Part shown: in pieces, positions 1 to 64,000 of the stretch
How the letters are laid out: every line of letters starts with the position of its first letter
How positions within the stretch are numbered: position 1 is the first letter of the stretch
DNA from: Candidatus Aminicenantes bacterium UBA1061
GTDB taxonomy: Bacteria > Acidobacteriota > Aminicenantia > Aminicenantales > Saccharicenantaceae
Length of the DNA: 64,000 nt
Direction: 5' to 3'
NCBI GenBank assembly: GCA_002316315.1
Contig: DCDG01000037.1
Location: forward strand, 21,967-85,966
The notes under the pieces: model-generated
Told to the model about the DNA's origin: nothing
The model's input: the letters and a program-made list of their open reading frames with translations, nothing else
The model's database searches: none
Made by a program: the position numbers and the translations under genes

Positions 1-503
1 CAAATACCAAGAAATTCATCCAGGGTTAAACCGAGATTAGCACATTTTTCGATCTCTTCCCGCCTGGCGCCGCGGGCAAAGCCTTTTTCCTTAAAACGCC
101 GCTTTAGAAAATCCAGGTCAACAGATTTAAGTTTTTTAGACGGGTGCATGAGAGCAGAAGCAATGATCAGACCGGTCGTCGGGTCAGCCGTATAAATAGC
201 CCAATCCATAGCTGATTGGCAGTGTACCTGACCGGCATGAGCCTGAATGGCCTGCAAAACCTCGGCCGGTAGATTATATTGAGCCAGAACTTTGATGGCC
301 TCTGTGGTATGAAGTTCAGGGCTTTTTTCGGTCACCTCATAATCAAGGTCATGAAGCAGGCCAGCCAGCCCCCAGGCGTCTTCATTCCCGCCCAGTCTTC
401 TGGCCAAAGCCCTCATGCATTGCTCGACAGCTAAGCAATGTTTGACGAGATTTGGCTGATGAAGATGCTGTTTTAATAATTCCAGGGCTTCTTCTCTTGT
501 CAT
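1..503 (-). CDS. HD-domain (HDIG-type) phosphohydrolase, C-terminally truncated by the window edge
   Basis: My own reverse-complement translation from the ATG at 503 gives MTREEALELLKQHLHQPNLVKHCLAVEQCMRALARRLGG...GLLHDLDY..., with the H...HD metal-binding pattern of HD/HDIG hydrolases. The ORF runs off the window at position 1. An AAGGAA-like RBS lies upstream. It is absent from the ORF track because it is partial. Confidence 0.55.
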   Translation of the reverse strand, partial: MTREEALELLKQHLHQPNLVKHCLAVEQCMRALARRLGGNEDAWGLAGLLHDLDYEVTEKSPELHTTEAIKVLAQYNLPAEVLQAIQAHAGQVHCQSAMDWAIYTADPTTGLIIASALMHPSKKLKSVDLDFLKRRFKEKGFARGARREEIEKCANLGLTLDEFLGI

Positions 504-526
504 CTCCAGTTCCTTTCTTTCCAGAT

Positions 527-2776
527 CTATTTTGAAATAAGAGTGATATTATAACTCAACTCAGCTTTTCTGGTCAGCTTTTTATCAGAAACTTTAACAA
601 TAACGGTATATTGGCCTTCTTTCACTGGCAACCAGGTCCAGGTGTTGCTGGTTGAAGCTTTTCTTCTCAGCTTTTCCTGGCCTTCACTTGAACGCAAATA
701 AAATTCATATTTCGGTCGACTAAAGCCTGAAGTTCTAACTGTTATTATAATCCTCTCTCCGGGGGCTTGAGGCGAAGGAGGCGTGGCCTCAATAAAAATC
801 TGCGGTTCTTTGACCAGAGCCACCACCAGGCTTTTATTCAAAAGATAGTCATAAAGCCCGACAGCCAGAAGATCCCTCGCCCCGGACTGCCCGGCAGTGG
901 GCCTTAAAACCAGTTCAGTGGCCAGCTCAGCTGGAAAAATTGTTTTTGAAGAATTTTGAAGTGAATTCGGTTCAAAACCAAAAAGCACATTGTCAAGGGA
1001 AGGGACAATTATTTCATCAGAAAAAATTAATAGCCGGCCACCAGGACGGGCTGGAATTGATTGCCAGTTTTGAAGATGACCACGAGCCAGGCTCAGTTTA
1101 TAAAGCACAGCCCCCGAGGTCAGAACATAAAGATTTTTTCCCTTGATTACCAGATGTTCTACTCGCTGGCTACCCAGATTGACCGACCAGCTGGTTTTTT
1201 GTCTATGAAGATTATATTTTAAGATACGGCCCGTTTCAGTTCCGATAAAGAGAACCTTATCATCGGGCGAGCTGCCTAGCAGGCTGACCTTTTCTGACGG
1301 TCGATACACTTCTGACACCCGACCGGTTTTCTTATCCAGGCTGATAATCGGCCCAGTATTTTCCTGACAGAAAAGAGAAGAAACTCCCCAGGCCGGAGCG
1401 GCAGATGGATCAATAGTCAGGGAGCTCTGCCAGATAATTTCGCCTGAAAGAGGCCGCCTGGCTTCCTGTCTGGATTGGCCGAGAAGGTAAAGCAGTCCAT
1501 CATTTTCAACAGGCGGAAAGACCAGATCAAAAGCAACCGTGATTTTTCTGATTATGTCGCCATTTCGATTTATCAGCCAGACTGCAGAGTCTGAAACCAG
1601 CCAGAGACCATGGCTACCAGGAAACGGAGGCCAGACCCATCTTGCCCCTGACTCCACCGACTTTATAATCTGACCACTTTCTGCCTCAGCCAGCACCAGC
1701 TGTCCTTGTTCGGTTGTCCAGACAACCCGCTGGTTATCTAAAAAAGCCAACCCCAGGATTTTACCTGGCAATTTTTCTTTCCAGAGAGTGGAAAGAGAAG
1801 GCATAAAATTTTCGCTATTCGAAGTTCTGGCAGTAAGTCCGGGCTCTTTTTCTTTCCTGGCAGTAACCAGCAATTCATCAATTCCCACCATTGAATAGCC
1901 GCAAGCACTCAGTTCATCCAGGAGCTGCCCCAGGCGGTTATAAAATTTATCAGTTCTGGCTGGAGAAGTGCCGGGATGAATTAGAAGAATAAAGCCATTT
2001 AAACCGTGAGGATCACTTTTTTCATAGCTCAAAATTCTCTGATAAATCTCTTCTGAGGAAAGATAACTGGCATCATCAGGAGTAGTATAATCAGCATTAG
2101 AAGAGGTTCCGGGGGTGAAATTAACCAGGACGAGGCCAGCTTCCTCAGCCCAGTTAGCAATTTCCTGGTTATACCATTCATAAGGCGGGAGAAAATAAGG
2201 AGAAGTTTCTTTATTGAAGCCAAAGCGGGCCAGTTCAGTATAGTTATTTTCCAGGTCAGATAAAAATTCAGACCGGCTAACCAGAGTTTTCTGACGGTCT
2301 TGCCAGTTGCAATAAAGAAGATGGCGGTCAGAATGAGGGCCAACGTAATGCTTGTCTTCTATCATTTTTTTGATCAGTGGCGCGAATTCAGGCTGCCTCA
2401 AGAAATTGCCAGTCAGGAAAAAAGAGCCTTTGATTTGCCGGTCTTTCAGAGTAGAAAGGACAGAAGGTAAACCTTCGCCGTAGGTATCAGCGGTTAAGAC
2501 CAGGGCCAGGCGTTTCTCACCGACCGGCCCCCTGATGATAGCCCCTTCCACCCTGGTAAAATTTCTTTCCAGAGCCTGTTGGCCAGCTGGCTGGTAGCCG
2601 GGCACTGATAGAACTATCTCCAGGGAACCTGCCTTGCCCCTCTGGCCGGCGCCGAGCTGAAGCCATAAAATTAACATAAAAGAGAGACAGATAGTGTTTA
2701 TAATGATCGCGGTTGCTGAAATAGATACCTTCTTGTTCTTTTTTTTGCCTTTTCTGGCTGTCTTAAACTGATACAT
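527..2776 (-). CDS. Secreted multidomain protein: N-terminal polysaccharide-deacetylase-like domain, central beta-propeller-like repeats, C-terminal Ig-like domain
   Basis: The 749-aa ORF has an N-terminal hydrophobic signal/anchor. NodB-like motifs are present: LTADTYGEG, GPHSDRH (H-S-x-x-H) and LPPYEWY. These are followed by repeated WS/GxL beta-strand-rich segments and a C-terminal beta-sandwich-like tail. There is a 24-bp gap to the downstream HD gene on the same strand. Confidence 0.5.
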   Translation of the reverse strand: MYQFKTARKGKKKNKKVSISATAIIINTICLSFMLILWLQLGAGQRGKAGSLEIVLSVPGYQPAGQQALERNFTRVEGAIIRGPVGEKRLALVLTADTYGEGLPSVLSTLKDRQIKGSFFLTGNFLRQPEFAPLIKKMIEDKHYVGPHSDRHLLYCNWQDRQKTLVSRSEFLSDLENNYTELARFGFNKETSPYFLPPYEWYNQEIANWAEEAGLVLVNFTPGTSSNADYTTPDDASYLSSEEIYQRILSYEKSDPHGLNGFILLIHPGTSPARTDKFYNRLGQLLDELSACGYSMVGIDELLVTARKEKEPGLTARTSNSENFMPSLSTLWKEKLPGKILGLAFLDNQRVVWTTEQGQLVLAEAESGQIIKSVESGARWVWPPFPGSHGLWLVSDSAVWLINRNGDIIRKITVAFDLVFPPVENDGLLYLLGQSRQEARRPLSGEIIWQSSLTIDPSAAPAWGVSSLFCQENTGPIISLDKKTGRVSEVYRPSEKVSLLGSSPDDKVLFIGTETGRILKYNLHRQKTSWSVNLGSQRVEHLVIKGKNLYVLTSGAVLYKLSLARGHLQNWQSIPARPGGRLLIFSDEIIVPSLDNVLFGFEPNSLQNSSKTIFPAELATELVLRPTAGQSGARDLLAVGLYDYLLNKSLVVALVKEPQIFIEATPPSPQAPGERIIITVRTSGFSRPKYEFYLRSSEGQEKLRRKASTSNTWTWLPVKEGQYTVIVKVSDKKLTRKAELSYNITLISK

Positions 2777-3079
2777 TAACTTTTCCAGAACTCTTAAAAT
2801 TAATTCCGATTTTAAATTAGAACTTCCCTTTTATCAACCAGACTCTTCATTCCCGGCCTTCATTTTCGCCTGTATCGGAAGTAATTGCAGTTAAAATTTG
2901 CTGGTGGGCCTGACCTGGCTGGCTTAACCAACAAGCCAGGGCTTTAATCTTTAATAACCAGAATAAATTAGCCAGCTGCTGCGGCTGCTAGAGTTATAGA
3001 GCTAAGGGACATTTTAAGGCTTCGTTTGCTTTTCTGTCTTAGCTTTACTAATTATTAAGGCACTGATATTATTTTAATT

Positions 3080-3430
3080 ATGGTTAACTATATTTTGGTT
3101 TACAAAATACGAAAACTGGTTAAAGAAATATTAAAAGAAAAAATTGAGGAGGGAGAAATAGCCACCACTCCCCGTTCCTGCCTGGGGTGCCTGGCCGATG
3201 AAATCAGCTGGGAGGTTTATTATCTTTTCAAGGAAATGCAGGATAAGAAAAAGGGCATTAAAAATGGCCAGGCACAGAAGGAGGATCTACCAGAAGAGGA
3301 ATCACAAGCACAATCCGAGACTTCACTGAGTGATCAAGTCCAGGGTGAGGCTAACCATGATCATGCAAGCTCTGAGATAAAAAGACAGGTAAACGGCAAC
3401 TCGATAGAAAAAATTACAGATAAAGAATAA
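3080..3430 (+). CDS. Hypothetical acidic protein
   Basis: The 116-aa ORF sits in an otherwise empty 700-bp gap. It has a charged, low-complexity C-terminus and no recognisable motif. Confidence 0.25.
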   Translation: MVNYILVYKIRKLVKEILKEKIEEGEIATTPRSCLGCLADEISWEVYYLFKEMQDKKKGIKNGQAQKEDLPEEESQAQSETSLSDQVQGEANHDHASSEIKRQVNGNSIEKITDKE

Positions 3431-3481
3431 AACCGGATAACCAGCTCTTGATGATGAATCCTAAATCCTTTAAGGGTGGTT

Positions 3482-4834
3482 TTATTCTTCTGAAGCCTTC
3501 CCTTTTCTGATTTTTTCTTTCAGAGCTTCCCACCAGTCAATTCTTTTTTTGATTTCTTTTTCAAAGCCAAGATTACCTGGATGATAATATTTTTTGCCCT
3601 TCAATCTTTCTGGAAAAGTCTCCATATCAGTCGTGGAGAGTGGACTGTCATGAGCGTACTGATAATCTTCGCCATAGCCTATTTCTTTCATCAGGGGAGT
3701 AACTGCATTTCTGATATGAAGAGGAACGGGCTCAAAAGGACTCTCTTCAACCTCTTTCATGGCCTGGCCAAAAGCCACGTAAACCCGGTTACTTTTCGGG
3801 GCTGAAGCCAGATAAACAACTGCCTCGGCCAAAGCCAGTTCGCCCTCGGGTGACCCCAGAAAATCGTAGGCTTCTTTGGCCTGAAGAGCTAAAGCCAGGG
3901 CCTGAGGATCAGCCAGACCAATATCTTCGGAGGCAAATCTGATTAATCGCCTGGCAATATAGAGGGGGTCTTCTCCCGCATAAAGCATCCTGGCCAGCCA
4001 GTAAAGAGAAGCATCAACATCTGAATTTCTGAGGCTTTTATGAAGAGCAGAAATAAGGTTATAATGCTCCTCACCGCTCTTATCATAAACAAGCGTTCTC
4101 TTTTGGAGAGCCTCTTCCACATCTTTAACGGTAATTTTCTGGCTCCGGCTCAGGCTGGCGGCTATCTCCAGAGCATTAAGTGCTCTCCTGGCATCACCAT
4201 TGGATTGATCGTAGAGAAGCTCCAGAGCCTCTTCGCTTATTGATAGATGCAGCTGACCCAACCCGTCGATCTCATCGATCAAAGCATCAATGATAATCTT
4301 TCTCAGGGCTTCCTTATCGAGAGGTTTAAGGACCAGCACTCTTGTTCTTGAAAGCAACGGAGCAATGACCTCAAAGGAAGGATTTTCGGTGGTTGAACCA
4401 AATAGAATGACATCTCCTCTCTCCACATAAGGAAGAAAGGCCGATTGCTGGGCCTTATTGAAACGATGGATTTCGTCAATAAAAATTATCAATGGTTGAC
4501 CGTACATTTTTTTCTGTTGCTCAGCCTGGGCCATGACCTCTTTAATTTCCTTAATGCCAGACAGGACAGCACTAAAAAAGAGACAGTTCAGTCCGAAATG
4601 CCTGGCCAGCATCATGCCCAGGGTGGTCTTGCCCGAGCCAGGCGGACCCCAAAAAATAATTGATACCAGCTGGCCTGATTCAATCAGCTCGGTCAAAATC
4701 TTTCCGGGGCCAAGAAGATGCTCCTGCCCATAAAAGCGGTCAAAGGTTTGAGGCCGCATCCTCTCGGCCAGTGGAACATGCCTGGTCTCTCTGCCCTGGT
4801 TCTTTTTATTCTGCCTGTCGTCTGGCCTGGCCAT
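3482..4834 (-). CDS. rarA: Replication-associated recombination protein A (AAA+ ATPase RarA/MgsA)
   Basis: Walker A GPPGSGKTT; Walker B/sensor FIDEIHRFNKAQQ; and a C-terminal MgsA-type helical domain (RRLIRFASEDIGLADPQALALA...). Length is 450 aa. Confidence 0.85.
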   Translation of the reverse strand: MARPDDRQNKKNQGRETRHVPLAERMRPQTFDRFYGQEHLLGPGKILTELIESGQLVSIIFWGPPGSGKTTLGMMLARHFGLNCLFFSAVLSGIKEIKEVMAQAEQQKKMYGQPLIIFIDEIHRFNKAQQSAFLPYVERGDVILFGSTTENPSFEVIAPLLSRTRVLVLKPLDKEALRKIIIDALIDEIDGLGQLHLSISEEALELLYDQSNGDARRALNALEIAASLSRSQKITVKDVEEALQKRTLVYDKSGEEHYNLISALHKSLRNSDVDASLYWLARMLYAGEDPLYIARRLIRFASEDIGLADPQALALALQAKEAYDFLGSPEGELALAEAVVYLASAPKSNRVYVAFGQAMKEVEESPFEPVPLHIRNAVTPLMKEIGYGEDYQYAHDSPLSTTDMETFPERLKGKKYYHPGNLGFEKEIKKRIDWWEALKEKIRKGKASEE

Positions 4835-4987
4835 GTCTATCCTTTACCTTCTTAGTTTTTCGCCTGGTTAAAGCCATTTTCCACCTGTCTCAGCCACTTT
4901 TATTATCGGATAGGTCTTACCCAATGTAAAGCAACTGAAAACCTTTGTCATCTAATAATAAATTAGTTAAAATAGCCGGAGGAGAAG

Positions 4988-5887
4988 TTGAAAATGAAAA
5001 CATTCAGGCAAAAAGCCCCTATTTGTTCCGGGATTTTAATTCTAGTTTTAATGTTCGTTTCTTATGTATTATCACCCATCACCGCTTATGCTCAAGGGCG
5101 GCCAAAGGGCCACTTGTTTATTATCGGTGGTGGCGACCGATCGGAAGACATGATGAAAAGATTTGTCGATCTGGCTTCAAAAGCCGGCCAGGGCCGGATA
5201 GTTGTCCTGCCTATGGCCAGTTCAACACCGGAAGAAACGGGCAAAAACCTGGTTGAAGAGTTTCAAAACTTAGGAGTCAAAGAAGTTGTCTTTTATAACT
5301 TCACCAGGCGTGAGGCTGAGGATTATGCCCGAGCCAGATGGCTGGCCGGAAGCGGTGGTATCTTTTTCTCTGGCGGAGATCAGTCCAGAATCACCGAAGC
5401 TATTCTGGATACACCTGTCCACAAGATGATCGTAGAGCTATATCAGCAGGGAGCAGTAATTGGCGGAACCAGCGCCGGGGCGGCCATCATGAGCGAGCTG
5501 ATGATTACCGGAGATGAAGCCAGAAAACCAGAAGAAGGTCATGAATTCGAGACAATTGAAGCCGGCAATGTTATTCTGGCCAGGGGGTTAGGTCTTATCA
5601 AGACAGCTATCATTGATCAGCACTTCGCCACTCGCCAGCGGCATAACCGTCTGATCAGCGTCATAGCCGGACATCCTGAGCTACTGGGCATAGGTATTGA
5701 TGAGGAAACAGCTGTTATTGTCAATCCTGATCAGTCCTTCGATGTTATCGGCAATAAAAATGTCATTGTCTACGACGCCTCTAAGGCTCAAATAACTGCT
5801 GGCCCACGACGCTCCATCGGCATCCGTGGAATGATCATGCACGTCCTTCTGCCTGGTGAGAAATTTTCTATCATCAAGAAAAAATAA
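4988..5887 (+). CDS. Peptidase S51 family cyanophycinase, secreted (CphE-like)
   Basis: Signal peptide MKMKTFRQKAPICSGILILVLMFVSYVLSPITAYA. HLFIIGGG and GGTSAGAAIMSE motifs typical of the S51 cyanophycinase/dipeptidase E fold. Length 299 aa. Confidence 0.6.
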   Translation: MKMKTFRQKAPICSGILILVLMFVSYVLSPITAYAQGRPKGHLFIIGGGDRSEDMMKRFVDLASKAGQGRIVVLPMASSTPEETGKNLVEEFQNLGVKEVVFYNFTRREAEDYARARWLAGSGGIFFSGGDQSRITEAILDTPVHKMIVELYQQGAVIGGTSAGAAIMSELMITGDEARKPEEGHEFETIEAGNVILARGLGLIKTAIIDQHFATRQRHNRLISVIAGHPELLGIGIDEETAVIVNPDQSFDVIGNKNVIVYDASKAQITAGPRRSIGIRGMIMHVLLPGEKFSIIKKK

Positions 5888-5960
5888 AGAGGGGGGCATT
5901 CCCCCTGGCCGTTCTTGACGGCCCTGGAGTTAAATGTTAGAGTTTTGATGAAGTTAGCTC

Positions 5961-6347
5961 ATGAATCAAGACTCAAAAGCCCAGGACATAAATAAATCTA
6001 TCAATAAAAAGCTCGTCTTTTCAGCAGCAGAGGTTTGTCGGTTGCTTAAAATCAGCCAGGAAACCCTTCGGACCTGGGAAAATGAGTTTCCTGTTTTTTT
6101 TGCCGGACAAACTGCCAGCGGCCAGCCTATCTACCGTCAAAAAGATGTTCTCATCATTTCACGGATTAAGGAACTGCTGGAACAAAGCACTCTGACCAAT
6201 GCCGGCATAAAAAGAAAAATTGAAGAGGAATTCGGTTTAAAGACAGATCGCATTCCTCCTGAAAAGATACTGTCGGCTATCAGTCAGATAAAAGAAGAGT
6301 TGGTCGAAATTTTACGGACCCTTGAAAAAAAGCAAAAAAAGGGTTAA
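5961..6347 (+). CDS. MerR-family helix-turn-helix transcriptional regulator (small)
   Basis: An N-terminal HTH-like segment FSAAEVCRLLKISQETLRTWENEF resembling the MerR/excisionase DNA-binding motif. Length 128 aa. Confidence 0.45.
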   Translation: MNQDSKAQDINKSINKKLVFSAAEVCRLLKISQETLRTWENEFPVFFAGQTASGQPIYRQKDVLIISRIKELLEQSTLTNAGIKRKIEEEFGLKTDRIPPEKILSAISQIKEELVEILRTLEKKQKKG

Positions 6348-6371
6348 AGTAACATTCACTTTTTAAGATAT

Positions 6372-6445
6372 CGGGACGTGGCGCAGCCTGGTAGCGCACA
6401 TGCTTGGGGTGCATGGGGTCAGCGGTTCAAATCCGCTCGTCCCGA
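6372..6445 (+). tRNA. tRNA-Pro (anticodon GGG)
   Basis: Manual cloverleaf fold. Acceptor CGGGACG pairs with CGTCCCG. D-arm GCGC-AGCCTGGTA-GCGC. Anticodon stem CATGC/GCATG with loop TTGGGGT, giving anticodon GGG. T-arm AGCGG-TTCAAAT-CCGCT. Discriminator A; no encoded CCA. Confidence 0.8.
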
Positions 6446-6474
6446 TTTTTTTTATAAAAGAGATTAGAACAAAA

Positions 6475-7269
6475 ATGACAAAATCTTCAGCCTCACCATC
6501 TAATAAAAAAAGATTGATTTTGCTAACCAATGATGACGGCTATAACTCACCCGGGATAACTGTTCTGGCCGAAGAGTTGAAATCTTATGCTCGCGTATAT
6601 ATTGTAGCTCCGGATCGGGAAAGAAGCTCCGTTTCGCTCGCCCTGACTCTGAGACATCCCCTCCGGGCTGAAAAAAAGGGGAATAATGTTTTTGCCGTTG
6701 ACGGCACTCCAGCCGATTGTGTTTATATTGCTATGAAATATGTCCTGCCGCAAAAACCAGATTATCTGATCTCAGGCATGAATCTGGGAGCCAATCTTGG
6801 CTGCCAGGATGTTTCCTACTCCGGTACTGTGGCTGGCGCTCTCCAGGGAACTTTTATGGGCATTCCTTCCCTGGCAGTTTCCCTGGTCAGTCCGAATGGC
6901 AGACAATATAACTTTCAGAAGGCAGCTCATCTGGTTAGAAAAATCATCGAAGCTCTTCAGGGAAAAAAAATTCCGCCTGAAGTCTATCTCAATATCAATA
7001 TTCCTCCCTTTCCAGTCAAAGGATTGAAAATCTCACGGCTAGGCGAGAGACGCTACGCGCCGGAACTGATCAAAAAGAAAGATCCCCAGGGGAAAGACTA
7101 TTTCTGGATTGGAGTCGGTCATCCGAAAGCGGTTGGGCCAAGAAACTCAGATGTGCATCTGGTGGATGAAGGCTGGGTATCAGTTACACCTTTGCACATC
7201 GACCGAACAGCCTATCCGGTCCTTAACGGCAGGCTTTTATCCAGCCTGCTAAATATCTGTGTAGAATAG
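6475..7269 (+). CDS. surE: 5'/3'-nucleotidase SurE
   Basis: The track ORF 6400..7269 begins inside the tRNA. The real start is most likely ATG 6475 (MTKSSASPSNKKRLILLTNDDGYNSPGI...), which gives the canonical SurE N-terminus with the DDG motif. The protein would be about 264 aa. Confidence 0.8.
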   Translation: MTKSSASPSNKKRLILLTNDDGYNSPGITVLAEELKSYARVYIVAPDRERSSVSLALTLRHPLRAEKKGNNVFAVDGTPADCVYIAMKYVLPQKPDYLISGMNLGANLGCQDVSYSGTVAGALQGTFMGIPSLAVSLVSPNGRQYNFQKAAHLVRKIIEALQGKKIPPEVYLNINIPPFPVKGLKISRLGERRYAPELIKKKDPQGKDYFWIGVGHPKAVGPRNSDVHLVDEGWVSVTPLHIDRTAYPVLNGRLLSSLLNICVE

Positions 7270-7303
7270 CCGGCAGGAATAAGCCACTGATCAATTCTTT
7301 TCT

Positions 7304-7984
7304 TTAAACCTCTGGTCTGCCCGGCTCTCTGACCGGTGATAACTTTCTGTTTTTCCGACCACGAATAAAGCTGATAGCCGCCGGGACTAAAGAGATGACA
7401 ATGATGGCGATGATCACTATGGAAAAGTTGTCCTTGACCACCGATAAATTGCCAAAATAATAACCGCCAAATAAAAATAGAGCAACCCACATAATGCTGC
7501 CGACAAGACTGTAAACCAGGAATTTAAAATAGGTCATTTTCCCTATCCCGGCCACAAAGGGAGCGAAAGTCCGAATAAAAGGCATAAAACGGGCAATGAC
7601 AATGGTGAAGGAGCCGTGTTTTTCATAAAATTCGTGGGTCCGATCAAGGTAATTTTTATTAAACAAGCGGCTTTTCTCCTTCTTAAAGATTTCCGGACCA
7701 GCTTTATATCCAATCCAGTAGTTACTCAGGTTGCCCAGGAAAGCGGCCAGGCTGAGCAACAGAAAAAGACTGATGATATTAAGATCGCCAATAGCGGCAA
7801 TTGCACCGGCCGCAAATAACAGAGAATCGCCAGGGAAAAAAGGAGTGACCACAAGTCCTGTCTCGGCAAATATGACAAGAAAGATGAGGAGATAAGTCCA
7901 CATCCCAAATTGATCAATAAACTGGCCGATATAGCGATCAACGTGTATGAGAATATCAACGATTTTTTCTATTAAGTCTATCAA
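7304..7984 (-). CDS. DedA/SNARE-associated family membrane protein
   Basis: Multi-TM 226-aa protein with the DedA signature region GLVVTPFFPGDSLLFAAGAIA. Confidence 0.7.
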   Translation of the reverse strand: MIDLIEKIVDILIHVDRYIGQFIDQFGMWTYLLIFLVIFAETGLVVTPFFPGDSLLFAAGAIAAIGDLNIISLFLLLSLAAFLGNLSNYWIGYKAGPEIFKKEKSRLFNKNYLDRTHEFYEKHGSFTIVIARFMPFIRTFAPFVAGIGKMTYFKFLVYSLVGSIMWVALFLFGGYYFGNLSVVKDNFSIVIIAIIVISLVPAAISFIRGRKNRKLSPVREPGRPEV

Positions 7985-8254
7985 CTGCCTATATACCCCA
8001 ATTTTAGTATAGACTGGTAAGCTTAATTCTAACCAGAGTTACGATTAACTATACACATTTTGATCAAAACTGACAAGAAGGCAGATTTATTATTTGTTTT
8101 TCAGGATTGTTCAGGTCTGAATCCTTACTCTTAGGCCTTATTGGACTCCAGAGCGATCCCACAGCCTTATTAAAGATATAAAATCTCTGCTATAATTTGA
8201 ACAAATTGATGTAAAAGCCGGTCCAGGCTTGTAGCAGGATCGGCAGTAAGACAG

Positions 8255-9241
8255 ATGAACAAAAACTTTTTCGTAGAAAGAAAATTAGAAGCAGTCGAGA
8301 AAGCTCTGACTAGGTTGTCTCCCTTTGCTTCTAATTGCTGTCTGTGCCCACGTCATTGCCGCGTCGACCGGATAAGCGGACACACGGGAATCTGTCAGAC
8401 AGGCGACCAGGCCCGGGTCTCGACCAGTTTGCTTCATTTTGGCGAGGAGCCGGTTCTTAGCGGCCAGGGCGGTGCAGGGAAAGTGGGCGGCTCAGGCACG
8501 ATTTTTTTTGCCGGCTGTAACCTGAAATGCCTTTTCTGCCAGAACTACCAGTTGAGCTGGCTTAACCAGGGACATCCAGTCAGCGATGAACAACTGGCCA
8601 GTTTTATGCTCAAGCTCCAGGCTCAGGGCGCCCTGAATATCAATCTGGTCTCTCCGACTCACGTTGTTATCCCTATCCTCAGAGCCCTTAAAATTGCTTA
8701 TGCCCGCGGACTAACTATTCCCATTGTTTATAACTCCAATGGATATGACTCCATCGAGGTCATAGAAGAACTCAGGGGCATTATTGATATCTACCTGCCT
8801 GATTTGAAATATGTGTCTTCGGAATTATCAAAAAAATATTCAGCGGCACCGGATTATTTTGAACAAGCCAGGCTGGCGATTCAAGAAATGTATTGCCAGC
8901 AGCCAGAGCTAATCCTCGATAATCAGGATATTGCCGCCCAGGGTTTGATTATTCGCCATCTAATTCTTCCCGGCAGTTCAGATGATTCAATGCAGATTGT
9001 TGATTGGATAGCACAAAACCTATCTACCTCAGTTGGGCTAAGTTTGATGAGTCAGTATCACCCCTGCTTTAAAGCTCCATCTGAGCTTCAAGGCGAGGTT
9101 AGCCGCCGGGAATACCAGAAAGTTATGGCCCGGGCTACCGCTTACAATTTTAGTTATCTTTTTCTTCAACCAGAGCCTTTTCTATCCGACGAGCATCTGC
9201 TACCTGACTTCCACCGGCAGAATCCTTTCCGCTGGAAATAG
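8255..9241 (+). CDS. Radical SAM enzyme, PflA-like / AmmeMemoRadiSam-type
   Basis: CxxxCxxC radical SAM motif in AGCNLKCLFCQN. An N-terminal extra Cys cluster CCLCPRHCRVDRISGHTGIC is characteristic of AmmeMemoRadiSam-system rSAM enzymes. Length 328 aa. A TATAAT-like -10 box lies upstream at about 8190. Confidence 0.6.
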   Translation: MNKNFFVERKLEAVEKALTRLSPFASNCCLCPRHCRVDRISGHTGICQTGDQARVSTSLLHFGEEPVLSGQGGAGKVGGSGTIFFAGCNLKCLFCQNYQLSWLNQGHPVSDEQLASFMLKLQAQGALNINLVSPTHVVIPILRALKIAYARGLTIPIVYNSNGYDSIEVIEELRGIIDIYLPDLKYVSSELSKKYSAAPDYFEQARLAIQEMYCQQPELILDNQDIAAQGLIIRHLILPGSSDDSMQIVDWIAQNLSTSVGLSLMSQYHPCFKAPSELQGEVSRREYQKVMARATAYNFSYLFLQPEPFLSDEHLLPDFHRQNPFRWK

Positions 9242-9347
9242 ATAGATAAAAACTGACTTTTTGGATTATTCAGACAGACAGGTTTTTTTAAGAGCCTGTG
9301 GCCAAAAACAGGAAATATAGATTGTGCCCCCTGTTTTCTGTCTACCC

Positions 9348-9977
9348 TCATTCATAGACGAGAATTTCTACTCTTCTATTCTGGGCCCGACCTTCACGGG
9401 TAGAATTATCAGCCACTGGCACTGAGCTTCCCAGGCTAACCACAGACATCCGGTAAAGGGGAATATGATAGGTCTTATAAAGATACATCATGACCGCTTC
9501 CGCTCTTTTTTTGCCAAGAGCCAGGTTCACCTCTTCGGAGCCAACATTATCAGTATGACCTTGAATTTCAATGTAGACGCCTCTGTTTTCCTCGATGAGT
9601 TGCTGGACAAATCTGTCAAGAGCGGCTCTGGCTTCCGTGCTGAGCTCGGCACTGTTAAAGGCGAATTTAGCTTCATTATTGCTGAGGGTGGCCTTCATAA
9701 CCAGATTGCCTTTGATCATGGTTTTGACTTCTTCAATTTTCCCGTCAACTTGTTTGATCTGGCTATCCTGTTTATTAATCAACTCGCCTATCGTGGCCAG
9801 TTTCTCATCATGCTCTTTAATTCTCTTTTGGGTTTCTTCAACCTCAGTTGAGATGCTGGCCACTTTTTTATCAACTGACGACACTTCCGTATTGACAAAT
9901 TTTTTGGTAGCACAGGCCGGGATTAAAATAAAGACAGCCATAACCAGAACACATGACCAGACTATGCTTTTTTTCAT
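9348..9977 (-). CDS. OmpA-family peptidoglycan-associated (lipo)protein with coiled-coil linker
   Basis: Signal peptide with a Cys at ...LIPAC. A coiled-coil segment follows. The C-terminal OmpA/MotB domain reads NSAELSTEARAALDRF...IQGHTDNVGSEEVNLALGKKRAEAV...RRVEIL. Confidence 0.7.
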   Translation of the reverse strand: MKKSIVWSCVLVMAVFILIPACATKKFVNTEVSSVDKKVASISTEVEETQKRIKEHDEKLATIGELINKQDSQIKQVDGKIEEVKTMIKGNLVMKATLSNNEAKFAFNSAELSTEARAALDRFVQQLIEENRGVYIEIQGHTDNVGSEEVNLALGKKRAEAVMMYLYKTYHIPLYRMSVVSLGSSVPVADNSTREGRAQNRRVEILVYE

Positions 9978-10075
9978 TCTTTTCTCCTTTACCTTTGATT
10001 TCCATCTTTTTTTATATTATATGCTTAAATTAGAGTGTTTTCATCTGGCCTTAAAACTTTTTCTGCTTGATTATT

Positions 10076-11086
10076 TTAATAGCCCTGCCGCGTTCTCAGA
10101 CGGTAGTTACCCCTGGGGGTTGTTACCAGAATTCGACGGTAACGGTCATCCTCACGATAAGAGGTATACCCAATGATATACTGATGACTTTGCTCCCTTT
10201 TTATTTCATAAATTGAGGCCAGCAGCTCCTCCATACTGTTCAGGAAAAAAGCCTGGCCGCCAGTAGCTAGAGCAAAAAGATCCAGGGTTCGAACTATTCC
10301 CACCGGTGTCTGGCTGGCCGACTTTTTATGCCTAGCCAGGATTTCTTCAGCTTTTGGTATTTTATAACCGATAACATAAATCGGCACCTCAACCCGACGG
10401 GCGATTTCCAGAGCCTGTTCAGCCGAAGCCTGACTATCATTCTCGAGACCATCAGTAATCAGAAGCAGGGCCCTTTTCTCATTCTTAGCCCGGACAGCAT
10501 ATTGGGGAGAAACAGCCACGGCATCATTTAAAGCTGTCTTGCCATAAGCCTTTTCTTTATCGAGAGCAATCAGAAAAGTTGTTTTATCCATGGAGTGGCT
10601 GGCCGCCACTTCGACCTGACCATCGGCAAAAACTAACAGGGCAACTTCATCAGAAGGAGATAGTACCTTTTCGGCCATGATCCTCAGAGCCTGCCGACAT
10701 TCTTCAAATTTATTTTCGAGGGCCATGCTCCCGCTTACATCAAGCAGGACAGTCAGACTTAAAGGTGCCGTCTGATCATGCTGGAAATAAGTAATTGTCT
10801 TTTTTTCGCCATTTTCATAAATGATAAAATCCTTGTCTTCCAGGTTATTCACATAACGTCCGCGGCTATCCTTAACCGTCACCGCCAGGGTTACGGCATT
10901 AACCGTCACTTTATAAGCCGGTTTTTCCACCCGAACCTGGGCAGTCTTTTCCTGGCCCGATACAATTAAGGGGGCAGCCAGCACCAAAATCATGAACAGC
11001 ATGAACAGGATGAATAAGCAAGACCGATAGCTTTTCAATCCGATCATCTTTAAGTTTTTCCCCATGGTGTGGATCAAAATAGACAT
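10076..11086 (-). CDS. Membrane-anchored von Willebrand factor A (VWA) domain protein
   Basis: N-terminal TM helix. A MIDAS-type motif LLDVSGSM and a VWA-like alpha/beta pattern follow. Length 336 aa. Confidence 0.6.
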   Translation of the reverse strand: MSILIHTMGKNLKMIGLKSYRSCLFILFMLFMILVLAAPLIVSGQEKTAQVRVEKPAYKVTVNAVTLAVTVKDSRGRYVNNLEDKDFIIYENGEKKTITYFQHDQTAPLSLTVLLDVSGSMALENKFEECRQALRIMAEKVLSPSDEVALLVFADGQVEVAASHSMDKTTFLIALDKEKAYGKTALNDAVAVSPQYAVRAKNEKRALLLITDGLENDSQASAEQALEIARRVEVPIYVIGYKIPKAEEILARHKKSASQTPVGIVRTLDLFALATGGQAFFLNSMEELLASIYEIKREQSHQYIIGYTSYREDDRYRRILVTTPRGNYRLRTRQGY

Positions 11087-11099
11087 TTTCCGGGCTAAA

Positions 11100-11768
11100 T
11101 TATTTTAGACTTTGCAGCCGGTGTTTGACCACTTTGGCTTTGACCATATAAATGACATCTTCGGCAATATTCGTAGCGTGATCGCAGATTCGCTCTAAAT
11201 GCCTGGCCACCAGTAAGAGAGGAATAGCCCGTGGAACAGTCGTGGCATCCTTTATCATATAATCGTTAATTAACTCTATCTGGACAAGATTCCTCAACTC
11301 ATCAGCTTCATTATCCCTCAGAATAACTGAACGGGCCAGTTCGGTATCTTTATTGACAAAAGAATTGATAACATCCCTGATCATGCCCTGAGCCAGGGTA
11401 GCCAGCTTGGGGATATCAATTAATGGCTTGAGCAGCGGCTGGTCGGCCAATTCTAGAACTCGCTCGGCAATATCGACAGCCAGGTCTGCCATTCTTTCCA
11501 GATCAGTCGTTATTTTTAATGACATGACCACAAATCGCAGATCAGCTGCCGCGGGCTGATAAAGTGCAATTATATTCAGGCATTTTTCCTCAATTTCAAG
11601 CTCCATGTTATCTATACGCTTATCTCCTTCGATAATTGATTCAGCCAATTTCCGGCTAAGTTCTCTAAGGGCTCGAACCGACAGGCCTATAGAGTTTTCG
11701 ACTTCAGCACTCATCTCCAGAAGCTTTTTATTGAGTTCCAGCAATTCCTCATCAAAATATCTGGTCAT
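11100..11768 (-). CDS. phoU: Phosphate signalling complex protein PhoU
   Basis: Two PhoU repeats (MTRYFDEELLELNKKLLEMSAEVE..., and ...LVARHLERICDHATNIAEDV). Start trimmed to ATG 11768, which has a strong AAGGAG RBS 6 nt upstream. The track ORF extends to 11819 and overlaps pstB. Confidence 0.8.
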   Translation of the reverse strand: MTRYFDEELLELNKKLLEMSAEVENSIGLSVRALRELSRKLAESIIEGDKRIDNMELEIEEKCLNIIALYQPAAADLRFVVMSLKITTDLERMADLAVDIAERVLELADQPLLKPLIDIPKLATLAQGMIRDVINSFVNKDTELARSVILRDNEADELRNLVQIELINDYMIKDATTVPRAIPLLLVARHLERICDHATNIAEDVIYMVKAKVVKHRLQSLK

Positions 11769-11811
11769 TGACTTCTCCTTGATCTTTTTTCTAACAGCTC
11801 CAGCCTCCGCT

Positions 11812-12585
11812 TCAGCCAAACCGCCCCGTTATATAGTCTTCAGTCCGGCGATCCCTGGGGCTGGTAAAAATTTGATCTGTCAGACCAAATTCCACGAGCT
11901 CACCCAGCAAGAAATAACCGGTATAATCAGAGACCCTGGCTGCCTGTTGCATATTATGAGTGACAATAATTATAGTATACTTTTGTTTCAGCTGATACAT
12001 TAAATCTTCGATCCTGGCCGTAGCCGTTGGATCAAGAGCAGAACATGGCTCGTCCATCAAGACCACTTCTGGTTCAACCGCCAAGACCCGGGCAATGCAC
12101 AGCCGTTGTTGCTGCTCCCCGGTAAGCCAGAGAGCATTGGTCTGCAGCCTGTCTTTAAGTTCATCCCAGAGATTAACAGCCTGCAAGCTGTGAAAAAGCC
12201 TTTCTTCCATTGAGGTCGGATCGGTCTGACCGTGGACCCTGAGCCCATAAGTGACATTATCAAAAACACTGAGAGGAAAAGGGTTAGGCCGCTGAAAAAC
12301 CATGCCGACTCTTCTCCTTAGTTCCAGCAAATCGATATCATCATCGAAAATATTTTTTCCATCAAAAATGACCCGGCCCTCGGTTCTGGCCCCTTCAACC
12401 AAATCATTCATCCGGTTTAGCGTCCTCAGAAAAGTTGATTTACCACAACCGGAGGGGCCAATCAGGGCAGTTATCTTCCTGACTTGAATATCAATATTTA
12501 CATTCTTCAGAACCTGAAATTGGCTGTAAAAAACCGACAGCGACTTGACTTCAATGATATTTGCGCCACCGATTATTTCTGCCAT
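11812..12585 (-). CDS. pstB: Phosphate ABC transporter ATP-binding protein PstB (copy 2)
   Basis: Walker [10 protein letters not shown], the PstB-typical LNRMNDL motif, signature LSGGQQQRL and Walker B LLMDEP. Length 257 aa. Confidence 0.85.
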
Positions 12586-12772
12586 GTCTTTATTTTCCCT
12601 CAGCCTTTAACCTTATCTTTATCATCTCTCATAATTCCCTGGCTTCTGTCCTTATATAATCCTTTTATTAATTTTATTTTAACTCTTGATTAATTTCCTT
12701 TAAATTTAGGCCTGCCGTCAGAGAAAGGCCATTTCTATCCACCTTTTTATCTTTTAGAGCCTGTTTCGAGCC

Positions 12773-13534
12773 TCAGCCAAATCTCCCCTCAATATAGTTT
12801 TCTGTACGTTTATCAGATGGCCTGGTAAAAATGATCCCGGTTTCGTTTACTTCTACCAGCTCACCCATCAGAAAAAAAGCTGTGCGGTCTGCAACCCGGG
12901 CAGCCTGCTTCGTATTATTAGTTACGAGGATAATAGTATAGTCCTTTTTCAGCAGCCTCAGTGTGTCTTCAATTTTCATGGTGGAGATGGGGTCGAGGCC
13001 TGAGGTCGGTTCATCCAGAAGAATATACTCCGGTTTAAGGGCCAGAACACGAGCCAGACACAGCCGTTGCTGCTGGCCGCCCGAGAGTTTTAAAGCACTG
13101 ATCTTCAACCGATCTTTGACTTCAGCCCATAATCCAGCTTTTTCCAAACAATCCTCAACCAGACGGTCAAGCTCTCCTCGGTTAGTCTGACCCTGGAGCT
13201 TTGGACCAAAAACAACATTGTCATAAATGCTCATGGGCAGAGGAACCGGTGTTGCAAAAACCATTCCAAGCTGGCGACGTAAAGCAGCTACCTCGACTTC
13301 AGGTTGATAAATGTCCTGGCCATCAATTAAAATATTACCTGAAACCCTTGACCCGGGGACAAGATCGTTCAGCCGGTTAAGGCAAGTTAAAAAAGTTGAT
13401 TTACCGCTTCTGGCCGGACCGATAATACCCAGTATTTCCCTCCGGTAAATCACAAGATTGAGATTCTTCAAACTCTGTTGCTGGCCATAAAAATGACTAA
13501 AATTTACGACCTGAATAGCTGTGTCTCTCATCAC
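12773..13534 (-). CDS. pstB: Phosphate ABC transporter ATP-binding protein PstB (copy 1)
   Basis: Walker A GPARSGKST, LNRLNDL, LSGGQQQRL and ILLDEP. Length 253 aa. It is a paralog of the adjacent pstB. Confidence 0.85.
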   Translation of the reverse strand: MMRDTAIQVVNFSHFYGQQQSLKNLNLVIYRREILGIIGPARSGKSTFLTCLNRLNDLVPGSRVSGNILIDGQDIYQPEVEVAALRRQLGMVFATPVPLPMSIYDNVVFGPKLQGQTNRGELDRLVEDCLEKAGLWAEVKDRLKISALKLSGGQQQRLCLARVLALKPEYILLDEPTSGLDPISTMKIEDTLRLLKKDYTIILVTNNTKQAARVADRTAFFLMGELVEVNETGIIFTRPSDKRTENYIEGRFG

Positions 13535-13583
13535 CTGCCTGTCCTGCTTTTTTACTTATTCATGATCATTTTTTTATTCCTGT

Positions 13584-14438
13584 TTATTCCGGCGATGTCC
13601 GGCTTATGTATTTGCCCATCAAATAATAAGTGATGATATTAATCATAAGAATGGCTATAACCAGGACAGCTGCCGTCCCATAAGCCTTGGGCATAGAAAT
13701 ACCCTCCCTGGCCAGAATATAAAAATGAACCGACATGGTTCTACCTGAGGAGAAAATAGACGAGGGAAGATGAAGGGCACTACCGGCGGTAAATATGACT
13801 GCCGCCGTTTCTCCAATGCTTCGCCCGATGCTCAAAACCACGCCGGTGGCTATGCCCGGAGCAGCTGAGGGCAGGACAACTTTCGTCACTGTTTGCCACC
13901 GGGTACTTCCCAGAGAATAGCTGGCCAGGCGATAGGCAGCCGGTACACTCTTAATAGCTTCCTCACTTGTTCTGATAATAGTCGGCAAGACCATAAAGGC
14001 CAGAGTTAATCCACCACTTAAAATTGACCAGCCAAATTTAAGTTTATTAACAAAAAGGATAAAACCAAAAAGGCCAAAGATAATGGAAGGAATGCCGGCC
14101 AGGCATTCAGCCCCAAAACGGATTATCCGGGTAACCACCCTTTCAGATGTATATTCAGTAAGATAAATAGCTGTCCCCACTCCTAAGGGCGTGGCCACCA
14201 GCAAAGCAATAAAGGTAAGATAGATGGTGGTAACAATCGTCGAGAAGATTCCTCCCTCACGTCCCATATGAGCAGGATTTGTCGTCAGGAACTCCAGGCT
14301 GAGCTGGGGCAGGCCGTTTTTTAAAATAACAGCCAGAATAAAAATTAAGACCAGGATGGCAACAGAGGTCATCATATATAGAAGAATCTGTATGACTTTT
14401 TGTTCAGCTCTCGGTTTTAACCTGAAATGTTTCTTCAC
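13584..14438 (-). CDS. pstA: Phosphate ABC transporter permease PstA
   Basis: Six-TM permease with the EAA-like loop (SIGRSIGETAAVIFTAG) in the PstA position of the operon. Confidence 0.8.
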   Translation of the reverse strand: MKKHFRLKPRAEQKVIQILLYMMTSVAILVLIFILAVILKNGLPQLSLEFLTTNPAHMGREGGIFSTIVTTIYLTFIALLVATPLGVGTAIYLTEYTSERVVTRIIRFGAECLAGIPSIIFGLFGFILFVNKLKFGWSILSGGLTLAFMVLPTIIRTSEEAIKSVPAAYRLASYSLGSTRWQTVTKVVLPSAAPGIATGVVLSIGRSIGETAAVIFTAGSALHLPSSIFSSGRTMSVHFYILAREGISMPKAYGTAAVLVIAILMINIITYYLMGKYISRTSPE

Positions 14439-14449
14439 TTTTTTCCCGG

Positions 14450-15310
14450 CTATTTTCTGGACTGTTTCCTGGCAGTCAGATTGGCCAGGAAGTTTAAAAT
14501 CATAATAATAACAAAAAGAATAACACCTGTAGCAAATAGTGCCTGACGGTGTTCTCCGCTGGCATAAGCCATTTCCAGGGCAATATTTGAAGTCAGGGTT
14601 CTGACAGGAGCCAGTAACGACCCGGGCAGGTCAGCCGCATTTCCGGCGACCATAATGACGGCCATGGTCTCGCCTATGGCTCTTCCCATTCCCAGAATAA
14701 TTCCTGCCACCAGACCCGAGCGGGCCGCCGGTAAAACTACCATCCTGACTGTTTGCCACTTAGTCGCACCCAATGCCATGGAGCCTTCACGGTAAGAATC
14801 AGGAACCGCTCTGATGGAATCGATAGAAATACTGATAATAGTTGGCAGAATCATTATACCCAGAATTATAGAAGCAGACAGGACGGATAAACCTGGCCCC
14901 CCAAACGTTTCCCTGATAAAGGGCACCAGAAACATCAGTCCTAGAAACCCATAAACAACGGAAGGAATACCGGATAGAAGTTCAATAACCGGCTTTAAAA
15001 TCCGTGAGACCCGGCGAGTGGAGAATTCAGTCAAAAAAATGGCACTGGCCAGGCCCAGAGGCACACCAATCAGCAGGGCCCCCAGGGTAACCAGCAGTGA
15101 ACCAACAATCATCGGCAGCAAGCCGAAACTCTTTTCTGACGGAAACCAGTCCTGGCCAAGCAGAAAATTCTTCAGGCCATATTTCGCCATGATGGGCAGA
15201 CCCTGCTCAAAGATAAAAATCGTAATGATGGCCAGAATTGAGATAGCGGATAGAGCCACCACCAGCAGGCTGATCCTGATCAACCGGTCATTAGCTTTAG
15301 GCCTGGCCAT
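14450..15310 (-). CDS. pstC: Phosphate ABC transporter permease PstC
   Basis: Permease with GMGRAIGETMAVIMVAG. The start is moved to the internal Met (MARPKANDRL...) to avoid a 100-bp overlap with pstS. The track ORF extends to 15415. Confidence 0.75.
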   Translation of the reverse strand: MARPKANDRLIRISLLVVALSAISILAIITIFIFEQGLPIMAKYGLKNFLLGQDWFPSEKSFGLLPMIVGSLLVTLGALLIGVPLGLASAIFLTEFSTRRVSRILKPVIELLSGIPSVVYGFLGLMFLVPFIRETFGGPGLSVLSASIILGIMILPTIISISIDSIRAVPDSYREGSMALGATKWQTVRMVVLPAARSGLVAGIILGMGRAIGETMAVIMVAGNAADLPGSLLAPVRTLTSNIALEMAYASGEHRQALFATGVILFVIIMILNFLANLTARKQSRK

Positions 15311-15314
15311 TATC

Positions 15315-16253
15315 TTATTCTTCCCTCCGTTCAAATCCGGTATCAGCAGGAATTTTTTTAACAGGAATAAGCCCTTCCTGAGGCAGCCTCGACTGAATTT
15401 CATCTGATAGAACAAAGTCTATGAATTCCTTTAAAAGCCCCCGTGGCTCTTCTAAGACTAGAAACAGGAAGGGCCGGCGAAGCCCGTATTCGCCTTTTAC
15501 AATAGCTTCTTCCGATGGTCGAACGCCCTCAAGAGCGATAGCTTTCACCCTATCGTTAACCAGGCCAAGAGATATAAAGCCAATTGAGTTCTCGTCACGG
15601 CTAACAATTTCCCTGACCACCCCATTGGAATCCTCAACAATGGCCTTTTTGCTGATTCTTCTTTGTCCCATGACCATTTCCTGAAAAGCCCCACGCGTGC
15701 CAGAGCCTTCTTCTCTAACCACGACCGTTATAGTCTTATCGGTACTATTAAGTATTTTCCAGTTAGTAATTTCACCAGCAAAAATACTTCGAACCTGCTC
15801 AATGCTCAGGTTATTAACAGAATTTGATGGGTGGACAATAATCGCCAGGCCATCATAAGCTACTGTGATTTCCATCAGATCCTTTTCATCCTGTTTCAGC
15901 TCTCTTGATGATAAGCCAATATCAGCCGTCTTCTCTTTGACCGCCATTATGCCGGCGCTGGAACCACCCCCCTGAACATTGATGACCACCTTAGCATCTT
16001 TCTCCATAAAAAGCTCGGCCCATTCATCAGTAAAGGGCTGGATGCTGGTGGAACCAGCCACAATAATTTCCTCACGGCCAGAATTCGGCCGACAGGCTGA
16101 AAAGTTGAAAAAACAGAAGGCACCCAATATCAAATAAACAACCAGATAAAAATGCCCGGTCAGAATATTGTCTTTTAAAAACTTCTTGGAAAAAAAAGAT
16201 TGACGATTGGCCTGGTGAAATGTATCGCCATATTTTTTTGACTCAGAGTTCAT
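15315..16253 (-). CDS. pstS: Phosphate ABC transporter substrate-binding lipoprotein PstS
   Basis: Signal peptide with lipobox-like FSAC. Type-2 periplasmic binding fold motifs AGSTSIQP, SRELK and GSGTRGAF typical of PstS. A TATAAT box lies upstream (minus strand, about 16330). Confidence 0.8.
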   Translation of the reverse strand: MNSESKKYGDTFHQANRQSFFSKKFLKDNILTGHFYLVVYLILGAFCFFNFSACRPNSGREEIIVAGSTSIQPFTDEWAELFMEKDAKVVINVQGGGSSAGIMAVKEKTADIGLSSRELKQDEKDLMEITVAYDGLAIIVHPSNSVNNLSIEQVRSIFAGEITNWKILNSTDKTITVVVREEGSGTRGAFQEMVMGQRRISKKAIVEDSNGVVREIVSRDENSIGFISLGLVNDRVKAIALEGVRPSEEAIVKGEYGLRRPFLFLVLEEPRGLLKEFIDFVLSDEIQSRLPQEGLIPVKKIPADTGFERREE

Positions 16254-16429
16254 GCTCAGCCATTCCGCTCCTTTAGACTTAGCACTCCTACTGGCGGAAT
16301 ACAGATATAATTCTCGGCAGAAACCAGTCTTTCTGTATCAGGGGTTATTCAATAAGTTGATATTATACCTGACTTGTCGAAAAAGAAAAGTATGAATTTT
16401 AATGCTGCCAGAAGAGAGCTCAACCGGTC

Positions 16430-18382
16430 TCAGGATGAAATCTTATCAAGTTCCTCCAGTCTTCTCTCAAATATCTCCTTTTTTTCTTCATACTCCTGAT
16501 AAACTTGAGCATATTCTTCATAAAGTGAATCGAGGCTATGGCGATGGAGATCGAGGTTGCGGGAAAGACGGACTACCTCCTGCCCACAGCCCTCGACTGA
16601 AGCATCTATTATCTTCTGGGTGAGCTGACTAATCCTTTCTTCCGTTTCTTCAATGCTATTTTCAAGTCCACTAACTCTTTCTTCCAGCGGCTTAAGGTTG
16701 CGTGATTTTTCTATGATCACTTCTGAACGAAGCCTTCTCAGCTCACGCGGGGAGAGCTTAAACCTGAATGGTGTCTCATAAGGCGCAGCTGCTGGACTCG
16801 GCCCTTCGCCTGGAATCTGCCCGTAATGATGGTCAACTCCTGAAATGACTTTACCATTTTTCTCTGTAAAGCCATTTTTAACTGCTTTCTCGACTTTTTC
16901 TTCACTCCAGCCCACTTTTTTCAAGAAACTTTCGTAATCGCCTTCAAAGATATCAATCTTATTGTCCTGAAAAACAATCAGACGTTCAGCCAGAGCCCGC
17001 AGGAACATTTCGTTATGAGTGACCATAACCACCGCACCTTCAAAGTTATCAAGAGCAGCCAGTAAAGCATCGCTTGATTCCAGATCGAGATGATTGGTTG
17101 GTTCATCCAGCAAAAGTAAATTAATCGGCCTGGCCAGAATTTTGCCCAGAAGGACACGGCTCTTTTCACCTCCCGACAGCACCCTGATTGGCTTAAGAGC
17201 CTCATCACCTTCAAACATCAGTGTGCCGGCAATCTGGCGGACACGGACCGGCTCAAGCCGGGGATTGGCCAGGGCGATTTCTTCCAGAACCGTATTTTCA
17301 TTATTCATTTCTTCAGCATAACTTTGTTCGTAATAACCGACCGCCACTGACCTGGAGTAAGTTATTCCCCCGGTTTGTGGCTCAAACAGACTAGCCATAA
17401 CCTTAAGAAGGGTCGTCTTCCCGCGTCCATTGCGACCAATGACCATGACTCGATCACGGGCTCCAATTTGAAAACTCAGCCTGTCAATGATCGGTTTGTC
17501 GGGAATATAACCAAAGCTTACTCCATCGAGACTCAGAGCGTATTTATGGTGAAAAGGCTTTTCCTGAAAAGCAAATTCCATATTCTTTATCTTTTCGAGT
17601 TTTTCCCGTTTTCCCATTTTTTCTATATATTTCAGGCGGGATTGAACCAGACCAGCCAGCCGGGCCTTGGCCCGGAAGCGGTTGATGAAAACTTCCATCT
17701 CTTTGCGCTTTCTTTCATCATTAATTCGTGTCTTCTCATAAACTTCTTCTTCCTGGGCAATCTGGTCATAATATTTTTCAGTATTGCCTTCGATCTTCCT
17801 GGCTTTATGACGATGAAGGCCAAGGATATGGGTAGCAATTCGGTCCATAAAGCTTCGATCATGAGTGATCAGCATCAATTCTCCCGGCCAATCTAATAAG
17901 AACTTTTCCAGCCAGCGAATGGAAGTAATATCCAGATAATTATTTGGCTCATCCAGAAGAAGCAGATCATAGTCGGTTAAAAGAAGCCGGGCCAGGTTGA
18001 GCCTGACCTGATAACCTCCAGACAGCTGGAAAGGGTTAAGTTGAAACTCCAGGGGAAAAAATCCTAGTCCGCTCAGCACTTTTTCCACCCGCCAGAGTTG
18101 ATCTGCACCGGGGCTGGACAGACCGCGGCTGGCTTCTTCTAAAACTGTTGCCCCTTTAAAATCAGCTTCTTGCTGCAAATAACCGATCCTATAATTTTTC
18201 GGAATGATGATCCGGCCCTCATCCGGTTCTTCCAGTCCAGCTATCAGGCGGAAAAGAGTTGATTTCCCGTGACCATTTTTGCCGACTACCCCCACCCTTT
18301 CTCCCCGGTTAAGCCGGAAACTGATTTTTTCGAACAAAACCTGCGAGCCATAACTTTTAGATAAACCTTCGACTGCTAGCAT
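16430..18382 (-). CDS. ABC-F family ATPase (tandem ABC domains, no TMD; Uup/EttA-like translation factor) with C-terminal coiled-coil
   Basis: Two Walker A sites (GKNGHGKST, GRNGRGKTT), two LSGG signatures, and a C-terminal charged helical extension. Length 650 aa. Confidence 0.8.
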   Translation of the reverse strand: MLAVEGLSKSYGSQVLFEKISFRLNRGERVGVVGKNGHGKSTLFRLIAGLEEPDEGRIIIPKNYRIGYLQQEADFKGATVLEEASRGLSSPGADQLWRVEKVLSGLGFFPLEFQLNPFQLSGGYQVRLNLARLLLTDYDLLLLDEPNNYLDITSIRWLEKFLLDWPGELMLITHDRSFMDRIATHILGLHRHKARKIEGNTEKYYDQIAQEEEVYEKTRINDERKRKEMEVFINRFRAKARLAGLVQSRLKYIEKMGKREKLEKIKNMEFAFQEKPFHHKYALSLDGVSFGYIPDKPIIDRLSFQIGARDRVMVIGRNGRGKTTLLKVMASLFEPQTGGITYSRSVAVGYYEQSYAEEMNNENTVLEEIALANPRLEPVRVRQIAGTLMFEGDEALKPIRVLSGGEKSRVLLGKILARPINLLLLDEPTNHLDLESSDALLAALDNFEGAVVMVTHNEMFLRALAERLIVFQDNKIDIFEGDYESFLKKVGWSEEKVEKAVKNGFTEKNGKVISGVDHHYGQIPGEGPSPAAAPYETPFRFKLSPRELRRLRSEVIIEKSRNLKPLEERVSGLENSIEETEERISQLTQKIIDASVEGCGQEVVRLSRNLDLHRHSLDSLYEEYAQVYQEYEEKKEIFERRLEELDKISS

Positions 18383-18508
18383 GGAAATACCGATCTCCGG
18401 TTATTTGATAAGAATTTAAACCAAAGCCTGGGACCGGAGCCAGACCCCCGGTCTCAGGCTTTAATAATAGCATTTTTTCCGGCTATTTAAATCTGCCGAG
18501 CAGGTTAA

Positions 18509-20671
18509 TTAAAAACCCAATTCCTTCATAACATTGGCTGCACCAGAAAATTTTTCTGTCACGAAAAGCACGTATCTGATATCAACGCTAATCGACCGCT
18601 GCCATTCTGGAATGATATAATAATCACTAATGACGCTCTCATAGGTCATATCAAAGATGATCCCGACCTGTTCGCCTTTAGCATTAAGGGTGGGTGAGCC
18701 AGAGTTCCCCCCGGTGACATTGGTGGTATTGAGGAAACAAGAAGGTACATCTTTAAGTTGTTGGTCTTCAAAACGGCCAAAATCACGCTGCCGGTAGAGT
18801 TCTTTGAGTTTAGCCGGAACATGAAATGGCTCGGTCCCCGTTTCTTTTTCCATGACTCCTTTAAGAGTCGTAATTGGCTTATAAACGACCGCATCCCTCG
18901 GGCTGTAGCCTTCAACCAGTCCATAGGTAAAACGGATGGTGCTGTTAGCATCTGGTGCTAATTTTCCGTCTTTCATCTCCAGCCAGGCTGCCTCATAAGT
19001 CTTTTTAATGTCCTGCCATTCCTGAGCCCAGGCTTTGCTTCCTTCCCGCACCACCTTCAGCTCCTTTTCCAGGTCAGCCGCCAGCCGGATAAAAGGATCA
19101 TTGGTCTTAAGCAGTTCAGCTGGCTTAAGCTGGAGAAGGGCGAGCCTTTTTTCTGGCAAACCAAGTTGAGTCTCCTGATAAAGACTATCAACATAATCGT
19201 CTATGGCTTTTTCTGAGCCCTGAGCCATTAAAGCCTGGAAGGCAGCCGGGATTTTTTCAGCTGGCAGGCCCATCATTTTTTTCAGCTGATGTTTAAAAAA
19301 CTCGCGGTCAGTCTCAAAGACATAGCCCCGTTCAGCCAGCTGGATCCGCTGCTTGATATAAGGGAAGTTACGGTCCTGATAAGCAGGCTCGCGATCTTTA
19401 TCGGGTTTCTGCCGCTCGTTGACCGTCCGGTAGATAGTATAGGCCTGAGATAGAACAGTTGAGCCAAAATAAGGGCTCATAATACTGCTCAGTAACTCGT
19501 TTTTGGCGACATAACCTTCATAGCGCTTCATAAAATCAGCCATCTGGACCAGAACTTGCCCGTACTTTACCTGGCGTTCAGGGGAAAGATTTACCCAGGC
19601 CATGAACTCCTTTTCCTGTTCTTTTTTCTTAGCAATTAGATCAATTTTCTTCATACCTTCGACTTTACCTTCCATATTCTTCAAGGAATTATAGAGGCCC
19701 TTCACCATACTGGCATAACGAATTTCTGCTTCCTTGTTACCCTGGCTGGCTTTTTCTACAAAGTCAATAATATCTTTGAATTCTGCAATCCGCTTGACCA
19801 TCGACTCTAAATCAGACTCGATTTCAACGGCTGTATGGTTACGGTAGGTTCGGCCCGGATAACCCACGACAAAAGTAAAATCTCCTTCTTGGACGCCGTC
19901 CAGTGATAGCTTTAAAAAGGCCTTCGGCTGATAAGGAACGTTATCCGGACTGTAATCAGCCCCGACTCCATCCTTTGAAACATAAGCCCGCAGGAAAGAA
20001 AAATCACAGGTATGCCGGGGCCAGATCCAGTTATCTGTTTCTCCGCCATAATTGCCCAGATCCTGTGGCGGAACATAAACCACCCGGATATCCTTAATTC
20101 TTTTAAAGCGATACAGAAAATATTGATTGCCGCTATACATGGAGGCAATGCTGGCCCTGATATCAGGCCCCTTTTTCTCAGCTTCAGTTACAATTTGATT
20201 AATGGCTTTTTCGATAGCTTCATACTTTTGCAGTGGAGTCAGATTTGGTTTGACCCTGGCCAATACCCGGGCAGTTACCTCTTCATAACCGAGCAGGATA
20301 TCGGCCGTATAGCCCTGGGCCCGAATTTCTTCAGCCCGGGTGCGGGCCAGAAAGCCGTCAGTAATATAATCATGTTCTTTACTGGCCGCTCTCTGCACCG
20401 CTCCAAAAGCCACATGATGATTGGTGAGAATTAAACCCTCCGGGCTAACGAACTCTCCCGTACCTCCGCCTAAGTTGACAATGGCACTCATCAGACCGGT
20501 GCCGTCCAGACGGTAAAGATCACCTGGATTCATCTTCAATCCGAGCTGCTCGAGGTTGAGCATTTTCATCTGGTGAGGCATCCACATGCCTTCATCGGCC
20601 ATAGCTGACCAGGGCCAGAGAATAAGCCCGATCAGCCAGATGGAAACAAATAACCTGGTTTTAAATTTCAT
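18509..20671 (-). CDS. Peptidase S46 family dipeptidyl-peptidase (DPP7/DPP11-like), secreted
   Basis: Signal peptide followed by the hallmark S46 N-terminus ADEGMWMP. A chymotrypsin-like catalytic His region (LTNHHV) and a C-terminal GGNSGSP-containing Ser region. Length 720 aa. Confidence 0.8.
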   Translation of the reverse strand: MKFKTRLFVSIWLIGLILWPWSAMADEGMWMPHQMKMLNLEQLGLKMNPGDLYRLDGTGLMSAIVNLGGGTGEFVSPEGLILTNHHVAFGAVQRAASKEHDYITDGFLARTRAEEIRAQGYTADILLGYEEVTARVLARVKPNLTPLQKYEAIEKAINQIVTEAEKKGPDIRASIASMYSGNQYFLYRFKRIKDIRVVYVPPQDLGNYGGETDNWIWPRHTCDFSFLRAYVSKDGVGADYSPDNVPYQPKAFLKLSLDGVQEGDFTFVVGYPGRTYRNHTAVEIESDLESMVKRIAEFKDIIDFVEKASQGNKEAEIRYASMVKGLYNSLKNMEGKVEGMKKIDLIAKKKEQEKEFMAWVNLSPERQVKYGQVLVQMADFMKRYEGYVAKNELLSSIMSPYFGSTVLSQAYTIYRTVNERQKPDKDREPAYQDRNFPYIKQRIQLAERGYVFETDREFFKHQLKKMMGLPAEKIPAAFQALMAQGSEKAIDDYVDSLYQETQLGLPEKRLALLQLKPAELLKTNDPFIRLAADLEKELKVVREGSKAWAQEWQDIKKTYEAAWLEMKDGKLAPDANSTIRFTYGLVEGYSPRDAVVYKPITTLKGVMEKETGTEPFHVPAKLKELYRQRDFGRFEDQQLKDVPSCFLNTTNVTGGNSGSPTLNAKGEQVGIIFDMTYESVISDYYIIPEWQRSISVDIRYVLFVTEKFSGAANVMKELGF

Positions 20672-20982
20672 AATTACCTCCTGACCTTATATATACGGAA
20701 AAACTTAACCCGGAGTTCATCTACTTAATATGTTCTCTGGCTTTAACCTGCTGGCCCAACTTGTTAACCCAGGCTGAAAACCAGCCCTTTCTGAAATCAG
20801 TGATCGGGTTCTGCAATTTTAGCTCCGGCTGCCAGCCGGCGCTTTAAGCTTGAGAAGAGATGATAATATTCAAAATTATCTATTTATTCAACCATCGTGA
20901 TTCCTTTTCTGCCAGGTCCTAATCTTTCAAGGTCAAAAAAATGTTAGAATAGTTAATTATGGCAGATGCTTAGGAGAGCAAA

Positions 20983-21960
20983 ATGGAAGATAAGAAAAAA
21001 GTTTTGGTCCTGTTTTGCGGCGGGACAATTGTCATGGAAGAAAAACAGAACGGGTCGCTGGCCGTACCGGAAAGTCTGGATTCCGCTATCAGCATTCTCA
21101 AGAATGTTGAGCCAAGGCTGGACTCCATTGCTGATTATGACATTGAATTCATTGCCAATATTGATAGCACCAATATTACTCCTTCTGACTGGGATAAAAT
21201 CCTTTACCAGATAAAAGAAAACTATCAAAATTATGATGGCTTTGTTATTACTCATGGAACAGACACCATGGCCTATACAGCCTCGGCTCTCAGCCTGGCC
21301 ATAAAAGGTCTGGGTAAACCAGTTGTCTTAACCGGAAGCCAGATTCCTGGAGAAAAAATTGAAAGCGATGCTCGCCGCAATCTGGTCAATGCTTTCCGGG
21401 TGGCTATTATGGATATTTCGGGAGTATTTATTGTCTTTGATGAAAGAATAATTCTGGGCTCAAGGGCCAGTAAAGCTTCTGAGTCAAAGCTTGATGCCTT
21501 TCAAAGTATTAACTGCGAAGATGCAGGTGAAATCTCTATCGAGATTAAAATAAAAGATTGGGTCAAGACAAGAGCGCAGGAACCCCATAAGATTGAAATC
21601 CGGCCAGGTTTTGAGTCCAATATTTTTGTTTATACTTTGAGTCCGGGCTGCGCCCCCCAGGACCTGGAATTTTTGCTTAATAATCAAGAAATAAAGGGTA
21701 TAGTTATCAGGGCCTATGGAACAGGTAATATTCCTTATGGCTTTGAAACTTTTTTCCGGAAAGCCAGAGAAAGAAACCTGCCAGTCATCGTCACCTCGCA
21801 ATGTCTTCATGGCAAGACGCTGATGCATTTATATGAGGTTGGCAGGAAAGCTTTACAATCAGGGGCTATTGAAGGACACGAAGAAAGCCTTGAGACTTTA
21901 TGCGTTAAATTGATGTGGGGCTTAAGGCATTTCCCTGATCAGATTGAAAGCCTGATTTAG
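20983..21960 (+). CDS. ansA: L-asparaginase, type I (cytoplasmic)
   Basis: N-terminal VLVLFCGGTIVM catalytic Thr motif. ITHGTDTMAYTA second motif. Length 325 aa. Confidence 0.8.
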   Translation: MEDKKKVLVLFCGGTIVMEEKQNGSLAVPESLDSAISILKNVEPRLDSIADYDIEFIANIDSTNITPSDWDKILYQIKENYQNYDGFVITHGTDTMAYTASALSLAIKGLGKPVVLTGSQIPGEKIESDARRNLVNAFRVAIMDISGVFIVFDERIILGSRASKASESKLDAFQSINCEDAGEISIEIKIKDWVKTRAQEPHKIEIRPGFESNIFVYTLSPGCAPQDLEFLLNNQEIKGIVIRAYGTGNIPYGFETFFRKARERNLPVIVTSQCLHGKTLMHLYEVGRKALQSGAIEGHEESLETLCVKLMWGLRHFPDQIESLI

Positions 21961-22066
21961 AGGCATTTTCTGACCTAACCGCTCACCCGGGTATCTTCTG
22001 TGATCACCGGCTAAATTGGCGCCAGAGGTAGGTAGTGGTTATTTCTTTATTATAATTTAAAGTAAC

Positions 22067-23476
22067 CTAAAATGGGCCCCACTTGAGAAGTACTGGAGGG
22101 ATTAAGGCCAGCAAGCTTAACACGGAAAGAATCAACATCAGCGGAAGAAACCACTTTGCCCATTTTTCCCAGGCGATTTTGGCCACGCCCAGGACACCCA
22201 TAGTAACAGCTGAAGTTGGCAGCACCGGATTAATAACTTCACATAGTTGAAAAGCTAGAACAGAGGTCTGTCGGGTAATATCGACCAGATCACTCAGCGG
22301 AGCAATGATGGGCATAGTCAGAGCAGCCTGCGCCGTGCCAGAATGAACAAAGAAATTTATAACGGCCTGAACCAGGAATATCACCTGGGCAGTCAAAATC
22401 GAAGGGACGCCGGCAATGATATTAGCCGCTCCCTGGAGCATGGTATCCAGAACAGCCGCCTCTTTTAAAATAATCAGGACGGCCCGGCCGCAGGCGATAA
22501 TGAGTGAGACATTCATCATGTCTTTAGCCCCATCCAGGAAATTAATGGCTATAGTCGAAGGCTTCATCCTGGCCAGAAATCCAGAGACCAGACCAATGCC
22601 CAGAAAAAGGGCAGCAATTTCTTCCATATACCAGCCATTGGCCAGAATGCCATAAATCAGAAATCCGATACCGATAAACAGGGTGGCTATAATCAATTTC
22701 TCGGCTGTCCCCCATTCAGGCCTTTGGTTCGAATTTTCCTGATGGACAAGGCGCTCACGGTCTAGCTCATAAACAGGGCTGAGAGAAGGGTTCTTTCTAA
22801 TTTTCTCGGCATAAATCATGACGAAACCAATAGCAACAATCGTCATTATAAACCACAGAATAAGCCGGTAGCCCAGGCCGGAGTAAAGTGGCAATTCAGC
22901 CAGCCCCTGGGCAATTCCGACCGTAAAAGGATTGAAAAAAGCGGCGGCAAAGCCAACGGCTGAACCGAGAAAAGGAATGGCTACACCAACTATAGAATCA
23001 TAGCCAAGAGAGAGAGCAAAAGGAATAAAAATCAGGACAAAGGGGATTGACTCTTCGGCCATGCCGTAGACGCTACCAGCCAGAGAAAAAATTAACATCA
23101 AAACCGGTATGACCATAACTCTCAGCTTGGGTTTCTGGCCAAAAAAAGCCGCCAGGCGATGAATACCAGCATCAATTGCCCCAGATCTGGTCAGAATACC
23201 AAATGTTCCGCCAAATATAAAAATCAAAATAATGATTAATGAGGCATCCTCGAAGCCACGAATGGGAGCAATCAGCAGCCATTCAGGTCCCAGCCATTTT
23301 TTTGGGACCTGATGGTAAGTGCCAGGAACAGTCATCAGCCTGGTCTGACCCTGCAGTGTCTTTTCAGTCCGCTGGAACTCGCCTGAGGGCAAAAACAGAG
23401 CTAAAAAGTAAACAAAAATAACGAGCAAATAGATTAAAACCAGAGTATGAGGCAGCTTGAAACTTCTTTTTTTCAT
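22067..23476 (-). CDS. YfcC/DcuC-like anaerobic C4-dicarboxylate or amino-acid transporter family membrane protein
   Basis: 469 aa with about 12 TM helices. The segment SGAIDAGIHRL and overall architecture resemble the YfcC family. No search was possible. Confidence 0.45.
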   Translation of the reverse strand: MKKRSFKLPHTLVLIYLLVIFVYFLALFLPSGEFQRTEKTLQGQTRLMTVPGTYHQVPKKWLGPEWLLIAPIRGFEDASLIIILIFIFGGTFGILTRSGAIDAGIHRLAAFFGQKPKLRVMVIPVLMLIFSLAGSVYGMAEESIPFVLIFIPFALSLGYDSIVGVAIPFLGSAVGFAAAFFNPFTVGIAQGLAELPLYSGLGYRLILWFIMTIVAIGFVMIYAEKIRKNPSLSPVYELDRERLVHQENSNQRPEWGTAEKLIIATLFIGIGFLIYGILANGWYMEEIAALFLGIGLVSGFLARMKPSTIAINFLDGAKDMMNVSLIIACGRAVLIILKEAAVLDTMLQGAANIIAGVPSILTAQVIFLVQAVINFFVHSGTAQAALTMPIIAPLSDLVDITRQTSVLAFQLCEVINPVLPTSAVTMGVLGVAKIAWEKWAKWFLPLMLILSVLSLLALIPPVLLKWGPF

Positions 23477-23646
23477 CTGTTTTCAAATCGGTCAAAAATC
23501 ACTTCATTTTACATGATTGAAACCCACAGAAGCAAAACTTTTGTTAAAATAAACGCCGTCTTCACGGTTATTTCTTCTTATAAGATTCCAGAAGATAGCT
23601 TAGCAAGCTAAGCCAGATTTAATAGGCTGAAAAGTTTTGAGACTGA

Positions 23647-24564
23647 TTAGCGACTAAAGCTAACGCTGATAAACTTTAAGCCATCCAGAATGCCCGTTCG
23701 CCAGTAGCTCCAGGTGTGGGCGCCGTCTCTCATTCTGGCTTCATGAGGGATCTTCCGGTCGCGCATAGCCACATGAAGAGCAGCGTTGCCCTTATAAAGA
23801 AAATCATCATCACCGCAATCTAAATAAAACCTGACCGACTTTATTTTATCAAGGGGCAAGGTATTGACCAGCTGAAGAGGATTATAGCCCTGGAAATGAG
23901 CAGTCAACCGCTCACGGCCCTTAAGCCCGGGGCCATAAAGCCGGCCAAACATCTGCTCATAAGTTTTGTCATCAGTAGCAATTATTTCCTCATCTGTCCA
24001 GACAGCAGCACTGAAAGCCGCTGCAGCTGTAAACAGGTCAGGATGGCGCAAGGCATAAACTAAGGTTCCCCAGCCACCCATTGATAGGCCAGCCACTCCT
24101 CTAAACTCTCTGGAAGCCCTGGTGCGATAATTAGAATCAATATATGGAATCAGTTCTTGACAAAACATGTCTTCATAGCGGACTTTCCCCTGATAATCAT
24201 TAATATACCAGCTAACTCCCCCATCCGGCATGACAATAATTATCGGTGGAAGCTCCCCTGAAGAAATAGCTATATCAGCAATGAGATTCACCTGGCCGAA
24301 TTGGACCCAGGCCAGGTCGCTATCCGTATAGCCGTGAAGAAGATAAACAACAGGATAACGCCGGTTGGAAGTCTCATAGTCGGGCGGAAGATAAATCGTA
24401 TACCTAATCTCCTGGCTAAGAATCTGACTGGAAAACCTCAGCCCTTCTTGTACCTTCCCGGTTGGCTGAGCCTGTCCGGTTACAGGTAAAAGCAGCCACA
24501 GAACAACAGTCAAAGCCAGAAATAATATTATCTGTCCTCTTTTCCATTTAATATTTTCTTCCAT
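23647..24564 (-). CDS. Secreted esterase (esterase D / enterochelin-esterase-like alpha/beta hydrolase)
   Basis: Signal peptide. The YPVVYLLHG oxyanion region. A GLSMGG nucleophile elbow. Confidence 0.7.
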   Translation of the reverse strand: MEENIKWKRGQIILFLALTVVLWLLLPVTGQAQPTGKVQEGLRFSSQILSQEIRYTIYLPPDYETSNRRYPVVYLLHGYTDSDLAWVQFGQVNLIADIAISSGELPPIIIVMPDGGVSWYINDYQGKVRYEDMFCQELIPYIDSNYRTRASREFRGVAGLSMGGWGTLVYALRHPDLFTAAAAFSAAVWTDEEIIATDDKTYEQMFGRLYGPGLKGRERLTAHFQGYNPLQLVNTLPLDKIKSVRFYLDCGDDDFLYKGNAALHVAMRDRKIPHEARMRDGAHTWSYWRTGILDGLKFISVSFSR

Positions 24565-24838
24565 GGTTTTCCCTCCTCCGTCCTTTTGGATTTAACCAGT
24601 ATTTATTATTCGACGTTTAGCGTTGAGCATTATATTATATCTTTGTTAGATCATCTATAAAGTTCCAAAAGCCATTAAATCTCGTTACCTTGCTGTTAGG
24701 ACCAAGCCGGGATTCTTTCACTAACCTAAGGTGCTCAACATTCCTCAAATTTAACTTGAATTTTCGAACGGAAATATTTATATTCAGGCTATAACCCCAG
24801 AAGGGTAAAGCTTTTCATTTTAAGGAGGGCTTGAAAAG

Positions 24839-25375
24839 ATGCAAAAAGAAGTTTCTGGCGTCATCATAGAATGCGTTAAGGGCAACATCGCCAATCAGCC
24901 AGATGTGATGGCCATTGTCAATCCAGCTAATGCCTATCTCCGGCCGGGGGGTGGTGCAGCCGGAGCTATTCATGAGGCCGCCGGACTTGGCCTCGAAGAA
25001 GAGTGCCGACCGTTAGCCCCGATTGAACCAGGGGAGGCAGTCATTACCAGCGGGCAAAATCTGCCTAATAAATATATTATCCACTGTCTTGGCCCTGTCT
25101 ATGGAGTAGACGAGCCAGCTGATGAACTTCTGGCCAGTTGTTATCGCCAAGCTCTCCAGCTGGCTGAGGAATACCAGATTGAATCTATCGCCTTTCCAGC
25201 TATATCCACCGGCTTTTTCCGTTTTCCACCTGAAAAAGCTACCAATATTGCCACAAAGACCATCCTAGAGCTGGCCCCAAAGCTTAAGTGGGTCAAGAGA
25301 ATTCGGTTCGTCCTATTTACAGATTCAGACCTGGCCGTTTATGAAGCCACATTATCACGCTTAACTCAGAGTTGA
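24839..25375 (+). CDS. Macro domain protein (O-acetyl-ADP-ribose deacetylase-like)
   Basis: IVNPANAYLRPGGGAAGAIHEAAG is a classic macro-domain ADP-ribose-binding motif. Length 178 aa. Confidence 0.8.
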   Translation: MQKEVSGVIIECVKGNIANQPDVMAIVNPANAYLRPGGGAAGAIHEAAGLGLEEECRPLAPIEPGEAVITSGQNLPNKYIIHCLGPVYGVDEPADELLASCYRQALQLAEEYQIESIAFPAISTGFFRFPPEKATNIATKTILELAPKLKWVKRIRFVLFTDSDLAVYEATLSRLTQS

Positions 25376-25492
25376 TTTTATCGCGCAGGTCGTTTCCTGC
25401 GGGCTACTTCTGACGGTAAAGCTGTGGTTATGTCCAGCTTTCATAATTTTGTTTGCACTTTCTAATTCAAATATTTTTTCCGAGTATCTAAA

Positions 25493-26581
25493 TCAGCCGA
25501 GACTGATTTCAATTAGTTTATAATCCTGCGAACCGAGTCCTATTTTTTCTCCATGGGCCAGCTGAATTGACCAGTCAAGGTTATAACCCTGCCGGAAAGC
25601 ATCTTTACCGGCCGCTAGATTGACTAAATCAATTGAGGTGCGATCAACAGCAACCGGATCTAATGAGCTGACTATCCCGACATCATGGACAACTCCTGCC
25701 TGGCTCTTAGCCATACAATCACAATCCTTGGTAACTTGCAGGATAAAATTAATAAAGCATATTTTTTTCCCGAAATGGTTCTTAACTGATAGAGCATATT
25801 CGGCCATTTTTTCCTGAAGACGTCGTGAATCCTCATCCCACTTCATCTGAACGGCTCCAAAGCGGCAGACAACCAGACACTCACCGCAGCCTATGCATTT
25901 TTCATCATCAATAATAGCCTTATTCTGAATCTGTCTGATGGCCCCGGCCGGACAGTAATCAAGACAGAGGCCACAATTCCGGCATTGTTTTGCTTTGACC
26001 CGTGGATGGACCACCGAATGCTGATCAAGCTTGCCAGCCCTGGAAGCGCAGCCCATGCCGAGATTTTTAATGGCTGCTCCGACACCTGTCTGGACATGTC
26101 CGGTCACATGAGTCAAACAAATCATGGTCTGAGAACTGAGAAAGGCACTTGAAATACGCGAACTTTGAACCCGACTCCCCTCAACTTTAAGCTCAACTTT
26201 TTCCCGGCCAACCAGTCCGTCAGCAATAATCACCGGTATTTTAACTATTTCCGGCCGGAAGCCATGCTCCCAGGCCAGCCGGATATGATCAACTGAATTT
26301 GCCCGGCGGCCAACATAAAGCGTGTTGCTATCAGAGAGAAAGGCCCGATTACTTTTCTTCAGGACATCGTCTATAATCCCGGTCAACCATTGAGGTTTTA
26401 TATGACCGGTGTTGTTTTTTTCACCAAAATGAATTTTTAAAGCGACGAAATCTTCTGCTTCTATTCTTTCGTTGAAACCCAGAGACCGGTAAATGGCTAA
26501 GGATTTTTGAGCGATGATCTCGGGACCATCTTCCCGGCTGGCTCTTATAAAATACACTTCCTTCTTCATCCTGAACCTCAT
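25493..26581 (-). CDS. DUF362 domain protein with 2x[4Fe-4S] ferredoxin insert
   Basis: CRNCGLCLDYCP and CIGCGECLVVC ferredoxin motifs are embedded in a DUF362-like scaffold. Length 362 aa. Confidence 0.6.
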   Translation of the reverse strand: MRFRMKKEVYFIRASREDGPEIIAQKSLAIYRSLGFNERIEAEDFVALKIHFGEKNNTGHIKPQWLTGIIDDVLKKSNRAFLSDSNTLYVGRRANSVDHIRLAWEHGFRPEIVKIPVIIADGLVGREKVELKVEGSRVQSSRISSAFLSSQTMICLTHVTGHVQTGVGAAIKNLGMGCASRAGKLDQHSVVHPRVKAKQCRNCGLCLDYCPAGAIRQIQNKAIIDDEKCIGCGECLVVCRFGAVQMKWDEDSRRLQEKMAEYALSVKNHFGKKICFINFILQVTKDCDCMAKSQAGVVHDVGIVSSLDPVAVDRTSIDLVNLAAGKDAFRQGYNLDWSIQLAHGEKIGLGSQDYKLIEISLG

Positions 26582-26635
26582 GGTGTTTAGATTAAATTAA
26601 ATACAGGCAGCTAAAATGCTCGACATCACGTCCGC

Positions 26636-27787
26636 TTATTTTATCAGAAGAGACCTGACTGTTTCTACCCCGTCACCAAGAGAAACCTCCCCACCCAGAG
26701 CCAGAAGGGTTTTTTCCAGGGCATCAAAAGCAAAAATAATTTCCTCTCTGGTCATGTTACCCATATGGCCCATCCTGAATACCTGTCCGGCAGTCAGGCC
26801 AAGCCCGCCGGCCACCACCACTCCGAACTCATCCAGTTTCTGTCTGAAACTTTGATCTTCAATTCCTTCAGGATAGCCCACTACTGAGAGTGTCGGGGCG
26901 AGACAGGTTTCATCTGTATAGATGGAAAAATCCAATGATCTTAAGCCGCTTCTAATGGCCGAGGCGTAACGTTCATGCCTCTCAAAACGCTTTTCTAGCC
27001 CTTCCTCGAGGACCAGACGGGTTGCTTCATAAAAGGCTCTAATTTCATTGACAGCCGGAGTGGAAAAATATTTTTTGGGATTTTCCATAACCGGGAGCCA
27101 GCGCAAAATATCGGCATAATAAGCCTTTACTTTCGACAGTTGCTTCCTTTTGTCCAAAGCCCTTCTGGAAAAGATATCTATGGCCAGCCCCGGGGGAGCG
27201 CCCAGGCACTTCTGAGCAGCAGTTAAAATAACATCAATCCCCCAACCATCTAAATTCTCCTCAATTCCGCCGGTGGCACAAACGCCATCCACAACCAGCA
27301 AGGCTTCAGGTGCTTCCTGTTTTATAACCTCAGAGTAACGCTCAACCGGAGCGCAGCTACCTGTGGCCGTGTCAACATGGGTACAAACCACCACGTCGTA
27401 CTTGTGCTTTTTAATTTCACTCCTGAGCTCATCAGCACTGACCACCTTTCCCCATGGGCTCTGAAGCAAGCGATATTTCAGGTCAAAGGCATCCGCAATT
27501 TCTACCATTCGCTGGCTAAAATATCCCTGAGATAAGATGAGCAGGCGGTCAGACTCGGCTGTGACATTCAACAAAGCTATTTCCATGGCCAGTGTTCCAG
27601 ACCCGGCCAGGATAAAAGGCTGGCCATCCTTAGTTCTGACAATTTTCTTCATATTTTCCACTGCCCCGTTCAACTCTCTTTCCATTTCCCGGCTAAGATG
27701 CGAGACAGTCGGTTTTGACAAAACTTCCAAAATCCGACTGTCAACCGGGGTTGGCCCCGGGATTAAAAGAAGTTTGCTTTCTTTCAT
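26636..27787 (-). CDS. Class V aminotransferase (alanine-glyoxylate/serine-pyruvate aminotransferase family)
   Basis: N-terminus LLIPGPTPV. PLP-fold motifs. Length 383 aa. Confidence 0.75.
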   Translation of the reverse strand: MKESKLLLIPGPTPVDSRILEVLSKPTVSHLSREMERELNGAVENMKKIVRTKDGQPFILAGSGTLAMEIALLNVTAESDRLLILSQGYFSQRMVEIADAFDLKYRLLQSPWGKVVSADELRSEIKKHKYDVVVCTHVDTATGSCAPVERYSEVIKQEAPEALLVVDGVCATGGIEENLDGWGIDVILTAAQKCLGAPPGLAIDIFSRRALDKRKQLSKVKAYYADILRWLPVMENPKKYFSTPAVNEIRAFYEATRLVLEEGLEKRFERHERYASAIRSGLRSLDFSIYTDETCLAPTLSVVGYPEGIEDQSFRQKLDEFGVVVAGGLGLTAGQVFRMGHMGNMTREEIIFAFDALEKTLLALGGEVSLGDGVETVRSLLIK

Positions 27788-27931
27788 TTTTTTCTTCCTT
27801 CAGAAAATTCGGCAATGTTTTATTACTATTTTTCTCCAATCGGCCAGGAAAATCAACAAGAAATGAGATTGTTGGTTACAATAATAACAACCGATAGTAT
27901 AATCGGAGGAGTTTATGGAAGGAGAAATATT

Positions 27932-29623
27932 ATGGCCATAAAAAGAGTCTTAAAAGAATTCTTACTTCCTGTCCTGATAATTATTATTCTGGCCGGATCA
28001 AATCTTTCCTGCCAATCAGCCGCCGAAAAAAAAGCTGACCTGGTAATTGCCGGGAAAATATTCACCGGTTTGAATTCCCTGCCTTTCGTGGAAGCCCTGG
28101 CGGTCAATGGAGATAAAATTCAGGCCACCGGCACCAGGCAAGAAATCAACAAATATATTGGCCCGCAGACCCGGATAATTGAACTAAAAGAGGGAGTAGC
28201 TATTCCTGGCTTGATTGACGCCCACACTCACTTTTCTTCAGGCGGTAAATCTCTAATTGAACTGAGCTTTCGCGGCATAGATTCAATCGAAAAGGTTCAG
28301 CAAATGATAGCGGCCAGAATAAAAGAGCTACCAGCTGGCTCCCCAGTTTTTGGCCGTGATTATGATCACACTCTGTTTCCTGGCCAGGAATGGCCCCATC
28401 GAACAGATCTTGATAAAGTGGCGCCTGAAAATCCGGTGGTTATCCGCCGTGTAGATGGACATTCAGCCTGGATTAACAGTCTGGCCCTGAAGTTGTCAGG
28501 CATCGACCGTAACACGTCTAATCCTTTCGGAGGCGAAATTGTTAGAGATAAAACCACTGGCGAGCCAACTGGCATTTTGAAAGAATCGGCTATGAACCTG
28601 ATTAAAATTAAGCCCTCCGTCAAGTCTTCTCCGGAAGAAGATATCCTGAGAGCCTTAGATCATGCCCGCCAGCTTGGATTGACTGGAGTTCATGCTTCGA
28701 CTGATCTCAAGGAGCTAGAAATTTATAAAAGGCTCAAAAAGGACGGCAAACTGACCCTGAGAATTTATGCCTGGCTGCCAATTGAAGAAATGGATCAGTG
28801 TCTGAAGCTTGGTATTAAGCAGGGCCAGGGTGACGAGTTTTTAAAAATTGGCTTTCTCAAAGCCTTTATTGACGGGACTCTTGGTTCAGGCACAGCCTTG
28901 ATGTTTGAACCTTTTGCCGATGCTCCCAACCAATCAGGACTGCCACAGTATTCTGAGCAAGAATTTTATGAATTGATTGATCAAGCTTACGCTCATGGCT
29001 TTCAGGTTGGCACCCATGCCATTGGTGATAAAGGCGTTAACTGGGTACTCAATGCCATAGAAAAAGCTCAGAAAAAACATGGTCAGAAAAACCTGCGTTA
29101 CCGGATAGAACATGCTCAAATTATTAAGCCTGAAGACATTAAGAGATTTAAAGAACTCAGGGTGATCGCCTCCATGCAACCAACCCATTGTACAACCGAT
29201 ATGCGCTTTTGCGAGCAAAGGATAGGCAGCGAACGGTCAAAATATGCCTATGCCTGGAGATCTCTGCTGGACGCCGGAGCCAGCCTGGCTTTTGGCTCTG
29301 ATTGGCCAGTTGAGCCACTTGATCCGCGCCGGGGGCTATATTCAGCTGTTACCCGAAAAAACATCGAACATGATTACCCGGATGGTGGTTGGTTTCCAGA
29401 GCAAAGGCTTAGCCTGGCCGAAGCTATCCAATGTTTTACTTCTGGCTCAGCTTATGCTTCATTTGAAGAAAAATTAAAAGGAACACTCGAGCCTGGTAAA
29501 CTGGCTGACCTGACTGTTTTTGGTCAGGATATCTTCAGCCATGAGCCGAAAGAAATTTTAACCGTGCCCGTCATTTATACTATAGTCGGAGGTAAAATCG
29601 TCTATCAGTCCGAGAGAAGCTAA
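27932..29623 (+). CDS. Amidohydrolase-3 family metal-dependent hydrolase, secreted/lipoprotein
   Basis: Start moved to ATG 27932 (MAIKRVLKEFLLPVLIIIILAGSNLSC...), which has a GGAGG RBS and a signal peptide. Metal-binding GLIDAHTHF motif. HAIGD and GSDWPV motifs typical of YtcJ-like amidohydrolases. Confidence 0.7.
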   Translation: MAIKRVLKEFLLPVLIIIILAGSNLSCQSAAEKKADLVIAGKIFTGLNSLPFVEALAVNGDKIQATGTRQEINKYIGPQTRIIELKEGVAIPGLIDAHTHFSSGGKSLIELSFRGIDSIEKVQQMIAARIKELPAGSPVFGRDYDHTLFPGQEWPHRTDLDKVAPENPVVIRRVDGHSAWINSLALKLSGIDRNTSNPFGGEIVRDKTTGEPTGILKESAMNLIKIKPSVKSSPEEDILRALDHARQLGLTGVHASTDLKELEIYKRLKKDGKLTLRIYAWLPIEEMDQCLKLGIKQGQGDEFLKIGFLKAFIDGTLGSGTALMFEPFADAPNQSGLPQYSEQEFYELIDQAYAHGFQVGTHAIGDKGVNWVLNAIEKAQKKHGQKNLRYRIEHAQIIKPEDIKRFKELRVIASMQPTHCTTDMRFCEQRIGSERSKYAYAWRSLLDAGASLAFGSDWPVEPLDPRRGLYSAVTRKNIEHDYPDGGWFPEQRLSLAEAIQCFTSGSAYASFEEKLKGTLEPGKLADLTVFGQDIFSHEPKEILTVPVIYTIVGGKIVYQSERS

Positions 29624-29670
29624 GTCGCTTTTAAAATTTTACCAGGTACTATCTGGCAACATCCGGCCGG

Positions 29671-30246
29671 TTAAACCCTTTCGAGATAGTTCTTTATTTC
29701 CTCAAAGGAAGAGACAACTAAGACCCTGTCCAGGTTAGCTGGCGTCATGGCGCTTTTAAGAATAAAGATTCTGGTCAGACCGGCTTCTCTGGCCGCCAGC
29801 AGGTCATAATTGGTATCGCCAATAGCTAAGGTTTCATCAGGTGTAGCTTTAAGCTGCTCCATAGCTCTGACCAGAGGAGCTCCACTGGGCTTATATAGCC
29901 CGCTTTCTCTGGTCAAAACCAGATCAAATCTCAACTGAAAACGGTCAAGCAGACAACAGGTATTTTCCCGATTATTATTGGTGACCAGGGCAGTCTTTAT
30001 CTGGTAGCTGGCTAACCACTCCAGGAATTCTCTGACTCCCGATTTGAGTCTGGCCATTTCCGTCTGGCGTCGTTCGTGAGCCTCCAGGATAGCATATTTT
30101 TGCCATCTATCCGGGTCAGGCAGGTTATCAAGATAGGCCAGAATCGAGCCGCCGGTCAGGCCCAGTTCCTGCCTGATGACCGCCCAATCATAATTATTTT
30201 CAACTACTGTTCCATCGAGATCGAAAATGACTAATTTAGTCTTCAT
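29671..30246 (-). CDS. HAD-superfamily hydrolase (phosphoglycolate-phosphatase-like)
   Basis: Motif I VIFDLDGTV. Motif II/III (TNN..., GDTNYD). Confidence 0.75.
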   Translation of the reverse strand: MKTKLVIFDLDGTVVENNYDWAVIRQELGLTGGSILAYLDNLPDPDRWQKYAILEAHERRQTEMARLKSGVREFLEWLASYQIKTALVTNNNRENTCCLLDRFQLRFDLVLTRESGLYKPSGAPLVRAMEQLKATPDETLAIGDTNYDLLAAREAGLTRIFILKSAMTPANLDRVLVVSSFEEIKNYLERV

Positions 30247-30501
30247 CTTTTTTATCTGGCACCAGAGTTATATTAAATAGTAAGAGACGATTTTTCAACC
30301 ACCACTCCAGGAGTCGTTGGTTGATTTTGCGGGCTGGAGATAAGCTTTGGCTAGCTGTCAATCTTAAATCGGCTGTTCATGAGATCATATATATTTTAAG
30401 ATTTTAAGGCGGATTAAATAAAAATTGTTGATCAGGATCAGAATAATTGATAGAATTTAAGTGAAAGTTTAGGCCAATGTTAAAAAGAAGGGAGGAACTA
30501 C

Positions 30502-30768
30502 ATGGGTAAATATCTTGCCATCTTTTTTGGAATAGTGTCTATGATAGCCGGGCTCTACCTGGTAATTTTTGTCTGGTGGCGTGAATTCTTGCAGTTGGTT
30601 TTTGGCTTCATTCCACCCATTCTTTTCTTCGGCGGCTTGATAGCCATCGTGGCGGGGATCTCAAGCATAAAAGATTCCATCCGGCAGAAGAAGCTTGAAG
30701 CTGAAACGAGTACGATGCAGGAAGAACAAAAGACGGAAGAACAAAAGACAGAAGAACAAGCCCAATAA
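30502..30768 (+). CDS. Small two-TM membrane protein with C-terminal EEQKT tandem repeat
   Basis: GGAGG RBS upstream. Two hydrophobic helices, then EEQKTEEQKTEEQAQ encoded by a 15-bp tandem repeat. Confidence 0.45.
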   Translation: MGKYLAIFFGIVSMIAGLYLVIFVWWREFLQLVFGFIPPILFFGGLIAIVAGISSIKDSIRQKKLEAETSTMQEEQKTEEQKTEEQAQ

Positions 30769-30845
30769 GATTTCACCGGGTATTTTTTAATAAGACAGAG
30801 TTACAGGTTAAACATAAAAAATAGTTTCTGAAAAGCCAGGATAAA

Positions 30846-31280
30846 GTGAGTTATGTGGTAAGTAGTATTATAGGTATTTTTCTGGCTCTTGTATCTCAGT
30901 TCAATGTCACTCTCGATAGATGTTTTCTGCAGAATAATCCTTCGTTGCTGCCTGCCCTGATTTCTTCGGATATACCGACACTGATCACCTTACCCGAACC
31001 TATTCAGATTTCAGACTGCTTTTCTCCCACCCAGACTCTTCTGGTGCTGGAGAACATTCTGGCCAGGACTTCAACTATAGAATTCTTTCTTGATCCTGCC
31101 AATCAGATTGTAGCTGACAAGAGGGGAATAATTATTCAGGCCCGCTGGTCGTTTCTTAACAAAGATACCGGACGCAAATACCTTTTCTGGCTTTATTTTT
31201 ATCTTACCCCGGAAAATCAAAGGCAGAAAAACGGGGGTCCAAGACTTATCATAAAAGAAATAAGGGCTGAAAGACGTTAA
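30846..31280 (+). CDS. Hypothetical protein immediately upstream of sensor kinase
   Basis: 144-aa ORF that ends 12 bp before the kinase start. No recognisable motif. Confidence 0.35.
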   Translation: MSYVVSSIIGIFLALVSQFNVTLDRCFLQNNPSLLPALISSDIPTLITLPEPIQISDCFSPTQTLLVLENILARTSTIEFFLDPANQIVADKRGIIIQARWSFLNKDTGRKYLFWLYFYLTPENQRQKNGGPRLIIKEIRAERR

Positions 31281-31292
31281 AGGAGTGGCCAG

Positions 31293-34200
31293 GTGGGGTT
31301 TCGGTTTTGGCCGTCGGCATTGAAAGGTCGAGAGCATCGACTGCTCCAACTGGCTATTGTCTTAGGCTGTCTGTCTATCATCCTGGTCTTAAGCTCATTT
31401 TTTTGGTTTAATCAACAGCCATCAAGCTCAGAGAAGGCTATTCCATCCAATTTAAACCAGGCCCGCCGTGAAATTCATCACGATTTTTCGCGGCTTCTTG
31501 AACTCTTGCAAAAAAGGCAAATTCAGCTTAGCGCTCGTACTCTGCCCGAAGACTTATGGACGAGATTTGAATTCTTCAAAAGAAGTGATCTAAATCCTGC
31601 TCTGGAGGGTGTGGCGAGTTTAGACGAGAAACTAAATCTCGAGGTCTGGTATGGAAATGTTGCCGATCTAAAAACCTCATTGCCCGATCTTGAAAAATAT
31701 TTAACAGATATTCTGGCTGGAAGTTTTGTTATTCAGGATAGGGCTTCAACTTATCTGGTAAGTCTAAAGCCTGTTGCTCAAAATAGTTATCTGGCCATTT
31801 TTGAGCTGCTGGCCTTTCAGCCTCAATTTCAGTCAACCTATTTGCATCAGTACATAAGGCTAAGGTCAATAAGCAAGACTGGTGCTGATATCGATTTCTG
31901 GGAATATTCTCATGAGACAGAAGCTCTTGACCGACTGTTTGAACGAAATCAAGATGCCTATTTGAGCCAGCAAAGGGAAGAACAGGAGAGCCGGACACTT
32001 TATTTCCCCCTAAGAAATGAGAAAAGTAAAATTTTAGCAACTGTGACTTTAAATTCTTTTCGCCTCGAAGGCCAAAAGCTAACTCTAAACCAGTTGGTCA
32101 GACTTCTGACCATAATTCTGGCTATCTTAGCTCTAACTTTCCTTTTATTCTGGCTTGGTCACGATAAACCCAGATCTTTATGGGCCTCAAAACTGGCTGA
32201 CGGATTGCTGGCCTCGGTGGCACTTCTAGCTATAAGATATCTGCTGGCCATACTGGCTGAACTCAGACCTTTTGTTTACTGGCCAGTTTTTTCTCCCCGT
32301 GAAGCAGGTTTCAAAACGATCGGGAATTTGACCAGCTCGCCAGGTGATATTTTTTTAACTTATCTTTTTATTTTCTTTCTGGTCGTCCTCAGCATTAAAC
32401 CATTAAAAGCCAGGCTAAGTCTCACCTCCCGGCATACCCGAACAGAGTCAGTCAATAATAAACATAAAATCCTGATAATTATGGCCGGAGCCTTTCTTTT
32501 TGTCCTGGGTTTCCAGGCCTTTATCTGGAGCCTAAAAAAAATAGTGGCCGGCACCAGCTTTAATTTACTGCAATATAATTTTAATTTAGCTTCCATTCTT
32601 ATTTATTTAAGTCTTTTCCTGGCCGGCCTGAGTTTTATCTTCTTTCCCCTGCTGATTTTAAGAAAGATATTTTCGACCGGCTGGGTCAGAACGATTTTCT
32701 GGGGAGCAAGTCTGGCTTCAATTCTGATTTTTCAGTTTATAGCCTGGTTGATTATAAAGCCTGCCGGGTTAAAATTAGCCTGGCAAATTCTTCTATTATT
32801 ATTGCTCTTCTTCCTCTCCGTTCTGTTCAAGCGTCGGGCCGGTTATATTCTTCTCAGTCTGTTCCTGATCGCCCTTGTTCAATTCACTTCTGTCCGCAGC
32901 TTAACGGCTACCAGGACTCGCCAGTTGACGGAAAATGTCCTTGTTCACCTGGTTTCTTCTCAGAAAACCTGGGCTGAAATGGCCCTCAAGCAATCACTCT
33001 TAGAGTTACAAAGGCAGATCCGAGACATTCATTCCTTTTTCCGTCATCCAGCTGATCGGGACTTTGCCCGTTCTCTCTGGAACAAGACCTTCCTGGCCAG
33101 GCTTAACTGGAATTCCTGCCTTTATCTCCAGTCGAACGACAGGAAGGTCTTATCATCTTTTTCTTTGAATATGCCAATTTTTGCAGAACAGACTGATGAC
33201 CTGGAAATGTCGGTTGAGCCGGTTTATACCGAGCAATATCTGGAAATCCTTGGCCAGGAGCGTCATTTTTTGATCGGTTACCAGGACTTTACTGCTGACA
33301 ATGGAGCCTCTGGCCGGCTGGTCATCTGGGTCAGCCTCGATCCCACTCTTCTACCTTTTATTAATACTGCCAACCCATATTTTGAATTGTTACGATTAAA
33401 TACCCTTCCTTCCCTTCAACACTTCCCGGTTTCTCTGGCCATCTTTGACTCTGAAGGTCAGCCACTTTTTAATCAGCCCCAGCCGGCCTTTTCTATTGAA
33501 CCGGAATTAAGACAAAAGATAAAAGAACAGCCATCGGGTTTATGGACAGTTCTCCATCTAAACAGCCAGGGTTATCGTGCCTATTGTCTGACTCTTGATG
33601 ATGGCCATTTCTACGCTTTTTATCAGCCGCCAGAATCAAGCCGCCGGCTGATCACTGGCTTTCTGAAGCTTTTCTTTCTCTTTATTATTTTCTCTCTATT
33701 GCTGCTCATCCCGCTAGCTGCCAGAAGGAGAGAATGGCGGCCGGACCTCCGGTCTTTTTCAGCCAGGGTTTATGTCGCTTTTTTTACCGTGGCCTTAGTG
33801 CCTCTTTTTTTCTTTATCTTTTTTACCCAGACCATGGTCGAAAGAATATTTGCCGACCGCTTTGTGAACGAAGCTACCAGCCGGGCTTATTTTGCCCGGA
33901 GTATCCTCTATGACTTTACCAGCCTGCAGGAGTCAGCTGAACAACAACCAGCAGGACTACCAGAAGACCTGGTCTTCTGGATCAGCGCTACCCTTAATAA
34001 TGATGTGAATCTCTATCGCCAGGGGTTATTTCTTTCTTCAAGTCGGCGGGAATTTTTTGAAACAGGAATTCTATCCGATCTAATTGATGGTGAGGTTTAC
34101 AGCCGAATTATTTATGGCCACCAGCCACTGGTCGTTAGCCGGAAATCTTTTGGCCAGTTTTCATATCAGACCCTGACCATTCCCTATAACTATCAGCAGG

Positions 34201-35198
34201 ATGTTTATCTTTTAAGCCTGCCTTTTCCTTTTGAAAGGCAGGAAATTTCTAAAGCCACGGGCGAGTTGCTGGAATTTTTTATCTTTTCATCGATATTTTT
34301 TATCGGCCTGATTGCTTTCTTTGCCAGTACGATCAAAAGGATGATTATTATCCCGATCAATAAGCTCATCCGGGCCACACAGGAGGTTGGATTGGGCAAC
34401 CTGGATGTGAAAGTGGATCACCAGGCTCAGGATGAACTGAAGGGCCTGATTGATGGCTTTAACACCATGGTTGAAAACCTGAAAGGACATGAAAAAGAAC
34501 TGGCTGAGCTCAGTCAGAAAGTAGCCTGGGCAGAAATGGCTAGAAGAGTAGCTCATGAAATAAAAAATCCTCTGACCCCCATCCAGCTCTCAGCTGAGCA
34601 TATTCTTAAAGTTCATGAAGATCAGCATCCTGAGTTTGATCGTATCCTCAGAGAATCAATATCCTATATAATTTCAGAGGTAGAGAATCTAAGGAGAATA
34701 GCTCAGGAATTTATGACTGTCGCCCGGGAATCTGATACACACCTCGAAAAGTTTGACCTGGCCAATCTCGTTGAGGAATTAGTTGAACCTTATCAAAGTA
34801 CCCTCGAAGGCCGGATACCTATTACTCTTAAGAAGTCTGGCGATGATTTTATCTTAAATGGTGATCGGGAAAAAGTGAAGGTTGCTATCCGCAATTTGCT
34901 AATTAATTCCATTGAAGCCATCAAGGGAAAAGGGCAGATTGAGTTTATTCTCAAATCATCTCCCGAAGCAATCAGACTGGAAATCAAGGACAGCGGGGCA
35001 GGAATTCCAGCCGATATTGCCGAGCACATTTTTGAACCATATTTTTCAACTAAAGAAAAGGGCACCGGCCTTGGCCTGGCTATCTGTAAAAGAATTGTAG
35101 AAGAGAATGGTGGCTCAATTAAAATAGAAAGCAGGTCGGGCCAGGGAACAACGGTGATTATGGCTTTCCTTAGGGTAGCTGATAATCAGGCCGGCTGA
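31293..35198 (+). CDS. Large multi-TM sensor histidine kinase (extracytoplasmic sensor domains, HAMP, HisKA, HATPase_c)
   Basis: 1301 aa. N-terminal TM; about 240-aa periplasmic segment; a block of about 8 TM helices; a second extramembrane segment; further TMs; HAMP; H-box VAHEIKNPLTPI (NtrY/AtoS-type); and G1/G2 boxes (DSGAGI, GTGLGLAI). Confidence 0.8.
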   Translation: MGFRFWPSALKGREHRLLQLAIVLGCLSIILVLSSFFWFNQQPSSSEKAIPSNLNQARREIHHDFSRLLELLQKRQIQLSARTLPEDLWTRFEFFKRSDLNPALEGVASLDEKLNLEVWYGNVADLKTSLPDLEKYLTDILAGSFVIQDRASTYLVSLKPVAQNSYLAIFELLAFQPQFQSTYLHQYIRLRSISKTGADIDFWEYSHETEALDRLFERNQDAYLSQQREEQESRTLYFPLRNEKSKILATVTLNSFRLEGQKLTLNQLVRLLTIILAILALTFLLFWLGHDKPRSLWASKLADGLLASVALLAIRYLLAILAELRPFVYWPVFSPREAGFKTIGNLTSSPGDIFLTYLFIFFLVVLSIKPLKARLSLTSRHTRTESVNNKHKILIIMAGAFLFVLGFQAFIWSLKKIVAGTSFNLLQYNFNLASILIYLSLFLAGLSFIFFPLLILRKIFSTGWVRTIFWGASLASILIFQFIAWLIIKPAGLKLAWQILLLLLLFFLSVLFKRRAGYILLSLFLIALVQFTSVRSLTATRTRQLTENVLVHLVSSQKTWAEMALKQSLLELQRQIRDIHSFFRHPADRDFARSLWNKTFLARLNWNSCLYLQSNDRKVLSSFSLNMPIFAEQTDDLEMSVEPVYTEQYLEILGQERHFLIGYQDFTADNGASGRLVIWVSLDPTLLPFINTANPYFELLRLNTLPSLQHFPVSLAIFDSEGQPLFNQPQPAFSIEPELRQKIKEQPSGLWTVLHLNSQGYRAYCLTLDDGHFYAFYQPPESSRRLITGFLKLFFLFIIFSLLLLIPLAARRREWRPDLRSFSARVYVAFFTVALVPLFFFIFFTQTMVERIFADRFVNEATSRAYFARSILYDFTSLQESAEQQPAGLPEDLVFWISATLNNDVNLYRQGLFLSSSRREFFETGILSDLIDGEVYSRIIYGHQPLVVSRKSFGQFSYQTLTIPYNYQQDVYLLSLPFPFERQEISKATGELLEFFIFSSIFFIGLIAFFASTIKRMIIIPINKLIRATQEVGLGNLDVKVDHQAQDELKGLIDGFNTMVENLKGHEKELAELSQKVAWAEMARRVAHEIKNPLTPIQLSAEHILKVHEDQHPEFDRILRESISYIISEVENLRRIAQEFMTVARESDTHLEKFDLANLVEELVEPYQSTLEGRIPITLKKSGDDFILNGDREKVKVAIRNLLINSIEAIKGKGQIEFILKSSPEAIRLEIKDSGAGIPADIAEHIFEPYFSTKEKGTGLGLAICKRIVEENGGSIKIESRSGQGTTVIMAFLRVADNQAG

Positions 35199-35318
35199 TT
35201 TTTGATTAATTTTTAGGCCGGCTCCCCGTAATAAGGTCAAAATCGAGAGGCAGGAGAATTTAAGTTCAGCGGGGCAAAATGATATAATAATAATCTTTAT
35301 TAATGTGGAGAGGTCAAG

Positions 35319-35819
35319 ATGAAAAACCTGGTCACCTACTTCAGCCTGACCGGAAATACAAAGAAGATAGCTGAGGCAATTTATGAGGCTTTGCCTGAGC
35401 CAAAAGAATTAAAAAAAATGGATGGGATAAAATCAGTCGAAGATTATGATCTGATTTTTGTCGGTTTCCCTGTTCATTCCCATAGTGTTCCTTACCCGGT
35501 GGAAGCTTTTCTCCGCCATTTACCGGCTGAGCAGAAAGTAGCTCTCTTTATGACCCATGGGTCAATTCCAGGTACGAGGTTGTCCCGACAGGCCCTCGAA
35601 CAGGCTTTGGTTCTGGCCGGGAAAGCCAGGATATTAGGTACTTATACGTCGCGCGGCCAGGTTTCCCCTGAAGCTATGGAAATACTGAGCCGGTCACCAG
35701 AACATGAACTCTGGGCAGAAATGGCGGTAACCGCTCGTCATCATCCCGACCAAAATGATCTCGATGATGCACGGGCTTTTGCCCACTGGATATTAAGCCT
35801 GGCTGCCCAGCCTGGTTGA
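35319..35819 (+). CDS. Flavodoxin-family protein
   Basis: N-terminal FMN-phosphate loop YFSLTGNTKKIAEAI. Length 166 aa. Confidence 0.6.
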   Translation: MKNLVTYFSLTGNTKKIAEAIYEALPEPKELKKMDGIKSVEDYDLIFVGFPVHSHSVPYPVEAFLRHLPAEQKVALFMTHGSIPGTRLSRQALEQALVLAGKARILGTYTSRGQVSPEAMEILSRSPEHELWAEMAVTARHHPDQNDLDDARAFAHWILSLAAQPG

Positions 35820-35855
35820 TGACAGGTTTTCTTTCAGGTTGAAATCACCAGCAAC

Positions 35856-36821
35856 TTAGAGATGTTTAATTCTCTCAAAGCCTGAGATGCCGGTAACCTC
35901 TAGCTTCTCATCTGCTTCCTTTTCAATCTGGTCTAATAGCAGGTTAAGCCCAAGAGTATCAGAAGCCATATGCCCGGCTACAATTACGTTAAGTTTGGCC
36001 GATTTGCATTTTTCCAGTGCTTCTTCACTGAAGTGCATGCCCACCAGAGTACTGACACCGGCTAACACTTGCTGACTAAAAATATCCTTCGGCCCTTCGG
36101 TCCCACCAGTCATATCAACATAAATTTTGCCGGCGCGGCTATCTTCTGAACCATTAAGCAGGCGCGGAGGGACAGCCTGGCGACTGGATTTTTTATATTC
36201 TGGAATTTCTCTTAAAATAGCCAGTACGTCTTTGAGCCTGACCGGGTTTTTCTCCTTAAAAAGGTCTGTTAGATACTTAGCAACACAATTATCCGCCACC
36301 GTATGAAGACAGATCATCGGTAGATTAAGCAGGCAAGCGACGTCCACTGTGCGATGATGATTGAGCGGCAGGAACCTTCGTTCAACTTCTCCTCTTCTCT
36401 TTTCCATTAACTGCTCGGCCAGACTGGGGGTAACTCCTGCCTGAATATAGAGATCAACCTGAAGCCCCATCACCTGGTAAAGCTGAGCCAGGGCCCGACC
36501 TTCTGGATGATGAGCCAGAATCAGATCAAACTTCTCTGAGCGTTCCTTATTCAAGACATAAGCCAGCAGAACCTCGCTCACTTCCATATCAATTCCAGCT
36601 AGAAGGCGATTGACCTCCACTTCCGGATCGCCAAACAGTATCCGGCTGTCAGCATATGGATTAAAAAGTACATCAAGATCGAAAACCTCTTTTTCTTCGT
36701 CACTTAACTTGTTGTATTTTTCCTTTTCTGTTTCGAGCAAGCTGGTAATTTCCTGGGGCGGTCGCAAATCATTTTTGATGCCAGCCGCCACCGCTTTTTG
36801 ATAAAAATCTTTAAGTTTCAT
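35856..36821 (-). CDS. Nif3-family dinuclear-metal-centre protein (putative)
   Basis: HHP motif (LILAHHPEG) and C-terminal AGH motif (VIVAGHMASD) in Nif3/YqfO-like positions. The assignment is tentative. Confidence 0.4.
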   Translation of the reverse strand: MKLKDFYQKAVAAGIKNDLRPPQEITSLLETEKEKYNKLSDEEKEVFDLDVLFNPYADSRILFGDPEVEVNRLLAGIDMEVSEVLLAYVLNKERSEKFDLILAHHPEGRALAQLYQVMGLQVDLYIQAGVTPSLAEQLMEKRRGEVERRFLPLNHHRTVDVACLLNLPMICLHTVADNCVAKYLTDLFKEKNPVRLKDVLAILREIPEYKKSSRQAVPPRLLNGSEDSRAGKIYVDMTGGTEGPKDIFSQQVLAGVSTLVGMHFSEEALEKCKSAKLNVIVAGHMASDTLGLNLLLDQIEKEADEKLEVTGISGFERIKHL

Positions 36822-37159
36822 TTTTTCTCCTTATGCTCAATCTTAACTAATGGCTAAACCCGGTTGAGGCAGACCGAGAGCAACCTACCAGGTTATTGCC
36901 AGTTAATTTTCTTATCTGACTCTGACCTTCAGCTGATCCATTTCCGGGCCTCCCGGAAAAAAGATGACCGACATCTAATTTCAACTTGCTGGTTACCGGC
37001 CAAGGCCCAGAAAAGCAAGCTTTTAGACAGGTCCCGAACTGATATTTCATAGCTTTTTTTATCACTATACAAACTATTCTCCTTTAAGGCAAGCCGCCGA
37101 AAATCTGCTGAGAACAGCTCCCATTTGACAGAAAAGATTGAATCAGATAAATTTTAAGA

Positions 37160-37444
37160 ATGCTTGGCCGCATCATATTCCTGGTTATTATTTTTTATAT
37201 CATCTACCGGATAGTCAGATTTTTTCAGAGACTGGGAGAAACCAGCCCTCAGAAATATCAAAAACGCACCCAGCCAGGCAGTAAGACCATGGTTAAAGAC
37301 GAAATGTGCAATACTTATATACCGGAAGACGAAGCCCTGAAAGAAGTCAGGGATGGCCGCACCTATTATTTTTGTTCACCAGCCTGCCGGCAGAAATTTA
37401 TTCAGGAAGGAAAAAAGAAACATAAAGAAACATTAAGAGATTAA
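37160..37444 (+). CDS. YHS-domain (TRASH-like metal-binding) membrane-anchored protein
   Basis: N-terminal TM. C-terminal CNTYIPEDEA...GRTYYFCSPAC YHS motif. Confidence 0.7.
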   Translation: MLGRIIFLVIIFYIIYRIVRFFQRLGETSPQKYQKRTQPGSKTMVKDEMCNTYIPEDEALKEVRDGRTYYFCSPACRQKFIQEGKKKHKETLRD

Positions 37445-37447
37445 GAG

Positions 37448-37732
37448 CTAATAGCCCGAGAATTCAACAGAAAATTCTGAAAACTCCCCTTTATATTCTT
37501 CCCAGCTGACTTCCACCTTTTCTACTCTGGCCAGCCTCGGCCCTTTTTTCAATTCAGCCAGGAACTGTTCCAGTTGCTGGCGTTGGCCCTCTGCCACAAC
37601 TTCTACCCGGCCATCATACAGATTTTGAACCCAACCGGTTAATCCCAGCATCCTGGCTACATGCTGGGCCAAAAAACGGAAACCAACCCCCTGCACCCTG
37701 CCGGAAATATAAGCATGAAGCCTGGCTTTCAT
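37448..37732 (-). CDS. acyP: Acylphosphatase
   Basis: VQGVGFRF signature with a 94-aa length. Confidence 0.85.
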
Positions 37733-37845
37733 GGAAAAAATTTTAACATATTATTGCCTGAAACAATAAGGTCAAGCACATTCTGGACCAGCTGCCAGGG
37801 ACCAAGCGTAAATTGGCAGCTAAAAATAGGCCTATGATTATCTAT

Positions 37846-40191
37846 CTAAGTCTTTTTTGCCCGGCTGGTTTTTGGTACCAGCCTGGTCATACCCTCTTTA
37901 ACTTCACTAATAGCTCCGGCAGAAAAGCTAAGTGGGAGATAAAGGCCGTTAAGATAAAAAGAAATCTGGTCGTCATAATGACGGCTCAGAAAATGACCAT
38001 TTTCTCCTGAAGTTAAAACTGAGAGTGAACGGTCGAAATCAGACAGATCAATGACCAGCCGGCAGGAAGCTCCAGCCACTGTTTTATACTCACGGCCACT
38101 TATACTTGCCCGCACAGTCTGGCTATCGCCTATCATCGGGTAGTGGCCACTGTTTAAAAAGCTAAGATACCATTTTTGTCCAAGAACATGTTGATAACTC
38201 AGCCGGTGCAACCTGGCCCAGTCCCACCTTTCCTTGTTTTTGCCAAAGAGTTTCGTCAGCTCACTTAAAGTCTCGAGCATAGCTTTTTCCATTATTTCGT
38301 CTCTGGTTTCCCTGCCTGGTGTCTCAGTCCGGTCAAACCAGGGAGAATCCGACTGGTCAATAATTTTTTCCAGGCCGGCTTGCCTCGCTTGAAAGTATCT
38401 GGCCAGATCCTGATAATAAAAGCTAAAATCATCGCTGAAAGTGAGCTCCTCCAACCTCTTCCAGAAGACCTCATAGATAGCTGAAGCCAGCCCCTCTTTA
38501 ACCTCACCTGACCATTGCATCAATATTTGCCTGGCCTCCTCTGCCGCCGGATCAACCATTTTCACCTGATTTAGGACCTGTTTGAGCCTGGCCGCTCGCT
38601 GCGAGTAAACATCATTTTGAATGGCCGTCATAGTTTGCAGCGAATTCTTGCTGTTAGACTGAAGTAACTCTTCTATTCTGTTTTTCCTGTCAGGTGATAT
38701 CCAGTCAAAACCAAGGTAATGAGAATAATTTTCAGGCATAATATTGTTGTTGGCAGTGACAATCAGACCAGAAGGCGGGTTATAAATATTTGGCTTTTCT
38801 TCTGGAGTCAAATAACCGGTCCAGAGACTATCATCACGCCAGCCAGGATAGGGATAAACGGCAGTTTCTTTTTGCCTGACCGGAATTTTTCCTGAGAGAT
38901 AATAGCCAATATTTCCGGCCGTATCGGCATAAACAAAATTCTGAGAAGGATTATCAAATAGTTCCGCTCCGCTGGAAAAGTCAGACCAATCGCTGGCAGT
39001 ATTAATCAGATACAATCCTTCGGCTGTCCGGTCGCCTTCATACAGGGTCCAGCGTAGCGATATAGGCAACTCACAATTCAAAAGAAAGGGATTAAGAATC
39101 GGGCCCTCTTCTGTCCAGCTGACAGTGATTGTTCTAGGACTCTTTTCTCCTTTGATTTTAATAATTTCGTTTCTTACAGTCAGAGGCCTCCACTCCCCCA
39201 GGCGAAAATAAGATCTGGTTTCCCAATCAACCTTTTCTAAATAAAGATCCTGAACGTCCACATAAGAATTAGTTATACCCCAGGCCAGATGCTGGTTATG
39301 GCCGATAATCACCAGGGGAACTCCAGGAATGGTCTCGCCACTAACCTTATATTCCTGGCACTCCAGTCCCATTTCCAGCCAGATAGGCGGCACATTGATG
39401 ATTAGATGAGGATCATTAGCCAGAAAAGGCCGGCCACTGGTTGTGCGATCTCCAGAAATAACCCAATTATTGGAGCCAGAACCGGATTGATCCAGAAATT
39501 CAGTCAGACCGAAATTTAGCACATCTAGCTGGACTTCCGGGTCGGGAAGGAAATCAAGCCCCGGTTCCAGTAACTCAACTGCCTCCGGGCCAGCTTTTCT
39601 TATCAAATTTATCCTGGCCAGCTCTGAGGTATAATCAGCCGCCAGATTCATGGCCAGAAGATGTTTGATCGACAGGCTGTCCTCGACTGTCCAGGGCTCA
39701 GGTCTGAAGCGCAGCAAAATAAACTCCGGCGGCCAGTTCCACTTTATCTGGCGGATATAAGCGTTAACACCAGAAGCATAAGCTGAAAAAAGTTTCTTCA
39801 TTTTTTCTGGCAGTTTCTCAAAATCACGTTCAATGGCCACTGGCAGCCCAAGAACCCGGCTTCTGAGGTCATAGGTCAGACCGGCTTCCCCCACAATTTC
39901 GGATAGCCGTCCCCGGGCCAGGCGTCTGAACAACTCCATCTGCCACAGACGTTCGCGGGCCTGAATATAACCGGCAGCCAGAAAGAGGTCTTCCTCACTT
40001 TGAGCTTTAAGATGTGGCACGCCCCATCTGTCCCAGGTCACTGATACTTCGGCTTGAAGTCCCTTTATGGCCAGGCTGGCCGAGTCCTTAGGCCTGGAAG
40101 ATGATAATAAAAAATAAAGCCCGACGCCCAGTCCAATAGCCAGAAACAAAACGGCCAGAATAACTTCACCTATAATTGTTTTTAATTTCAT
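37846..40191 (-). CDS. Penicillin amidase / acyl-homoserine-lactone acylase family Ntn-hydrolase, secreted
   Basis: Signal anchor. Alpha-subunit start WDRWGVPHL. Beta-subunit N-terminal nucleophile region GSGSNNWVISG...ANDPHL. Length 781 aa. Confidence 0.8.
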   Translation of the reverse strand: MKLKTIIGEVILAVLFLAIGLGVGLYFLLSSSRPKDSASLAIKGLQAEVSVTWDRWGVPHLKAQSEEDLFLAAGYIQARERLWQMELFRRLARGRLSEIVGEAGLTYDLRSRVLGLPVAIERDFEKLPEKMKKLFSAYASGVNAYIRQIKWNWPPEFILLRFRPEPWTVEDSLSIKHLLAMNLAADYTSELARINLIRKAGPEAVELLEPGLDFLPDPEVQLDVLNFGLTEFLDQSGSGSNNWVISGDRTTSGRPFLANDPHLIINVPPIWLEMGLECQEYKVSGETIPGVPLVIIGHNQHLAWGITNSYVDVQDLYLEKVDWETRSYFRLGEWRPLTVRNEIIKIKGEKSPRTITVSWTEEGPILNPFLLNCELPISLRWTLYEGDRTAEGLYLINTASDWSDFSSGAELFDNPSQNFVYADTAGNIGYYLSGKIPVRQKETAVYPYPGWRDDSLWTGYLTPEEKPNIYNPPSGLIVTANNNIMPENYSHYLGFDWISPDRKNRIEELLQSNSKNSLQTMTAIQNDVYSQRAARLKQVLNQVKMVDPAAEEARQILMQWSGEVKEGLASAIYEVFWKRLEELTFSDDFSFYYQDLARYFQARQAGLEKIIDQSDSPWFDRTETPGRETRDEIMEKAMLETLSELTKLFGKNKERWDWARLHRLSYQHVLGQKWYLSFLNSGHYPMIGDSQTVRASISGREYKTVAGASCRLVIDLSDFDRSLSVLTSGENGHFLSRHYDDQISFYLNGLYLPLSFSAGAISEVKEGMTRLVPKTSRAKKT

Positions 40192-41252
40192 TATTCACTT
40201 CCTGTTCCTGCTGTGGACAAAAATTCTTTTTTAGGTTGGGTTTTAACCAGACGGTCGGCCTTGTTGATAATCATCTCTGGAAATTTTATCCCTTGTTTTT
40301 CTGCAGCTTCTTCATTGATGAAAAATCTCACCCGGTCAACATATTGAAATGGGATGCGGGCGGGATTTTCACCCTCTTTTATTCTGATAACTAAATCGGC
40401 CGTCCTGGTGCCAATATCGCTGAAATCAAAACCCATAGAGGCACAAGCACCGAATTCGGCACCGGTCGAAAAGGCAGCGAAGAGAGGAATTTTATTGGCT
40501 TCAGCCAGCTGTCCGATTAAATCAAAATTAGCATTAATCGTATTATCTGAAACAGGGAATAATACCTCCACCTGCTGTCTGACCAGTGCCTGCACAGCCT
40601 GAACTATATCCTGAGCGGCAGAAATTGACTCAACAATTACCTCCAGACCGAATTCTGAGGCGGCCTCCTTCATTAATTCTAAATAATATTCAGAGTTAAT
40701 TTCAGAAGGTGTCCAGATGGTGCCAATTCTTCTGATCTCGGGTTTCACCTGATAAATAAGTTCAATAACCTGTTTAATAGGAGCGGTTGAACAGACTCCG
40801 GTAACCCGCGGGTTGTGGTCAACAGCTGTTCTGCCTGCTTTGATAATATAGGGATTGGCCACTGATGAAAAAACAATCGGTATATTCTCCGTTTCAATCA
40901 TTGCCGCCTGAAGAGCCGGGGTAGAAATGACCACAATTAAATTGACCTGAGGGGCGAGTTTTCTCGCCTGATCGGGTAAAAGAGAAACATCGCCATGAGC
41001 TTCTTTCAGCAGGATGTCAATTATTTCCTGTGTCCTCTGCTGATAATCTAATAGTTTCCTTTTCATCGTCTGAAATACTTCACGTGCCGACGGCGAATCA
41101 TAAGCAAGAAGAACACCCAGACGGTAACTTACTGAAACCTTTTCTTCTTTTATTTGCTCTTTCTGACAAGCAGTCATAACTAAAAGCAAACCTATTACCG
41201 CCATAATAATATTCACTGAAAATTGACGTCTGGTATCAGGGTTTTTTCTCAT
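40191..41252 (-). CDS. ABC-transporter substrate-binding lipoprotein (PF04392-like / BMP-like periplasmic binding fold)
   Basis: Lipoprotein signal (LLLVMTAC). Alternating alpha/beta PBP-like pattern. Its start abuts the acylase stop at 40191. The true start may be the internal Met at about 41204. Confidence 0.4.
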   Translation of the reverse strand: MRKNPDTRRQFSVNIIMAVIGLLLVMTACQKEQIKEEKVSVSYRLGVLLAYDSPSAREVFQTMKRKLLDYQQRTQEIIDILLKEAHGDVSLLPDQARKLAPQVNLIVVISTPALQAAMIETENIPIVFSSVANPYIIKAGRTAVDHNPRVTGVCSTAPIKQVIELIYQVKPEIRRIGTIWTPSEINSEYYLELMKEAASEFGLEVIVESISAAQDIVQAVQALVRQQVEVLFPVSDNTINANFDLIGQLAEANKIPLFAAFSTGAEFGACASMGFDFSDIGTRTADLVIRIKEGENPARIPFQYVDRVRFFINEEAAEKQGIKFPEMIINKADRLVKTQPKKEFLSTAGTGSE

Positions 41253-41300
41253 TGGCCACCTGTTATCTGAAATATTTTTAATTAATTATTAAAGCATGAT

Positions 41301-42269
41301 TTATTGATAGCCGGTCAGCTCCCGCCAGCGGGATGGTTCAATGTTGCCACCGGACACAATCGCCACGACCTTTTTACCAGAAAAAAGTTCCCGTCCGGCA
41401 AGCAAACCAGCCAAAGACAGCGCCCCGGCTCCCTCCACTATTTCCTGATGATCTTCATAAAAAGTTCTCATCGCTTCCATGATGCTCTCTTCTGAGACTG
41501 TTAGCAGCCGGTCAACATAATGTCTGACGAGGTCAAAAGTCATAGCCCCGTTTTCCAGGCCACCGGCTACAGCGTCGGCTATGGTTGCTTTTTCCACAAA
41601 ATCATTGTTCAGGTAGCCAAGACTGAGCGAATGTTCGATAAAGGCTGAATTTTCGGGCTCTACCCCGGTTATCCTTATGCCGGGCTTACTCTCCTTGAGG
41701 TAAAGAGCTATTCCAGCTATCAGTCCACCTCCACCCACCGGCACAATTACCTCTTCTACCTCCGGCCAGTCTTGAAATATTTCCAGACCACAGGTGCCCT
41801 GTCCGGCTATAACCTGCTCATTATTGTAGGGTGAAACAAAAATCTGATCCCCGGCCTCAGCTGCCTGTCGAGCTTCAGCTTCTGCCTGCTCACATGGCCC
41901 CTCGACAAGTTTCAGCCTGGCTCCACTTCTTTCCAGTTTCTGGCGTTTATGATTAGTTATAGTGGCGGGGACATAGAGAGTAAGTTCTAGGCCTTCCTGC
42001 TGGCAGATATAGGCCGTAGCTGCACCGTGATTGCCCGTTGAGGCGGCTACTACCCCCTGTTGCTGGCAGTAATTTAGATTAGCCATAATTTTACTGGCTG
42101 CTCCACGGATTTTAAAAGAGGCTGTCGGCTGGTGGTTTTCCCACTTAAAATAAATCTGGCTGCCCAGTTCAGCCGAGAGTCTCGGAGAAAAAGTCAGGTC
42201 AGTATGAATAGCATAACGTCTGATCCGTTGGCTGGCCTCTTCAATCAGAGCTTTATCAATTCCTCTCAT
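41301..42269 (-). CDS. Threonine/serine dehydratase (PLP-dependent, catabolic type)
   Basis: PLP-Lys motif ASFKIRGA. Glycine-rich loop GGGGL. 322 aa with no regulatory ACT domain. Confidence 0.8.
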   Translation of the reverse strand: MRGIDKALIEEASQRIRRYAIHTDLTFSPRLSAELGSQIYFKWENHQPTASFKIRGAASKIMANLNYCQQQGVVAASTGNHGAATAYICQQEGLELTLYVPATITNHKRQKLERSGARLKLVEGPCEQAEAEARQAAEAGDQIFVSPYNNEQVIAGQGTCGLEIFQDWPEVEEVIVPVGGGGLIAGIALYLKESKPGIRITGVEPENSAFIEHSLSLGYLNNDFVEKATIADAVAGGLENGAMTFDLVRHYVDRLLTVSEESIMEAMRTFYEDHQEIVEGAGALSLAGLLAGRELFSGKKVVAIVSGGNIEPSRWRELTGYQ

Positions 42270-42492
42270 TTAGTCTCCAGTTGTCAGGCAGCTCATGATG
42301 GCTGTTGGCATCTGTTGTTCTCGACTTAAATCTTGGTGTTTAACAAGACAGACAATCCTGGCCTCCCGCCATTTACGCCCTGGATATTTCTTAATTATTT
42401 ATATCATATCAGGAAAATTTGACTCAAGCTTAATCTTTACCTATAGTTTAATTTTGATTCAATACATATCTGTAAGGCAAGGCTAAACAGCA

Positions 42493-43059
42493 ATGGTTAA
42501 AAATCAAGGCAGTTCATTAGAAGAAAAACAAGCAGAGTTTAAAGGGCTGGTTGAGGTGTATACGGGAGACGGTAAGGGCAAGACGACGGCAGCACTTGGA
42601 CTGGCTTTCAGGGCTGCTGGCCACGGTTTTAGAAGCTATATTGGCCAGTTCTTAAAAGGCCAGTCAAGCGGCGAGGTACAGGCAGCCAGAAAACTTCAGC
42701 CACTGGTCACCATTGAACAATTCGGCCGAAAGAAATTTATCAAGGTGACCGAGGATTTCGAGGAAGAAGATTACCGGCTGGCAGAAGAAGGCTTCAAAAA
42801 ATGCCTGAAAGCAATGCTCGGCGGGGAGTATCAAATTGTCATCCTCGACGAAATAAACGTTGCCCTGAATCTGGGGTTAATCAAAGAAGAAGAAATACAG
42901 AAGTTTCTTGACCGGAAGCCGGAAGGTGTCGAAATCGTTCTGACCGGAAGATATGCTCCTCAGTCAGTTATAGACCGGGCTGACCTGGTGACAGAAATGG
43001 TCTGCCGGAAACATTATTATGATAAAGGAGTCAGAGCCAGGAAAGGCATTGAGAAATAG
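42493..43059 (+). CDS. cobO: Cob(I)yrinic acid a,c-diamide / corrinoid adenosyltransferase (BtuR/CobO family)
   Basis: P-loop GDGKGKTTAALG and ILDEIN motif. Length 188 aa. Confidence 0.85.
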   Translation: MVKNQGSSLEEKQAEFKGLVEVYTGDGKGKTTAALGLAFRAAGHGFRSYIGQFLKGQSSGEVQAARKLQPLVTIEQFGRKKFIKVTEDFEEEDYRLAEEGFKKCLKAMLGGEYQIVILDEINVALNLGLIKEEEIQKFLDRKPEGVEIVLTGRYAPQSVIDRADLVTEMVCRKHYYDKGVRARKGIEK

Positions 43060-43415
43060 CGGCCTTCGTATTAACCAGATAGTTAATGAGATGGTGCAAA
43101 GGCCCGCTAGCCATAAGCTCACCACTACTTTTTCAACCAGATGGAATCAGTATCCGGTGTTTTCAACCTTCGCCTTGGCTATTCAGCCAGGTAGCCTTTT
43201 AACCAACATGGCAATAAGGAGTATCCAGCCAGGGAGGTCTCCCTTGTCGCTGATCAGGTGATGGAGTTCCGTTGTTTCATGCCTGATGGAAACGAGTTCT
43301 TGAGAAGGAGTGCGACTTTTCAACCTGCGTTCAATCAAAATCTTTGCGCCGGCTGGTAATTGCCATTTAATTTTTTGCATTTATAATGATTTAGTGGTCA
43401 AAAGAAAGTGAAGGT

Positions 43416-43799
43416 ATGAAGCTTACCAGAGATAGATTTCAACAACTGGTTCAAGAATCGATGAAAGTTATCCCCAAGAAATACCTTAAGCAGATAAAAA
43501 ATGTGGCTATTCTGGTCGAAGATTATCCACCACCAGGGCAGAATCTGCTCGGACTCTATCATGGTGTTCCTTTGAATCTCCGTGGCTCTTATTATGGCAA
43601 TGTGCCACCTGATGTTATAGTATTGTATAAGGTGCCAATTGAAAGTCTCGGTGCCAGTGAAGACGCAGTCAGAGAAAGGATCGAAGAAGTGCTCCTGCAT
43701 GAAATCGGGCATTACTTTGGACTGGATGAAAAAACATTAAGAGAAATTGAAGCCAGAAGACTGAAAATAATCGCCAAAAAGTCTGAAAAGGAGAATTAA
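43416..43799 (+). CDS. Small zinc metallopeptidase-like protein (HExxH, DUF1025/zincin-like)
   Basis: LLHEIGHYFGLDE motif. 127 aa. Its stop overlaps the start of the downstream gene. Confidence 0.55.
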   Translation: MKLTRDRFQQLVQESMKVIPKKYLKQIKNVAILVEDYPPPGQNLLGLYHGVPLNLRGSYYGNVPPDVIVLYKVPIESLGASEDAVRERIEEVLLHEIGHYFGLDEKTLREIEARRLKIIAKKSEKEN

Positions 43800-43801
43800 C
43801 C

Positions 43802-44692
43802 ATGGGTAATATTTTAAAAGGTGTTTATGCTGCACTGACCACGCCCTTTGTTAATGGCGAGGTTTCGACGGAAAAATTCAGGGAAAATATTGAAAAGTTT
43901 AATAAAACTGGTCTGACGGGCTATGTTATCCTCGGCTCAACCGGCGAAGCAGCTTTTCTTGATGATGAAGAATCGGAAGCACTGGTCAGGGAGGCTAAAA
44001 AATCAGCGGCCAGCGGGAAAGTCATTATTGCCGGGACAGCCAGGGAATCGGCCGAGTGGACGATAAAATTCACCAATCGCCTGGCGGAAGTCGGGGCGGA
44101 GGCAGCACTGGTCAGACCGCCTTCTTATTACAAGGCAAAAATGAATTATGAAGCCCTCCGGGATTTTTATCTCAGGGTAGCTGACCGGGTTAAAATTCCG
44201 ATTATTCTCTATAATATTCCACAAAATACACAGATCTGGCTGCCACTTGAACTGGTGGTGGAGCTTTCCAGCCATCAAAATATCATCGGTCTTAAAGAAA
44301 GCGGGGGCAACATTGCTTTTCTGGGGGAGGTCATCAAGAAAGTCCCGGCTGACTTCTTTTATTTTACCGGCTCGGGGAGCGTTTTTTATTCAGCGCTGGA
44401 ACTTGGCGCCACTGGTGCTATTCTGGCTTTAGCCAATGTCGCGCCGGAATTATGTGTTAAGCTTTATGAGCTGTTTCAATCTGGACAAAAAGACGAAGCC
44501 CGGGAACTTCAATACCGGCTTATTCCGCTCAACCGGGCGGTGACTGAAACCTATGGTATACCGTCTGTTAAATATGCTTTAGACCGCCGTGGTTTTTTTG
44601 GCGACCCCTGCCGTTCTCCCCTGCTGCCACTGGAAGAGAAAGCTAAAAAAATAATCGACTCTCTTCTGCAGGAACTAAGATTAATCAGCTGA
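43802..44692 (+). CDS. DapA-family class I aldolase (4-hydroxy-tetrahydrodipicolinate synthase / N-acetylneuraminate lyase family)
   Basis: GYVILGSTGE motif. Schiff-base Lys context IIGLKESGGN. Length 296 aa. Confidence 0.75.
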   Translation: MGNILKGVYAALTTPFVNGEVSTEKFRENIEKFNKTGLTGYVILGSTGEAAFLDDEESEALVREAKKSAASGKVIIAGTARESAEWTIKFTNRLAEVGAEAALVRPPSYYKAKMNYEALRDFYLRVADRVKIPIILYNIPQNTQIWLPLELVVELSSHQNIIGLKESGGNIAFLGEVIKKVPADFFYFTGSGSVFYSALELGATGAILALANVAPELCVKLYELFQSGQKDEARELQYRLIPLNRAVTETYGIPSVKYALDRRGFFGDPCRSPLLPLEEKAKKIIDSLLQELRLIS

Positions 44693-44751
44693 ATTTATTA
44701 TAGATGAGCAGACAGGCCTGATATAAAATACGGCCTGCAAGTTAAGGGCCG

Positions 44752-45972
44752 ATGACAGTTGTAATTGCTCTATGTCTTCTACTGCTTATTGCTTACCTTT
44801 TTGAGTTTTACTCAGAAAAGATAAATGTACCGACAGTTATGATCTTACTTCTGGTCGGTTTTCTTCTGAGAGAAATAATTACTTATTTCAAAATCCCCTT
44901 CCCGGATTTATTTTTCTTATTGCCAGCCCTTGGCAATCTTGGCTTGCTGTTGATTGTTCTGGAAGCTACCCTGAGCATTAAATTAAACAGAGAGCATGGG
45001 AAACTGCTTCTTCAGACTCTGGGCCTGGCCCTGGCCAGTATTATTATCCTGTCATTTCTGCTGGCTCTGGCTCTCAGGTCAACCCATCCTGAAGTCAGCT
45101 TCAGAGAACTTCTTCTGATGGCCGCAGTCTTTGCTGGCAGTAGCAGTGCTGTGGCTATCTCCAGTTCAAAACATTTGCCCACCGCCAGCAGGAATTTCGT
45201 TGTTTATGAAAGCAGCTTTTCTGATATCCTCAGCATCATGTTTTTTAATTTTCTTTTATGGAATCAAACTCTTGGTGGAAATATATTTTTTATCGCTCTG
45301 TCTCAATTAATTATAACGGTTATCATTTCTGCTGTCTCCATCTATTTTTTATTTTTTCTCATACAAAGAATTGAACATGAGATTAAATTTATTCCAATTA
45401 TCCTCCTGGTAATTTTGATCTATTCAGTTTCAGAAATTATGCATCTGCCAGGCCTTATTTTTATCTTATTTTTTGGTTTGTTTTTAAATAATTATGACAG
45501 GGTACAGTCACTTCCCTGGCTGAAAAAAATGTTTATCAAGGAAAATCCTGGGGAAGTAACCAGATTTAAGGATCTGGTAGTTGAGTTTACTTTCCTTATC
45601 AAATCGATCTTTTTCCTTGTTTTTGGTTTTGCTGTCAGTAGGCGCGAAGTGCTGAATCTCCCCGATCTTTTTAAAGCTCTGGTTATAGTGGCCGTTATTT
45701 TTGGACTTAGATGGCTATTATTGAAGTTGATGAGAATCGAGCTGGACCGGGTCTTATACTTTGCACCGCGTGGCCTGATTACCATTCTTTTATTTGTCAC
45801 CCTTCAAGAAAAGGGCCTTGCTCCTTTTCTCTCCAGGGGAATGGTCTTCCAGGTAGTTTTTCTGTCGTGTCTGGTGATGGTCATAGGTAACCTGGCAGGG
45901 AAAAAGCAGGAAGAAAAAATCGAAGCCCGGACGGTCGAAAACCCATCAGGTAGCGTGGAAGAGTTCGAGTAA
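44752..45972 (+). CDS. Cation:proton antiporter-like polytopic membrane protein
   Basis: 406 aa with about 11 TM helices. The resemblance to Na+/H+ exchanger-type proteins is weak, and the family call is tentative. Confidence 0.35.
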   Translation: MTVVIALCLLLLIAYLFEFYSEKINVPTVMILLLVGFLLREIITYFKIPFPDLFFLLPALGNLGLLLIVLEATLSIKLNREHGKLLLQTLGLALASIIILSFLLALALRSTHPEVSFRELLLMAAVFAGSSSAVAISSSKHLPTASRNFVVYESSFSDILSIMFFNFLLWNQTLGGNIFFIALSQLIITVIISAVSIYFLFFLIQRIEHEIKFIPIILLVILIYSVSEIMHLPGLIFILFFGLFLNNYDRVQSLPWLKKMFIKENPGEVTRFKDLVVEFTFLIKSIFFLVFGFAVSRREVLNLPDLFKALVIVAVIFGLRWLLLKLMRIELDRVLYFAPRGLITILLFVTLQEKGLAPFLSRGMVFQVVFLSCLVMVIGNLAGKKQEEKIEARTVENPSGSVEEFE

Positions 45973-47667
45973 AGCTGGCTCCGGGTTATCCTCATACAAT
46001 ATTTGATTCTTTTCATAGAAAAAGTAGCGGTGATAAAGCCAGAGGCCGGCCATAATAAAAATGATAACCCCATAAAAACCAACCAATCTGGAAGGCCTGG
46101 CCAGAAAATAGGGTTCGATCCAGCGCGGTATAAAGATATAACCCAGAAATAACAGGACATAAACCAGCCAGAAGATATAGAGCTTACTTTTCCCGGGAAG
46201 ATAAGAACAGGCAAAAGGAAATTTCCGGTGCTGAAAAAACAGGGCTTCCACCAGCAAAACAGCCAGAGCCAGGTCATAAAGACAATGAATACCAGCAGTG
46301 GTCCAGTTCCAGATAAAACCATAAAAAACAAAAAGCAGGAGATAGAGCGGAATAAGGGCAAAAAAGAAAATGCTTTTCCGCAGAGCTGAAAAATAAGACC
46401 AGCACCGCGGACTTTCCGCTATTTTAAAAATCCAGTTAGCTTCCAGGTTGAGCGGGATATTAGTGGCATCTCTTATTCCCAGAGCCAGAAAGAAGCTCAG
46501 AACCAGCGGTAAGGAAAGCATATTACCAGATTGAGCTTTCCAGAAAAATTTACCAGTCGAGACAAACATAATAAGGCTCACCCCAAAACCAATCCCTAAA
46601 TAAGACAGAACCCTGGTCCGGTGAAGACGGCTGCGGCTCAGGGCACTGCCATAAAACCAGAAAACGGCCCTTTCTGTCGGTTGTCTTAAAATCGTCAGAT
46701 TCAAGACGGGTTCAGCCAGCCTCCGTAAAATTGACGGCCGGTAATGTTTGGCTCCTTCCGGTGATATTTTTTTGAGATACCGGTTGTATGAAATTAGAGT
46801 AATTAGAAAGAAAGCAGCCACAGCTATGACCAGAGCTACAATTGCTCTAAAAGCCAGCTGCCGGAAAAAGGGCTGCCGGTTTCCCTGTAAAACCTCATAG
46901 AGTCCGGTAAACCAGAGCGGGGGGAAATTCATCATAAGGGAAGTTGGACTCCCCTGAAGGGCTTTGAAGCTTTCAAACTGCTTTTGAATAAAATGCGTAT
47001 CAATCAGGAAAAAATAAAGAACAAAAATATGAGCAACGATGAGACCAAAGCGCAATAGATCTGAAATCCGTTGAAAGATTTTTCCCCGAAGAAGGATATT
47101 GAAAAAACCAACAATAAAACCGAGAGCAAAGAATATAAAGGCCCCGGCCAGGAACATAACCAGAAGATGAGTCAGGAAAAGAAGAAAAGCTGAAAAAAGG
47201 CCGTAGTATCTTGCCTGGCCCAAAAATATGGCAAAAACAATTGACGACAGAGAGTTAATACCAATAGCAAATAGCCCGACAAACATCACCAGGCTGGCAA
47301 ACTTGGCCGAAAAAACAGTCAGCGGCTTCAAGGGCAGGGGCATCAGATTCAAAAAATCCTGCCGGTCAAGAAAAATTACATCCCAGACAAAGATGGTGAC
47401 GAGCCCGAGCAGCAGCATGCTCAGGGTAGTCATTTCGCAAATTTCAAGCCAGGCCTCGGGTTTCTCTGGCAAGATAAGATACGGGAAAAGAAGGTAATCG
47501 GCGACCGAGGCCGGAAAAATCGCCAGAAGAGCTATAATGCTCACCACCTTGCCAGTCATCTGCTCTTCAAAAAAGACCGTTTCATTTAGAAAAAGGTGCT
47601 GGAAGAAATGACGCGTTAAGACTACAAATGATCTCTCTTTGAGCTGAAGTTTTTTAAAGCCGTCCAT
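45946..47667 (-). CDS. Large ABC-2-type transporter permease (about 12 TM)
   Basis: 573-aa highly hydrophobic protein 27 bp downstream of, and co-oriented with, an ABC ATPase. Confidence 0.5.
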   Translation of the reverse strand: MDGFKKLQLKERSFVVLTRHFFQHLFLNETVFFEEQMTGKVVSIIALLAIFPASVADYLLFPYLILPEKPEAWLEICEMTTLSMLLLGLVTIFVWDVIFLDRQDFLNLMPLPLKPLTVFSAKFASLVMFVGLFAIGINSLSSIVFAIFLGQARYYGLFSAFLLFLTHLLVMFLAGAFIFFALGFIVGFFNILLRGKIFQRISDLLRFGLIVAHIFVLYFFLIDTHFIQKQFESFKALQGSPTSLMMNFPPLWFTGLYEVLQGNRQPFFRQLAFRAIVALVIAVAAFFLITLISYNRYLKKISPEGAKHYRPSILRRLAEPVLNLTILRQPTERAVFWFYGSALSRSRLHRTRVLSYLGIGFGVSLIMFVSTGKFFWKAQSGNMLSLPLVLSFFLALGIRDATNIPLNLEANWIFKIAESPRCWSYFSALRKSIFFFALIPLYLLLFVFYGFIWNWTTAGIHCLYDLALAVLLVEALFFQHRKFPFACSYLPGKSKLYIFWLVYVLLFLGYIFIPRWIEPYFLARPSRLVGFYGVIIFIMAGLWLYHRYFFYEKNQILYEDNPEPALLELFHAT

Positions 47668-47693
47668 TTTTTTATTTTTAGCTGACTTAAGTT

Positions 47694-48464
47694 TCAGCCG
47701 TTTTTCTTCATTAAAGAAAGTAATTCTGAAGCCGCTGCCTCCGGGTCTTCCTGAACAACCAGCTGACCGAAAATTTCTTCAAGCGATGGGACTTTCATTA
47801 ACTGACGCAGATTCTCGACCGAATCATCTGCCCTGACCTTCCCCTGATAAAGAATCAACACCCGGCTGGCCACTTTCTCGACAATGTCCAGAAGATGAGA
47901 AGAATAAATGACAAGGTGGCCTTCAGACGCCAGCCGCCTGACCAGTTTTTCAATAATGAGAATAGTGGAAACATCCAGCCCCGACAATGGCTCGTCAAGG
48001 AGAAGAATCTCCGGGTCATGAAGGAGAGCAGCTGTTATTAAAACTTTCTGCGTCATGCCTTTGGAAAAAGAAGCAATCTCGGAATACAGATCACCGGCCA
48101 GGTCAAAGACCTCCATAAAGCCTTTGATTTTGGCTTTAAGGACTGATTCTTTAAGCCCTCGCAGTCTGCCCACCATGAGGAGATAATCATAGGCGCTGAG
48201 ATGGGAATAAATGGCCGGCTCTTCCGGCACATAGCCCAGCCTTTGCTTGAACCAGACCAGATTCTTCCAGACATTCCGCCCGTCATAGAAAATTTCACCT
48301 TCTGTTGGCTCCAGCAGTCCGGCAATCATTTTGATGGTGGTGGACTTGCCGGCACCGTTTGGGCCGAGATAGCCGACCGACTCCCCCGGTTTGATGGTGA
48401 AACTCACCGCATCGACCACTTTTAAAAATTGATATTTTTTTGTTATCCCTTTTAGCTCTAACAT
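47694..48464 (-). CDS. ABC transporter ATP-binding protein (ABC-2 subfamily)
   Basis: Walker A GPNGAGKST. Signature LSGLDV-like motif. Walker B LLLDEP. Length 256 aa. Confidence 0.8.
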   Translation of the reverse strand: MLELKGITKKYQFLKVVDAVSFTIKPGESVGYLGPNGAGKSTTIKMIAGLLEPTEGEIFYDGRNVWKNLVWFKQRLGYVPEEPAIYSHLSAYDYLLMVGRLRGLKESVLKAKIKGFMEVFDLAGDLYSEIASFSKGMTQKVLITAALLHDPEILLLDEPLSGLDVSTILIIEKLVRRLASEGHLVIYSSHLLDIVEKVASRVLILYQGKVRADDSVENLRQLMKVPSLEEIFGQLVVQEDPEAAASELLSLMKKNG

Positions 48465-48936
48465 CTTAGACCAGGGTCAAATATATCACTTATGATTTTA
48501 TTCTGACAAGAAAATTATAGCGTTAAAATGCCTGGCGTGCTCAGAAAGGACCAACCAGCTTTACCCTCGCCCTCTGCAATAATATGTAAAGGCTATGGAT
48601 GATATATTTATTCACCGTTTTGCCGCTCAGTCCTGAGTCGGGGGTAAAGAGGTGGCCGGCTTCCTGGTAAAAAATTAAAGGCCACTTAAGATGATACCTA
48701 TGATTAATAGAACGGCAGGTCAGACAAAATCTTTCATCAATTGAGTGTTTTACGTTAAGGGTCAATTACTGTTCAATTTTTGGGGATATATAAACCTACA
48801 ATTATCGGCTCTGTCCTTTATTATATTTGCGGGTCCTTCGAAATAAAATTGGCGATCTGCAATCCCGACCACTCAGGCCCACAAAACTCTCCCTTCAAGC
48901 CAATCCGCCTCTTAGCTTTAAGCTATTGGTTCAGGG

Positions 48937-50115
48937 TTAGAAGCCGGTGATTAAACCCAGCCCAAGCCGCAGGTGTTTGGGTAAATCACTTTTAAAAACA
49001 TAGGTGGCCTCAATTGTTGCCCGGACATTTCTTCGCAAAAGGTAACCATAATGAAGACCGGCCGAAGTGTAATCCAGGTCGGGCTGATCTGAATCCACCC
49101 AGTTAAAAAGGGCCACCGTATACCAGCGCGAATCATCGCCATGAGGAAAATAAAGTAGCTCAGCGAATCCACCCTGGGTTTGTATTTTCTCCGCCCCGAC
49201 TATTAAAAAGTAAGGGTTCTTGTCACGCCTGGTCAAATACTGGACATTAAGCTCAAATTTCGGTTGAGACCAGGTCAGGTCACCACCGGCCATCCACAGG
49301 CTGTCATTGACATTGTCCTGCCTTTCTTTTCCCAGGTAGCCAAAGGCTCCTGCTCTGAATTCCGGAGTGAAATCCTGCGAAACCCGCAGCAATAAATTCT
49401 TATATTTATCAGCATCAAATGTTTCAAAATCGTCAACTGGATCGAGGCCCATCCCATTAACGATCTCCAGAGTCAGGTCAGTACCGGTAGGCAGCCCGTA
49501 GGTCAGCATCACCCCCCGATCATAAGTTAGATCAACCCTGGCCTGTCCGACTTTAACTCCATAAATTCTGTAATCTTCATAAGTCAGCCTTAATTCTCTT
49601 TTAAAAAGAGGATCTGAAACCTGAAATTGTCCAACATAGAGATCCAGGTTAGTTTTGAACAGATTGTTGAACATAATAAAAGCATCTTCCAGGCCAGCTA
49701 TTTCCCCTCCCTCAGTAAAGATAAAATATAAATAATAAGAGATGTGTTTGGAGATTTCTCCACCAGACATTAACTTGATAATAAATGGAGCTGAAAAATC
49801 AAACCGCTTGTTATGAGCATTGTTAAAGCTCAAAAAACCATCAAACCTGATGGCAATGGGCAATTCCCGCAAGAGTGAAAGCATGTCATCGCCGGTCTCA
49901 ATGTTATAGCGCGGTGTTTCTTTATCCTTAATCACATAGCCGTTATTGGCAAACTCATCACCATAGGGCTTGAGCCGCGGAAATGGATTATGACAAACCT
50001 TACAACTGATACTGTATTTGCGAGCAAAGGCCGGTATGGACCAGGCTTCGGAGGCCAGTAAAAATAGTAAGATCGTTGACAGAAGAAGAACTCCGCCATT
50101 TTTCCTCATTGTCAT
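48937..50115 (-). CDS. Cyc2-like fused monoheme cytochrome c / outer-membrane beta-barrel porin (putative)
   Basis: Signal peptide (…LLASEAWS). Immediately after it, a single heme c motif in ...ARKYSISCKVCHNPFPRLKPYGDEFANNGY. The remaining about 340 aa are beta-strand-rich with alternating hydrophobics and a C-terminal ...GLGLITGF (terminal Phe), typical of OM beta-barrels. It lies 22 bp downstream of a multiheme cytochrome gene. Confidence 0.55.
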   Translation of the reverse strand: MTMRKNGGVLLLSTILLFLLASEAWSIPAFARKYSISCKVCHNPFPRLKPYGDEFANNGYVIKDKETPRYNIETGDDMLSLLRELPIAIRFDGFLSFNNAHNKRFDFSAPFIIKLMSGGEISKHISYYLYFIFTEGGEIAGLEDAFIMFNNLFKTNLDLYVGQFQVSDPLFKRELRLTYEDYRIYGVKVGQARVDLTYDRGVMLTYGLPTGTDLTLEIVNGMGLDPVDDFETFDADKYKNLLLRVSQDFTPEFRAGAFGYLGKERQDNVNDSLWMAGGDLTWSQPKFELNVQYLTRRDKNPYFLIVGAEKIQTQGGFAELLYFPHGDDSRWYTVALFNWVDSDQPDLDYTSAGLHYGYLLRRNVRATIEATYVFKSDLPKHLRLGLGLITGF

Positions 50116-50137
50116 TTTTACCTCCGCCAGAGATCAA

Positions 50138-51508
50138 TTAATCAATGACGTTAATGGTAGTTTGATGCTTATTAACTTCAATTACCTCCGTCTCATCAGC
50201 CGGGACACCGAGAAAATCAGCTACCGGTTTGACCAGCCGCTGATAATAAAGGGCTGCCCTAACTGTCAGCAGTCCAGCTGGAATGCTATCCGGCAGAACA
50301 AAAGTACAGGTTTCTATCCTGGTTTCCTTCGGGCCAATTCTATAATCAACACCCTGGCTCTTGGTGTTCCATTGCTGAATGGTCATCCGTCCTTGCGGAT
50401 CAAAATAAGGCATCCGGAAAATGCGGTCGCCGGCTGGCACGCCATCTCTCTGGACTCCCTTAAAGTTCTGGTCATTAAGGGCAATACCCATATCCTGATA
50501 AGCCAGCGTATCGGCGGCAATAGTGTATTCTTCTCCTTCGAATCCTTTTTTATCGACTGGCAGATGATAGACATTGCCTCTGGCATCAACCGCATCGACA
50601 TGCAGCCAGACAATTCTGTCTTCGACTGAACCGGTTGGAAACTTATGACCAGTCTTCTGGTTAAAAAGAACAATGGTGAATTTAACTTTGTCCCCGGGTA
50701 CCGCCTCATTGATATCAGGATGAATTCTTAGCTCAATTGTTCCCCTGACTTTACCCGGATCATGAGCACCATGAAAAAGATGCTGGCGAACATCAGGATA
50801 AGCATTGCCCATAGAAGCACTTTTGCCAGGGGCATAGGTCATATGACAATCGTGGCACTTTACTCCTTCCTGAGCATAAGGCCCATCTTTCCACTCCAGC
50901 TGAGTGGATTTAACCCAGACTCCATAAGGACTCTTTTCATTGTGACAGGTACCACAGAACTCCGCCCTGGACAGAAAATCAGATTTGACTAAATTATGTT
51001 CGGGAGAATTGTTATTCTGTCGCGGCCCATACTTATTCTTGCCTGGTTCGGAGATCCAGTTAAAATTAAACGGGGTGTCGCCAGCCATACCAGTTACGGT
51101 GTGGCAGACCTCGCAGGAAACCGATTCATTGGCTCTGGTACCTTTAGCCGGGACTGCCGGCGGAACATCACCAGCTAAAAAGGCCAGAGGCGTGTGACAG
51201 CCGTTACAACCGGCTTTAACACCGGCCACCACCGGATCTTTCTCAGCCTGGGGAACAGCCAGCTTGAAGTATTCGATTTCGTCCCAGTGATGGGTATAGG
51301 CCTGGGACATCATGGCCTGTTTCCACTGCTGATAGATGTCATTATGACATTGAATTCCGCAGAAAGCCGGAGTCTGATAGTCGCTGTATTTTTTTGAGCC
51401 GAGTGCTTCATCTCCAGCCTTTTGCAAGCCGTAGGAAGTTATTAAGCCGAGAGAAATAGCCAGAATGAGGGGCAAAACAACAGCCAGCCATCCGGAGAGT
51501 TGTTTCAT
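50138..51508 (-). CDS. Pentaheme c-type cytochrome, periplasmic/secreted
   Basis: N-terminal signal/anchor. Five CxxCH motifs (CGIQCH, CNGCH, CEVCH, CGTCH, CHDCH) lie in the first roughly 225 residues. The C-terminal 230 aa carry no heme motif. Confidence 0.8.
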   Translation of the reverse strand: MKQLSGWLAVVLPLILAISLGLITSYGLQKAGDEALGSKKYSDYQTPAFCGIQCHNDIYQQWKQAMMSQAYTHHWDEIEYFKLAVPQAEKDPVVAGVKAGCNGCHTPLAFLAGDVPPAVPAKGTRANESVSCEVCHTVTGMAGDTPFNFNWISEPGKNKYGPRQNNNSPEHNLVKSDFLSRAEFCGTCHNEKSPYGVWVKSTQLEWKDGPYAQEGVKCHDCHMTYAPGKSASMGNAYPDVRQHLFHGAHDPGKVRGTIELRIHPDINEAVPGDKVKFTIVLFNQKTGHKFPTGSVEDRIVWLHVDAVDARGNVYHLPVDKKGFEGEEYTIAADTLAYQDMGIALNDQNFKGVQRDGVPAGDRIFRMPYFDPQGRMTIQQWNTKSQGVDYRIGPKETRIETCTFVLPDSIPAGLLTVRAALYYQRLVKPVADFLGVPADETEVIEVNKHQTTINVID

Positions 51509-51792
51509 AAGACCCTCCTTTTTCTCCCTATTCCCTATATAGTTTATATGTTAAGTAAAATAAGGCCCAATGTCAAATTTTGAAGATTCAATTACTCCTG
51601 GACAGGGTTTTAAGGACTGAACCAGACACACCAGGTATTGACCCTGGAAATCAGGGCTGATTATATAAACTTCTACCAGCTATAAATATAAAATTCAGCA
51701 CCTGACCTGACTGGTTCAATCTCCCCTTTATATCCAGTATGTGCTGAATGAACCCCGCGCCAGCCCAGGTGGCCAGCTATCCTCCTACCTTT

Positions 51793-52623
51793 TTACTTTT
51801 TTTGACCCCGTGGATAATTAGGTCCAGGTCCGAATTCTACAGAAGGTGTGCTCCTTATAGGCTGCGGGAACAAGTCCATCAATTTAAAGACCTCAGGTGG
51901 AACATCGGTCGTAACTTTCAAGCCCAGCTCTCGGGCCACATCAACAGAAATCGGAAAATCATGGGTCCAGTGTCCCCTCGTCAAACAATCTGAAATCCTT
52001 TTCTTTTCTTCGAGAGGATAAGTCTCAGGTAATAAGTTAATGATGCCGTTTTCTAGCTGGTTGATCGCTTTTTGAGAAATATCGGCTAAGATCAAAGTTT
52101 CATCATCAATCTCAGCCATTGGCTTTTGCTTGAGGACATTTACAATGGAGGGAGCCGGATATTTATCAATTTGAGGATCAACCGGACCAAGAACCGAGTG
52201 TTCACCCAAAGCTATTTCATCAGCAGCCAGAGCAATAAGCGTACCACCAGACATAGCATAGTGAGGGACATAAATCGTAACTTTTCCTTTATGTGCTCTT
52301 ATAGCTCTGGCTATCTGCAGAGCAGCTAAAGCAATCCCGCCTGGTGTATGGAGTATCAAGCTAATTGGCGTATCCGCATCAGTTGTCTGGATCGCCCGAA
52401 TAACTTTTTCTGAATCATTGATATCAATATAGCGCATGATGGGAAAGCCGAGTACGCTCATGGTCTCCTGGCGATGGATGAGGGTAATCACTCTGGACTT
52501 GGTTTTCTTTTCAATGCGTGAGATTAAATTCTGTCGAGAAGCCTTCAGGATTTCCTGCTTAATGACCGGCTGCAAGGCCGAGATCATAAAAAATAAAATC
52601 AGGATATTAAAGAAGACATTCAT
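51793..52623 (-). CDS. ClpP-class / SDH (S49-like) periplasmic serine protease
   Basis: N-terminal TM. ...LILHTPGGIALAA... and YAMSGGTLIALAADEI... motifs of the SDH/ClpP-like serine protease clan. Confidence 0.55.
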   Translation of the reverse strand: MNVFFNILILFFMISALQPVIKQEILKASRQNLISRIEKKTKSRVITLIHRQETMSVLGFPIMRYIDINDSEKVIRAIQTTDADTPISLILHTPGGIALAALQIARAIRAHKGKVTIYVPHYAMSGGTLIALAADEIALGEHSVLGPVDPQIDKYPAPSIVNVLKQKPMAEIDDETLILADISQKAINQLENGIINLLPETYPLEEKKRISDCLTRGHWTHDFPISVDVARELGLKVTTDVPPEVFKLMDLFPQPIRSTPSVEFGPGPNYPRGQKK

Positions 52624-52844
52624 CGCCCTCTCCTTTTCGTTTGTTTAATTGAATGAACATGATCACCAGAAATCTTGTTCATAGCTTATATTATATGTTA
52701 CCAAAAGAGTTTTTTTATATCAATTAAACTGATTGAAAGCATTCAACTTATGTTCAGCTAGCCATAAAATAATCATACGGGAACTTTTTTTAATTTAGCT
52801 GAGAAATACTTTTCTCTTGAAAGCTTATTTATTTCATCAACATC

Positions 52845-53984
52845 TTAATAAATCCTGGAGACGATGAATTCCTTTTCCCCCGATTCTTTCTCTCTTACCC
52901 AGTAAAGGCAGCTATTCATTATCCTGGCCAGAATGCGGCTGTCGGCAAAAAATGGCCCGAGGCTGACTGTTTTTACCAGGTCACCTTCGGGACTGATAAT
53001 GTCATAAAGATATTCACCTTCCTTCTGTCCACGCTCAAAAGTCATGACAAAAAGATATCCATTTTCATCAGTGAAGAAAGAATAATAAGGTAGAACCTGA
53101 TCAGGGTAAGTCAGTCTAAAGCCCCACCGGGAAAGGGCCTCCAGCTCATTTTTCATTATCTTCTTATATTCATTAAAGCCGTTAGATTTTTTGAGCGGCC
53201 TTGAAATCTTTTTGATTAATTTCCCATTGAGGTCAAAACAAAGAAAGGCGTAGCCTCTTTCCGGGTAGCCTGAATAGATTCTGTCAGCGGAGAGATTGTA
53301 AATAATCTGATGGGGAGTAGCTTCTACTGATTTTTGAAGGAAAGGGTTGGCATAGCTCAGGCGATCAAGCTCCCCAATTTTTTTCAGCCCTGAATCATAA
53401 TGGTTGAGACAAACCAGCCATTCTTTGACCTGAGCCCCAACGATTGATTCCAGACCTATAAAGTGCTGGCCCGGTAAAGGACATAAAGAGCCGAGCTCTC
53501 CCTCATATCTTGTCTCACTGAGGAGCTGGCCAGCCGGGCTAAAGATGGCCATTTTTCTTGCCCCAGAGTCCTGAATAAAAATATTCCCCTCGCTGGTTAG
53601 AAATATTTCATAAGCATTGTCAATTTCGCCTGGGCCCTGTCCCTTCCTGGCAAAACTTCTTATCAGGTGTCCATTTTTATCCAAGACAAAAACCTTATCC
53701 GACTGGCTTTTGCCATTGATGATATAGATGTTGCCGGCAGAATCAACCGCGAAATTATTGATATCAAAGAGGCCTCGATCAATTAATTCCTTATTTCCTG
53801 TATCAATTTGCAGCTTTTTCTCCAGACGAAAAGATGAATAAATTTTTTTAACATCAGAAGCCTCATTCGCCGGAGCCATTAATGGACTCAAGACAGGGCA
53901 GAGGAAAATAAAGAAAATTATAAGAAAAGTTTTCCCATAAGCGGATATCCTGCCAGGAGAAGATCTTTTTCGCTTCACAGCCAC
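52845..53984 (-). CDS. 6-bladed beta-propeller family secreted protein (paralog A)
   Basis: Signal peptide. Repeated NHL/propeller-like blades. The RKGQGPGE motif is shared with the paralog at 60169..61287 (RKGYGPGD). Probable GTG start with GGAGG RBS. Confidence 0.55.
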   Translation of the reverse strand: MAVKRKRSSPGRISAYGKTFLIIFFIFLCPVLSPLMAPANEASDVKKIYSSFRLEKKLQIDTGNKELIDRGLFDINNFAVDSAGNIYIINGKSQSDKVFVLDKNGHLIRSFARKGQGPGEIDNAYEIFLTSEGNIFIQDSGARKMAIFSPAGQLLSETRYEGELGSLCPLPGQHFIGLESIVGAQVKEWLVCLNHYDSGLKKIGELDRLSYANPFLQKSVEATPHQIIYNLSADRIYSGYPERGYAFLCFDLNGKLIKKISRPLKKSNGFNEYKKIMKNELEALSRWGFRLTYPDQVLPYYSFFTDENGYLFVMTFERGQKEGEYLYDIISPEGDLVKTVSLGPFFADSRILARIMNSCLYWVREKESGEKEFIVSRIY

Positions 53985-54274
53985 CCTCCTTTTCTGGCTA
54001 AAATGTCACTGCCTCGGTTCCTTTTTATCTGAAAAGACTCAAATCTGTCAAATTTCTCTTTTACGCTTGCCTCAAAACACCTTCCTCTTTTTGCCCGATC
54101 TTCATGAATTTTTATGCAAGCTGACTTTTGGAGCAATTTACCTCTGGCCGTAAAACTGGACTTTCCTCAAGACAGCAAGCCCTGATCATTTTGGAAAGCC
54201 CAACTGAAAAGGAATAAAACCTGATCCCGGCTTAAAAATGAGGTAATTTTCTGCTCATATTCACTGGCGACCTT

Positions 54275-54308
54275 CCCCGCCAGCGGCGGGCAGGGATTAA
54301 TTTTTTTT
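54275..54308 (+). terminator. Possible plus-strand intrinsic terminator-like GC hairpin followed by T8 in an ORF-free region
   Basis: CCCGCC-agc-GGCGGG hairpin at about 54276..54290. TTTTTTTT at 54301..54308. No upstream plus-strand gene was identified, so its function is unclear. Confidence 0.2.
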
Positions 54309-54689
54309 AGCTAATGGTTGTCACTGCAGAGAACAAGCTTATCTTCGCTGAGCCTGTAACAGCGGCTTTCCTTTTTCGATGGGCAGCAGAGCGGGTCGGT
54401 TTCTTTATGAGTCAGTAAATCGAGCCTGATTTTGGCTTCCTTACTTGAACCCAGCAGGCAAATAGCCGGATTTATTTACACCTCTAATAGCTTTTAAATT
54501 CTGACTATGTCCCCGAGATAAATCAAATTGGTCTGAACGATTTCTTTACCCCTAACCAGCCAAGCTGTTATTTCGTGAAATGCTTTTCCTATCTTCATTT
54601 TTTGGCTATTCATGGCCAGCTCCCGATATCAGGATTTTTGCCTTTCCAGAATTGACAACAACTTCGTGACGTGAACAAGCATTCAAAGA

Positions 54690-54967
<278 letters not shown>

Positions 54968-54973
54968 TATAAA

Positions 54974-54979
54974 ATTATA
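54974..54979 (-). promoter_or_regulatory. -10 box (TATAAT) for SRP RNA
   Basis: Minus-strand TATAAT about 6 nt upstream of the inferred SRP RNA 5' end. No clear -35. Confidence 0.3.
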
Positions 54980-55122
54980 GCATAAAACTATTAGATAATT
55001 ATGATTAGCCGGACAAAAACATTCTATTGACTAATTATTTTTACTGATATAAAAAATAGGCAAATCACAATTTGGGTTCTTCAGAGACCCAAAGGAGGGC
55101 AAATATGGCTTAATTAAACACT

Positions 55123-55359
55123 ATGGACTGGATCTGTCTAATCCTGGTCATTATCGGAGGGCTAAACTGGCTGCTGGTTGGCTTATTCGACTTCGATTTA
55201 GTGGAAGGCATTTTTGGGGCAATGTCCACGCCGGCCAAAATAGTTTATATTCTGGTTGGCGTTGCCACTCTTTATGTGTTGATTCTGCTGATGCCGAAAC
55301 TCGGTAAGAAGAAAAAGGTTGCGGCCCCGGCTCAAAGCAAAGATTCTGAGCCGGCCTGA
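55123..55359 (+). CDS. DUF378 family small membrane protein
   Basis: IGGLNWLLVGLFDFDLV motif characteristic of DUF378. Length 78 aa. Confidence 0.6.
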   Translation: MDWICLILVIIGGLNWLLVGLFDFDLVEGIFGAMSTPAKIVYILVGVATLYVLILLMPKLGKKKKVAAPAQSKDSEPA

Positions 55360-55517
55360 TAAACCGGATAAACAGAAAGCTGTCTTGAAATCGTAGAGAA
55401 GAAAATCTTACCGCTGAAAAGGTTTTTCAACCTGCTATCTTTTGGCCAGTAGAATTTAGCTACACCAGTCCCGAAAGAATCTGGCTATAAATTTTAGAGA
55501 GTTAAATTTAACTGCTT

Positions 55518-58133
55518 CTACACTCCCTCAGGATAAAAGAATGCATTCAACAGGAATTTGTAGGTTCCATGAGATTGAGCCCGGTGTTGGGCCCTGAAGC
55601 CGATTAGAGCAATATGTCCTCTGCCGCTTTTTACATCCACCACGGCTGCTTTCCGGCTAAGATATTCCTCACCCATCAGCCAGCCACTCAGCAGAATATT
55701 ATCTTCGGGATAATAGGCTACCACTTTTCTGTCCATCTTGGCAGGAGGGGCCCAGGTATCCAGGGCCAGGCTTTGATTGAAAAGGGCAGCAGTTTCCTCC
55801 GCCAGGCCGTAGCCAAGGGGTGTGGTATTATCAACTTTGAGCCTCAGAATAGAGACGGGGCAGAAGAATTTGCTGCGGTCAACACCACTAAGGGAATTTC
55901 TGGCCGGAGCACCCAGCTCACTCATGGCCAGCTCGCTGGCCTGATTAAGAGTCACCAGTATTCCACCAGCCTCGACGAAAGCTTTCAGGGCATCAACTCC
56001 CTCCTGCCCGATGCCTCCTTCATATTCTGGCGGCATCTGACTCATAAAAAACCGTGCCGGTTGACCTGGACGTTGAAAGCGGCCTGTTTTAATAATTTCT
56101 GGATTCTCACTGGCCAGAAGGATGACATCAAAATTGGCTTTGAGATCGACTTTTTTAGTTTTTGTACCTTTAAAATCCTGGTTGTGAAGAATAGTATAGG
56201 TAAAACCTAAGTCATCCAGCATACACCTGGTCCAGCCTTCATCGGCATTACCGCGCCAGGATTGGTAAATAGCAATTCGCGGAAATTTAATGGAAGCCTT
56301 ATCAATAGAGGATATATTGGCAAGGGATTCAACTGGAACTGGCCACTTTTCCAGAAGCCCGGAGAGAGTCTGCCTGACAACAGGCGAATTTTTGATTAAA
56401 AAAGCTCCAGCCGGTAGCTCTGTCTGCCCTGTCTTAAGCATGTTTTTCGCTCGCCACATTTCTGCCTTATTCTTGAGGAGGCCAAAAGCCACAGTATAAG
56501 AAACATTGAGTCTGGGATCGAGCGCCAGGTAAGCTGAATCAGGTATATTGGCCTTAGGATATTGAACTCTATCCACTTTATTTAATGGCACCTCAAATGC
56601 TTTATCTATCTGGTCGCAGCGAACACCCATCTGAAGAGGCAGTGTCCAGGCAGCGTTATCATAAGGTGGAACAGGTGGACCGCCAGGATACTGGCGTAAA
56701 TCTGGATATTTCTGCTTTTCAAGTAGCGCCCAGGCATAAGCTTTATTAGGCTGGGCAACCAGAACAACAAAAGAACCAGCCGGATAAAACCTGCCGTCGC
56801 CAATAAAATCCCTGGTGGCCTGATACACTTCTACTCCACCCAGCTGCAGAATTTCAATCATCTTAAGGGTGGTTAGATAGTCGGGTTGGTCTTTGGTGAT
56901 GACAAAGGCATAGGGTTGATTTCTATCCTTAACTTCGATGCTCTGCTTTGACATCAAATAGGAGTTATAAAGAAAATCCTCCTTGTTCAGCCAGGCTGTC
57001 TTGACCAGGCTTTTCGACAGAACCAGCTCATAGTCAACTATATCACGCAGACGCCACCAGCCACCGGGCCAGGGATCAAGGAAATCCATTCTTTTTTCAT
57101 AATAGTCTTTTGAAACTTCTGTTGGTTCAATATAAATCGGAGTAGCCACTCTGACCGAGGCCGCCTCGCTCAACAGACCCACAACATTATGCAGCCAGGA
57201 GGTGTCATCACAGGAACCAATCCACCAGCCGGTGTAGCTGCGGCCATTGACCACGCCTTTATAGTCATTCTTCTGCAAATCATAGGCCATATTAACACCG
57301 CAGAGATTGACACTCCGCCAGAGCAAGGGCTGGATATTGGGCAGAGGGGGATCCATAAAGGGGGGGACAAAGAGGCGAGCGCCATTAGAGCCCATCTGAT
57401 GTTCATCTATATGAATCTGAGGGAACCACTCATGGTAAAGAACCCTGGTCACCGCTCTTGTTTCGGCCAGATTCAGCATAAAGAAATCACGGTTATTGTC
57501 GTGGCCAGCATAGTGATGATAAAGCCAGGGCATGTTGCTCCCTTCATACTCAGTTCCGAGATACTTACGGTACCAATCGACAACCATCTGCTGGCCATCA
57601 GGATTGATGGAAGGACAGAGAAGCACAATAACATCATTAAGGGCTTGCTTCACATCGAAAAAGCCCTGACCGGTGATAAGATCATAAGCCAGCTCCATAG
57701 CCATTTGAGAGGCTGCTATTTCGGTCGAATGGATGTTGCAGGTAATAAGCAAAATGGCCTTACCTTTCTTAGCCAGCTGCCTGGCCTCGTCTGGAATTAA
57801 TCCCCGAGCTTCTTTCAGGCGGCGGGCAATTTCCCGGTAACGGTCAATATTCTTCAAATTATCTTCACTGGAAATAACGGCCATGATCATGTCCCGGCCC
57901 AGGGTGGTTTGGCCGATGTTGAACACAGTCAGCCTGGGCGACTCTTTGTCCAGTAGCTCAAAATAAGCTTTAATCTGATTGTAATCAGCTAATTTTCTAT
58001 CCTCGCCGACTCTGAAACCCAGAAATTTATCAGGCGGCGTCTGAGCTGAAAGAAAACATGGCATCATTGCTGTAAAAAATAATAAAGCCAAAACCAATAT
58101 TGGCTTTAAGGGGCGAAAATTTCTATCAGGCAT
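55518..58133 (-). CDS. Peptidase M14 family zinc carboxypeptidase, large secreted multidomain
   Basis: Signal peptide. N-terminal M14 domain with zinc ligands HSTE (HxxE) and a later His. 871 aa with C-terminal extensions. Confidence 0.65.
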   Translation of the reverse strand: MPDRNFRPLKPILVLALLFFTAMMPCFLSAQTPPDKFLGFRVGEDRKLADYNQIKAYFELLDKESPRLTVFNIGQTTLGRDMIMAVISSEDNLKNIDRYREIARRLKEARGLIPDEARQLAKKGKAILLITCNIHSTEIAASQMAMELAYDLITGQGFFDVKQALNDVIVLLCPSINPDGQQMVVDWYRKYLGTEYEGSNMPWLYHHYAGHDNNRDFFMLNLAETRAVTRVLYHEWFPQIHIDEHQMGSNGARLFVPPFMDPPLPNIQPLLWRSVNLCGVNMAYDLQKNDYKGVVNGRSYTGWWIGSCDDTSWLHNVVGLLSEAASVRVATPIYIEPTEVSKDYYEKRMDFLDPWPGGWWRLRDIVDYELVLSKSLVKTAWLNKEDFLYNSYLMSKQSIEVKDRNQPYAFVITKDQPDYLTTLKMIEILQLGGVEVYQATRDFIGDGRFYPAGSFVVLVAQPNKAYAWALLEKQKYPDLRQYPGGPPVPPYDNAAWTLPLQMGVRCDQIDKAFEVPLNKVDRVQYPKANIPDSAYLALDPRLNVSYTVAFGLLKNKAEMWRAKNMLKTGQTELPAGAFLIKNSPVVRQTLSGLLEKWPVPVESLANISSIDKASIKFPRIAIYQSWRGNADEGWTRCMLDDLGFTYTILHNQDFKGTKTKKVDLKANFDVILLASENPEIIKTGRFQRPGQPARFFMSQMPPEYEGGIGQEGVDALKAFVEAGGILVTLNQASELAMSELGAPARNSLSGVDRSKFFCPVSILRLKVDNTTPLGYGLAEETAALFNQSLALDTWAPPAKMDRKVVAYYPEDNILLSGWLMGEEYLSRKAAVVDVKSGRGHIALIGFRAQHRAQSHGTYKFLLNAFFYPEGV

Positions 58134-58681
58134 GACCTCCTCCTAACTTCGGATTAATAACTTTTTACTATTCCAGCCAGGGCAAGTCAACCAAAATGGG
58201 GTCGGGCCAGCCGATCTCTTTTATTATCATTTAGTTCTCAAACTCTTGGAAAATGCTGAAACATCAAAACAACATTCGTGGTTAATATACTGGTCAGTCA
58301 ATTAATGTTTTACAGTGCCAGGGAAAGACGTAAAATCAGCAATGCATTCTTCTGCAGGCTAATCGGATCTGACAGGTCAAGCCTCGGCTCCTTCTCTACC
58401 CTCTGCTCCCGGTTATAGAACACAGGCAAGAAATACATAAAGGAAAAATAAAAATGTCTAAGATTAAGATAAGATAAGAAGAGAAAAAAATATAAAAATT
58501 CTAATTGCTAAGGCAAAAGCGAAGGGGTATAGGCAAAGCAATAAAGAGCGTAAAATTCGAAAGATACGACAATAATATTTATTAGCAGTTAATTAAAGCT
58601 CCTGGAATCATTAGACAAAGATTCCTGCTTCTATATTTGCTAAGTTCTTGATAATAAAGAATATGCGCTGGCCCGACCCCA

Positions 58682-59371
58682 TTAATCGCGGGAATTGCGG
58701 ATGAGGATCATTCGCAGCAGCTGAATAGCAGCCATGGCGGTAGAAGCCACATAAGTCATAGCTGCCGCTTTAAGCACACTCCTTGCCCCATCAATCTCCT
58801 TGGCATTCAGAAAGCCTCTTTCCTGAAGAATGGCCAGCGCCCGGTGAGAAGCGTTAAACTCAACCGGAAGAGTAATCACTGTAAAGAAAACGGCGGCGCT
58901 GAAAAGCATAATACCGATATCCATCAGGATACTCGGGCCATGTCCACTAAAAAGCAGGCCGATAAAAAAAAGTGGAAAGGCCAGATTTGAGCCTAAACTG
59001 GCAATAGGATAAATAGCATTGCGCAAAGCCAGAAAAGCATAGCCCTGAGCATGCTGAATGGCATGGCCGGCCTCATGAGCGGCAACGCCCAGAGCAGCAA
59101 TTGATGGACTATCATAAACACCCTCAGACAACCGAAGCACTTTTGCCTTCGGATCATAATGGTCAGTCAGGTGACCGCGGGTTTTTTCGATGCGGACGTT
59201 ACTGGCCGGACTGTATTTTAAGATTTCGGCCACAGCCTCGGCCGCGGTCATTCTGGAAGATGAAACTATCTGACCGAAACGGGCAAAAGTTGATTTTACC
59301 TTGTTTTGAGCATAAATAGCAAAAATCAGAACTGGAAGCAACAGCCAGATAGTGTAATCAAAATAAAACAT
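58682..59371 (-). CDS. Membrane zinc metallopeptidase (PF04298-like, HExxH)
   Basis: N-terminal TM, AAHEAGHAIQH motif, and C-terminal TM helices. Length 229 aa. Confidence 0.6.
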   Translation of the reverse strand: MFYFDYTIWLLLPVLIFAIYAQNKVKSTFARFGQIVSSSRMTAAEAVAEILKYSPASNVRIEKTRGHLTDHYDPKAKVLRLSEGVYDSPSIAALGVAAHEAGHAIQHAQGYAFLALRNAIYPIASLGSNLAFPLFFIGLLFSGHGPSILMDIGIMLFSAAVFFTVITLPVEFNASHRALAILQERGFLNAKEIDGARSVLKAAAMTYVASTAMAAIQLLRMILIRNSRD

Positions 59372-59532
59372 CTCATTTCCTCCTGGATTTTTATTCTACC
59401 TGAAAAATACCGCCTGGTAAACATGTGTCTCCCAAAAAATAATAAATATCCACTTTCTCACCTGGCCAAAGGCGTTAGAATTACCCCCCCCGCCACCAGC
59501 CGGGCTATCTTATCTAGATTTACCTGACACCT

Positions 59533-59919
59533 TCACTTTTCCAACACCTTGATAGCCTCATCAATGTTGGACACATCGAGAATGACAGAAATGGCATTGG
59601 CCACCTGGCTCAGCGTTCCATAGCAATATTCAACATTGATTCCCTCATCACCGATTTTTGTCACCACCTCAGCTAAGGCCCCGGGCTTATTTTCCAGGTG
59701 AACAAGCAAAACATCACGGAGTTCGGTGGTATAATTCAGCTTGCTCAGGATTTTGACCGCTTTGTTAAGGTTTTTAACATAAATTTTGGCTGTATCCTGA
59801 AAAACACCGATAGCTTCAACATTGATATCGTTTTCAGCCAGCTGACTCAGCATCTCTCCCAAGACTGATGGCTTATTCTCCAGGATGACAAAAATTTCCG
59901 TAATTCTTTCAAAGTCCAT
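59533..59919 (-). CDS. Tandem ACT-domain protein
   Basis: Two repeats of an ACT-like unit (ILENKPSVLGEMLSQLAENDINVEAIGV / HLENKPGALAEVVTKIGDEGINVEYCYG). Length 128 aa. Confidence 0.6.
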   Translation of the reverse strand: MDFERITEIFVILENKPSVLGEMLSQLAENDINVEAIGVFQDTAKIYVKNLNKAVKILSKLNYTTELRDVLLVHLENKPGALAEVVTKIGDEGINVEYCYGTLSQVANAISVILDVSNIDEAIKVLEK

Positions 59920-60168
59920 TATCTCCTCCCCTGTTGTCTAATTTTTCCCATACTATCCTCGCCATATTTAAAGAAGCTTTATAATTATTTATTAGTCCAT
60001 TAAATAAGATTTTTCAACTGAAATTTATTAAAAATCTGGGTAGGACAGCTAACTAAGACCAATAAACCGATAGTTTACAATGACCAGATCCGAACTAAGT
60101 CCAATATGGCCAAAAGCTCAGGACTACTATTAGCGAGCAAATTAACACCAATATTATCAGATTTTTCT

Positions 60169-61287
60169 TCATCTCAGCCTGTACTTATAGACCGTATAGA
60201 TGCCCTCCGTGCCGATTGACTCTTCAGAAAGGCAATAAAGAGTTTTTTTATCCCTGTCATAATAGATATCAGGCCGCTCATAAGTACTGCTGAAATTTTC
60301 TAAAAGGGCTTCTTTCAAAAATGTCCCCTTATGATCGTACATCTGGAGAAAAGAGTTCCACCTTGAAGTTTTATTGTCAAAATTAGTATAAATAACCCCC
60401 ACTATATCTGAATCAGCAAAGATCTTACAAATCCAGGACATCTTTTTGTGCCAGTTTCTGTACTCTTCCAGATTACGTTCAATATAGGCTTTTTTATATT
60501 CACCATAGACTTTTGGCTGGATGTATCTTTCAGTTTTCTGAGAAAACCTGGTGTGGACCTTAGTGGTCAGGTCTATTTTGATGATATCCAGGTTAGCTGT
60601 CCAGATAAAATAAGCATCATTCCCGTAATAATCACAATAGATCCAGGGTGGTAAGATTATCAGGTCAGGAATATCCCGGGGATTTCCTTGGCTATTAATT
60701 TTTTTAAAGTCAATTGGTTTTACACCTTCTCCCAGCTGCAATTCATAAGGCAGAAGATAATCACGGCTGCCATTGGTCATATCTATAGCAAAAAGGATGT
60801 AAGCTTTGTCAGCATTTTTATCGGTGATAGGCAACCTGGCAATTAATACCTTATCTTTTTCGTCGATCAGTCTTGCCCCCAGAACAGAAGTTACAATAGT
60901 CTCCTTAATCTGCTTGAAATTTAAGTCCTTATCAATATTATAAATAAACAATTTTTTTGTCCCCATATCCGAGATCAGCAATTTCCCATTTTTATAGTCT
61001 TGAAGCCACGGTTCTACAAAGTCACCAGGTCCGTATCCTTTCCGGCCAAAAACGCGGGCGGCCTGGCCTTCAGCATCAAAGATCTTAAAATCGCCGGCCC
61101 GGCCATCAGAGATGATAACAAAGCCCTTTTCTGTCACCACAAAACCTCTGGGAAAATCAATAAAGAAGCCTTCCCTCTGCTCAAGCCGGGTTTTCCCTTC
61201 GTAGATTATATCTATAGCTGCTAATGATTCTGCAGTAAATAAAACAAAAAAGAATACGCCTAAAACGGACCTTTTTATTTTATTCAT
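60169..61287 (-). CDS. 6-bladed beta-propeller family secreted protein (paralog B)
   Basis: Signal peptide (…FTAESLAA). Homologous blades to 52845..53984. Its start ATG overlaps the stop of an upstream small ORF (ATGA). Confidence 0.55.
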   Translation of the reverse strand: MNKIKRSVLGVFFFVLFTAESLAAIDIIYEGKTRLEQREGFFIDFPRGFVVTEKGFVIISDGRAGDFKIFDAEGQAARVFGRKGYGPGDFVEPWLQDYKNGKLLISDMGTKKLFIYNIDKDLNFKQIKETIVTSVLGARLIDEKDKVLIARLPITDKNADKAYILFAIDMTNGSRDYLLPYELQLGEGVKPIDFKKINSQGNPRDIPDLIILPPWIYCDYYGNDAYFIWTANLDIIKIDLTTKVHTRFSQKTERYIQPKVYGEYKKAYIERNLEEYRNWHKKMSWICKIFADSDIVGVIYTNFDNKTSRWNSFLQMYDHKGTFLKEALLENFSSTYERPDIYYDRDKKTLYCLSEESIGTEGIYTVYKYRLR

Positions 61288-61347
61288 GCGAATTTAGTAG
61301 ATAGAACAGACTCTATAATCTTTTTTTGCCTTGTTTTAATTGAATCA

Positions 61348-61539
61348 TTAACAGCAGTCTCCTGAGTGAGTGTCACGACACCAGCATAAACTAAGATCAC
61401 ATTCATAGCGTCTATATCCCCGTGCTTTACATAGTGGATCATCGAAGTACATCCCTTTAACTTCTGGCATATTGGCTCTAGCCTTAATAGCAAAGTTCGG
61501 AACGGCAATAAAACAGGAAATAACCACGCACAAAACCAT
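61348..61539 (-). CDS. Small secreted Cys-rich peptide (signal peptide plus a 6-Cys C-terminal region), hypothetical; alternative frame 61284..61550
   Basis: ATG-initiated 63 aa: MVLCVVISCFIAVPNFAIKA | RANMPEVKGMYFDDPLCKARGYRRYECDLSLCWCRDTHSGDCC. The overlapping 88-aa frame (TTG start at 61550) has an ATGA stop/start overlap with the propeller gene instead. Only one of the two is likely real. Confidence 0.3.
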   Translation of the reverse strand: MVLCVVISCFIAVPNFAIKARANMPEVKGMYFDDPLCKARGYRRYECDLSLCWCRDTHSGDCC

Positions 61540-61887
61540 AATCCAGACAAGACTCTTTTTCCTTATTTCTTTTCCTGCTTAATTATAAAAATTATATTTA
61601 AATTTTTCCATTTTTGGCGATATCACGTCTGACTGCTTATTTTTAACCATTGGCATTTTTTTGCTTCAGCTGGCCTTTTTCATTTGCCTCCTTTGTTAGG
61701 ATAAAAAAAAAGACCTTTGTCAAGTATTTTTTTAACTCAATGAATGGGCTTATGATCCCAGGAAAAGATTTATATAACCGGAGGCTGTTTCTCCCTCTTG
61801 CCTTCGCCAGAGGAAGAAGCCGAATAGACAGGCTTCTCAACAACTTTCATTTTTTACCCCTATTACCCTTCTATCCCCTTGCCTCTT

Positions 61888-63303
61888 CTAAAATATCTTC
61901 CCGGGGTTGAGAATGCCCAGAGGATCAGCAGCCTGCTTGATTTTCTTCATCAGTTCAATCTGGCCTGCCTCCATGGTCAAAGGGAAATAAGTCTTTTTGT
62001 AAAGGCCAATGCCATGCTCGCCCGAAATAACCCCGCCTCGCCCGGCTGCATCCTGAAACAGCTCCTGCCTGGCCATTTCCAGTTTGTCTTTTACTTCCTC
62101 AACATTAATCGGCACCATCTGGCCATTTTCATACCTCGCCTTCATCAGATGAGTATGGACATTGCCATCGCCGGCATGCCCGAAAACCGGCAGCCATAAT
62201 CCGTATTTTTGAGCTACTTCGTGAATCTTCTTCACATGCCCGGCTATTTCTGAACGTGGTACACAGGTATCCAGGATATCAATGGTCTCTTTTTTTATCG
62301 CTTCATAAATCTCAGACCGGATTTTCAGGACTTCATCCTGTTTGGCCGCCGTATCGGCCACAAAAACATCCAGGGCCCCATTTTCGAGCACAATATCAGC
62401 AATTTCGTCTGTTAGCTTCCCCAGGTTTTCTTCTGAAGCTGCATCAACAATAATCATAAGATGCATGTCTCCTGAATGAGTTGGCCAGTTCAAATTAAGA
62501 TGTCGTTCACTGAGGCTGATCACATCCAGGCCAGCAAATTCGACCGCCATGGGCAGAATACCCCTATCAAAAATGAGCGGCACATTATCTATAGCCTGCT
62601 CGATGCCATTAAAAGGGATAACCATTGTCCGTAGAAAAGTCGGCCGACTCATCACCTGAACAATGGCTCTGGTGATAACGCCGAGTGTGCCCTCAGAGCC
62701 AATAAACAAATTCACCAGGTTATAACCAGACGAATTTTTGATAAGCTTGCCGCCGGGATGGATGACCTGCCCATCGGCCAGGACGACTTCCAGCCCCCTG
62801 ACATAATTACGTATTCCGCCGTATTTTACCGCCCGGCTGCCGCCAGCGTTGGTGGCAATCATCCCGCCAAACATCGCTCCTTCATCTCCGGGATGAGGGG
62901 GAAAATAAAATCCCTGCGCTTCCACCTGCCGAATAAATTCGCCCAGTGTTAGCCCGCTCTCTACCACCGCTACCTGATTTTTCCGGTCAAGCTCCAGGAA
63001 CTTATTCATCCTCTGGAAGCTCAACACCACGCCTCCATAAATCGGCACACAGCCCCCGGCCAGGCCGGTTCCACCACCGCGCGGCGTGACAGGCAGTTGG
63101 TACTCACTGGCCAGCTTTAAAATGGCCGAGACGTCTTCTACCTTCCCCGGCCTGACCACCGCTTCGGGCTGGCAGCCCTCCTGGCGGCAGACATACTCAT
63201 CGTTAGCATAGACGCCGACTTCCTCCAGGCAAGTAATCACATTATTTTCGCCGACTATTGATTTCAGCTGACCGATGATTTCCTCGTTGATTTTCCCATA
63301 CAT
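61888..63303 (-). CDS. FAD-linked oxidase (GlcD / D-lactate dehydrogenase family)
   Basis: FAD-binding PCMH domain motifs (PRGGGTGLAGG, GSEGTLGVIT). Length 471 aa. Confidence 0.8.
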   Translation of the reverse strand: MYGKINEEIIGQLKSIVGENNVITCLEEVGVYANDEYVCRQEGCQPEAVVRPGKVEDVSAILKLASEYQLPVTPRGGGTGLAGGCVPIYGGVVLSFQRMNKFLELDRKNQVAVVESGLTLGEFIRQVEAQGFYFPPHPGDEGAMFGGMIATNAGGSRAVKYGGIRNYVRGLEVVLADGQVIHPGGKLIKNSSGYNLVNLFIGSEGTLGVITRAIVQVMSRPTFLRTMVIPFNGIEQAIDNVPLIFDRGILPMAVEFAGLDVISLSERHLNLNWPTHSGDMHLMIIVDAASEENLGKLTDEIADIVLENGALDVFVADTAAKQDEVLKIRSEIYEAIKKETIDILDTCVPRSEIAGHVKKIHEVAQKYGLWLPVFGHAGDGNVHTHLMKARYENGQMVPINVEEVKDKLEMARQELFQDAAGRGGVISGEHGIGLYKKTYFPLTMEAGQIELMKKIKQAADPLGILNPGKIF

Positions 63304-63468
63304 GGCTGACCTGCCTTTTAAACAATAAAATAATTGCTTCAGACAGCAGTCGGATATACCGCTATTCTACACTTTTCAGATTCAGACCGGATAGCTTTTT
63401 CTAATCTTTACTATTCCTATCCAAATTATATTCTTTCGGCTGAGTCCGGTCATCTGCCGCTTCGGAGT

Positions 63469-64000
63469 TCAGGTTAACAAAGACTTGGCTGCTGCGGCTA
63501 TAGCCTCAGCATCTATTCCATATTTAGCCATGAGTTCTTCCGGGCGTCCCGAACGAGGCAGCTCCCTTATACACAGATGCTTCCAGAGCTTTTTCTCAGG
63601 CAGGATGAGAGCCACGGCTGTGCCCAACCCGCCCTGTTCGAAATGATCTTCAGCCACCACCACCCGACCGCCTGTCTCACGGGCTGATTTGACAATGGTC
63701 TCTCCATCAAGAGGTTTAACCGAGTAAGCATCTATGACTCTTATCCTTATTCCTTCTTTTTCGAGAAATTCAGCTGCCCGGAGTGCTTCATGAACGGTAA
63801 TGCCAGCGGCGATTACTGTGACTGCATCATGATCACTTTTCTTTACCACCTTTGATCCGCCAACCGGGAATTCCTCCTCGGGTGCATACAGAATCGGCGT
63901 GGCTGGCCTGGTTGTCCGGATATAGACCATTCCTTTTTGCCTGGCTGCTTCCTGAACGCATTTTTCGGTTGAAACACCATCGGAAGGATAAAGCACAGTG
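63469..64000 (-). CDS. Transketolase C-terminal section (pyrimidine-binding plus C-terminal domains), N-terminally truncated by the window edge
   Basis: ...IRVIDAYSVKPLDGETIV...VVVAEDHFEQGGLG... is the typical transketolase/DXS C-terminal domain. The frame stays open to the window end, and the Met at 63996 is probably internal. Confidence 0.7.
   Translation of the reverse strand, partial: TVLYPSDGVSTEKCVQEAARQKGMVYIRTTRPATPILYAPEEEFPVGGSKVVKKSDHDAVTVIAAGITVHEALRAAEFLEKEGIRIRVIDAYSVKPLDGETIVKSARETGGRVVVAEDHFEQGGLGTAVALILPEKKLWKHLCIRELPRSGRPEELMAKYGIDAEAIAAAAKSLLT

Follow-up and report, generated by a model that had tools for sequence, protein, structure and literature searches.

The question raised by this locus is whether two adjacent genes of an Aminicenantes genome provide an electron path across the outer membrane and, if so, in which direction electrons would travel along it. 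Both ORFs reported by a first-pass annotation of the window (i.e., the entire 64-kb stretch of DNA analyzed here) exist as claimed, co-oriented and 22 bp apart; the strand, which had been left unstated, is the minus strand. The 22 nt extend from the stop codon of the upstream cytochrome gene to the ATG of the Cyc2-like gene. The elements of this arrangement are as follows:

50138..51508, minus strand: gene of the 456-aa pentaheme cytochrome (ORF)
48937..50115, minus strand: gene of the 392-aa Cyc2-type fused monoheme cytochrome-porin (ORF)
51548..51576, minus strand: promoter-like TTGACA-17-TAACAT, ~40 nt upstream of the cytochrome ATG (consensus scan, 10/12 matches)
51514..51520, minus strand: Shine-Dalgarno AAGGAGG of the cytochrome gene, 5 nt before its ATG (sequence)
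50121..50125, minus strand: Shine-Dalgarno GGAGG of the Cyc2-like gene, 5 nt before its ATG, in the 22-nt spacer (sequence)

No terminator-like site was found between the two genes. The spacers on either side of the pair measured 472 nt (48465..48936) and 284 nt (51509..51792), in line with the 470 and 285 bp given at first. Rfam and similarity searches of these two spacers detected no conserved element apart from the last 75 nt before the cytochrome ATG, which share 81% identity with the closest relative (L006) and are the sole conserved intergenic stretch. The promoter-like site is weak evidence, since such sites are no commoner in this region than in shuffled sequence.

The N-terminal part of the 392-aa protein carries the features that relate it to Cyc2:

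50038..50115, minus strand: signal peptide, aa 1-26 (MTMRK, hydrophobic core, AWS/IP; inspection)
49972..50034, minus strand: Cyc2 head motif PAFARKY-SIS-CKVCH-NPF-PRL, aa 28-48 (motif match)

This protein had been described as having a signal peptide and exactly one CxxCH within 15 residues of the cleavage site, and so it does: MTMRK is followed by a 16-residue uncharged core and AWS/IP (by inspection), and the only two Cys of the protein both belong to CKVCH (aa 38-42), 12 residues past the likely cleavage. The mature N-terminus aligns with the SEA/IPAFARQ position of Mariprofundus Cyc2. Keffer et al. (2021) list the Cyc2 head motifs as PXFAR[Q/K][T/Y], stated to be unique to Cyc2, CXXCH and PXL (PMC8406198). 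The first is matched by PAFARKY, which ends 3 residues before the first Cys, and the FAR-to-CXXCH spacing equals that of the Cyc2 PV-1 heme peptide QTGAACLSCHFQTFPALNAFGR and of the Mariprofundus Cyc2 P0271 (FARQT-GAA-C). The leading A of AXPXFAR is replaced here by S and is A in most homologs, and the CH-to-PXL gap is 3 residues (CH-NPF-PRL), one shorter than in Zetaproteobacterial Cyc2 (4 in Cyc2 PV-1, as in some family members). With its 392 aa, the protein also exceeds the minimal Cyc2 length of 365 aa; it thus has every published sequence motif and architectural feature of Cyc2 that we tested for, with heme attachment predicted.

These features are conserved. Exactly one CXXCH is found in 120/120 closest homologs, at an identical position in 115 of them, and nearly all end in an aromatic residue. 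Among 47 full-length representatives a single N-terminal CXXCH is present in 46, the exception being P0253, which has none; P0253 aside, the full head motif persists in the examined full-length homologs down to 29% identity. Moreover, the two genes are the only CXXCH-containing ORFs of at least 60 aa in the window, which, along with the motif kept in all 120 homologs, argues that the pair is not a product of chance.

As a Cyc2 reference, we used a query rebuilt from the mass-spectrometry peptides of Cyc2 PV-1 (Keffer 2021, Table S1), which retrieved Mariprofundus Cyc2 orthologs rather than the exact PV-1 protein. Pairwise BLASTP of the 392-aa protein against P0271 gave an E value of 2e-6, restricted to 31 head residues (the similarity threshold in the pipeline of Keffer et al. 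is a blastp E <= 1e-5). Similarly, hhalign against Mariprofundus Cyc2 returned a probability of 97-99%, all of it from the head, and comparing the barrel profile alone with Zetaproteobacterial (Cluster 1) Cyc2 yielded no similarity (~1%). Because the barrel-only comparison finds nothing, the kinship to characterized Cyc2 rests on ~60 N-terminal residues and on the architecture; the Cyc2 architecture originally proposed is upheld, with homology to the characterized clade confined to this head. Judging from FeGenie results at DeMMO, the protein likely belongs to Cyc2 Cluster 3. It has no Pfam, NCBIfam or PDB sequence match, to a soluble family or otherwise. None of the findings that the first-pass annotation named as fatal to its assignment turned up.

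The remainder of the protein, described earlier as beta-rich and ending in GLITGF, was examined in an AF2 model:

48940..49854, minus strand: predicted 16-strand beta-barrel, aa 88-392, with an aromatic C-terminal residue (AF2 model)
49561..49632, minus strand: predicted loop L3 between strands 5 and 6, aa 162-185, GQFQVSDPLFKRELRLTYEDYRIY (AF2 model, low confidence)

The C-terminus was confirmed, and the model, of moderate confidence (pLDDT 65), predicts a barrel but does not include the heme head; its nearest structural matches are 16-strand porins, and the barrel is OprP-like, in agreement with published Cyc2, whose 16-strand barrel resembles OprO/OprP. No part of the protein is better conserved than loop L3 (mean majority frequency of 0.90, versus 0.83 for the heme head, in 75 sequences from several phyla), which, by analogy with the topology of classical 16-strand porins, would be the pore-constricting loop. 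Whereas Cyc2 porins have been described as poorly conserved, the barrel and L3 of this family are unusually conserved, with 46-87% identity between phyla.

The 456-aa protein contains five heme sites:

51344..51361, minus strand: heme site 1, CGIQCH (CX3CH variant), aa 50-55 (motif and alignment)
51194..51208, minus strand: heme site 2, CNGCH, aa 101-105 (invariant alignment columns)
51101..51115, minus strand: heme site 3, CEVCH, aa 132-136 (motif and alignment)
50942..50956, minus strand: heme site 4, CGTCH, aa 185-189 (motif and alignment)
50843..50857, minus strand: heme site 5, CHDCH, aa 218-222 (motif and alignment)

The label "pentaheme" therefore stands as to the number of sites, with the qualification that they comprise four CXXCH and one CX3CH, not five CXXCH. 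Site 1 is CX3CH in 118/120 close homologs and plain CXXCH in 17/73 homologs from other phyla, and it aligns with CANCH of the pentaheme cytochrome c552 of T. tepidum (PDB 5ze8). Since the variant is near-invariant in close homologs and is replaced by CXXCH elsewhere and in 5ze8, we regard it as a genuine fifth heme site.

Database comparisons placed this protein in a known superfamily. Its Pfam matches are Cytochrome_C554 and NNT, and it matches NCBIfam ExtKL (NF040886) weakly and partially (E 9.3e-11; 40.9 bits versus a cut-off of 250). PDB 5ze8 was detected with an E value of 1e-4 by single sequence and 7e-7 by profile, and was the top Foldseek match of the AF2 model (E 6e-9). As the model itself is poor (pLDDT 50), only this top match and the C-terminal Ig-like beta-sandwich, modeled at pLDDT 85-93, were used. 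In both proteins the five heme sites occupy the N-terminal half and the C-terminal half holds an Ig-like beta domain, in 456 versus 435 aa, and the sequence and fold matches are remote (~18% identity) but significant. The 456-aa protein is thus a remote relative of the ExtKL/T. tepidum c552 pentaheme (PHC) family, a superfamily that includes ExtKL, Gsu2801, T. tepidum c552 and the sPHC of cable bacteria (PMC11976967). ExtKL (MccSep) is a polysulfide reductase with a catalytic Sec/Cys and a heme-ligating Cys (bioRxiv 10.1101/2025.11.18.688581), and T. tepidum c552 has a low potential and is linked to sulfur metabolism.

In contrast to PHC/MccSep proteins, the first heme site here is CX3CH, and the MccSep Sec/Cys and heme-ligating Cys are missing, such that, together with an NF040886 score below 250, a MccSep/ExtKL (seleno)enzyme was rejected. 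The only non-heme Cys (C401) is present in 14/73 homologs from other phyla, 32 of these 73 have exactly 10 Cys (those of the heme sites alone), and no in-frame TGA occurs within the ORF. The absence of a conserved free Cys and the many homologs with exactly 10 Cys suggest a carrier and not an enzyme of the MccSep type. The family does have nine invariant non-motif His, including those of HLFHGAHD, a surplus of four over the number required by five bis-His hemes. The N-terminus of the 456-aa protein is long and hydrophobic, and was read by inspection as a signal peptide; it may be a membrane anchor instead of being cleaved. Homologs in other phyla possess ordinary cleavable signal peptides ending in ...A/Q(K)AGD. 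A quinol dehydrogenase of the NapC/NirT/CymA type (PF03264) scored 33.5, above the cut-off of 24.1, but covered only profile positions 33-77 of 174; it was rejected on this ground, for the cleavable signal peptides of the homologs, and because the protein, at 456 aa, is far longer than a tetraheme core of ~170-200 aa and has a beta domain in addition. Homologs of the cytochrome are 72-92% identical within Aminicenantes and 58-92% across phyla, an unusually high conservation.

Examining the genomic context in related genomes, as had been advised, revealed that the pairing is a conserved unit. Counted from Cyc2-like loci (80 species genomes, at least six named lineages), the cytochrome gene is directly upstream of the Cyc2-like gene in 84/85 loci, among them those of all 80 species genomes, and no other gene recurs in more than 13/86 loci. 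The carriers are Aminicenantes, Ignavibacteria/Melioribacter, Zixibacteria, Bacteroidales, Gemmatimonadales and others, mainly anaerobic organoheterotrophs and not lithoautotrophs; at least 504 species genomes have a member of the Cyc2-like clade. The two proteins co-vary in identity (r = 0.77), the cytochrome being the more conserved in 79/79 loci. The partner is kept by a Cyc2-like member of 40% identity and is absent from five members at 32-38%, i.e., the pairing is limited to one delimited Cyc2-like clade and the more distant Cyc2-like proteins (<=38% identity) are without it. Close to the pair, no gene for an inner-membrane quinol dehydrogenase or a terminal reductase or oxidase was found.

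The first-pass annotation had considered the lineage to be one without a described module of this kind; this proved incorrect. Ca. Aminicenantes is named in the FeGenie paper (2020; PMC7005843) as one of the candidate taxa that have homologs of cyc2 or sulfocyanin, and two Aminicenantia MAGs were later reported with cyc2 by FeGenie, which was credited with the earlier identification (2021; PMC7914226). Cyc2 homologs have likewise been reported in Ignavibacteriaceae/Bacteroidetes (PMC6344600), and FeGenie iron-oxidation genes, mainly Cyc2 at those sites, in Ignavibacteriales and Zixibacteria (PMC8478452). In the open-access literature we found no description of Cyc2 paired with a pentaheme cytochrome or ExtK; the strict pairing across several phyla appears to be undescribed so far.

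How, then, might this pair move electrons? We tentatively favor an explanation in which the two genes make up one operon-like cassette, encoding a short two-protein path across the outer membrane with outward flow; as a whole it is quite possible, if not yet probable. The partnership is suggested by the synteny, the co-varying identities and a 22-nt spacer with its own Shine-Dalgarno sequence and no terminator. The 392-aa protein would be exported and inserted in the outer membrane as a 16-strand barrel, with its monoheme Cyc2-type head at or within the periplasmic mouth, and the 456-aa protein, with five c-type hemes and the Ig-like domain, would be exported to the periplasm, locations that we infer from the N-termini. 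There the pentaheme cytochrome would interact physically with the Cyc2-type protein as the dedicated redox partner of its heme, joining it to the inner-membrane/periplasmic electron pool. The predicted barrel would be too narrow for a multiheme protein, so that an outside redox species would have to reach the pore, conceivably Fe in dissolved or chelated form or some other small molecule with redox activity, with the conserved charged loop L3 probably acting as a binding or constriction site. Fe(III) complexes or comparable acceptors would take up the electrons that the cell disposes of. We lean towards this direction because the hosts are mainly anaerobic heterotrophs and because, by analogy, the partner's relatives, at ~18% identity, are low-potential or reductive. 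The carriers also include MAGs assigned to Melioribacter roseus, a species that respires Fe(III) and whose outer-membrane Fe(III) reductase is as yet hypothetical (PMC3534657). Against outward flow stands the fact that each tested Cyc2 oxidizes Fe(II).

It is more doubtful whether the terminal reductase that is still missing from the outer membrane of anaerobic Ignavibacteria/Melioribacter, Zixibacteria, Bacteroidales and Aminicenantes, one acting on Fe(III) complexes, humics or other small acceptors, could be this cassette, i.e., a Cyc2 "in reverse" with a dedicated low-potential partner. Inward flow also strikes us as rather unlikely. In that case Fe(II) in solution would be oxidized by the Cyc2-type protein at its pore, in the manner of Acidithiobacillus, Leptospirillum and Mariprofundus, and the pentaheme cytochrome would replace Cyc1/c4 as the carrier to a nitrate, nitrite or oxygen reductase, or would serve Fe(II) detoxification. 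In keeping with this, all three biochemically tested Cyc2 proteins, which have the head motif in common with ours, oxidize Fe(II), none having been shown to run outward (PMC8406198); in Aminicenantes, Ignavibacteriales and Zixibacteria, FeGenie-based studies already count such genes towards iron oxidation; and Ignavibacteria-group carriers such as M. roseus possess oxygen reductases (PMC5492636). However, for divergent Cyc2 homologs Keffer et al. themselves regard the function as uncertain (PMC8406198), the carriers are mainly anaerobic heterotrophs and not lithoautotrophs, neither the window nor the 80 loci encode an oxidase or nitrate reductase, and the carriers in known chains of Fe(II) oxidation are high-potential mono- or diheme proteins, not a PHC-type pentaheme protein whose characterized relatives are low-potential.

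A different role for the cytochrome, as a periplasmic enzyme reducing a small sulfur, nitrogen or peroxide substrate (cf. MccSep/ExtKL, NrfA), with the Cyc2-like protein as substrate channel or second electron entry, seems improbable. The nearest named family and the sulfur link of T. tepidum c552 would fit it, as would the cytochrome's conservation across phyla, its four surplus invariant His and the fact that OprP-like barrels are small-anion channels; yet the residues that define MccSep are absent, the ExtKL score is far below its cut-off, and a plain substrate channel needs no conserved, covalently bound heme with a Cyc2 motif. We give hardly any credence to the notion that the adjacency is meaningless, or that the 392-aa protein is simply a porin with a CXXCH to which no heme is attached: its lack of database matches and the general-porin likeness of the barrel alone agree with the latter, but the CXXCH and Cyc2 head are retained in distant full-length homologs, and synteny holds across phyla amid variable flanks. 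A chance CXXCH in a porin was likewise dismissed, the motif being conserved family-wide.

The cassette bears on the role of Cyc2 outside the classical iron oxidizers and on the identity of the M. roseus outer-membrane Fe(III) reductase. cyc2 is a widely used marker of microbial Fe(II) oxidation, e.g., in FeGenie; if the cassette is such a reverse-running reductase, a large share of the cyc2-based "iron-oxidation potential" in anoxic sediments and the subsurface would be mis-assigned. Since MAGs assigned to the cultured Melioribacter roseus and Ignavibacterium album carry the genes, the cassette is a concrete, testable unit.

Compared with known systems, the 392-aa protein shares with Cyc2 of A. 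ferrooxidans, Leptospirillum Cyt572 and Mariprofundus Cyc2 PV-1 (PMC8406198) the signal peptide and single N-terminal CXXCH, as well as PXFAR[K/Q][Y/T], PXL, a length of ~400 aa, a predicted 16-strand OprP-like barrel and an aromatic C-terminus. The Aminicenantes-type clade differs from classical Cyc2 in its obligately linked pentaheme partner gene and its anaerobic heterotroph hosts. For the PHC family, the pair adds a second genomic context, beside a Cyc2-type porin, to that of ExtKL in the Geobacter Ext cluster with its 21-strand ExtI porin. MtrAB/MtoAB/PioAB, Geobacter Omb-Oma-Omc and the Ext clusters likewise have a multiheme periplasmic cytochrome gene beside an outer-membrane barrel gene, and a trans-outer-membrane electron path is presumed for them as for the cassette. 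The early designation as a porin-cytochrome module is loose, as a barrel gene does adjoin a multiheme gene but would not form an MtrB/ExtI-type sheath: MtrB/PioB/ExtI-type barrels have 20-26 strands and sheathe a multiheme protein, whereas the 392-aa barrel has a predicted 16 strands and its own heme domain. An Mtr-type complex was rejected, as a 16-strand barrel cannot enclose the pentaheme partner. In the A. ferrooxidans rus operon and in Zetaproteobacterial cyc2/cyc1, the outer-membrane Cyc2 is encoded with a soluble periplasmic c-type cytochrome, Cyc1, which is of the diheme c4 type, has a high potential and receives the electrons. Set against this Cyc2-Cyc1 arrangement (cited source, PMC7029218), the partner here belongs to the pentaheme PHC type and has an Ig-like domain, and its gene comes first.

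Two co-oriented genes encode the only CXXCH-containing products among ORFs of at least 60 aa across the 64-kb window, with six heme sites between them (extents from ORF reading):

50138..51508, minus strand: ORF of the 456-aa pentaheme c-type cytochrome (upstream gene)
48937..50115, minus strand: ORF of the 392-aa candidate cytochrome-porin (downstream gene)

The 22 nt that separate them contain a GGAGG Shine-Dalgarno sequence and showed no terminator-like hairpin, and the sequence reading also places an AAGGAGG of its own before the 456-aa gene, with a promoter-like TTGACA-17-TAACAT ~40 nt 5' of its ATG. The two genes almost certainly form one co-transcribed unit. Neither flanking spacer (472 nt and 284 nt) matched Rfam, and both were unconserved among relatives except for the 75 nt 5' of the cytochrome ATG. 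The neighbouring genes are unrelated to the pair: on the downstream side they encode an ABC ATPase and a membrane protein, on the upstream side an SDH-type ClpP-like protease and a beta-propeller protein. Housekeeping and peptidase genes lie farther away.

The 392-aa protein had no match in sequence searches of Pfam, NCBIfam and the PDB; its family is large (>4,800 proteins in a word-indexed search; 1,681 clusters at 50% identity with E <= 1e-3, and 388 with E <= 1e-10, in an exhaustive search). Cyc2 proteins have been described as having a signal peptide, one CXXCH with a PXL downstream, no fewer than 365 aa, a 16-strand OprO/OprP-like porin and, upstream of the CXXCH, an AXPXFAR[Q/K][T/Y] motif called unique to Cyc2 (Keffer et al. 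2021, PMC8406198). The head of the 392-aa protein, i.e., its N-terminal heme-binding region, reads S-I-P-A-F-A-R-K-Y-SIS-CKVCH-NPF-PRL; the CKVCH (residues 38-42) holds the protein's only two cysteines and lies 12 residues past the probable signal-peptidase site AWS|IP, and the C-terminus reads ...GLITGF. The first-pass annotation had proposed a Cyc2-like fused cytochrome-porin and had asked that its CXXCH be conserved in orthologs, and both points were supported: a porin fold is predicted, and the Cyc2 head is kept in 120/120 close homologs and in 46 of 47 full-length representatives, at identities down to 29%.

As reference we used the Mariprofundus ferrooxydans Cyc2 orthologs, retrieved with mass-spectrometry peptides of Cyc2 PV-1, the biochemically characterised Mariprofundus protein (Table S1, PMC8406198). 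BLASTP aligned the head only (31 residues, 45% identity, E 2e-6), and profile-profile comparison returned a probability of 97.2% when the Aminicenantes alignment was used and 98.75% with the broad family alignment (E 1.5e-16, 342 columns). In control comparisons the head alone reached 99.3% (E 3.6e-20), whereas the barrel alone reached ~1%, indicating that the whole signal stems from the head; the latter result agrees with the published description of the Cyc2 porin part as highly divergent (PMC8406198). Assignment of the 392-aa protein as a Cyc2-type cytochrome-porin is supported, the basis for kinship being ~60 head residues and a shared architecture.

Its partner is a PHC-type pentaheme cytochrome, a family that joins a pentaheme domain to an Ig-like domain and groups ExtKL, Gsu2801 and c552 (cable-bacteria study, PMC11976967). 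In the 456-aa protein CXXCH occurs four times and CX3CH once (CGIQCH, residues 50-55). The fifth heme is supported in that CXXCH stands at the CX3CH position in 17 of 73 homologs and, likewise, in 5ze8, the PDB structure of T. tepidum pentaheme c552. This is the only solved relative by sequence (E 1e-4 with the single sequence, E 7e-7 with a profile) and the top Foldseek match (E 6e-9) of an AF2 model that is poor (pLDDT 50) and confident only in its C-terminal beta-sandwich. Pfam thresholds were passed for Cytochrome_C554 and, over a 45-position fragment only, for NapC/NirT; the NCBIfam ExtKL match was sub-threshold (E 9.3e-11, 40.9 bits vs 250). ExtKL (MccSep) is a polysulfide reductase requiring selenocysteine and a heme-ligating cysteine (2025 preprint, bioRxiv 10.1101/2025.11.18.688581), and since no free cysteine is conserved across the 456-aa protein and its homologs, a MccSep-type enzyme identity was ruled out for them. 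Homologs in other phyla have an ordinary cleavable signal peptide that ends just before (Q)KAGD and has no lipobox, so the 456-aa protein is most likely soluble in the periplasm; the rather long hydrophobic stretch at the N-terminus of the window's copy makes a membrane anchor conceivable there. Of note, HLFHGAHD (aa 243-250; 50763-50786, minus strand) is kept in 62 of the 73 homologs, and nine non-motif histidines are invariant, four beyond the need of five bis-His hemes; these spare residues could bind metal or mark a heme with open coordination.

The pair is a conserved cassette that is strictly co-inherited. Its closest homologs (88% and 92% identity for the two proteins) are in MAGs of Candidatus Saccharicenans, Aminicenantes and Acidobacteriota. 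When one genome per species was scanned, at least 504 genomes carried a relative of the 392-aa protein; the best 80 of these belong to Aminicenantes, Ignavibacteria/Melioribacteraceae, Zixibacteria, Bacteroidales, Kapabacteria, Gemmatimonadales and Glassbacteria and include MAGs classified as Melioribacter roseus and Ignavibacterium album. In each of the 80, and in 84 of 85 loci in total, the gene directly upstream has the same orientation and encodes a homolog of the 456-aa protein, while clustering of all flanking ORFs gave no other conserved neighbour (next most frequent, 13/86 loci). The cytochrome was more conserved than the porin in 79/79 loci (mean identity to the window proteins, 69% vs 53%), and the two identities co-varied (r = 0.77). 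This linkage has a boundary: the pentaheme partner is present for a Cyc2-like member at 40% identity (P0143) and absent for five at 32-38%. A rough NJ tree placed 20 of 21 linked sequences in one compact clade, distant from the Zetaproteobacterial Cluster 1; P0143, also linked, grouped with an unlinked member immediately outside that clade. One of the five partnerless members (P0162, 38% identity) directly follows a Ni_hydr_CYTB-type cytochrome b gene (L088 1431-3373), so the partner may differ from one Cyc2-like branch to another.

Within the linked clade, conservation peaks in the barrel:

49561-49632, minus strand: aa 162-185 of the 392-aa protein, GQFQVSDPLFKRELRLTYEDYRIY, the most conserved stretch, with many charged residues

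The most conserved 20 residues (162-181, GQFQVSDPLFKRELRLTYED) have a majority frequency of 0.90 vs 0.83 for the heme head and lie within the predicted loop joining strands 5 and 6, a stretch where AlphaFold2 confidence is low. By analogy with classical 16-strand porins, this loop would be L3, which constricts the pore.

We infer that, in line with the proposal made for Cyc2 (PMC8406198), the monoheme head lies where its own barrel opens to the periplasm, and that the pentaheme protein docks there, linking it to the electron pool of the periplasm or inner membrane. The redox species on the outside would have to come to the pore, since a barrel of 16 strands is too small to surround a multiheme protein. 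Our tentative preference is that electrons run outward: carriers of the cassette are for the most part anaerobic organoheterotrophs, M. roseus can respire Fe(III), with an outer-membrane reductase that is only hypothetical (PMC3534657), and characterised relatives of the pentaheme partner are low-potential or reductive (PMC11976967; bioRxiv 10.1101/2025.11.18.688581). Inward flow, in which the cassette oxidises Fe(II), would accord with all three tested Cyc2 proteins being Fe(II) oxidases (PMC8406198), and seems to us somewhat unlikely given the carriers and relatives just named. That the 456-aa protein is a periplasmic enzyme and the 392-aa protein its channel is quite improbable, and that two genes adjacent in 84 of 85 loci have no functional link is very improbable.

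The first-pass annotation had placed the module in a lineage where none had been described, a claim that earlier cyc2 reports overturn: the FeGenie paper counts Ca. Aminicenantes as one of the candidate taxa in which homologs of cyc2 or sulfocyanin occur (PMC7005843), and a later study reports cyc2 from two Aminicenantia MAGs, crediting FeGenie with the earlier identification (PMC7914226). Cyc2 homologs have also been reported in Ignavibacteriaceae and Bacteroidetes MAGs (PMC6344600), and Ignavibacteriales and Zixibacteria are reported to carry iron-oxidation genes called by FeGenie, which at the sites concerned are mainly Cyc2 (PMC8478452). In the open-access literature we found no description of the obligate pairing with a PHC-type pentaheme cytochrome, of its phylum-spanning distribution, or of the unusually conserved barrel and L3 loop, any of which may nonetheless have been described earlier. 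The cassette could alter how cyc2 matches from anoxic habitats are read, and species with cultured representatives open it to experiment.

Several features around the cassette were also recorded. The downstream spacer (48465-48936, 472 nt, 3' of the Cyc2-like gene) has no canonical terminator and no similarity among related loci, its sole content being a probably spurious 74-aa TTG ORF. Beyond it, the ABC ATPase (47694-48464, minus strand) is paired with a 573-aa polytopic membrane protein without a Pfam match (45946-47667, minus strand), probably as an uncharacterised ABC-2-type exporter; elsewhere this pair is not kept beside the cassette. A 1301-aa sensor histidine kinase (31293-35198, plus strand; HAMP, HisKA, HATPase_c) matches no Pfam family over its first ~1000 residues. 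In 6 of 86 loci, the window not among them, genes for an ECF sigma factor, a zf-HC2 anti-sigma factor and a 255-aa protein precede the cassette on the same strand, as in these loci of other Aminicenantes:

L001, 4658-6500: three-gene set before the cassette
L002, 1991-3833: three-gene set before the cassette
L003, 2626-4435: three-gene set before the cassette
L004, 27-1306: three-gene set before the cassette

The 255-aa protein has a weak Secretin_N/STN-like match, and the FecIR-like layout of the set hints at envelope- or iron-responsive control.

Follow-up and report, generated by a model that had tools for sequence, protein, structure and literature searches.

Two adjacent cytochrome genes on the minus strand

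In the window, that is the whole 64-kb stretch of DNA that was analysed, we found a gene pair on the minus strand that comprises a pentaheme cytochrome gene and, directly downstream, a gene for a predicted fused cytochrome-porin of the Cyc2 type. The features of the pair are given in the direction of transcription.

51548..51576, minus strand: promoter-like TTGACA-17-TAACAT, ~40 nt before the start codon of the pentaheme gene (consensus match only)
50138..51508, minus strand: pentaheme cytochrome c of the PHC family, with the fold of Thermochromatium tepidum c552 and MccSep (456 aa ORF, profile, model)
51422..51508, minus strand: Sec signal peptide, residues ~1-27/29, cleavage by homology to the signal peptides of the clade
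51344..51361, minus strand: heme site 1, CGIQCH (CX3CH)
51308..51310, minus strand: Met67, at the position of the His in the family's 'SMHA'; probable axial ligand of a His/Met heme (alignment)
51194..51208, minus strand: heme site 2, CNGCH; counterpart of the catalytic heme 2 of MccSep (C118-H122), from the profile alignment and the MccSep paper
51101..51115, minus strand: heme site 3, CEVCH
50942..50956, minus strand: heme site 4, CGTCH
50909..50911, minus strand: Lys200, putative ligand or pocket residue (alignment)
50843..50857, minus strand: heme site 5, CHDCH
50141..50746, minus strand: C-terminal Ig-like beta-sandwich, residues ~255-456 (DSSP of the model; Foldseek hits on Ig-like domains and on the 5ZE8 C-terminal half)
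50627..50650, minus strand: GHKFPTGS motif in the Ig-like domain, with His288 and with Ser294 at the MccSep Sec325 position
50116..50137, minus strand: 22-nt intergenic spacer with GGAGG; bicistronic unit
48937..50115, minus strand: Cyc2-type fused monoheme cytochrome-porin, 392 aa, ending ...ITGF (ORF, motif criteria, barrel model, adjacency)
49972..50040, minus strand: Cyc2 signature SIPAFARKY-SIS-CKVCH-NPF-PRL, residues 26-48
48940..49857, minus strand: beta-barrel porin part, residues ~87-392, with ~16 strands (model; Foldseek)

The pentaheme ORF is continuous, without an in-frame TGA, and its ATG is preceded by a AAGGAGGG ribosome-binding site. Promoter-like sites were found 8 times versus 6.2 expected in shuffles. 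The GC content of the gene pair (0.44-0.47) is the same as elsewhere in the window, and no compositional anomaly or signature of recent transfer was seen. The pair is flanked by genes encoding an ABC ATPase and an SDH-type protease.

The heme sites of the pentaheme protein are C50-H55, C101-H105, C132-H136, C185-H189 and C218-H222. All five are retained without exception in an alignment of 47 sequences with identities as low as 25%, and the five-heme pattern is therefore not due to chance. The sequence-only reading had described five CxxCH motifs with spacings of roughly 51, 31, 54 and 33 residues. Five sites were indeed found within residues 50-222, but the first is a CX3CH motif, and the third spacing measures 53 while the other three were as given. 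The CX3CH form at heme site 1 occurs in 69/72 clade members with a parsable site, and more distant relatives have CXXCH. After residue 222 the protein contains no heme motif, and C401 is the sole further Cys. The model consists mainly of strands from residue ~225 onwards, which agrees with the heme-free, beta-rich C-terminal half described before.

It has previously been shown that Cyc2 proteins carry the motif [A]XPXFAR[Q/K][T/Y] before a single CXXCH, followed by PXL, in a protein of at least 365 aa with an OprO/OprP-like 16-strand porin (Keffer et al. 2021). In the downstream protein, SIPAFARKY-SIS-CKVCH matches the PXFAR[QK][TY] screen of the same study, with Ser at the first motif position where most relatives have Ala. 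It has a single CXXCH with a PXL 4 residues on (CKVCH-NPF-PRL), and its 392 aa compare with the minimum of 365 aa. The model of this protein is of moderate quality (pLDDT 63 overall and 70-87 in most strands, pTM 0.65; the cytochrome domain is not resolved) and contains ~16-18 strand elements. In a Foldseek search, OprP (2O4V) was the top match (E=7e-10), and the other top matches were all 16-strand porins. Its motifs and its model mark the downstream 'porin' as a fused monoheme cytochrome-porin of the Cyc2 type. The CXXCH inside this 'porin' had been overlooked in the earlier reading.

Fold, family and candidate heme ligands of the pentaheme protein

An exhaustive homologue search yielded 2153 cluster representatives at E<=0.001. 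When searching the PDB with the family profile, we found the pentaheme cytochrome c552 of T. tepidum (5ZE8) at E=5e-44 and MccSep/ExtKL of Geobacter at E=4e-20, the latter over residues 1-376. A single-sequence search also found 5ZE8, at E=1e-4 and in three collinear stretches. The AlphaFold model of the pentaheme protein (pLDDT 93.2, pTM 0.88) is a compact two-domain globule, and its top Foldseek match was again 5ZE8 (E=1.6e-19, TM 0.58/0.68, 18% identity). Among the best 50 of 76 Foldseek matches at E<=0.001, 5ZE8 was the only full-length structural match and the others were Ig-like domains. The pentaheme protein thus belongs to the PHC family, with the T. tepidum c552 / ExtKL-MccSep fold. 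The sequence-only reading had seen an uncharacterised multiheme family and had named, as a finding that would refute it, clear homology over the full length to NrfA or another enzyme whose catalytic heme is known. The full-length homology to the solved 5ZE8 and the match to MccSep/ExtKL overturn that part of it: the family is already characterised, and it is this Cyc2-paired clade that is without earlier study. A profile HMM search, which the same reading had proposed, returned NrfA, c554, OmcA/MtrC, NapC/NirT and TorC as generic heme-motif or sub-cut-off matches, and all these identities were discarded on these grounds.

The protein shares with T. tepidum c552 (Chen et al. 2019) an N-terminal helical five-heme domain and a C-terminal Ig-like domain, aligned collinearly from end to end, as well as the AGH/PTG motif and the His243/His249 positions. 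In contrast, T. tepidum c552 has CXXCH instead of CX3CH at heme 1, His instead of Met at position 67, a Cys in 'PLCQT' where Lys200 stands here, and a large insertion between its hemes 3 and 4. A role of T. tepidum c552 in sulfur metabolism has been suggested, and the title of the paper calls the protein low-potential (Chen et al. 2019). The C-terminal half of the window protein is the Ig-like domain of the family. Since the invariant His288 of the AGHxxPTG motif lies in it, this half is integral to the cytochrome and not a separate docking module.

To which residues the hemes may be ligated was examined in the alignments. Position 67 is His in 58/70 distant relatives, and Met in 118/118 and in 74/76 clade members, the remaining two having His. 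Position 200 lies within one residue of the MccSep heme-2 ligand Cys239 and of the Cys of T. tepidum 'PLCQT'; it is Lys in 75/76 clade members and Met in one. In the GHKFPTGS motif, which aligns to 'AGHSIPDGUP', all 47 aligned sequences have His288 and Pro291, and Ser294 is present in 76/76 clade members. Furthermore, His73, His246 and His249 are each kept in 76/76. Together with Lys200, Ser294 and His315, these three residues form a clade-invariant set that clusters, by alignment, around the active-site pocket of MccSep. The conserved candidates for sixth ligands are Met67, His171, His243 and His288, plus Lys200 or His246/His249. A count of distal ligands in an ortholog alignment had been proposed by the sequence-only reading, and these candidates suffice for five six-coordinate hemes. 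From the alignment we infer a ligand set with one His/Met heme and with Lys200 at heme 2.

Clade members have canonical signal peptides ending ...AQA/PKAGD (the slash marks the cleavage site), right before the conserved KAGDEALG. The hydrophobic N-terminal stretch of the window protein is longer than in these members, and its cleavage is therefore placed by homology. This long stretch had prompted us to consider an N-terminal membrane anchor, which we set aside for the clade because its members show ordinary cleavable signal peptides; the window protein would be processed likewise. The canonical signal peptides throughout the clade support a soluble, periplasmic placement.

Pairing of the two genes across genomes

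Next to the pentaheme gene, a co-oriented Cyc2-like gene was found in 75/80 related species-level genome loci, with a median gap of 13 nt (75 loci). In three of the five loci that do not show the pair, the sequence stops at the pentaheme gene or shortly behind it. Across loci, the percent identity of one protein co-varies with that of the other (r=0.75). This synteny strongly backs the earlier idea that the cytochrome and porin genes act together. No third conserved gene, i.e. an inner-membrane partner or a regulator, was found across the 80 loci, where the best candidates occur in 15/80, and the 64-kb window likewise lacks a gene for an inner-membrane partner. The pair is present in genomes labelled Aminicenantes/Acidobacteriota (including Holophagae), Ignavibacteriota, Zixibacteria, Glassbacteria and Bacteroidota. 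Its hosts are anaerobic or facultative heterotrophs, and none of them is known to oxidise iron.

The pairing is not a property of the whole family: 80 metagenome loci of a clade at ~30% identity were without a Cyc2-motif gene. Among closer relatives, P0242 (63% identical) also has a Cyc2 gene, and outgroups at 34-43% identity have none. Met67 was considered as a marker of the pairing and rejected, as the outgroups P0243, P0246 and P0248 carry Met67 and Lys200 without a Cyc2 neighbour. In the literature searched, we found no paper linking Cyc2 with ExtKL, PtdA or MccSep, and no pentaheme partner of Cyc2 from the PHC family.

Possible roles of the pentaheme-Cyc2 pair

The interpretation that we favour, and to which we give about an even chance, is that the pair forms a minimal redox module of two proteins, Cyc2 and a periplasmic pentaheme cytochrome, that spans the outer membrane. 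Both proteins would be exported by Sec and their c-type hemes attached in the periplasm. The Cyc2-type protein would form an OprP-like outer-membrane barrel of ~16 strands, with its N-terminal monoheme domain at the periplasmic mouth or inside it. The pentaheme protein would be soluble in the periplasm, with an alpha-helical cap that holds a branched five-heme chain and packs on the Ig-like sandwich. It may exchange electrons with the Cyc2 heme and relay or store them, and its inner-membrane partner would be encoded elsewhere. Outside the cell, the module would react with a small soluble redox species that fits the 16-strand pore, as has been argued for Cyc2; obvious candidates are Fe2+/Fe3+ complexes. 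Both the physical contact of the pentaheme and Cyc2-type proteins and the substrate are things that we infer. By analogy, we lean slightly towards an outward flow of electrons, i.e. electron disposal by anaerobic heterotrophs, because the homologue from T. tepidum has been called low-potential and Cyc2PV-1 has a potential of +208 mV (Keffer et al. 2021).

In its motif, single CXXCH, PXL, length and OprP-like barrel the downstream protein resembles Cyc2PV-1, the Cyc2 of A. ferrooxidans and Cyt572 of Leptospirillum. The next carrier after Cyc2 would again be a periplasmic c-type cytochrome, as it is in iron oxidisers. Known Cyc2 pathways employ mono- or dihaem carriers (e.g. Cyc1) or rusticyanin. 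In MtrCAB, PioAB and OmaB-OmbB, the gene of a periplasmic multiheme cytochrome likewise neighbours that of an outer-membrane barrel, and electron transfer across the membrane is the presumed purpose. However, their barrels have 20-26 strands around an extended deca- or octaheme wire, whereas here we predict ~16 strands with a fused heme and a globular partner with 5 hemes in 456 aa. A further parallel is PtdA-PtdB of marine Alphaproteobacteria, a proposed porin-cytochrome complex (bioRxiv 10.1101/2023.11.21.568154). Compared by gene order and description only, ptdABCDEFG has a gene for a pentaheme protein with a beta-sandwich followed by a porin gene. PtdB, on the other hand, is described as a porin only, with no heme reported, and ptdC-G encode a flavoprotein, a tetraheme protein, an Fe-S protein, a ferric-reductase-like protein and a decaheme protein, whereas in our case conservation is limited to two genes and the 64 kb contain no further cytochrome.

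Several other roles were weighed against this module. The sequence-only reading had suggested that the heme-free C-terminal domain could dock the cytochrome into the porin, and we considered docking or threading of the MtrA/MtrB or OmaB/OmbB kind. The two genes lie side by side and are conserved together, and family members have an extended beta-hairpin on the Ig-like domain, which would suit such docking. However, the barrel resembles OprP and general porins in having ~16 strands, compared to 26 in MtrB (Keffer et al. 2021), and it comes with its own N-terminal heme domain; since the downstream protein is of the fused Cyc2 type, threading in the manner of MtrA is improbable. The compact pentaheme globule (pLDDT 93, pTM 0.88) likewise offers no extended heme wire, and its Ig-like domain is packed on the heme cap, to which it supplies the invariant His288. 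We consider it scarcely credible that the protein is a divergent NrfA-type pentaheme nitrite reductase, and the judgement 'not NrfA-like' was borne out. It does have five hemes and a comparable size, PtdA-like relatives belong to COG3303, and weak local matches to NrfA occur around heme 5. But the protein has no CXXCK; PF02335 (Cytochrom_C552) matched residues 206-226 only, with 13.4 bits where the cut-off is 24.1, and NF008339 reached 10.4 bits against 595. NrfA chains reached E>=0.005 with the family profile, far from the 5e-44 of 5ZE8, and NrfA was absent from the best 50 of the 76 Foldseek matches at E<=0.001. Moreover, the 64-kb window contains no cytochrome ORF besides the pentaheme gene and the downstream gene and hence no Nrf partner; nrfH or nrfBCD genes were not found in it, as had been stated from the sequence.

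MccSep (PDB 9WT8 and related) is a homotetrameric polysulfide reductase with His122/Cys239 as heme 2 ligands and a catalytic Sec325 (bioRxiv 10.1101/2025.11.18.688581), and its family is defined by a conserved Sec/Cys. The window protein resembles MccSep/ExtKL of Geobacter sulfurreducens in its five hemes, its Ig-like stem and the retained AGHxxP(T/D)G motif, and in both cases the gene lies near that of an outer-membrane porin (extI in Geobacter). ExtKL is also the best NCBIfam match, and the profile matches the sequences of the MccSep crystal structures. An orthologue of Geobacter ExtKL acting as an MccSep-type polysulfide (or selenite) reductase is nevertheless very unlikely: NF040886 (ExtKL) scored 40.9 bits against a cut-off of 250, Sec325 of the PDG(U/C)P loop is replaced by Ser294 (GHKFPTGSV) and Cys239 by Val199/Lys200, and we rejected the orthology because both of these positions are lost. 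In addition, the heme 4-heme 5 loop contains no Cys, and the continuous ORF leaves no TGA for a Sec. A different kind of periplasmic enzyme, in which Lys200, Ser294 and a clade-invariant His cluster take the place of Cys/Sec at a reactive heme 2 and the Cyc2-type porin serves mainly as substrate channel and perhaps as electron gate, is a possibility that we take seriously but hold to be doubtful. Anions, sulfur species and metal ions are all conceivable as its substrate. The homology to MccSep, itself an enzyme, extends over the full length, and pentaheme-plus-porin pairs recur (ExtKL with ExtI in Geobacter, PtdA with PtdB). The authors of the MccSep study state that its substrate route across the outer membrane is not known (bioRxiv 10.1101/2025.11.18.688581), and the best structural match of our barrel is the anion-specific OprP. 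By sequence, the clade-invariant residues at the MccSep-pocket positions (Lys200 in 75/76; Ser294, His73, His246 and His249 in 76/76) would also suit an enzyme better than a simple relay. Against this, both Cys239 and Sec325, which are essential in MccSep as judged by mutagenesis, are missing, a candidate sixth ligand is available for each of the five hemes, the porin has a heme that would be superfluous in a pure substrate channel, and the sequence names no substrate.

A bolder and more speculative version, which we think somewhat less probable still, sees in the pair a horizontally mobile, minimal two-gene redox machine of the outer membrane. Here the pentaheme protein would be a new heme enzyme that keeps the heme-2 site architecture of MccSep (a Lys200 ligand, Met in one member; Ser294; a His ring), with its substrate delivered or gated by the Cyc2 heme-porin. 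If true, many metagenome calls of 'cyc2 = iron oxidation' in Aminicenantes, Ignavibacteriota and Zixibacteria would report a different chemistry. It has been pointed out that the function of Cyc2 is least certain in distant clusters and in organisms not known to oxidise iron (Keffer et al. 2021). The authors of FeGenie have previously reported cyc2 in Aminicenantes, and at sites where Cyc2 cluster 3 predominates, 'iron oxidation' genes have been described in Ignavibacteriales and Zixibacteria.

Returning to the redox module that we favour, Cyc2 is the most widely used genetic marker of microbial iron oxidation, and one Cyc2 clade is now tied to one conserved periplasmic partner of solved fold. 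The pairing spans MAGs labelled as at least 5 phyla, mostly of anaerobic heterotrophs, plus the cultured Rosettibacter primus (L067). It is the third independent case in which the pentaheme family is encoded beside an outer-membrane channel, and this family (T. tepidum c552, ExtKL/MccSep, the PHCs of cable bacteria and PtdA) gains a clade with a different predicted ligand set. The pair thereby provides a concrete two-protein system for studying the function of such Cyc2 proteins and the direction of their electron flow.

Family of the pentaheme cytochrome

The cytochrome gene and its first heme site are located as follows:

50138..51508, minus strand: pentaheme cytochrome c ORF, 456 residues, with a strong ribosome-binding site 5′ of the start
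51344-51361, minus strand: heme site 1, CGIQCH (CX3CH), a sequence motif

The sequence-only reading had accurately described this gene as encoding five heme sites followed by a heme-free, beta-rich C-terminal half. The sites are found at C50-H55, C101-H105, C132-H136, C185-H189 and C218-H222 (spacings of 51, 31, 53 and 33), C401 is the sole further cysteine, and the C-terminal 234 residues lack heme motifs, with beta strand predicted for most of them. All five motifs had been read as CxxCH, which is correct for the positions of the sites but not for the motif of site 1. Among 72 close relatives with a parsable site, 69 share this CX3CH form, usually as CG[AST][AS]CH in the clade in which the gene is paired with a Cyc2-like gene; distant relatives have CXXCH. 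An exhaustive search of cluster representatives gave 2153 relatives at E<=0.001, 114 of these at E<=1e-30. As the five sites are invariant in an alignment of 47 sequences (identity down to 25%) and relatives are this numerous, the five-heme pattern is not due to chance. The nearest named relatives are from Candidatus Aminicenantes/Saccharicenans MAGs, and the identical protein sequence is recorded in many assemblies (e.g. GCA_035441505.1).

Pfam and NCBIfam returned only generic multiheme matches. The NrfA models matched about 20 residues with scores below the cut-offs and the CXXCK motif was absent, which contradicts an NrfA function and bears out the earlier statement that the protein is not NrfA-like. 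A profile of 47 family members matched the pentaheme cytochrome c552 of Thermochromatium tepidum (5ZE8) over the full length (E=5e-44) and MccSep/ExtKL of Geobacter sulfurreducens (9WT8 and related entries) over residues 1-376 (E=4e-20). The AlphaFold2 model was confident (pLDDT 93.2, pTM 0.88). When it was compared to the PDB with Foldseek, 5ZE8 was the sole full-length match among the matches listed (E=1.6e-19, TM 0.58/0.68), the others being Ig-like sandwiches that cover the C-terminal half only. In work on cable bacteria, ExtKL, Gsu2801 and T. tepidum c552 were grouped under the name "pentaheme cytochrome (PHC) family". The window protein is a member of this family, and its heme-free half is the Ig-like domain of the family, which carries the family-invariant His288 (motif AGHxxPTG). 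Because of this, and given the full-length homology to 5ZE8 and the homology to MccSep/ExtKL, the proposal of an uncharacterised multiheme family had to be abandoned. The PHC unit is able to duplicate: a 794-aa relative (P0272) has ten CXXCH in two pentaheme-like sets, and two PHC genes are found in tandem at metagenome loci L103 and L108 (downstream of the match).

The Cyc2-like neighbour and its linkage

The adjoining downstream gene is:

48937..50115, minus strand: Cyc2-like ORF, 392 aa, starting 22 nt past the pentaheme stop codon, with its own GGAGG

Pfam and NCBIfam gave no match for its product. Cyc2 is defined by the motif AXPXFAR[Q/K][T/Y] directly before a single CXXCH, further criteria being PXL four residues past CXXCH and a minimum length of 365 aa; the FAR motif is stated as unique to Cyc2 (Keffer et al., mBio 2021). 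After its signal peptide, the protein reads SIPAFARKY-SIS-CKVCH-NPF-PRL and shows all of these features, the leading Ala being Ser here and Ala in most relatives. Its AlphaFold model is a barrel of ~16 strands, of moderate confidence only (pLDDT 63, pTM 0.65). The C-terminus is ...ITGF, which we take to be a typical outer-membrane beta-signal. The top PDB match of the model was OprP (2O4V, E=7e-10), followed by 16-strand general porins; OprP and OprO are the two templates reported for Cyc2PV-1 (Keffer et al., mBio 2021). Since the Cyc2 motifs and an OprP-like barrel of ~16 strands are both present, the downstream "porin" is a fused cytochrome-porin. The suggested docking of the cytochrome into it, as in MtrA/OmaB, is unlikely: with a heme domain of its own already inside a 16-strand barrel, it is implausible that a compact protein of 450 residues is threaded through in the manner of MtrA, and MtrA-like insertion is contradicted by this barrel.

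A scan of a single genome for each species gave 80 loci whose pentaheme proteins share 65-92% identity with that of the window. Going by record title, these belong to Aminicenantes/Acidobacteriota (including Holophagae), Ignavibacteriota (including the cultured Rosettibacter primus), Zixibacteria, Glassbacteria and Bacteroidota; labels are as deposited and several records of these near-identical loci bear implausible names (e.g. Eubacteriales, Clostridia), which makes the phylum count approximate. ORF clustering over the 80 loci yielded exactly two conserved families, the pentaheme (80/80) and the Cyc2-like (75/80), and no third conserved gene, the next commonest family occurring in 15 loci only. 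Three of the five loci without a Cyc2-like gene end at, or shortly past, the pentaheme gene, and the other two lack it despite 1.6 kb and 0.9 kb of sequence past the pentaheme gene. The two genes are co-oriented in 75/75 loci, separated by a median of 13 nt, and the identities of the two proteins to the window pair co-vary (r=0.75), the cytochrome being more conserved (median 72% versus 53%). A Cyc2 gene also lies beside P0242, a relative of 63% identity; it is absent beside outgroups at 34-43% identity and from 80 metagenome loci of a ~30%-identity clade (L081-L160).

In the 64-kb window, no other cytochrome genes were found, and the neighbours of the pair are unrelated (SDH-type protease, ABC ATPase, peptidases). 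A promoter-like site lies ~40 nt upstream of the pentaheme gene. Other features are:

45946-48464, minus strand: ABC ATPase, then a 573-aa polytopic membrane protein without a Pfam family, downstream of the cytochrome pair
48465-48936: 472-nt stretch lacking any convincing ORF, bounded by the Cyc2-like stop codon and the ABC ATPase gene
54697-54963, minus strand: Large bacterial SRP RNA (Rfam RF01854, 162 bits)
6371-6446, plus strand: tRNA-Pro (GGG), the only tRNA of the window
31293-35198, plus strand: 1301-aa histidine kinase with HAMP, HisKA and HATPase_c at the C-terminus

The ABC ATPase and the membrane protein are not conserved beside the pair in other phyla. The 472-nt stretch shows just one 74-aa TTG-start frame in the ORF listing (48541..48765, minus strand), with no Rfam match at the gathering threshold and no terminator-like site in a simple scan. 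The SRP RNA sits in an ORF-poor stretch between a beta-propeller gene and a DUF378 gene, and the first ~1000 residues of the histidine kinase gave no Pfam match at E<=1e-5. Because the co-oriented pair is conserved in 75 of 80 loci while its neighbours are unrelated, it behaves like an independent unit that occurs in unrelated genomic surroundings in different phyla.

At ~15 of the 80 loci, all from Ignavibacteriota (e.g. L016 353-1762, L027 487-1851), the pair is adjoined by a 671-aa membrane sensor-like protein and a 456-aa NtrC-type response regulator, which may regulate the module in this lineage. The pentaheme genes of outgroups, at 34-43% identity, have quite different surroundings (L162 723-3320, L163 395-3493): a cytochrome c assembly gene precedes one of them, and a gene of reductive-dehalogenase type lies near another, on the other strand. 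In the ~30%-identity PHC clade, the commonest real neighbour is a ~438-aa 12-heme cytochrome (11/80 loci; e.g. L108 6053-7369, minus strand).

Candidate heme ligands and a possible enzymatic alternative

Recent work has shown MccSep to be a polysulfide reductase that forms homotetramers. Its five hemes are housed in a helical cap at the N-terminus, His122 and Cys239 are the ligands of heme 2, and the catalytic Sec325 extends inwards from an Ig-like stem (bioRxiv 10.1101/2025.11.18.688581). In profile alignments, Sec325 (PDGUP) aligns with Ser294 (PTGSV) of the pentaheme protein, which is Ser in 76/76 clade members, and Cys239/Cys240 align with Val199/Lys200; the single loop Cys of T. tepidum c552 (PLCQT) aligns, gap-free, with Lys200. 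Because of these replacements, the protein is very probably not a MccSep-type enzyme, and MccSep orthology is contradicted at the Sec325 and Cys239 positions.

A ligand census showed four candidate sixth-ligand positions kept family-wide (position 67, His171, His243 and His288) and a fifth, position 249, that is His or Asn. At position 67, His is found in 58/70 distant relatives, Met in 118/118 close homologues and, among 76 species-level clade members, Met in 74 and His in two. Lys200 is present in 75/76 clade members, with Met in the remaining one, and the invariance of His73, His246, His249 and His315 is confined to the clade. We infer one His/Met heme, with Lys200 as a putative heme 2 ligand or pocket residue. 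The rare Met67 to His and Lys200 to Met changes look like heme-ligand swaps, which supports axial ligation but is not proof of it.

The protein could also be a remodelled enzyme to which substrate is supplied through the Cyc2 porin. The clade-invariant Lys200, Ser294, His246/His249 and His73 align with the active-site region of MccSep, His73 being in the loop that in MccSep carries the substrate-binding Arg83, and this invariance suggests that the heme 2 pocket has been maintained rather than decayed. Members of the PHC family also recur beside outer-membrane channels, as in ExtKL-ExtI and PtdA-PtdB (bioRxiv 10.1101/2023.11.21.568154), and the route of substrate to the periplasm is stated as unknown by the MccSep authors (bioRxiv 10.1101/2025.11.18.688581). 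We consider a remodelled enzyme rather unlikely, yet a serious alternative because of these invariant pocket residues, recurrent channel neighbours and the open substrate route.

Proposed electron transfer with Cyc2

We favour the view that the pentaheme protein specifically serves the Cyc2-type protein of the outer membrane as its periplasmic redox partner. Since clade members carry ordinary cleavable signal peptides, ending directly before a conserved KAGDEALG, it is probably soluble and periplasmic. The Cyc2 heme would exchange electrons with a small, soluble compound of external origin inside the pore, by the argument of Keffer et al. iron complexes. Upon contact of the two proteins, the path would continue from this heme, via the branched chain of five hemes, to a partner in the inner membrane whose gene lies elsewhere. 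The hosts of the pair are presumably mostly anaerobic heterotrophs, and Fe(III) reduction is reported for some carrier lineages (Ignavibacteria, including Melioribacter relatives). The homologous T. tepidum c552 is described as low-potential, versus +208 mV for Cyc2PV-1 (Keffer et al., mBio 2021). On these grounds we lean slightly towards outward electron disposal over the iron oxidation usually implied by cyc2 annotation.

Neither part of the pair is of a new kind, and there are earlier reports of cyc2 in these phyla: the FeGenie authors flagged cyc2 or sulfocyanin homologues in Aminicenantes, and 'iron oxidation' genes were reported in Ignavibacteriales and Zixibacteria at sites dominated by Cyc2 cluster 3. 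A strict, clade-specific PHC-Cyc2 heme-porin operon in genomes labelled as at least five phyla appears undescribed in the literature searched, as does the predicted ligand set of a CX3CH heme 1, Met67 and Lys200, although absence there is not proof. The same applies to what the pairing apparently implies, as it bears on how cyc2 matches in anaerobic heterotrophs should be read.

Follow-up and report, generated by a model that had tools for sequence, protein, structure and literature searches.

Sequence comparisons indicate that Candidatus Saccharicenans and related Aminicenantes carry an intact three-gene cassette, whose products are a small cysteine-rich peptide, an NHL β-propeller and a CPxC-containing thioredoxin-like protein anchored in the membrane. 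The window analyzed here, a stretch of 64,000 nucleotides from Candidatus Aminicenantes bacterium UBA1061 (contig DCDG01000037.1), probably holds an eroded remnant of this cassette in which the peptide gene is decaying. We favor, with moderate confidence, a reading in which the cassette is conserved, its copy in the window is eroded, and the disulfides of the intact peptide are handled by the thioredoxin-like partner on the propeller. The cassette appears to be undescribed: full-text literature searches found no account of the peptide family, the 160-aa CPxC protein or the three-gene arrangement, and the literature on DUF5128, NVEALA, PF17170 and BF3164, and on cysteine-rich and propeller proteins of Aminicenantes, held nothing relevant.

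Upstream of a propeller gene, the earlier note had described a 63-aa ORF (MVLCVVISCFIAVPNFAIKARANMPEVKGMYFDDPLCKARGYRRYECDLSLCWCRDTHSGDCC; 61348..61539 (−), first ATG at 61539..61537) and an overlapping 88-aa ORF starting at TTG (61284..61550 (−)) as two alternative frames. All three ORFs were recovered at the same coordinates when we re-derived them, and the 63-aa ORF has the hydrophobic N-terminus and the six cysteines within its last 27 residues, with terminal DCC, that had been claimed for it. It belongs to a longer ancestral frame (61348..61566 (−)) conserved in 13 lineages: tblastn and HMM searches showed that a peptide locus immediately precedes an orthologous propeller in the window, L126-128, L135, L136/137, L004 and L002, and likewise in L048 (=L129-132), L001/L047 copy 2, L051, L133, L147, L142 and L144. 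Because homologous peptides lie immediately upstream of orthologous propellers in so many distinct lineages, whose propellers range from 91% identity down to well below 50%, the pairing exceeds chance. Both the 63-aa frame and its cysteine pattern are kept at these orthologous loci, so that this frame withstands the refutation that the earlier note had proposed, and deep comparisons give the peptide a dN/dS of 0.13-0.3. On this comparative evidence it is the 63-aa ORF that lies in the coding frame, that of a real, conserved gene for a predicted exported peptide, and the proposed association of a cysteine-rich, signal-peptide-bearing small gene with a propeller is genuine; co-transcription of the two is presumed.

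The idea of two competing frames did not survive the same comparison. The 88-aa ORF and its ATGA overlap with the propeller start do exist in the window, but the translational coupling read into that overlap is accidental, because the frame is broken in relatives: two to six in-frame stops interrupt it in L126, L002, L048, L001, L051, L133, L147, L142 and L144, at least six of them more distant relatives. L004 leaves it open across the peptide gene, yet terminates it before the propeller start. Its product has no family matches, and its seeming conservation in close relatives results from overlap with the real frame. We consider the 88-aa frame spurious, and it is scarcely credible as a genuine gene whose translation is coupled to that of the propeller by the ATGA overlap.

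The peptide family is tiny: a search of 5.8 billion proteins yielded 11 clusters, and one of 1.84 billion yielded 6 representatives. Intact members are 67-77 aa long and begin with a K/R-rich n-region (KK or RKK); the hydrophobic helix behind it spans 18-20 residues and closes with a conserved ..(P/S)NF.. motif. An A-x-A-type site comes next (A-R-A, A-V-A, A-Y-G, L-D-A or L-K-A, before a conserved PEVxG/IEG), and then a cysteine-rich domain of ~40 residues with the consensus PEVxG..DD..C..GG(W/Y)RC..C..CWCRD..SG(D/E)CC, in which CWCRD and SGDCC are invariant within the core clade. The signal peptide appears cleavable as judged by the −3/−1 rule alone; the N-terminus could possibly be a permanent membrane anchor (signal-anchor) instead, given the long h-region and an NF motif unusually conserved for a signal peptide. 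The intact homologs P0021, P0022, P0024 and P0018 have seven cysteines, the window copy six; across the family the count varies between 4 and 10, so that no one disulfide framework holds for every member. An idea that the odd seventh cysteine pairs with the invariant Cys218 of the propeller in an intermolecular disulfide was dropped in view of this range. Searches of Pfam and NCBIfam with the peptides, GG-type precursor families included, returned nothing beyond noise at E<=1, and the AF2 model (mean pLDDT 70, C-terminal domain 56-68) is too uncertain to justify a fold search. We also considered a type IV pilin-like N-terminus, suggested by ..IAVPNF.. and a noise-level NCBIfam PilA match (E 0.17), and ruled it out since no member has the Gly −1 / Glu +5 signature or a G/F-T-L-I-E pattern.

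The propeller gene (60169..61287 (−), 372 aa) is intact and, with a dN/dS of 0.29-0.37 against its closest relatives, is evidently under purifying selection. It encodes a predicted secreted protein whose signal peptide ends ..ESLA|A, and the six-bladed β-propeller identity assigned to it earlier is borne out by the AF2 model (mean pLDDT 90, about 24 strands) and by agreeing structure and profile matches. Foldseek matched the NHL domains of Brat, TRIM71 and TRIM2 at E 1e-9 to 1e-8, and the propeller family profile A1 recovered the TRIM2 NHL domain (E 2e-20) along with Thin, TRIM71 and Brat (E 1e-14 to 1e-18). The best PDB structural matches are two Bacteroides proteins, 3s9j (E 1e-10) and 4raa (E 3e-10), at a TM of about 0.55-0.6; 4raa is also matched by the sequence profile (E 1.4e-6). 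Membership of PF17170 (DUF5128), a family put forward in the earlier note, was not upheld, the propeller scoring 16.5 bits (E 0.005) against a gathering threshold of 22.9; several orthologs carry weak precomputed matches to the same family.

The third gene of the cassette encodes, in relatives, a protein of 156-166 aa with an N-terminal transmembrane helix, an invariant CPxC motif and an invariant cis-Pro-type ..(S/T/W)P.. loop. Its assignment as thioredoxin-like, on the pattern of the membrane-anchored TlpA/ResA/DsbE-like thiol:disulfide oxidoreductases, draws on scores below curated thresholds: Pfam Thioredoxin_8 at E 0.025 (15 bits against a cut-off of 27), a best PDB sequence match to 4yod, a "thioredoxin-like protein", at E 0.073, and an hhalign alignment that puts FLYFHSHDCPEC in register with LVDFWAEWCGPC of E. 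coli TrxA at E 7e-4 and a probability of 26%. The propeller stop and the start of this gene share 4 nt in 9 lineages, and the two genes still lie together in distant loci: L055 (1-nt overlap), L058 (4-nt overlap) and L060 (3-nt gap). In the window a deletion of ~0.6 kb has spared just 25 thioredoxin-like codons (MKKNLIILVLICSLIVVLSFWPYWT; 60095..60172 (−)), whose ATG overlaps the propeller stop (ATGA) and whose first 20 residues correspond to the N-terminus of the full gene in L048, L002, L001, L126, L135 and L133. The junction (60038..60110 (−)) consists of 73 nt of unmatched sequence replacing 686 nt of the closest relative, L126, that is, thioredoxin-like codons 22-165 and the downstream spacer; by blastn, 61900..60111 of the window corresponds to 56..1845 of L126 and 60037..59542 to 2532..3029. 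The closest relatives keep a 165-aa gene at this position, flanked on one side by the propeller and on the other by the same ACT and Zn-peptidase genes. This third gene, deleted from the window, had gone unnoticed in the earlier note.

Lesions have also accumulated in the peptide gene of the window. Its ancestral start codon (61566..61564) has changed from ATG to ATA, a change common to the window and L126-128; the Shine-Dalgarno sequence, AAGGAGG at the same position in alignments of intact relatives, is weakened to AAGCAGG (61574..61580 (−)); the conserved Cys2 codon (61410..61408) now reads CGC (Arg); and the hairpin that follows the gene elsewhere is missing. That hairpin occurs after the peptide gene in 7 lineages, with a different sequence in each: the minimum free energies of folded 80-150-nt spacer windows from L048, L001 copy 2, L147, L142, L144, L051 and L002 run from −18 to −49 kcal/mol (z −1.7 to −5.0; L002, −18.0), as compared with −6.4 kcal/mol (z +1.07) for the window spacer (61288..61347 (−)), which forms no stable hairpin. 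Sister copies are damaged in different ways: L126 has the ATA start and has lost Cys4, L135 has lost two cysteines, and L136/137 have a TGA stop at Cys2. Within the sub-clade of the window and its sisters, dN/dS is 0.5-1.3 for the peptide versus 0.3-0.4 for the propeller. Expression of the window peptide is probably poor or absent, and for annotation this copy is best treated as a probable pseudogene or remnant of a real small ORF that gene callers have overlooked (no gene is called there in L126-128). The lost start codon, the quality of the Shine-Dalgarno sequence and the conserved cysteine had not been remarked upon in the earlier note.

Some residual expression is possible, since an ATG has been gained at codon 10 (shared with L126) and the frame remains open. 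A peptide gene that is still functional would start at this new ATG (61539) and yield a 63-aa pre-peptide whose six cysteines form three disulfides through general cellular machinery, the Lys/Arg n-region being absent. In the window and in L126 alike, codon 10 has gone from GTG to ATG where codon 1 has gone from ATG to ATA, a pairing that could be compensatory, and the promoter-like upstream box is intact in the window. However, the new ATG has no Shine-Dalgarno sequence of its own, the old one being weakened and 35 nt away; a start there would forfeit the positively charged n-region; and ω in the sub-clade is about 1, each sister losing a different cysteine and L136/137 acquiring a nonsense codon. 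With the thioredoxin-like gene deleted and the hairpin gone, we judge continued function unlikely, if worth keeping in mind, and return to decay as the preferred account of the window copy.

Erosion of this kind is recurrent. Propellers lacking both the peptide and the thioredoxin-like gene occur as L001 copy 1 and in L003, L049, L050 and L138. Either the propeller has a role independent of the peptide, or these solitary copies are relics too. Repeated, independent loss of the peptide and thioredoxin-like genes with retention of the propeller is an evolutionary pattern that calls for explanation.

We suggest that, in the intact cassette, Sec would export the peptide and signal peptidase I would cut it behind the A-x-A site. 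In the periplasm the propeller would bind the matured cysteine-rich peptide and offer it to the anchored thioredoxin-like protein for the formation or reshuffling of its disulfides. Thanks to the hairpin that follows its gene, the peptide transcript may outnumber those of the two helper genes. The proposed mechanism matches the domain logic of NHLRC2 and SOQ1 and that of peptide-toxin loci with their own thiol oxidoreductase. If it holds, the cassette would be a compact, testable system of client peptide, NHL propeller and thioredoxin-like partner, in anaerobes not yet cultivated, where classical Dsb machinery may be absent.

In human NHLRC2 a redox motif lies in the cleft between thioredoxin domain and NHL propeller, which is thought to bind a partner (PMC6107167), and the same holds for the lumenal domains of plant SOQ1 (10.1101/2021.03.16.435614). 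Like these proteins, the cassette would pair a thioredoxin-like module with a six-bladed propeller of NHL type outside the cytoplasm or in the lumen, and SOQ1 is membrane-anchored, as is the thioredoxin-like protein of the cassette. Their modules are fused, whereas those of the cassette are separate and translationally coupled (4-nt overlap), and the cassette has an adjacent candidate client peptide, whereas bacterial NHLRC2 homologs have no conserved operon context (PMC6107167). The active sites also differ, CPxC as against CC(I/V)NC. Neither NHLRC2 nor SOQ1 matched the propeller profile at the sequence level or appeared among the top 50 structural matches, and the similarity, judged from domain layout, is architectural. 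It is a tentative and rather improbable extension that the intact cassette is a split three-gene version of this redox module, with its natural client peptide encoded immediately upstream. If so, it would provide the first genetically defined client for a module of this type and could illuminate how NHLRC2 and SOQ1 use the interface cleft; it would also mean that the anaerobic Aminicenantes possess machinery devoted to the oxidative folding or redox handling of a new family of peptides.

Dedicated thiol-disulfide oxidoreductases are found in peptide-toxin loci such as those of sublancin (BdbA/BdbB) and pediocin (PedC). A further case is that of the bacteroidetocins (class IIf), which require theirs for activity in hosts without general Dsb machinery (PMC6671954). 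Their loci resemble the cassette in placing a small cysteine-containing exported peptide beside its own thiol oxidoreductase, a predicted one in the cassette, but differ in having a GG leader, a C39-peptidase ABC transporter and a 5-TM protein where the cassette shows a putative Sec-type signal, lacks a transporter and includes an NHL propeller instead. This likeness invites the reading of the cassette as a Sec-dependent bacteriocin or toxin locus, with an antagonistic peptide, a thioredoxin-like maturase and a propeller acting as immunity protein or receptor decoy. The dedicated oxidoreductase of the bacteroidetocin loci, the hairpin directly after the structural gene, AraC-type regulators upstream in L133 and L147, and the fast divergence of non-cysteine residues over a conserved cysteine scaffold would all fit. 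In L048 versus L001 copy 2 the peptide has a dN of 0.145 (ω 0.83) and the propeller 0.08 (ω 0.21), the peptide ω being based on small counts (22.5 nonsynonymous and 7.5 synonymous differences). Repeated decay of the peptide and thioredoxin-like genes, with the propeller kept under purifying selection, could then be seen as "orphan immunity". The cassette nevertheless has no transporter, lysis gene or typical membrane immunity gene, and translational coupling joins the propeller to the thioredoxin-like gene, not to the peptide. NHL propellers are not known as bacteriocin immunity proteins, and we consider a toxin locus unlikely, though far from negligible. Alternatively, a propeller enzyme of the periplasm may include the peptide as its stoichiometric small subunit, perhaps cofactor-bearing or metal-binding, with the thioredoxin-like protein as assembly factor, in parallel with methylamine dehydrogenase (MADH; MauB, MauA and MauD) or the β and γ subunits of QHNDH. 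MADH likewise combines a propeller, a small cysteine-rich exported protein and a membrane-associated thioredoxin-like helper, the mau cluster including a thioredoxin-like assembly factor, and strict adjacency and gene order over large divergence, invariant CWCRD and SGDCC in the core clade and the invariant propeller Cys218 would suit such a subunit. However, the MADH heavy chain is seven-bladed, unlike the six-bladed NHL-type propeller, and its 130-aa light chain has 12 cysteines and a TTQ made from two Trp with MauG and MauE, none of which the cassette has. The single Trp of the peptide is not invariant (P0026 has CLC and P0029 TCFS), no MauG-, MauE- or rSAM-type cofactor-forming gene lies in the cassettes, the propeller persists alone in many lineages, and the hairpin after the peptide gene argues for non-stoichiometric expression; we regard a small subunit as quite improbable.

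The analogy to RiPP or bacteriocin-like systems of Bacteroidota, drawn in the earlier note, is not sustained: the host is an Aminicenantes bacterium resembling Candidatus Saccharicenans and lies outside Bacteroidota, no family matches and there is no maturase. Exported six-bladed Bacteroides propellers, DUF4221 BVU_1028 (3s9j), BF0058 (4raa) and DUF5128, are the nearest structural relatives of the window propeller, but 3s9j and 4raa share about 12% identity with it and come from a different phylum. These structural matches, the weak resemblance to PF17170 and a radical-SAM gene near the solitary-propeller locus L138, on the opposite strand, are what would commend a RiPP-like precursor whose maturation falls to enzymes of the rSAM/SPASM or a similar kind, as in peptide-plus-propeller cassettes of Bacteroidota. 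Yet an rSAM/SPASM gene is absent from 13 of 13 peptide-bearing cassettes; the only CxxxCxxC ORF of the window, at 8255..9241, is about 50 kb from the cassette; and the peptide N-terminus appears to be Sec-type, with no GG motif before the core. We therefore hold such a precursor to be very improbable. None of the peptide-bearing cassettes includes a C39 transporter, and NVEALA (PF14055) gave no HMM match at E<=1 to the window, L048, L001 or L006 peptides, its motif not being visible in them. A possible Bacteroidota peptide-propeller link was sought in the human-gut Bacteroidales locus L107, which showed degenerate propeller fragments and nothing informative.

Upstream of the cassette lies an invariant box, ATACTTGACAAAG (61715..61727 (−)), which may serve the cassette as promoter or operator and precedes the Shine-Dalgarno sequence by ~135 nt. 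It contains TTGACA (61723..61718) and is identical in 7 aligned upstream regions, both L001 copies included. The conserved leader matches no Rfam family at gathering thresholds. The window holds a second propeller (52845..53984) which, as the earlier note had stated, has no peptide, its upstream gap containing SRP RNA; this paralog is only distantly related to the cassette propeller (32% identity over 72 aa) and passes PF17170 at 35 bits.

Two overlapping minus-strand frames lie directly upstream of the propeller gene, as the earlier note had described: a 63-aa ATG ORF (61348..61539) with a hydrophobic N-terminus and six Cys among its last 27 residues, ending DCC, and an 88-aa TTG ORF (61284..61550) whose stop makes an ATGA with the propeller start. 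That note had left both frames standing and read the ATGA as translational coupling. We drew orthologous loci from collections of genomes and metagenomes and from exact-protein look-ups; in many of them, tblastn with the peptide revealed a conserved 63-aa frame directly before the propeller orthologue (L126-128, with a propeller 91% identical to that of the window, L135, L136/137, L004, L002, L048 (=L129-132), L001/L047, where the propeller is doubled in tandem and the frame precedes copy 2, L051 and L133). The 88-aa frame has 2-6 stops in most relatives, and in L004 it ends ahead of the propeller. Because the 63-aa frame is conserved and the 88-aa frame broken, we conclude that the 63-aa frame is the gene, and the ATGA overlap accidental.

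The central idea of the note, that the propeller is paired with a Cys-rich peptide destined for export, holds across many loci, and the Cys pattern of the peptide is conserved, the core clade sharing the consensus PNF..KARA..PEVxG...DD..C..GG(W/Y)RC....C..CWCRD..SG(D/E)CC. Peptide dN/dS is 0.13-0.3 in deep comparisons, where dS is saturated. The family is small: a profile search across 5.8 billion proteins gave only 11 clusters, and 1.84 billion representatives, scanned exhaustively with HMMER, gave 6 members. Among these matches are three distant members, P0029, P0031 and P0027, and on every such contig a propeller lies directly downstream; two of these contigs, L142 and L147, also carry a third gene.

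The propeller gene (60169..61287, minus strand) encodes a 372-aa six-bladed beta-propeller, as had been proposed: the AlphaFold2 model (mean pLDDT 90; alignment of 16 sequences), PDB matches and NHL profile agree. Its best PDB matches are 3s9j (DUF4221) and 4raa (BF0058), Bacteroides exported proteins whose function is not known, followed by the NHL domains of Brat, TRIM71 and TRIM2, and the family sequence profile matches the TRIM2 NHL domain at E 2e-20. Pfam DUF5128 (PF17170), the family named in the note, scored 16.5 bits, below the 22.9 required. The propeller has a predicted signal peptide of its own, ..ESLA|A. The second propeller of the window, paralog A (52845..53984), indeed lacks a peptide gene, though its relation to the first is distant, with only 32% identity across 72 residues; the ORF-free 1.5-kb gap upstream of it holds no gene or peptide because it is occupied by a bacterial large SRP RNA (54697..54963, minus strand; Rfam RF01854, 162 bits).

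The third gene is an ORF of 156-166 aa whose start overlaps the propeller stop by 4 nt in L002, L048, L051, L001 copy 2, L126/127, L135, L133, L142 and L147, and likewise in L052/L053, whose contigs start inside the propeller, leaving the peptide region off the contig. Its product carries a transmembrane helix at the N-terminus and an invariant (F/Y)FHSHDCPxC; further on, a ..(S/T/W)P.. loop leads into a segment that resembles a beta-strand. Together this would be the layout of a thioredoxin fold. Sub-threshold matches are consistent with this (Thioredoxin_8, E 0.025; best PDB sequence match 4yod, "thioredoxin-like protein", E 0.073), and hhalign places FLYFHSHDCPEC in register with LVDFWAEWCGPC of E. 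coli thioredoxin (E 7e-4). The propeller and thioredoxin-like pair also occurs in the distant loci L055, L058 and L060, in which we recognised no homologous peptide. Cys-rich peptide, propeller and thioredoxin-like CPxC protein make up the real unit, an Aminicenantes cassette of three genes; the resources searched appear to contain no description of it.

In the window this cassette is present as a degraded copy: the propeller is intact, the peptide gene crippled and the thioredoxin-like gene deleted. In intact relatives the peptide's ATG start lies eight nucleotides past AAGGAGG; the corresponding window position (61566..61564, minus strand) reads ATA, behind AAGCAGG, and the first ATG is nine codons further down, lacks its own Shine-Dalgarno and would forfeit the KK n-region. 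The ATA is not a sequencing error, as it is common to three independent metagenome contigs of the closest relatives (L126-128). The window's Cys2 codon (61410..61408, minus strand) is CGC, Arg replacing the conserved Cys. Of the thioredoxin-like gene only the first 25 codons are left (60172..60095, minus strand; MKKNLIILVLICSLIVVLSFWPYWT), and by blastn 73 nt of the window (60110..60038) stand in place of 686 nt of L126. Flanking synteny is kept, with an FAD-linked oxidase gene upstream and ACT-domain and Zn-peptidase genes downstream, and the loss is a recent deletion of ~0.6 kb. Lesions vary by sister lineage: Cys4 is gone in L126-128, and Cys4 and Cys6 in L135; in L136/137 the Cys2 codon is a TGA stop and three further Cys are lost; L002 has a frameshift in the N-terminal part; and in L004 the peptide is intact and a deletion joins the propeller to the thioredoxin-like gene. 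In the sub-clade that includes the window, the peptide has a dN/dS of 0.5-1.3 and the adjacent propeller one of 0.29-0.41, from small counts (e.g. 10 nonsynonymous vs 2 synonymous). Taken jointly, we regard these statements on the identity and erosion of the cassette as very probably correct.

The entire cassette is in tandem duplicate in a Ca. Saccharicenans MAG (L001 4965..8550, =L047). Syntenic copy 1 has lost both peptide and thioredoxin-like gene, the former precisely deleted and the latter reduced to 12 codons, and a complete copy 2 follows. With the rest of the peptide gene gone, its Shine-Dalgarno and first codons are now fused to the propeller and account for the N-terminal extension of propeller homologue P0003.

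How might an intact cassette work? The peptide would be exported via Sec: a positively charged n-region leads into a hydrophobic helix, and A-x-A or comparable small residues precede the conserved PEVxG. The thioredoxin-like protein would be anchored with its domain outside the cytoplasm. In NHLRC2 and SOQ1, thioredoxin-like and NHL-propeller domains are fused, the redox motif lying in an interdomain cleft where partner binding is presumed (PMC6107167; 10.1101/2021.03.16.435614), and the cassette's propeller and thioredoxin-like genes, in their tight translational coupling, are reminiscent of that fusion. This resemblance and the cleft suggest that the propeller binds the Cys-rich peptide, whose disulfides would be made or rearranged by the CPxC protein. 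For the bacteroidetocins, which are exported and contain Cys, a dedicated thiol oxidoreductase encoded alongside is documented; their hosts lack general disulfide machinery (PMC6671954). We offer this arrangement of client, platform and oxidoreductase tentatively, at a little under an even chance. Its main rival is an antagonistic peptide with a protective partner, which would fit the fast divergence of non-Cys residues (omega between L048 and L001 copy 2 is 0.83 for the peptide and 0.21 for the propeller) and a pattern in which peptide and maturase are lost repeatedly while the propeller stays. We nevertheless rank it below the disulfide-handling reading because the cassette has neither a transporter nor a known immunity gene.

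The peptide may also be expressed in excess of its downstream helpers. A stable stem-loop, lineage-specific in sequence, directly follows the peptide stop in seven lineages whose cassettes are otherwise intact (L048, L001 copy 2, L147, L142, L144, L051 and L002), with minimum free energies of folded 80-150-nt spacer windows from -18 to -49 kcal/mol (z -1.7 to -5.0; weakest L002, -18.0). No such stem-loop was found in L133, L126, L135, L004 or the window (-6.4 kcal/mol, z +1.07). U-runs are absent after the stems, which are therefore not canonical terminators; a structure behind a small "structural" gene would fit such excess. Upstream, an AraC-family HTH regulator gene directly precedes the cassette in two divergent lineages (L133 3163..3984; L147 3..623); in its place, Saccharicenans-type loci have a ~135-nt conserved AT-rich leader and a box, ATACTTGACAAAG (window 61727..61715), invariant in 7 aligned upstream regions and ~135 nt ahead of the Shine-Dalgarno. 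A simple sigma-70 scan gave TGGAAA-17-TATAAT immediately ahead of the Shine-Dalgarno, in a region where promoter-like matches are no commoner than in shuffles.

Several known systems were considered and rejected. The note had likened the locus to cassettes near RiPP or bacteriocin-like systems in Bacteroidota; propeller homologues and their genome records bear the names Candidatus Saccharicenans, Candidatus Aminicenantes or Acidobacteriota, so the window is not from Bacteroidota, and a RiPP/rSAM system is contradicted by the lack of a maturase in any cassette, of a GG leader and of a family match. NVEALA identity was ruled out. The peptide's ..IAVPNF.. resembles pilin helices, yet the G-1/E+5 signature is missing, and a MADH-like system does not fit six blades rather than seven, a Trp that is not invariant and the absence of MauG. 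The only window ORF with a radical-SAM-type CxxxCxxC (GCNLKCLFCQNY; 8255..9241, plus strand) is ~50 kb off and unlinked to the cassette. Elsewhere, a solitary orthologous propeller (P0009, 54% identity; L138 2381..6107) lacks both partner genes and has a radical-SAM gene just upstream on the opposite strand, an adjacency that is probably coincidence, a second DUF5128 propeller nearby and a restriction-modification pair (N6_N4_Mtase, ThaI) downstream.

The peptide-propeller pairing may extend past the recognisable family. Small ORFs adjoin distant propeller homologues (24-34% identity) in L006 (4698..4919, plus strand) and L061 (1253..1435, plus strand), with peptide-like N-termini (..VISFLNFTAVKSDA.., ..ITFSISTFISVE..) and 2 Cys, under the family profile threshold. 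An 88-97-aa ORF (L007 3570..3863, plus strand), which has 10 Cys and lacks a signal peptide, is flanked by the C-terminus of an AraC-type regulator on one side and by an array of distant propeller genes on the other; its ..YDWRCENCWPCKTSC.. recalls the ..GGWRCWECPCHTCWC.. core, and this ORF could be either a diverged relative that does not use Sec or a product of chance. The HMMER scan also returned P0030, a large low-complexity protein of 1158 aa with at least 7 repeats of D.SCA.GGLGCY...CR(F/Y)C; its alignment to the peptide profile (E 1.5e-4) covers 29 residues of the Cys-rich core, and the common C..GG.GC....C motif may reflect a small fold, or chance. The window neighbourhood is rich in predicted peptidases, all on the minus strand: a ClpP-like SDH-type serine protease (51793..52623), an 871-aa M14 carboxypeptidase-domain protein with a signal peptide (55518..58133) and a Zn_peptidase_2 membrane protein (58682..59371), the last syntenic with the cassette in L126, L135 and L004.
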